Shown here: positions 1 through 20,000 of the stretch, in pieces
Numbering within the stretch: position 1 is the stretch's first letter
Layout of the letters: every line of letters starts with the position of its first letter
The notes under the pieces: model-generated
Told to the model about the DNA's origin: nothing
The model's database searches: none
The model's input: only the letters and a program-made list of their open reading frames with translations
Virus record (IMG/VR): IMGVR_UViG_3300026136_000184
Location: 52,616 to 72,615 of that record
Length of the DNA stretch: 20,000 bases
Strand: one strand, 5' to 3'
From: an uncultured virus (IMG/VR IMGVR_UViG_3300026136_000184)
Taxonomy: Duplodnaviria > Heunggongvirae > Uroviricota > Caudoviricetes
Position numbers and translations under genes: made by a program

Positions 1-1495
1 TACTAGACAGTAGTTTAGCCAACTCTGTTTTACCCGTGCCTGTTGGGCCTAAAAATAAGAAACTTGCGATAGGTTTAGTTTCGTTACCGATTCCTGCAAA
101 CGATACATAAACTCTTTCGATTACTTTATCAACTACATCGTCTTGACCATATAACTTACTTTTAACATTTACATCTAAGTTAGTAATACGATCTACGTTG
201 TCACCTTTAAGTTTATCAGCAGGGACGCCAGTAAACTTCTCTACTTGATCAAAGATCAATGATTTAGTAATATCAACACCTTTGTTTTCTGCTACACGTT
301 GCTTTGCACAAGCGGCATCAAGCAAGTCAATAGACTTGTCTGGATTCTTTCTTTCGTGTATGTATCTACCAGCCATTTCAACTGCGGCCTCGATTGCTTC
401 TTCTGTGATATTGACATCGTGGAAGTCGTTTAATCTTTCTGACAATCCACGTAAAATTCTTTGTGTTGTATCTACACTAGGTTCATCGATTGACACACGA
501 TAGAATCTACGCATGAGGGCTCTGTCTTTCTCAAATGATTCATAGTATTCTTCCCATGTAGTAGATGCGATTACTTTAAGAGTTCCCTTAGTAATAGCAG
601 GCTTAATCATGTTTGCAAAATCAACTGAGCCATTAGATGTCGATCCAGCACCTCCCATAGTATGGGCTTCGTCAATGAATAAGATACAATTCTTTTTAAC
701 TTCTAAAGCCATAATGACTTCTTTAACTTTTTCTTCAAACTCACCACGATACTTTGATCCAGCAAGTAAGTTACCAATCTCTAATGAATAGACTTCATGG
801 TTGTTTAAGAACTCTGGCACTTCTTCGTTAACAACTGCTTGTGCAATACCCTCTGCGATTGCAGTTTTACCTACACCCGGATCACCTACCATTAATACAT
901 TTGCTTTAAAACGTTTTGCTAATACATTGATGATATCATCGATCTCAGATACACGTCCTATGACAGGTTCTAGTTTATCGTCTCTAGCCAACTTAGTCAA
1001 GTTTGTTGTGTATTCTTCTAAAATATCATCTGCTTGGTCTTGACTGATGTTTTGACTATCCTGATGTCTATAGTTCTTTTGCCAAAATTCGATAAACTGA
1101 GTCTTGTTGACACCATACTTCAATAAGAAATAGTGTGCATGAGTATTCCCTTCAGTCGCAATCGACAGATATAAATCCATAGTAGTAACTTGTCTACGAC
1201 CTGTAAACAGAACTTGTGTAACGCCTCTATTCATCACACGTTCTAGTGAATTAGTTTTCTTAGGAACGCACTCAGGATCTTTGGACTCAATAGCATGTAG
1301 TCCATTTAAGTATGCTTCTATTTCACCGATCATCAAATCAGTATCAACATTAAATTGATTTAATACTTTCTTAAACGGTTGATGTGTTACTAATGCATGA
1401 AGTAAATGTTCAATAGTAACATACTGGTGATTATAGGACTTTGCAGTTTCGATTGCCCTAGAGATAATGTTTTCGATTTCTGGTGATGTGTTCAA
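1..1495 (-). CDS. clpA: ClpA-type Hsp100/Clp AAA+ ATPase (3' end beyond the left window edge)
   Basis: Not in the ORF track; translated by hand. TTG start at 1495 with GAGG ~8 nt upstream. N-domain MNTSPEIENIISRAIETAKSYNHQYVTIEHLLHAL; NBD1 has PVIGR, Walker A GDPGVGKT, AGSKYRGEFEE, Walker B LFIDEAH, EKDRALMRRF and PDKSIDLLDAA; NBD2 Walker A FLFLGPTGTGKTELAK. No coiled-coil M-domain between the NBDs, so ClpA-like rather than ClpB/C. Confidence 0.93.
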   Translation of the reverse strand, partial: MNTSPEIENIISRAIETAKSYNHQYVTIEHLLHALVTHQPFKKVLNQFNVDTDLMIGEIEAYLNGLHAIESKDPECVPKKTNSLERVMNRGVTQVLFTGRRQVTTMDLYLSIATEGNTHAHYFLLKYGVNKTQFIEFWQKNYRHQDSQNISQDQADDILEEYTTNLTKLARDDKLEPVIGRVSEIDDIINVLAKRFKANVLMVGDPGVGKTAIAEGIAQAVVNEEVPEFLNNHEVYSLEIGNLLAGSKYRGEFEEKVKEVIMALEVKKNCILFIDEAHTMGGAGSTSNGSVDFANMIKPAITKGTLKVIASTTWEEYYESFEKDRALMRRFYRVSIDEPSVDTTQRILRGLSERLNDFHDVNITEEAIEAAVEMAGRYIHERKNPDKSIDLLDAACAKQRVAENKGVDITKSLIFDQVEKFTGVPADKLKGDNVDRITNLDVNVKSKLYGQDDVVDKVIERVYVSFAGIGNETKPIASFLFLGPTGTGKTELAKLLSS

Positions 1496-1518
1496 ATGTT
1501 TTTTCCTCTATATAATAT

Positions 1519-1526
1519 TATTTAGT
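1519..1526 (-). promoter_or_regulatory. Possible T4-late-like promoter core (ACTAAATA) upstream of clpA
   Basis: TAAATA overlaps the dnaJ stop codon, 23 nt before the clpA TTG. The same core precedes other genes, but this one could be a by-product of the TAA stop. Confidence 0.4.
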
Positions 1527-2358
1527 TTTGCTTTAGGTCTTGGATATCTTTATATTTTTTAATTGAGTCTATGACACCTTGCTCTATTGTATCTGGTATA
1601 AAACCATTAAGCAATATGATTTGGTCACCAAAGTTACCAGACTGAAAATTAGGACCCCTTCGATCGGCAATAGGCATCCCATGACCTGTTAATTTAATTT
1701 GTGTTCCTGGTTGTGTTCCTGATTTTACTGAAACTTTTAGTACTTTTCCAGAGATAGTAGTAAAGTTAAATTGAGTACCTACAATCAAATCTAGTACAGA
1801 AATATTATGTGAACATAGTAGATTGTTTCCCATTCTTTCAAACCAAGAATCATTCATTACGTGAAAGTCAATGATTAAACTTGTTCCTTGTTCAACAATA
1901 TTGTCATATCTTGTCTGTTGGCCAGTCTTCACACCTTTTGGTATAGTTATTTGTACGACTTTTTTACCTTGTGGTGTATTTAATTCTAGTGTTTGTATGT
2001 CTCCAGTATATGCTTGGCGCAAAGTAACATTTAATTGTGTTCTAAACATCGGTTGAGGCTGAGGGCCTCTTCTTCCTCTAGGACGTTGCCCAAAGATATC
2101 ACCAAAGATATCACCAAACGGACTGTCTGCACCAAACGGATTGCCACCTTGCTGAAATTGTGCAAATGGATTAGGATTATCATACTCTGCTCGTTTCTCT
2201 GGGTTGCTTAGAGTATCATATGCTGTTTGTACTTTTTTAAATTCTTCAGCATCTCCGCCTTTATCAGGATGATGTTTACCCGCAAGTTTACGATAGGCTT
2301 TTTTAATTTCTTTTTGATCGGCTTGAGGTGATACGCCTAATGTCTGATAATGGTCCAT
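1522..2358 (-). CDS. dnaJ: J-domain co-chaperone, class B (DnaJ/CbpA-like, no zinc finger)
   Basis: N-terminal J-domain DHYQTLGV...[18 protein letters not shown] (HPD motif), G/F-rich linker with [11 protein letters not shown]-terminal substrate-binding domains ([30 protein letters not shown]). No CxxCxGxG repeats. Confidence 0.93.
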
Positions 2359-2363
2359 GCTAT

Positions 2364-2392
2364 ATTATAACAGCCATATATGGAAAAGTCAA
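2364..2392 (-). promoter_or_regulatory. Sigma70-type promoter of dnaJ
   Basis: Minus strand reads TTGACT-N17-TATAAT with an extended -10 (TGt-TATAAT). Only 5 nt separate the -10 box from the ATG. Confidence 0.85.
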
Positions 2393-2406
2393 CAGTGATT
2401 TGCCCG

Positions 2407-2955
2407 TTAGATGCCGGCTGATGCTTGAAGTGATTTGATGTATTCGTCTTTAGGAGTTTCAGATTCTTTGTAATCTAAACCTGCTTTAAGTCTCATTTCA
2501 TTGAGTTCATCATTGATTGGTTCTTCTTTTTCTATTTCGTATTTGGCTGGATTTAAAATAATTTTTTGCTTCATAATTTCTAATTCCATTGGATAGTCTT
2601 CACCGTCAATGTTAAGAGTATATTCTTCAACAGGCATACCTGTTAGTGTTTCTAAGTCTTTTAGTAAACCTATTACTCTACGTGCTACCCATGAACGTCT
2701 TTCCATTTCTACAAAGACTAACCATTTGTTAGGTGAAAGTTCTCCGTCTGATACACTTGCATCTAAAATGAAGTCATATCCTCTTTCAAACCAAGTTACT
2801 AAATCTTCAGCAACTAATTTTGATTTGACTGTAAAAGTTACTGTGACTATATCTTTATCTTCGCCCATCTTAGCGGCATATTCATCTATAGATACAAGAG
2901 GAATAACTTGATTTTCCATGTCTAAGTAGTTTAAACTTTCAGATAGAATAGTCAT
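2407..2955 (-). CDS. Hypothetical phage protein (182 aa)
   Basis: Full ORF with globular-looking composition; its start overlaps the upstream stop (TAATG). No family recognised. Confidence 0.8.
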   Translation of the reverse strand: MTILSESLNYLDMENQVIPLVSIDEYAAKMGEDKDIVTVTFTVKSKLVAEDLVTWFERGYDFILDASVSDGELSPNKWLVFVEMERRSWVARRVIGLLKDLETLTGMPVEEYTLNIDGEDYPMELEIMKQKIILNPAKYEIEKEEPINDELNEMRLKAGLDYKESETPKDEYIKSLQASAGI

Positions 2956-3587
2956 TAGATTTGAAATGCTCCGCCGTCGTTTGGTTCGCCTGATGTGACA
3001 TCATCAACTGCTTCCATGTCATTGCCTGTATCATCTTCAGATTTTGTTTGCTCTAAATCATTGTCATATGCATCTTCGATTTCTGATAAGTCAATTGTGT
3101 CTTCTGCAATGTCAACACTACCTTCTTTAATATCATCCATTAATTCAAAAGGTATTTCAATTTGCATAAACCAAACTTTGTTTTCTTTCATTTTAGGGTA
3201 ACGACTTCCTGATTGAAAGTCTTCATATGATGTGACTGCTACAGGAACTTCAATCTTAGACTTCATCATTTTAACATTACAACCGATAGTTGCAAGTCTT
3301 AATGTTGCTCTAGGATCAGGCATTAATTTATAAGGCCACATAAAAGTACATTTGCATGAGTATCTTCCTACATCAGGACCTTGTACTAATTCTCCGTTGA
3401 TCCAATTTCTATATGCATATATGTCTGCTTCGTCTAAGACTCTTTCAAAGTCCAGCAACGTATTCATTGCACCGTCAGACATGTAGATATTTTTAATGGT
3501 ATCTACAATACTAACAAAGTCAATGTCTTTAAAAAATGAATCTGCTTGTTTCCTAGCAAGATTATCGCCTGTGATTGCTTTAGTCAT
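2955..3587 (-). CDS. Hypothetical phage protein (210 aa) with acidic C-terminal tail
   Basis: Full ORF directly preceded by a GATAAATA box and coupled to the next gene by TAATG. Function not recognised. Confidence 0.8.
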   Translation of the reverse strand: MTKAITGDNLARKQADSFFKDIDFVSIVDTIKNIYMSDGAMNTLLDFERVLDEADIYAYRNWINGELVQGPDVGRYSCKCTFMWPYKLMPDPRATLRLATIGCNVKMMKSKIEVPVAVTSYEDFQSGSRYPKMKENKVWFMQIEIPFELMDDIKEGSVDIAEDTIDLSEIEDAYDNDLEQTKSEDDTGNDMEAVDDVTSGEPNDGGAFQI

Positions 3588-3592
3588 ACTAG

Positions 3593-3600
3593 TATTTATC
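3593..3600 (-). promoter_or_regulatory. T4-late-like promoter GATAAATA
   Basis: GATAAATA-CTAGT-ATG, 5 nt before the start at 3587. Resembles the T4 late consensus TATAAATA. Confidence 0.7.
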
Positions 3601-3647
3601 TCAATGGGATTGCAAAAGAATTTTACAATTTGTTCTTCTGGTGCTAG

Positions 3648-3655
3648 TATTTATC
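3648..3655 (-). promoter_or_regulatory. Second T4-late-like promoter GATAAATA (tandem copy)
   Basis: Part of an exact 12-bp direct repeat CTAGTATTTATC at 3589-3600 and 3644-3655. Confidence 0.55.
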
Positions 3656-3702
3656 ACAAAACGACATTTCCTCATCCACTGATTTTTTACATACCTAAAC
3701 CT

Positions 3703-3710
3703 GGTAAGTA
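3703..3710 (+). promoter_or_regulatory. Possible late-promoter variant (GGTAAGTA) upstream of phoH
   Basis: TAAGTA is one mismatch from the TAAATA core and lies 50 nt before the phoH ATG; AGGA RBS at 3750-3753. Confidence 0.35.
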
Positions 3711-3760
3711 TTTAATGAGAAACTTATTTCTCAATTCATTTTAAAATATAGGAATTATAT

Positions 3761-4546
3761 ATGAGTAAACGCAAAACAGGCGCATTAAGGAAAAAACATG
3801 AACCATACAGACACAGGGAAACACATCACACGGCAGAGGACACGTTCTACATGAACTCCTCAAAGACCATCGACTTTAGCAAGTATAGTAAAAAGCAGAA
3901 GTCACGCAGACCAATCGAATTAGTACCCCAGAGTATAAATCAGGAAAAATATATTATAGCATTAAATGACCCTGAAACAGATATCGTTATGGCTAGTGGC
4001 CCCGCTGGAACAGGTAAAACCTACTTAGCAATGTTGGCGGCGATGAGAGCATTAAGATCAGGTCAATGCGATAAAATATTATTAACACGCCCTGCTGTTG
4101 CTGTAGATGACGAAAAACATGGTTTTCTTCCAGGCGACTTAAACTCAAAAATGGAACCATGGGTAAGACCCTTATTCGATGTGGTGAGAGAATATTACTC
4201 ACAGAATGAAATCGAATATATGTTAAAGGAACAAATCATAGAAATCACACCTTTAGCATTTTGCCGAGGCAGAAACTTCAAGCATTCATGGATTATATTA
4301 GATGAGGCCCAAAACGCAACACCGTCACAAATAAAAATGTTAATGACAAGGATTGCTGAGGGTAGCAAAATCGTAATCAATGGTGACGTTGAACAGACTG
4401 ACCGACTAACACATAATAACGGGCTCCTTGATTTAAAAGATAGAATAGATCAACATAAAGTACCTGGCATGACTGCTTGTACTTTTGATCACAAAGACAT
4501 ACGGAGACACAAGATTATTGAACACGTACTAAAGATGTATCAATAA
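3761..4546 (+). CDS. phoH: PhoH-family ATPase
   Basis: Walker A GPAGTGKT, LTRPAV, GFLPGDLNSKMEPW, PLAFCRGRNF, IILDEAQN, MLMTRI, INGDVEQTD and DIRRH match PhoH family motifs. Basic N-terminal extension of ~50 aa. Confidence 0.95.
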   Translation: MSKRKTGALRKKHEPYRHRETHHTAEDTFYMNSSKTIDFSKYSKKQKSRRPIELVPQSINQEKYIIALNDPETDIVMASGPAGTGKTYLAMLAAMRALRSGQCDKILLTRPAVAVDDEKHGFLPGDLNSKMEPWVRPLFDVVREYYSQNEIEYMLKEQIIEITPLAFCRGRNFKHSWIILDEAQNATPSQIKMLMTRIAEGSKIVINGDVEQTDRLTHNNGLLDLKDRIDQHKVPGMTACTFDHKDIRRHKIIEHVLKMYQ

Positions 4547-4567
4547 TTTCATAGGTCCATATAAACA

Positions 4568-4591
4568 GAAAGGGCCGTTAACGGCCCTTTC
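4568..4591. terminator. Bidirectional intrinsic terminator between convergent phoH and the methyltransferase
   Basis: Perfect 24-bp palindrome GAAAGGGCCGTTAACGGCCCTTTC in the gap between two converging stop codons; short T-run on both strands. Confidence 0.8.
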
Positions 4592-4610
4592 ACTCTGAAT
4601 GTATTTGCCC

Positions 4611-5396
4611 CTACAAGGTCTTTAATTTTCTATTCAGAACACTTTTAGCATATGCTGGATATACAAGATAAGGGTAAGTAAGTTGTTTTTTAATTTCCCA
4701 TTGATTTTGTTTTTTAGCAAAACTAGAATAATACTCATCATTAAATCCTGCTTCAAAATAAGTATACTTTAATTTCTCATCAAAGTCAAATTTTAAATCT
4801 AATAAATCAAATATATTACTATTAAAAATTAGTTTTTTATCTACCATTGTATAATCACTGTTATATAAATAGTCATTTGGTTTGATAGATTTATTTGATA
4901 ATTGATAATATTCTTTTATGTTTTCATCTAATTTGCTATAATCAACATCTTCAACCAATTGTTGTTGTACATGAGTTAAATTGCATGATGTGAGTTTTAA
5001 ATTGTTAGGATATACATTATGTATTTGTTGCTTTTCACAATTGTTAAGAAAGAATAATAGACCTTCACTTAAGGCACAATGACCAAATATCTCATGTATA
5101 TAAATATCACCTTTTGGTAAGTTATCGTTAAAGATATCTAAGTTTAATACTTCGATGTTGTCATTGTTTCTAAATTTGCTTTTAAGGCTATAATAATGTT
5201 GTTGATTAATTTCTAAACTATAAACCTTTTTGGCACCGTATTTAATACTTAACCAAGTAAAAAATCCAGAACCTGACCCACAATCAACAATAATTTTGTT
5301 TTTGGCATGTCGTTTGATATAGTCGATGTATGCATTAGACCTGTTATAATCTAATAGCATTTCCCAAACATACATGTTTGGTACGGATGCATTCAT
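4611..5396 (-). CDS. Class I SAM-dependent methyltransferase, PRMT-like
   Basis: Motif I IVDCGSGSG, post-I GAKKVYSLE, upstream MLLDYNRSNAY (MLxDxxRxxxY) and a double-E-like loop DIYIHEIFGHCALSEG. The methyltransferase call is strong; the subfamily is inferred. Confidence 0.85.
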   Translation of the reverse strand: MNASVPNMYVWEMLLDYNRSNAYIDYIKRHAKNKIIVDCGSGSGFFTWLSIKYGAKKVYSLEINQQHYYSLKSKFRNNDNIEVLNLDIFNDNLPKGDIYIHEIFGHCALSEGLLFFLNNCEKQQIHNVYPNNLKLTSCNLTHVQQQLVEDVDYSKLDENIKEYYQLSNKSIKPNDYLYNSDYTMVDKKLIFNSNIFDLLDLKFDFDEKLKYTYFEAGFNDEYYSSFAKKQNQWEIKKQLTYPYLVYPAYAKSVLNRKLKTL

Positions 5397-5603
5397 TTAC
5401 TGTTTGTTTATTCTTCTTAAACTTCCCATCATATACGCGGCGTAAATGAATAAAGGTCCGAAGATTAAAATTTCTTCAGTTGTTTCTGAAAAATCAAAAT
5501 ATGAAATAGACCAGATGTACGAAAACATGATTATACCTATCCATGCAAACGTGTATAATCCACTACATAAATTTAAAAAGTGTTCTTTAATATTTTCTAT
5601 CAT
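5397..5603 (-). CDS. Small membrane protein (two predicted TM helices)
   Basis: Hydrophobic stretches LYTFAWIGIIMFSYIWSISYF and ILIFGPLFIYAAYMMG. ATGA overlap with the upstream gene; stop abuts the next start. Confidence 0.7.
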   Translation of the reverse strand: MIENIKEHFLNLCSGLYTFAWIGIIMFSYIWSISYFDFSETTEEILIFGPLFIYAAYMMGSLRRINKQ

Positions 5604-5878
5604 TTTTTATTCCTTTTATCTTTCTTTTCGATCGGCCCTTCTTTTTCAAGTTGCTCAATCAATTTAGGGTAAATTCTCTTGTAATAAGAACTCATTTTCT
5701 CAAATGTTGTATCGTGGTTCTTGCCTTCAATCACACATTTTTGTACAGACATATCAGAGTAATCCATGATTACATTTTTTGTAGTCATATCTGATTTCTT
5801 TAACTTACGTGATGTTTGAATTAATTCGTCAATTTGACCGTTTGGCTTACGAATGTATTGTACTAGTAAATATCTCAT
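5600..5878 (-). CDS. Hypothetical phage protein (92 aa, basic)
   Basis: Full ORF with TATAAATA 6 nt upstream of the ATG. Confidence 0.75.
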   Translation of the reverse strand: MRYLLVQYIRKPNGQIDELIQTSRKLKKSDMTTKNVIMDYSDMSVQKCVIEGKNHDTTFEKMSSYYKRIYPKLIEQLEKEGPIEKKDKRNKK

Positions 5879-5884
5879 ATCATT

Positions 5885-5892
5885 TATTTATA
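5885..5892 (-). promoter_or_regulatory. T4-late-like promoter TATAAATA
   Basis: Exact T4 late consensus within a 17-bp intergenic gap. Confidence 0.65.
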
Positions 5893-5895
5893 TGG

Positions 5896-6819
5896 TTAAG
5901 AAGTCAACTCAACTAAAGTTGCGGCGAGTGATATCTCAGGGATACCTACTAACGGCAGATTTGCTAGACCATTTCTGATAACAATGATATTTGCATCACG
6001 TTCTTCATTACTTGCCCCAAACAAGTCTAAGTTATCATACATCCAACGATATGTATCTTCGATTCTAGTAGGATACAATGCGATATATTGCATCAATTGT
6101 TGTCTTGCTTCGATTAAATTACCGCTTTTAAACAAGTTTGTTGCTTCGACTAAAAGTTCATCTTCACTCTGGCCTTCACTCTGAGGGGCCCTCAGAGCGC
6201 CAGAACCGCTGTTTACTTGCAATTGATTAAGACACTTACGTAAGTCAGGATATGTTGCACGAACAAATGTATCTAAAACATCTAATTCAAAGTCAACATT
6301 CTCTGTAACTAACACAGTTGCCGCTCTTGCTGTAAACTCTGTCATATCAGGCTTAGCAATATGATACTGATGACAACGAGACTTGAGTGCAGGAATGATC
6401 TTGTGAGCATAGTTACATGTCAAAATGTATCTAACAGTCTCATGGTATGCTTCCATATCATTTCTTAAGGCTGCCTGCGAGGGCTGAGTTAAATAATCTG
6501 CCTCGTCTAACAACACCACCTTGAACTTGCCGAACGGCATAGTCTGCACAAAGCCATTAATCTTTTCACGTAACATGTCAATACCATTCTCACGTGATGC
6601 ATTAATAGTCAATACGTCATATTCTTCGATACCTAATTCGTTGATCAGCACTTTTGCAAGTGTAGTTTTACCTGTACCGGGGTCACCAGACATCAATAGA
6701 TGAGGGAAACTATCCTCTGCTATCCAGTTCTGAACTTGTTCTTTTTGAATTGGATCTGTAAACACATAATCATCTACAGATAACGGACGATACTTTTCTA
6801 CCCACAACTGATTCTTCAT
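5896..6819 (-). CDS. Sliding-clamp loader AAA+ subunit (RFC small subunit / T4 gp44-like)
   Basis: LWVEKYRP, Walker A GDPGTGKT, INASRENGID, Walker B VVLLDEAD, QAALRNDME, ILTCNY, SRC motif (ALKSRC) and PDLRKCLNQLQ; GAGGT RBS. Confidence 0.95.
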   Translation of the reverse strand: MKNQLWVEKYRPLSVDDYVFTDPIQKEQVQNWIAEDSFPHLLMSGDPGTGKTTLAKVLINELGIEEYDVLTINASRENGIDMLREKINGFVQTMPFGKFKVVLLDEADYLTQPSQAALRNDMEAYHETVRYILTCNYAHKIIPALKSRCHQYHIAKPDMTEFTARAATVLVTENVDFELDVLDTFVRATYPDLRKCLNQLQVNSGSGALRAPQSEGQSEDELLVEATNLFKSGNLIEARQQLMQYIALYPTRIEDTYRWMYDNLDLFGASNEERDANIIVIRNGLANLPLVGIPEISLAATLVELTS

Positions 6820-6851
6820 TGATACCTCATTGAGTTTAATTTAATACTGTT

Positions 6852-6880
6852 ATTATATAGGATTAACGAGTAGATGTCAA
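6852..6880 (-). promoter_or_regulatory. Consensus sigma70 promoter of the clamp loader gene
   Basis: Perfect TTGACA-N17-TATAAT on the minus strand, immediately downstream of a terminator. Confidence 0.9.
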
Positions 6881-6889
6881 TCATTAATT

Positions 6890-6917
6890 AAAGAAAAAGG
6901 GCAACAATGTGCCCTTT
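6890..6917 (-). terminator. Intrinsic terminator
   Basis: Minus strand AAAGGGCA-CATTGT-TGCCCTTT followed by TTCTTT, directly after the stop at 6921. Confidence 0.8.
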
Positions 6918-6920
6918 ATT

Positions 6921-7301
6921 TTAGTCTTCCCAACCGTCATCGTTTTCGTCATATACACCGTCGTTGTTTGTGTCACAATAACGTTGCCATGCTACCATAT
7001 TAAATGTCAGACCTTCTGACCATGGAACATATGAGTCACACCATGCATGTGAGCCGACTGCCATGTCGTCATCAGTTCCGTTATCTACTTCAACATAATC
7101 ACGCCGAGTAGTTTCCGGAAACTCTTTGAACTGATAAGTTCTACCGCTATTAAAAGTGCGTTGTTGATACAACTTACCTTTAGTAACGTGAATCATTTCT
7201 CCTTCTGTAAGGGTCAATGTAGAACCATCGTCATAGTTGATAACTGTCTGGGCTGTAGCACCGAATGAAACTAGTGCTAAAATGAAAATAAAAAATTTCA
7301 T
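6921..7301 (-). CDS. Secreted protein with a C-terminal EF-hand-like Ca-binding loop (126 aa)
   Basis: Start re-assigned to the ATG at 7301 (GGAGA RBS at 7306-7310; the longer ORF overlaps groES). Sec signal MKFFIFILALVSFGATA; two Cys; loop DTNNDGVYDEND. Confidence 0.75.
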   Translation of the reverse strand: MKFFIFILALVSFGATAQTVINYDDGSTLTLTEGEMIHVTKGKLYQQRTFNSGRTYQFKEFPETTRRDYVEVDNGTDDDMAVGSHAWCDSYVPWSEGLTFNMVAWQRYCDTNNDGVYDENDDGWED

Positions 7302-7365
7302 ATAGTCTCCTTTGAATTTTTCATTATATGTATTCACATGAACACATACGTCAAAAACCCGAACA

Positions 7366-7743
7366 CTATGCTCCTTCTTTATCTCCATATGCCATGTTAG
7401 TCTGTGGTTCATCACTTACTAACAAGCAATCTTTTGGGTCAACACAACGAATTGTCTTGTCCCCTTCTTCGTCTGTAATGTTAATACCACGTGTCCAACG
7501 ACCATGTGCTACCATTACATATTGTCCTTCTTTAAGTTCAGTATTTGCTTGTGGACCAATAGAGTATACTTGTGCCCATCTAGGCTTAATTCCTGCAGAT
7601 TTTTTATCATCGTCTACTAGAACGATACCAGATGCAAGTTTCTGTTCTCCAAACTCCATGCCGTGTACAATAATCTTATCACTAATTGCTCTTAGTGTTT
7701 TGCACTTAATACGATTGATATTAGATTTAAGCCCTATTGCCAT
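7366..7743 (-). CDS. groES: Co-chaperonin GroES-like protein
   Basis: LRAISDKIIV, mobile loop EQKLASGIVLVD, AQVYSIGP, ELKEGQYVMV and DCLLV follow the Cpn10 pattern. Confidence 0.88.
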   Translation of the reverse strand: MAIGLKSNINRIKCKTLRAISDKIIVHGMEFGEQKLASGIVLVDDDKKSAGIKPRWAQVYSIGPQANTELKEGQYVMVAHGRWTRGINITDEEGDKTIRCVDPKDCLLVSDEPQTNMAYGDKEGA

Positions 7744-8501
7744 TACTTTTTACCCTTCTTTTTAGATTTTGCTTTTGGTTTTTCTGTTACGATGTTTTCT
7801 AATGCCGCTTTCTTAATTGCTTCGATATCAAAGTCTTCTTCAAGTTCTGCTAATTCAGCCTCTTCAGGATGCAGTTCTGTTTCTCCTTCTGCTGGGAAAC
7901 TATCTGGAGCCTCGTCTGCTGACTTCATTACAAATTCTTCAGGCTCTACAGGGGGAATAGGAGCAATCTCTGCTTCAATAGGTGCTACGTATTCTTCTTG
8001 TTGTTGTGGTGTTTCGATAGTCGGCGAACCATTTGCATCATATCCTTCAACTACAGTTTCTTGCGGTATTTCTGCTACTGGTTGCACACTTTCTTGCACT
8101 TTAGGTTTTGATTCTTCTACTAACTTGTCTAGCATAGGAGTCTCAGCCGGCGCCTTTTCTTCTACGGCGCCAGATTCTTGTGCTTTTGCCTCTTTTTCTA
8201 ATGCTTCAAGTTCTCTCTTTTGCTTAGGAGATAACGGCGCATTTGGATTTGCACTTTTACTGAGATTAGGATTTTCAGGACGTTCTTGTAAACTTACTGC
8301 ACCCTGTGTTCCTACTTGCGATGCATAAGAATCTGCAACTCTTTGCGTATTAGGTCTGACTACATTTCCTGCTTGATCAATCTCATCACCACGTGAATTG
8401 ATTGAATTAATATTACTAACAGCACGTGTCTTTTCTTGTTTCGCAATCAAAGACGCCATGTCTAATGATTTTCCTCTTGCCGTTTTATATATTCTTCCCA
8501 T
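7743..8501 (-). CDS. Hypothetical protein: ~60-aa N-terminal domain, long acidic P/E-rich disordered region and basic tail
   Basis: Full ORF with an AGGA RBS and a TAATG overlap with groES. Confidence 0.8.
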   Translation of the reverse strand: MGRIYKTARGKSLDMASLIAKQEKTRAVSNINSINSRGDEIDQAGNVVRPNTQRVADSYASQVGTQGAVSLQERPENPNLSKSANPNAPLSPKQKRELEALEKEAKAQESGAVEEKAPAETPMLDKLVEESKPKVQESVQPVAEIPQETVVEGYDANGSPTIETPQQQEEYVAPIEAEIAPIPPVEPEEFVMKSADEAPDSFPAEGETELHPEEAELAELEEDFDIEAIKKAALENIVTEKPKAKSKKKGKK

Positions 8502-8509
8502 ATTGTTTC

Positions 8510-9016
8510 CTATTTTAAAAATTCTTCAACGTCTAAACCGTAGTATATACTATTTATACGGTGAATTCCTATCAAAAATAAAACAAAACTTGATACACTA
8601 GAGCCTCTTCCAACTCCCCATACAATATTATGTTCTCTCATCAAATCAACAAGATATTTCATATATTGTAAAAGCAGAAATTGTCCTCGTTTTTGATACA
8701 ATAACAATTCTTTTCCTACTCGTTGAAGTTCTTCTTCATGTTTACATTGTTCCAGTAACCATGCGGCAATATCAAGTTCTCTGTATTTCTGAGGCATATG
8801 CCATTTACTTCGCATTTCTTCATCAAAATCTGCGACTGAAACTTGTGCAAGTGTATGTTCTAATAACTCTGGGACATTTTCTATTTCAAGTTCTGGATCG
8901 ATTTCTATTTTACCGTCAGTAAGAACGTGCTTTAACTTCTGATTCGGATTCTTCATGTAGATATCTACTAAATCTCGTTCAGTATAGATAGGACGTCCGT
9001 AGTAATCGTTAATCAT
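8510..9016 (-). CDS. dnaE: Stand-alone fragment of DNA polymerase III alpha subunit (family C)
   Basis: ELQRVGKELLLY...YMKYLVDLMREHNIVWGVGRGSSVSSFVLFLIGIHRINSIYYGLDVEEFLK matches the DnaE segment RLxxELxxI...GPGRGSxxGSLVAYxLxITxxDPLxxDLxFERFL. Only 168 aa. Confidence 0.88.
   Translation of the reverse strand: MINDYYGRPIYTERDLVDIYMKNPNQKLKHVLTDGKIEIDPELEIENVPELLEHTLAQVSVADFDEEMRSKWHMPQKYRELDIAAWLLEQCKHEEELQRVGKELLLYQKRGQFLLLQYMKYLVDLMREHNIVWGVGRGSSVSSFVLFLIGIHRINSIYYGLDVEEFLK
8551..8558 (-). promoter_or_regulatory. T4-late-like promoter TATAAATA inside the 3' end of the dnaE fragment
   Basis: TATAAATAGTA 49 nt upstream of the ATG at 8501, with the same AGTA flank as the 11375 site. Confidence 0.5.
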
Positions 9017-9023
9017 ATGATAT

Positions 9024-9051
9024 ATTATACACTAATATAGTTGAAATACAA
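9024..9051 (-). promoter_or_regulatory. Sigma70-type promoter of the dnaE fragment
   Basis: TTGTAT-N16-TATAAT with 7 nt to the ATG and no Shine-Dalgarno. Confidence 0.65.
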
Positions 9052-9061
9052 GCAAAAAGGT

Positions 9062-9634
9062 CTAACTCTTGGTAGATTTTTTACCCTTTTTGCTGAAGTT
9101 GAGTGATAGTTTTTCCCATTCATCATTAGAAAAAAGTTTTACGATATTGTTATCATCATCGATTGGTTTGGAATGTTCAATGCAAAGTGTACTACAGTTC
9201 CACCATTTAAAATTAGATTGATCTATATTATTTTCTACTATCTCTGAAACCGTACAGAATCGAACACCCTCACTTAAATGAGAACTTAATGTACAGTCAG
9301 TTATTTTGATTCTTCCCTCAGCAATAGAATTAAATTTTTGCAAGAGTGCCATAGAAATAATTTGATCAAAGGGATCGTCTGGTAATTCACAAACTCTAAT
9401 ACCTGCTTCTTTGTATTTTTTAATTTCTTTAACGTTGTTTTCGTTAATAAAGATGCAATTGTTTAATACATGTATAACGAAATGTATTAGGCGCTCTAAT
9501 GCGATGTTTTGTTCTGCAATGTCTTCTGTCTCTACTAACATAGATAAAGTCATTATATATTCATTTAGCATGAACGTGTCGGCAAAATGTATTGCAGTAG
9601 AGAAACCTAAATCTTTCTCTATTCTAGTACTCAT
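9062..9634 (-). CDS. Hypothetical protein, possibly a degenerate QueD/PTPS (T-fold) homologue
   Basis: Full ORF with ATGA coupling. Pattern similarity to QueD by eye (KDLGFSTA; VLNNCIFIN; ELPDDPFDQII) but no HGH motif. Confidence 0.7.
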   Translation of the reverse strand: MSTRIEKDLGFSTAIHFADTFMLNEYIMTLSMLVETEDIAEQNIALERLIHFVIHVLNNCIFINENNVKEIKKYKEAGIRVCELPDDPFDQIISMALLQKFNSIAEGRIKITDCTLSSHLSEGVRFCTVSEIVENNIDQSNFKWWNCSTLCIEHSKPIDDDNNIVKLFSNDEWEKLSLNFSKKGKKSTKS

Positions 9635-9870
9635 TTTCTATCTACTTTAATGTTATCACCTATGTCTTTTTCAGCAAATAACTTGTCTAGTTTTTTCTTT
9701 TGCTCGGCTTTGTAACTATTAAGAATCATATCTAATTGATTAATCATAGGTTGATTTTGTATGCGATGTGCAAATGTGATTTTGGTAGTAAGATCAGAAA
9801 TTGCTTCTTGTAAATCTTCTATACTTTTATCAGAGAGATCACTAATAAATGGATGATGCATGCCTGACAT
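9631..9870 (-). CDS. Small helical/coiled-coil hypothetical protein (79 aa)
   Basis: AAGGAG RBS; heptad-like LQEAISDLTTKI and INQLDMILNSY. Confidence 0.8.
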   Translation of the reverse strand: MSGMHHPFISDLSDKSIEDLQEAISDLTTKITFAHRIQNQPMINQLDMILNSYKAEQKKKLDKLFAEKDIGDNIKVDRK

Positions 9871-9880
9871 AGCCTACTCC

Positions 9881-11350
9881 TTAGAAAGAATCTAGTTTAA
9901 CTCTTTTCCAAATATCGTGGCCTTGTGTGTATGTCGTGCCTAATGCTACGTTTGAACTAAATGTGTGATCTGCTAATGTTACATTGCCGTCTGCTACACC
10001 ATTTGTACGTGATCGGCTTATTGATATTTTTGTGTTTGCACCACCTGTATCAATATCAGCAATATAATATGTAGTATTGGCTTCTATTCCACCTGCGTTT
10101 AATTCTATTTCTCCACCTGAAAATACAATAGGTTGATTTAAACCGTATGATGCTATATTTGGAATTGTTGCTGTAAATTCTATCTGATCTGCTGTTGCAG
10201 TAGTCATCAATAAATTAGCAGTGTTTACTGTGCTATCAAATGTTCCAGTAGCATGATAAACATATTTAATAGGTGATACTTGCATTGTGCTGTTACCAGT
10301 TGATAATGAAATGTTGCTACCACCTAATGTAGTGCTTACTGCAAAACTAGTATTATCTTCGACAAATGTTACATAATAATCTGTACCCGCAGACACTCCT
10401 CCGAATACTGCATTGCCATTTTGTCCTGTAAACTCTACAGGCATACCTATATAAAATCCAGTAGTATTGTCTGTAATAAATGTATTGTCACTGGCTGTAC
10501 CAGTGCCTACTCCTACGCCAGTTGCTACAAAAGTAGTTCCTGGGTTGCTGTCTGCGGCACCAATTAAAGTAAAATCAGTGTCTCCTGTAGAAACAATAAT
10601 ATATTCTCTACCAATTACAAATGATCCTGCAGTAATAACGTTACCTGTATCAGTTACAGTCTGTGGTTCAATAACTGGATCAATTGCAACGTCACCATTT
10701 CTATCACCTACATAACCTGTAGGGGTAATTGCTTCTCTTTGTTCGATTTGCGAGATTTGATAACTTCTGTTAACTGGTTCTACTACGATTGTATTACCAC
10801 AATCAATGGTAGAAAAATCATATATGAGATTAGTTACATTGTGTGGTGCTTTAGCAATTGCTAAGTTACCACTAACTTCGATGTTGTTTTCTAAAATGTC
10901 TCCACTACCTACAACTTCAGCAGGGAATATTAAAAATGCATCAGTATTTGCAACTGTTAAGTCTAATGTTATAGTATGTTTTGTAGCAGTAGGTGCCCAA
11001 CCTGCAAATTGAAACGTAGTGTTTCCTGTGATAGTTGCAAATTGTACGTCACCTAACGTACAATCAACTACAACTGATCCTGATACGTTATTACCTAAAT
11101 TATATGTAGTATTACGAAAAGTTCTAATAGCGGCATTACTAATTAAAGTATTAGCCATGTTATTATTAAGCGGGATATTATTTAGAGCCTGCTTAAGCAC
11201 AGCCTTATCTTGCAATTCGGTAATTTCCTCGCCGGCTGTGTTTAAATTATTTTTGATAGACGTAAAGTTATCTCTAAAACCCTGAGAATTATTATTCTGT
11301 CCCGGGGTAGGATAGTTTCCGTTTATTCCGTTTGTATTAATTGTACTCAT
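9881..11350 (-). CDS. Virion structural protein (tail/baseplate fibre-like)
   Basis: N/T/G-rich. N-terminal anchor-like segment GQNNNSQGFRDNF followed by a short coiled coil; beta-rich modules (GMPVEFTG...GGVSAGTDYYV and NQPIVFSG...GGIEANTTYYI); late box upstream. Confidence 0.75.
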   Translation of the reverse strand: MSTINTNGINGNYPTPGQNNNSQGFRDNFTSIKNNLNTAGEEITELQDKAVLKQALNNIPLNNNMANTLISNAAIRTFRNTTYNLGNNVSGSVVVDCTLGDVQFATITGNTTFQFAGWAPTATKHTITLDLTVANTDAFLIFPAEVVGSGDILENNIEVSGNLAIAKAPHNVTNLIYDFSTIDCGNTIVVEPVNRSYQISQIEQREAITPTGYVGDRNGDVAIDPVIEPQTVTDTGNVITAGSFVIGREYIIVSTGDTDFTLIGAADSNPGTTFVATGVGVGTGTASDNTFITDNTTGFYIGMPVEFTGQNGNAVFGGVSAGTDYYVTFVEDNTSFAVSTTLGGSNISLSTGNSTMQVSPIKYVYHATGTFDSTVNTANLLMTTATADQIEFTATIPNIASYGLNQPIVFSGGEIELNAGGIEANTTYYIADIDTGGANTKISISRSRTNGVADGNVTLADHTFSSNVALGTTYTQGHDIWKRVKLDSF

Positions 11351-11374
11351 AATTTATTTAATCTCTCAATATAC

Positions 11375-11382
11375 TATTTATC
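11375..11382 (-). promoter_or_regulatory. T4-late-like promoter GATAAATA
   Basis: GATAAATAGTA in the 40-bp gap, 24 nt before the ATG at 11350. Confidence 0.65.
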
Positions 11383-11390
11383 AACGCAAA

Positions 11391-14015
11391 TTATCCAGAT
11401 ACATTTCCTTCATCAGGTAAGATCGTTCTTCTAGGAAATAAAACATGAAAATCTTCAGAGTCAATAGGATCGGGTTCTGGAGACGCACTAGGCAGTCCTG
11501 TCCATGCGGGCGGCGTAGTATTATTATCGTAGTCAAATGTAGTAGACTTGTCAACAGTGATTCTGTCTAACTGGAAGTTGATCGTGTTCAACGTATATGG
11601 TCTTCCTAAAGGATCTAACCATAACGTTTCAATGTTGTTTTTAATTGCATCAGCAGTTCCTGGTTTACAATACGCAATAACCCAAGCAGGAGTATATCCT
11701 AATGTTGACCCATTTGCTTGTTGACTTGTCATCCATTCAGGTAGCAATCTAAAATCAAATTCTTGTCCTAAATTTTCTCCTGTTCTATCTCTCATGTTTG
11801 GCAGTGAGTTAGGATATAATGCTCTCGCAAACTCAGGAGTTAAACTTGTGTAATACTTAGGTGCACTTGTTTCTGTCAATAAAGGCAACTCAGTTTCTGA
11901 AACAATTAATTGTTCTTCAAATGTTTCTTCAGTTTGTATTTGTTGTCCGTCAGGAGTAGTATCTATGTAACTTGTATAGATATCTGTTACACTTGTATAC
12001 CAAGGTCCTTTATTCAAAGGTATATTTCTTGGCCACAGAATGTCTTGGCTGATGCTTTTACCTTTTGGATTGATTAAATTATCTTGTATTTCAGAATAAA
12101 CTACTTCGTATACAATTTCTCCTGCTGAATTTTTAGCAACCGCAGTCTTTAATTCACCTAATGTAATATATCTCCAATAATGATTTTTATCAATAGCCGC
12201 TACATAATCTTCAAAGTCACTTGCATAGATACCATAAGCATGTTCATATGTGATATTATCTGCTTTACCAAAGTTAACATCTTCAGGTCTATACAAATCT
12301 GCATCCGGTATGATTGCAGTATTTGTAAGTAACCCTTGAATAATATTTCTATCTGCAACACTCGGTACACATTTAATATATAATGTGTCAGTTGGTTGAG
12401 TAAATTCTTGTACAATTGTTAATGTAAATTCTCTAGTAGAATTTATAACCGGGTATAGAGGCGAGTATGCTTCGATTGTAAATGTAAATGGAGTTTCATT
12501 ACCAGGTTCTGTAAACGTGTCATTAGGCTGATATGCAACTGTACCTGATATCTCACCATTATCTAATAGTTGTAAGTTAGGAGGTAATGTTCCGCTTGTT
12601 ATTCTATACTCTAATGGTACGTCTGCTGTTGCACTGACTGCTAAAATAGATGTTTCACTATTATTCATCTTACCGAGATCACTAGGTGTTGTCCAATCAA
12701 TCACACCTAATATATCATTTGTTACTGTTAATTTAAATCGAAAAGTAGAACTTTGTATAGATGTGAAACTTGCCTTTCTTACATTAACACTAAATGTATA
12801 TTGTGAAATGCTATCTTCTGCAATTGTAGGCGTTCCTGTTATCCATCCTGTGACTGGATCTCCTACTAATCCTAAAGGCAGATCAGTATATCGATACTCT
12901 AAAGCATTACCATCAAAATCTTTTCCTAACATTCTCCAAGAAAAATATTCACCACTTTGAAATGTTCCAATATCTGCCTCTTCACTAGGAGAGTATGTAG
13001 TGTTTAAGTCACCATTAGGAAATACATAATAACCATAATTAGTTGGGTCGTTTACTGCTATGTCAAATGTTGCTGGTCTTGTGTTTAGAACACTAGGTAT
13101 TCTACTATTCGGTGGGAAGCCAGGGCCGCCTGAACTAATAGGTGCATTTTGATTAGCAATAACGATGTTATATGATTCTAATGCATTTCCTAATGGTGAT
13201 GTCAATTCTAATGTAAATGAATATGTTTGTACCGTAGGTTCACCAGTTTGTATCTGTGGCAACGTTGCTCCAAATGTTCCAACACCATCTACCAAAATTT
13301 CTTCTGTACCACCTCTTGCACCTGATATTGTAAATGTGGTTGCACTTAAAATATCCTTGACATAATATGTTCTGTTTGCTACAATGTCTCCGTATACTGC
13401 ACCATTGAATATAATAGGTCTTTCTTCAACAAATCCTGTCGTACTTAATACTGTTAAAACATTTGATGATATTGCTAATACTGATGTATTAACTGTACTG
13501 TAATTAATATTAATAACTGGAGCATCAGGATAGCCTCTGATCAAACCTTTATCGTTAATTTCTAATCCAGGTGGTAATGTTCCTTGAATTTTTCTAATAG
13601 ATATCGGATTGTCTTCTACTGGATTTGTGTATTCTATTTGTAACTCTCTCCACACACTATCATTAGAATTTAATATAGTACCAGTAGGAGTAATAAACTC
13701 AGGCGTTGCAACACCACTAATAATCATACTAAACGTTCTATCTAAAATACGTTGTGTATCTCCTAGATAATCGTCTGTTGCTCTGACAGCAAAATTATAA
13801 GTAGTGTCTTCACCAACTGTTGCAGGTGTACCTGATAATACACCAGTTTCACTGTTTAGTGATAATCCTTCAGGTATGCTTCCACTTAGTATTGTATAAG
13901 TGATTGCTGTTGCAGGAAGTTCTGGAGTTGCTACAAACGTAAATGTCATAGGAACTTGAGACGGGAATGCGCCTATACTTCCGGCTGGTGTTACCCAATC
14001 AGGATGATTACTCAT
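11391..14015 (-). CDS. Virion structural protein with four Ig/cadherin-like (He_PIG-type) repeats, probable baseplate component
   Basis: Repeats GSIPEGLSLNSETGVLSGTP, GTLPPGLEINDKGLIRGYP, DLPLGLVGDPVTGWITGTP and GTLPPNLQLLDNGEISGTV, each followed by a [YF]xF[TAS] strand. Lies among structural genes. Confidence 0.8.
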   Translation of the reverse strand: MSNHPDWVTPAGSIGAFPSQVPMTFTFVATPELPATAITYTILSGSIPEGLSLNSETGVLSGTPATVGEDTTYNFAVRATDDYLGDTQRILDRTFSMIISGVATPEFITPTGTILNSNDSVWRELQIEYTNPVEDNPISIRKIQGTLPPGLEINDKGLIRGYPDAPVININYSTVNTSVLAISSNVLTVLSTTGFVEERPIIFNGAVYGDIVANRTYYVKDILSATTFTISGARGGTEEILVDGVGTFGATLPQIQTGEPTVQTYSFTLELTSPLGNALESYNIVIANQNAPISSGGPGFPPNSRIPSVLNTRPATFDIAVNDPTNYGYYVFPNGDLNTTYSPSEEADIGTFQSGEYFSWRMLGKDFDGNALEYRYTDLPLGLVGDPVTGWITGTPTIAEDSISQYTFSVNVRKASFTSIQSSTFRFKLTVTNDILGVIDWTTPSDLGKMNNSETSILAVSATADVPLEYRITSGTLPPNLQLLDNGEISGTVAYQPNDTFTEPGNETPFTFTIEAYSPLYPVINSTREFTLTIVQEFTQPTDTLYIKCVPSVADRNIIQGLLTNTAIIPDADLYRPEDVNFGKADNITYEHAYGIYASDFEDYVAAIDKNHYWRYITLGELKTAVAKNSAGEIVYEVVYSEIQDNLINPKGKSISQDILWPRNIPLNKGPWYTSVTDIYTSYIDTTPDGQQIQTEETFEEQLIVSETELPLLTETSAPKYYTSLTPEFARALYPNSLPNMRDRTGENLGQEFDFRLLPEWMTSQQANGSTLGYTPAWVIAYCKPGTADAIKNNIETLWLDPLGRPYTLNTINFQLDRITVDKSTTFDYDNNTTPPAWTGLPSASPEPDPIDSEDFHVLFPRRTILPDEGNVSG

Positions 14016-14473
14016 TTATTGAGACCTAATGAATAATGTGTTCTGCCGTCAACTTTAGATGCAGTTAAAGACTTGCCTCTATTACCTGCAGTATTGTAAG
14101 TAACATGTACCCAACCTGAGTCAGGTACACCCGGGGTATAGAATTCTAAGATTACTTGATCAAAATCTGTGTTCTTTTCAATCCACTTAGCCAGATCGTA
14201 ATTAGATACGCCATGTATTTCTATGTCTGCGGCCTGTCCTTTGCAATGTTGCGATTTTGCACTTCCGCCTACTGCTTTATTAAGAGCAGATCCACGATAT
14301 CCACTATTAATAATTACAGGTCCAAAATGATCTCTTACTTTTTGTAATACGTTTTCACATAATGCTTTTGCATTTTCTAAATGTTCTTCAGGCATAGTGT
14401 TATCTAAACCCTGACGTATTGCTGTTTGACTTTTTTCAAACTCTGTGAGTGTAAAATTTTTTGATAATTTCAT
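14012..14473 (-). CDS. Peptidase M15A (Zn peptidoglycan peptidase, endolysin-like)
   Basis: Start re-assigned to MKLSKNFTLTEF at 14473 (AAGGA RBS). INSGYR, SQHCKGQAADI (H-x6-D) and WVHV provide the M15 zinc ligands. Confidence 0.9.
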   Translation of the reverse strand: MKLSKNFTLTEFEKSQTAIRQGLDNTMPEEHLENAKALCENVLQKVRDHFGPVIINSGYRGSALNKAVGGSAKSQHCKGQAADIEIHGVSNYDLAKWIEKNTDFDQVILEFYTPGVPDSGWVHVTYNTAGNRGKSLTASKVDGRTHYSLGLNK

Positions 14474-14505
14474 TTGTTTTTTATCCTTCTTAAAGATGCA
14501 AAACA

Positions 14506-17500
14506 TTATGCATATGTTGCGCCGACAGTATACCATTGTGACGAACTATGTGCAACAAATTGAATTTGTCCTAAAGGACTTATTGACATTGCTCCATTAG
14601 TTCCGTTACCGTCAATCGCATCATTAGTTGCTGGATACACTTTTAATGTATCTGTTGCATCTAAGTTTTTAATGTATATGCATAAACCTGGAGTCGCATT
14701 CATCAATCTAACACCGTTGTCATTGCTAGGTGTTGTTACTGAGAATATATCTGCGCCACTTAGTGCCGCGGCGCTTCCTTGAGTTGTGCCACTTGCAGTG
14801 ACTGTTGTTACGTCTTTAATAATGTGAGTCTGGTTAGTTATATTACCAGATACTGTTAAACTTGTTAGTGTGCCTACACTAGTAATATTAGGTTGTGTTG
14901 CTCCTGTAATATCTAATGCTAATGCCGCACTCCCTGCTGATGTTGCGTATGTTGAGTTTGCAACAATTCCTGAAATGTTGGCTGCCACTACATTAGAGAG
15001 ACCGCCACCATCACCTGTAAATAACCCTGTGTTTGCTGTAAATGATTGTGCTGTTACGATGCCGTTAACACCTAATACTGACAGTGTACCTACTGAAGTA
15101 ATGTTTGGTTGTGCTGAAGTAGTAACTGTTCCTGATGTTGTTGCTGAAGTGGCTGATGTTGCTAATGCTACTGTACCACTTACATTTGCACCTGCTACTG
15201 AATTTGCTACTTGTGCGAAATCTACTTCGCCTGTAACTTGTTGTCCATCTATTGCTGTTAAGTTAGCGCCATCGCCTGATACGTATGTAAAGACACCACC
15301 AGTGCCCGATACATTTCCTGCAGACACATTACCTGTAACAGATAATGACGATAACGTTCCAACACTAGTGATGTTAGATTGAGCGGCTCCCGATACAGTA
15401 GTAGCCACTGTTGCCGTTGATACTGCTCCGGATACATTAGAACCTGCTACTGAGTTTGCAGTCCCCGCAAAGTCTACTTCGCCAGATACGTTTGCTCCGG
15501 CTACTGAATTTGCTACTTGTGCAAAAGGAACTTCTCCGCTTACATTTGCACCTGCTACTGCATTTGCTGTTGTTGCAGTAGTTGCTAATGTTGCTAAAGG
15601 AACTTCACTTACGTTTGCTCCTGTAATATTTGTTAATCCTGCACCATTTCCTATAAATGATCCACTACCACTAGCAATTGTAATATTACCTGCGTTAGTA
15701 ATAAGATCACTAGTAGTGTTAAGATTACCACTTAAGATTAATCCTGTTAATGTTCCTACTGATGTAATGTTTGGTTGTGCGTTAGTTGTTAGACTTCCTG
15801 CTACTATTGGAGCACTAAGTCCGCTACCTGCAATAATATGACCAGGAGCATTTAAGTTGCCTGATGTTTTATTGAATGTGAATCCTGCGTTACCAGCATA
15901 TGTAGTGCCACCGTCGTTAAAGATAATTTCTGTATCTGAACCTTGTGCTGGTACTAAAGTTGCAGTGTCCCATGTTAAAGTACCAGAGCCATCTGTCATT
16001 AAGAATGCACCATTGACACCACCTGTAACTGTTACGTTACTTACTGGTCCTAAGTTAGATGTGCTGTTAAAGTCTATATTGTTATCAAAACCACCTGATA
16101 CAGACATTGACCCTGTTACTGCTACTTCTGTACCTGAATTGTTAACTTGTAATACGTTTGCTGTTCCACCAATTGTAACTCTGAATGGTCCGTTAGTATC
16201 AAGTCTTGCTTCACTTGTACCGTTTTCGATATAAGATCCTGTTGATACAGATATATTTGATAAGCCGCCACCATCACCAGTAAATACACCGGTTGTTGTC
16301 ACATTGCCACCACTAATATTGCCTGACACATCTAATGAACTTAATGTACCTACAGTTGTAATATTTGATTGTACAGCATCAACTACAGTATTTGCTGTAC
16401 TTGCATGTGTTGCGTTTGCTACAGTACCTGATACATTTGCGCCATCGACTGCGTTAGCAGTTGCGGCGAATGCAACTTCACCTGTAACATTTGCGCCTGC
16501 AATTGAATTAGCAATTGCGGCAAATGCAACCTCTCCTGATACGTTAGATCCTGCTACTGCATTAGAAACTGCCGCAAAACCTACTTCGCCAGTTACGTTA
16601 GCACCTGCGACTGAATTTGCTGAGTCTGCTGATGTTGCATGTGTAGCATTTGCTACGACACCTGATACATTGCTTCCTGCAACACTATTCGCAGTACTTG
16701 CAAATGCAACTTCACCAGTTACGTTTGCACCTGCGACTGAATTGGCTACTTGTGCAAAAGCAACTTCTCCACTTACATTCGCTCCAGCAACTGAATTTGC
16801 TACTGCGGCAAATGCTACTTCGCCTGATATATTTCCTCCAGCAACACTATTGGCTGTTGCCGCAAATGCAACTTCACCAGAGACATTTGCTCCGTCTACT
16901 GCGTTAGCAGTTGTTGCAAATGAGACTGCACCAGTAACATTTGATCCTGCTACTGAATTTGCTACTGCTGAGAATCCTACTTCTCCGCTTACATTTGCGC
17001 CGGCTACTGCATTTGCTGTTGCCGCGAATGCAACTTCTCCTGTTACATTTCCACCAACGATGTTTGATAATCCGCCACCATCGCCAGTAAATAAACCTGT
17101 ATTTGCAGTAAATGCTGGTGCTGTTATTGTTGATTGAACATCTAGTGTTGTTAAAGTTCCTACTGATGTAATGTTTGGTTGTGCATTAGTATATACTGTT
17201 CCTGAAACTAATGCATTTCCTACTTGACCTGTTATATTAGATCCTACAAGTGCTGATAAGCCAGCACCATTACCACTGACATTAGATGCCGCTACAGCAC
17301 CTGTTAGGGTTATGTTGTTTGCATCTATGTTACCGTTTCCAGATGATGTATTTGCTAATACATATCCAAAATCACCTGACAAATTACCTATGACTGTATT
17401 ACCTTGAACATTACCTGACACTACTACATCAGTAATATTTGCTATCGAATTAGGTAAATCAATGTATAATGTTTGAGTAGAATCTGTGATAGTCGCAGTA

Positions 17501-17775
17501 CCTGGGCCTGTACCCGGTGAACGACCTACTGATAAAGTTGTTGAAGAAAACTGAACACATGCAATGTTTGCACCTAATACAACGTTACCTACTGGGGAAC
17601 CATTAACTAAATATACTCCGGGTCCTGCAGTTTTGTTGACTGATACTACTGCTTGGTCACCTAACCCCGCAAATACTTCTGTAAAATTTAACTGAACTTT
17701 TTCAAACGCCGATCGTATTGCATCTGCATCTGGATCGTCAGGGAATGCTCCGAAGTCAATATTTCTTTGTGCCAT
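14506..17775 (-). CDS. Long repetitive fibre protein (tail-fibre-like, 1089 aa)
   Basis: N-terminal anchor IDFGAFPDDPDADAIRSAFEKVQLNFTEVF, typical of T4-like fibre/baseplate N-termini. A/G/N/T/V-rich body with 18-aa repeats and six QxNITxVGTL motifs; distinct C-terminal domain. Confidence 0.82.
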   Translation of the reverse strand: MAQRNIDFGAFPDDPDADAIRSAFEKVQLNFTEVFAGLGDQAVVSVNKTAGPGVYLVNGSPVGNVVLGANIACVQFSSTTLSVGRSPGTGPGTATITDSTQTLYIDLPNSIANITDVVVSGNVQGNTVIGNLSGDFGYVLANTSSGNGNIDANNITLTGAVAASNVSGNGAGLSALVGSNITGQVGNALVSGTVYTNAQPNITSVGTLTTLDVQSTITAPAFTANTGLFTGDGGGLSNIVGGNVTGEVAFAATANAVAGANVSGEVGFSAVANSVAGSNVTGAVSFATTANAVDGANVSGEVAFAATANSVAGGNISGEVAFAAVANSVAGANVSGEVAFAQVANSVAGANVTGEVAFASTANSVAGSNVSGVVANATHATSADSANSVAGANVTGEVGFAAVSNAVAGSNVSGEVAFAAIANSIAGANVTGEVAFAATANAVDGANVSGTVANATHASTANTVVDAVQSNITTVGTLSSLDVSGNISGGNVTTTGVFTGDGGGLSNISVSTGSYIENGTSEARLDTNGPFRVTIGGTANVLQVNNSGTEVAVTGSMSVSGGFDNNIDFNSTSNLGPVSNVTVTGGVNGAFLMTDGSGTLTWDTATLVPAQGSDTEIIFNDGGTTYAGNAGFTFNKTSGNLNAPGHIIAGSGLSAPIVAGSLTTNAQPNITSVGTLTGLILSGNLNTTSDLITNAGNITIASGSGSFIGNGAGLTNITGANVSEVPLATLATTATTANAVAGANVSGEVPFAQVANSVAGANVSGEVDFAGTANSVAGSNVSGAVSTATVATTVSGAAQSNITSVGTLSSLSVTGNVSAGNVSGTGGVFTYVSGDGANLTAIDGQQVTGEVDFAQVANSVAGANVSGTVALATSATSATTSGTVTTSAQPNITSVGTLSVLGVNGIVTAQSFTANTGLFTGDGGGLSNVVAANISGIVANSTYATSAGSAALALDITGATQPNITSVGTLTSLTVSGNITNQTHIIKDVTTVTASGTTQGSAAALSGADIFSVTTPSNDNGVRLMNATPGLCIYIKNLDATDTLKVYPATNDAIDGNGTNGAMSISPLGQIQFVAHSSSQWYTVGATYA
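16385..17040 (-). repeat. Coding tandem repeat, 54-bp / 18-aa unit GEVAFAxxANSVAGANV[ST], ~11 copies
   Basis: Read directly from the translation; synonymous positions vary. Further copies at ~15170-15235 and ~15420-15570. Confidence 0.9.
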
Positions 17776-17797
17776 AGTAATTCTATCCTAATATTAG

Positions 17798-17805
17798 TAT
17801 TTATC
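17798..17805 (-). promoter_or_regulatory. T4-late-like promoter GATAAATA
   Basis: GATAAATACTA lies between a terminator and the AGGA RBS/ATG of the fibre gene. Confidence 0.7.
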
Positions 17806-17829
17806 AATCTTAGTTCTTATTACTTAGAT

Positions 17830-17858
17830 AAAAAAATACCCGACTAAGCCGGGTATTT
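17830..17858 (-). terminator. Intrinsic terminator
   Basis: Minus strand AAATACCCG-GCTTAGT-CGGGTATTT followed by further Ts, just downstream of the stop at 17883. Confidence 0.85.
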
Positions 17859-17882
17859 AAGTGGGTACAACGAGTTTTCTTA

Positions 17883-20000
17883 TTATTTTAGACTATCTAA
17901 TTTGTTTAAAATAGTTGCAAATCCGCTTGATGAAAGTACAGAACCTTCTTTAACAACGTCAGCACCATTGTAGCCCATTCTGTCTTCTTGACCAGCAATG
18001 ACTGGGATAGTTGTTTGTCCTGTTGACTTCTGTTTGTTAATTCCACCTGAGATAACTTTAGTCATAAAGTCAATGTCTTGTTCAAATGATGTTTCAGTAC
18101 CGTTCTTGCCTGCATCATTAGCCCATTCGTCAACTTTTTCTTTTTCATCTTTAGAATCATCTTTATCTTTAGAATCATCTTTTTTATCAGGATAGATATC
18201 CTTGAGATTTTTAGCAGTAATTTTTTTGCCTGAATCATCTTTTAGTTTATTAAACCATTTTTCTTCATCTTCTGCTACTTTGAATTCTCTTTGATCATCA
18301 GTTTGCATTTCAGTGATTTCTTCGTTCTCACCATCGTTTATAGAGTCCTTAGGGGCATCCTCTGCGCCTTCTTTAGTTAAAAGTCTCTCATCATCATGTT
18401 GTGATAATGGCTGAGTAGGTTCTTCTGAAGTTTCTGCACCTACTTCTGCTAATAAGTCTAAAGTTCTAAGATTTTCTTCTAAAGAAACATGTCTGTCTTC
18501 TTTATCTCTCTTACCGAACTTACCATATGAATCATCTCTGCGATCTTTCATACTTTGTTTCTTATCAGACTCTTTACCTTTACGCATACCTAATGACTCA
18601 TCTTCTTCGTCATCATAGCCTTGCTTTTCGTCTAACTGAGCAAGTTCGTCTAACTGAGATAAAGTTTCTTCTAAAGATTTTTCTCTATGTTCTTCATCTC
18701 TCTTACCGAACTTACCATATCTTTCATCTCTACGGTCTTTCATTGACTGCTTCTTGTCAGACTCTTTACCGTCTTTCATGCCTAATGACTCATCTTCTTT
18801 GTCATCATAGCCTTGACCTTCTTCCATATGGTGCTCATCTTTCCAGTCATCGTATTCTAAATCTTTAACGATGTCTTCACCATCTCTTCCTGGGTGCTTA
18901 CGACCGTCGTACTTTGCGTGTCGTGCAACTTCTTTACCTGCACGTTCTGCATGATCGTCTCTTTCAGCATCAGATTCTTCGTCAATGCCTTTTTTAGCAA
19001 CTGTAGATGCGTCCCAATCATACTTGTCGTATATTCCTGCATCTTTTTCTTGTTCTTCTAATGAAACATCTCTGTGTTCTTCGTCACGTTTACCGAACTT
19101 ACCGTAAGAGTCGTCTCTACGATCTTTCATTGATTGTTTTTTGTCAGACTCTTTGCCTGTACGCATGCCTAATGACTCGTCTTCTTCGTCATCGTAGCCT
19201 TGCTTTTCTTCTAAATGTCCACCGTGTCTATGACCGAAGTCTCCACGTGAATCATCTCTGCGATCAGCATAAGATTGTTTCTTGCTAGATTCTTTGCCGT
19301 CTTTCATGCCGAGTTGTTCGTCTTCTCTATCGTTATAGCCTTGATCTTCGTATGCTTTGTCTCCACAGCCTTCTTCCATGCTATGTCCGCCACCGCATTC
19401 GTCACATGATTCTTCGTCTACATCGACTACAACACCTGGTGCTTCTACTTCGTCTTCGTAATCACCGTCTACGTCTACAATACCCATTAACTTGAGCATG
19501 TCATCGTGTGAACTCATTGGTTGCTCACTTTGATCTGGGCTACCATAGAATGATACGTCTGCAACTTCACCGGGTGCATCTAAAACTTCTGCATCACCGT
19601 AGTTACCTAAGCCTACGTCTTTAACAAACTTGATTAACTTATCTGCTTCTGCATCAGTTGCATTAACACTTACTCTGTCTGGCTGATTCATTTCGCCTTG
19701 AGTAATAGACATTGTATAGCCTTCGTCAAGTTGTTCTTTATTTGCTTCTTCTCTACTTTCTACTAAGTGTGAGTTTAATTCTTTTTCTAAAGACTCAAAA
19801 GTCCACTCATCTTCTTCTAATGAAGCGGCTTCTGATGTTTTTGTAAATGTTTTGTCTCCTACTGAGAACTTTTCGCCTTTGTCTGCTTTTGCTAGAGCAC
19901 CTGTAAATGCATTACCTTCTTCAACATCGTCTTCATCAATGCCTTTACGTGCTACAGTTTGTGCGTCCCAGTCATATTTGTCATATGCACCGTCGTCATC
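17883..20000 (-). CDS. Large acidic, highly charged repeat protein (5'-truncated), possible head core/internal protein
   Basis: The frame is open from 19712 to the window end (DDDGAYDKYDWDAQTVARKGIDEDDVEEGNAFTGALAKADKGEKFSVGDKTFTK...LDEGYT-MSITQ), so the true start is beyond 20000. D/E/K-rich with repeated modules. Confidence 0.8.
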   Translation of the reverse strand, partial: DDDGAYDKYDWDAQTVARKGIDEDDVEEGNAFTGALAKADKGEKFSVGDKTFTKTSEAASLEEDEWTFESLEKELNSHLVESREEANKEQLDEGYTMSITQGEMNQPDRVSVNATDAEADKLIKFVKDVGLGNYGDAEVLDAPGEVADVSFYGSPDQSEQPMSSHDDMLKLMGIVDVDGDYEDEVEAPGVVVDVDEESCDECGGGHSMEEGCGDKAYEDQGYNDREDEQLGMKDGKESSKKQSYADRRDDSRGDFGHRHGGHLEEKQGYDDEEDESLGMRTGKESDKKQSMKDRRDDSYGKFGKRDEEHRDVSLEEQEKDAGIYDKYDWDASTVAKKGIDEESDAERDDHAERAGKEVARHAKYDGRKHPGRDGEDIVKDLEYDDWKDEHHMEEGQGYDDKEDESLGMKDGKESDKKQSMKDRRDERYGKFGKRDEEHREKSLEETLSQLDELAQLDEKQGYDDEEDESLGMRKGKESDKKQSMKDRRDDSYGKFGKRDKEDRHVSLEENLRTLDLLAEVGAETSEEPTQPLSQHDDERLLTKEGAEDAPKDSINDGENEEITEMQTDDQREFKVAEDEEKWFNKLKDDSGKKITAKNLKDIYPDKKDDSKDKDDSKDEKEKVDEWANDAGKNGTETSFEQDIDFMTKVISGGINKQKSTGQTTIPVIAGQEDRMGYNGADVVKEGSVLSSSGFATILNKLDSLK
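18474..19343 (-). repeat. Four dispersed ~150-bp coding repeats (QGYDDxEDESLGMxxGKESDKKQSMKDRRDDSYGKFGKRD...SLEE)
   Basis: Copies at about 19206-19343, 19053-19202, 18666-18815 and 18474-18623. Confidence 0.9.

Follow-up and report, generated by a model that had tools for sequence, protein, structure and literature searches.

Does a bacteriophage encode a protein-arginine methyltransferase (PRMT), and if so, what would the enzyme methylate? The question arises from a stretch of 20,000 nucleotides of an uncultured tailed phage, here called the window, in which a sequence-only reading had recognized the motif set of PRMTs. PRMT-fold arginine methylation is treated as a eukaryotic system. The gene is an intact open reading frame (ORF) of 261 aa, from ATG through stop, on the minus strand at 4611-5396. 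Since contigs from two other studies bridged the whole gene and its flanks (X4, 4499-5843; X12, 4537-5661), it is not an assembly artefact. At least part of the gene was present in 20 of the 24 runs listed, mostly marine, and three runs may be the source of the DNA. Four runs examined for contig joints that skip the gene showed none, and RNA runs holding it were not found among the runs listed.

The virus record containing the window is 72.6 kb long and 21% complete; an overlapping record of 128 kb is 37% complete, suggesting a full genome of about 350 kb. A neighbouring structural gene had matches in 88 cultured phage records at about 29% identity, the best being Xanthomonas XbC2, PBECO4 and 121Q-like jumbo phages, and the carrier is a marine jumbo phage. 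The neighbours encode a ClpA-like ATPase, DnaJ, two virion proteins, PhoH, a clamp loader, GroES and a DNA polymerase III alpha fragment. The immediate surroundings of the gene are the following.

3761..4546, plus strand: PhoH, the convergent downstream neighbour (PF02562, E 3e-67)
4568..4591, minus strand: terminator-like hairpin just past the methyltransferase stop, common to the convergent phoH (a similar hairpin in 9 of 9 syntenic carriers listed)
4611..5396, minus strand: compact methyltransferase of 261 aa with a predicted PRMT fold
5397..5603, minus strand: optional hydrophobic ORF of 68 aa (absent from most carriers, present in one non-carrier)
5600..5878, minus strand: conserved ORF of 92 aa, the upstream neighbour (no family match; present with or without the methyltransferase)
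5885..5892, minus strand: TATAAATA, late-promoter-like element two genes upstream of the methyltransferase, at 14 bp from the 92-aa ORF that follows it (conserved in 11 of the 14 syntenic loci)
5896..6819, minus strand: clamp-loader subunit, first gene of the predicted unit (phrog_168, E 1e-71)
6852..6880, minus strand: promoter preceding the clamp-loader gene, with a perfect sigma-70 consensus (12/12; counterparts in 9 of 14 loci)

Other parts of the genome deserve a brief description. The 92-aa ORF showed a dS of 1.1-2.4 against relatives with a much closer clamp loader and a dN/dS of 0.04-0.08; it is a conserved protein at a recombination-prone site. The DNA polymerase III alpha fragment (window 8510-9016) is a stand-alone protein of 168 aa that is kept in relatives, and the phage also has a family B polymerase. 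Two long repeat proteins lie further along the window: one of 1089 aa (14506-17775) with many ANSVAGANVSGEV-like repeats and no Pfam or PHROG match, probably a tail fibre, and a highly charged one of 609 aa (17883-19712) made of repeat units of about 45 aa (DDSYGKFGKRD-like) with no family match. Elsewhere on the phage's own contig (L174:7015-18745), genes for FolE, a QueD-like PTPS protein, a radical-SAM protein, a phosphoribosyltransferase, an IMPDH/GMP reductase and glycosyltransferases form a region of probable deazaguanine or sugar DNA modification.

The protein family libraries said little about the methyltransferase. Pfam and NCBIfam recognized only a generic SAM-binding region, neither PRMT_C nor PRMT5 of Pfam matched, and PHROGs had no family covering the protein. 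A Pfam match to RrnaAD (28.9 bits, cut-off 24, residues 32-102) and source labels such as 'predicted RNA methylase' would fit an ordinary enzyme of the PrmA, RsmA/Erm or FkbM type; such family matches, however, cover the SAM-binding part only, those to KsgA and Erm end near residue 106, and the NCBIfam scores fell below their cut-offs (KsgA 18.5 bits against 171, Erm 37 against 212, PrmA TIGR00406 14.5 against 183, FkbM 18.5 against 37.7). When PDB sequences were searched with the protein, the genuine matches were PRMTs; matches to PPR proteins were dismissed as artefacts of summed repeats. A profile built from 24 close phage homologues alone gave 61 PDB matches, and all 60 listed were PRMTs, with a best E of 4e-13 and alignments spanning residues about 13-145. 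Judged on these alignments, the likeness to PRMTs exceeds chance. With a broader profile of 112 sequences the alignment reached the THW loop (E 1e-45), an extension partly bridged by 12 rows of the profile that themselves have the PRMT_C domain.

The predicted structure carried the comparison further. The AlphaFold model of the methyltransferase (pLDDT 94.3, pTM 0.91) was compared with 48,161 chains, and the top 15 were all PRMTs, with Z of 10.7-16.3 and 183-213 residues aligned at 3.1-3.9 Å. The PRMT chains compared were PRMT2 (9qca/5fub), PRMT3 (2fyt), PRMT10 (3r0q), Trypanosoma brucei PRMT7 (5eku/4m38), PRMT6, PRMT9, CARM1 and PRMT5; in the top 14 structures (Z 13.4-16.3) PRMT2, 3, 10, 7, 6, 9 and CARM1 were tied within 1. 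The best methyltransferase outside the PRMTs reached Z 9.1, and the other methyltransferases listed aligned over at most 167 residues; PRMT2 scored Z 16.3 over 211 residues, whereas PrmA reached 9.0 over 132 and ErmE 8.2 over 112. All matches listed by Foldseek were likewise PRMTs, at modest TM values of 0.43-0.61. To most PRMTs the whole model aligned over 205-213 residues, reaching residue 251-254. The structural comparison that the sequence-only reading had proposed thus found its best matches among PRMTs and not in PrmA, FkbM or nucleic-acid methyltransferases, so that the reading survived it, with a barrel that is yet a remnant. An identity as PrmA, RsmA/Erm or FkbM is largely refuted by the fold, and we consider it exceedingly unlikely.

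The extent of that remnant was apparent in the model. After a Rossmann domain (residues about 8-125), a beta-sandwich in reduced form is predicted. This C-terminal half has some four long strands, a helical arm inserted at what would be the place of the PRMT dimerisation arm, and a helix at its end. By DSSP of the model the insert contains a helix at residues 158-166 and is flanked by strands 132-147 and 178-194. Past Trp233 the chain runs for 28 residues, against 51 in PRMT3, so the protein-binding barrel would be largely gone; longer relatives have extra strands there. In the model the last barrel strands of PRMTs are missing and a helix takes their place. Folded alone, the C-terminal half gave a pLDDT of 85.5. 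With this half as query, the sequence search returned no PRMT (one profile aligned only xHW, E 0.55), Foldseek found nothing at E <= 0.001 (PRMT rows at TM 0.20-0.27) and VIA found no significant match (best Z 4.0, PRMT9 Z 3.0). A homodimer prediction with SAH scored 0.00 and was counted neither for nor against.

The seven motifs quoted in the earlier reading are all real and stand in the order given there, at residues 12, 36, 54, 97, 128, 211 and 224. Conservation was assessed in 100 distinct sequences of at least 200 aa, drawn from 138 matches in loci L001-L061 and L089-L168. The elements of the protein, with counts in this set, are as follows.

5340..5363, minus strand: N-terminal helix E12-M-L-L-D16-x-x-R19; D16 (98/100) and R19 (93/100) align with EMLxDxxR of PRMT3
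5265..5291, minus strand: SAM-binding motif I, residues 36-44 (G40 99/100, G42 98/100, G44 100/100)
5211..5225, minus strand: post-I motif V58-Y-S-L-E62 (E or D at 62 in 100/100)
5064..5093, minus strand: double-E loop E102-x8-E111 (each Glu 99/100), aligned to E138/E147 of PRMT3 (2fyt chain numbering)
5007..5009, minus strand: P130, the proline that closes motif III where the two domains meet (100/100)
4866..4955, minus strand: helical insert at residues about 148-177, flanked by two long strands (DSSP of the model; arm position of PRMTs suggested by alignment)
4698..4706, minus strand: N231-Q232-W233, the equivalent of the THW loop, aligned with THW

Motif II (xDII) appears as G96-D-I-Y-I, with D97 in 98/100, and the third position of post-I is Ser where PRMTs have Gly or Ala. 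The claim that the double-E loop keeps the E-x8-E spacing of PRMTs was borne out by HMMER alignments, in which E102 and E111 match E138 and E147 of PRMT3 chain 2fyt. Of motif III (LK/xxGxxxP) the final Pro130 alone is kept; the KxxG form occurs in a sister group and not in the window protein. Trp was found at position 233 in 97/100 sequences of the MAFFT alignment, in which this Trp is uncertain for 19 longer sequences. Position 232 varies among the 100 relatives (His 45, Asn 19, Ser 16, Gly 7, Asp 4, Gln 3, other 6), and because it is His in 45 the family keeps a true xHW loop. PRMT7 and PRMT5 also do without the His of the THW loop. The type I motif YFxxY was not found among the 11 residues preceding EML.

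In their accessible text, the reviews PMC12925635 and PMC12153873 set out six motifs together with a barrel and an arm as the mark of a PRMT, and describe substrate binding by the two Glu and the THW His; the same portions have the two glutamates anchor the substrate arginine (PMC12153873) and make YFxxY part of the type I definition (PMC12925635), and a three-part core definition appears in that of PMC13137591. The phage protein has motifs I, post-I, II and the double-E loop and parts of motif III and the THW loop, and lacks YFxxY; on this tally we describe it as PRMT-like in action and PRMT-derived, without assigning it to a type. It shares with eukaryotic PRMTs the Rossmann fold, motif I, the post-I acid, the motif II Asp and the E-x8-E loop, and further the junction proline, a putative Trp loop and a predicted helical insert at the arm position. 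It differs in length (261 aa against 310-350, at 15-23% identity), in having NQW for THW and in the loss of the LKxxG part of motif III, and it is phage-encoded. The earlier claim of a PRMT-fold enzyme therefore needs qualification: the SAM motifs, the conserved double-E loop and the PRMT top matches uphold it, and the reduced barrel, the absent YFxxY and the Gln in place of the THW His do not. On alignments and model together, the window protein would be a real, reduced, phage-specific PRMT variant, one that appears to derive from the PRMT family and would work like its members.

Other proteins of this kind have been described in part. PRMTs are predicted in Legionella pneumophila Paris (PMC10117894, a review, accessible text); such predicted bacterial PRMTs, including MAG proteins labelled PrmA, are prokaryotic PRMT-like proteins as the phage protein is, but those in our tree have a longer C-terminal barrel with THW and lie on the opposite side of the midpoint root. 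Two viral proteins of BFVD have the same compact fold, D6PIP9 (TM 0.68 over 247 columns) and A0A6J5L7A5 (TM 0.58), the latter from an uncultured Caudovirales phage; they are annotated as AdoMet methyltransferase at most, with no PRMT description. In the literature searched (titles and the beginnings of abstracts, subscription papers lying mostly outside reach) no report of a phage-encoded PRMT was found, and the main text of two jumbo-phage surveys (PMC7824862, PMC7162821), whose supplements may list more, makes no mention of PRMT or protein methylation as far as accessible.

The sequence-only reading had taken the low GC of the gene as a sign of an acquired cassette. Its counts (13/60, 10/60 and 26/60) were exact on recount, and the gene is indeed the most AT-rich of the 65 ORFs of at least 100 aa in the 72.6-kb contig (GC 26.3% against 36.3 ± 2.8%). 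GC3, however, is ordinary (0.21 against 0.26 ± 0.05 across the contig). The drop falls on codon positions 1-2, whose GC of 0.29 is the contig's lowest, and goes with the contig's highest FYMINK content (43%, mean 30%), so that the low GC is mostly a matter of amino-acid composition. No close relative was found in GTDB genomes, which gave five weak N-terminal-only matches, and the cassette argument finds no support in these results. Recent import from a cell was rejected on the same GTDB matches and the ordinary GC3. Cultured phages had no match for the methyltransferase or for P0046, and P0123 gave partial PrmA matches only; together with the weak GTDB matches this points to an old, mobile phage gene and not a fresh import.

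The gene is under purifying selection, with dN/dS of 0.17-0.29 in 8 of 8 pairs with relatives, and it is optional and mobile among phages. Of 11 loci found through the upstream 92-aa gene, five had the methyltransferase at the site and six did not, three of these six being near-identical; no copy was found elsewhere in five non-carrier records, which are only 4-25% complete. Against locus L002 the methyltransferase had a dS of 0.76 and the clamp loader one of 0.16, a difference pointing to exchange of alleles between phages.

The gene belongs to a wide family, with 427 matches at E <= 0.001 among the 1.8 billion representatives searched. Overlapping viral scans confirmed 14, 162 (80 kept), 23 and 182 (80 kept) loci; 7 of the 10 Atlas clusters listed are 95-100% viral. 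By sequence, the family extends over several uncultured large-phage lineages. Close relatives occupy at least four neighbourhoods. In the distant loci (80 kept of 162), a weakly matched small terminase gene stood directly upstream in 43, 41 of which also had the large terminase directly downstream; nrdA/nrdB were neighbours in 7-8 of the 80 and a UvsW-like helicase was near in 25. Three loci lie among tail genes (L013, L058 and L061). Two jumbo phage records carry paralogues, three in G015 (C1:64058-64570, 225202-225918 and 226718-227143, one of them short, 143 aa) and two in G019 (C1:21395-22947), as expected if copies serve different targets. Acyl carrier protein genes were near 10 of the 80 loci, within a T4-like neck/terminase cluster (L138:2139-2354), and the family matches included PRMT5-like domains inside NRPS adenylation modules (P0096, P0105, P0130, P0139, P0150, P0174, P0264).

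Seven clusters of 580-597 aa (P0257-P0263; L095:3972-5741) have the methyltransferase domain fused to an N-terminal domain, and the fusion at L095 lies between nrdA and nrdB of T4-like phages. The added domain matches phrog_2954, labelled ferrochelatase; its HxD...H pattern we take to be that of a probable 2OG-Fe(II) oxygenase, and the fusion would possibly join the methylase to a hydroxylase or demethylase. No PDB relative of the partner domain was found. One fusion cluster was tagged by its source with K11436, presumably PRMT3; the family has thus already been reached by automatic annotation.

A FastTree tree of 162 tips was built after 253 of 284 sequences passed coverage and were thinned at 62% identity. 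One of the two sides of the midpoint root (66 tips, support 0.96) holds all 28 phage-locus tips, except the PRMT_C-bearing rows. A second viral group of about 290-345 aa (L177-L185, the P0222 group) lay on the opposite side; in it, Gln often takes the place of the second Glu (ETVGPGLFDQG), and no clear THW is seen. The tree, weakened by long branches and AT-biased composition, suggests at least two phage lineages of PRMT-like genes. The A5 group (about 320 aa) had no full-length viral match.

As to function, the most credible activity is SAM-dependent methylation of an arginine guanidino nitrogen in a protein, which fold and motifs make probable. By analogy with PRMT chemistry, E102 and E111 would grip the guanidinium and orient it towards the SAM methyl group, and the loop of Trp233 is predicted to close the pocket. 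Our guess for the product is mono-methyl-arginine, because YFxxY is missing and Gln replaces the THW His.

An enzyme of this shape could also act on a small molecule. The fold of SznE is presumably related to that of PRMTs. In the streptozotocin pathway SznE/StzE, described in the accessible text as a bacterial enzyme using SAM to methylate arginine at its guanidino group (PMC11705231), supplies N-omega-methyl-L-arginine (PMC11705231, PMC12637814), and the phage enzyme might similarly methylate free or carrier-bound arginine, or another small guanidino compound, in a phage modification pathway. The reduced barrel would suit a small substrate, which counts against a protein target; the NRPS-embedded domains, the seven clusters with their putative oxygenase partner and the acyl carrier protein genes point the same way. 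SznE/StzE, however, acts on the free amino acid within a biosynthetic cluster, whereas no conserved cluster of that kind surrounds the phage gene, which in the window stands among replication and chaperone genes, and we regard a small substrate as improbable but as a serious rival all the same.

Parts of the deazaguanine route would be encoded on the phage contig, namely FolE, a QueD-like PTPS protein and a radical-SAM protein. An amidine would resemble guanidine, and the enzyme might thus methylate an amidine or amino group of a modified DNA base such as a 7-deazaguanine derivative. The methyltransferase gene lies 45 kb from these genes, though; QueD occurred in 2 of 8 carrier records and in 0 of 3 T4-like carriers (43-71% complete), all records being fragments; and no nucleic-acid methyltransferase was among the top folds. 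A modified base is very improbable as the substrate.

Returning to arginine in a protein, the transcription signals bear on whose protein it would be. The element TATAAATA matches what we take to be the T4-type late promoter consensus, and 18 of 19 minus-strand ATAAATA sites in the contig lie <=200 bp from a downstream start, many of them before structural genes. From this context, the methyltransferase would be transcribed late from TATAAATA; earlier read-through from the clamp-loader promoter is possible, and between that promoter and the methyltransferase no strong terminator was seen, only one weak hairpin (5458-5479). Within 4400-7000 the promoter count of 17 was not above chance overall (14.8), and from this search we used only the perfect sigma-70 site and its conservation.

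We place the action late because most syntenic loci (11 of 14) have TATAAATA upstream, because small and large terminase genes directly flank the gene in 41 of 80 distant loci, and because the loci L013, L058 and L061 lie among tail genes. The target may accordingly be sought, tentatively and at somewhat less than an even chance, among the phage's own late proteins. A host protein (of translation, transcription, the nucleoid or defence) modified by the same chemistry during takeover is possible but rather unlikely: it would fit the sigma-70 promoter ahead of the clamp loader, the members between nrdA and nrdB or near UvsW, and the optional carriage and allele swapping seen against L002, which resemble a conflict gene, whereas the late-type promoter directly ahead of the short unit and the many loci between terminase genes argue against it. 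Counted against a late phage protein as the target of arginine methylation were also that no neighbour is shared across contexts, that the nrdA/nrdB and UvsW sites are not late genes, the perfect sigma-70 promoter upstream, the PRMT-like domains in NRPS modules and the viral lineage with Gln for the second Glu.

The sequence-only reading had named DnaJ as a possible substrate. Its RPRGRRG stretch is present at residues 92-98, but it is not kept in other carriers: among 26 DnaJ rows it occurred only in the three copies of the phage's own contig and in 0 of 18 other carrier rows. RG dipeptides are equally found in non-carriers, the 70-residue linker of DnaJ having no RG in 6 of the 18 other carrier rows and RG in 3 of 5 non-carrier rows. 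DnaJ was therefore rejected.

Taking the family as a whole, we give about equal weight to either side of a broader proposal: that minimal protein arginine methyltransferases entered large marine and freshwater phages on several occasions and radiated there, that these enzymes would mark virion or host proteins with methyl-arginine, and that their THW position would be varied (His, Asn, Ser, Gln) for different products. If true, bacteriophages would deploy a eukaryote-style protein modification and offer a natural test of the minimal PRMT barrel. Activity on proteins would make the family a new post-translational tool in phage biology, common in uncultured large aquatic phages, and a source of small natural PRMTs with a cut-down barrel and a varied THW loop for studies of product specificity; if the substrate were free arginine or a modified base, the gene would mark an unknown phage modification pathway. 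Either way, genes of the family are currently mislabelled as RNA or L11 methylases.

Two minor observations came from the same searches. In related marine phages, a glycoside hydrolase family 6 (cellulase-like) gene (L008:4513-5367) lies beside genes for peptide deformylase, a 2OG oxygenase and the methyltransferase. An archaeal cluster of 297 aa ranked eighth by features in the Atlas and is recorded as a lead only, with a view to archaeal COG4076.
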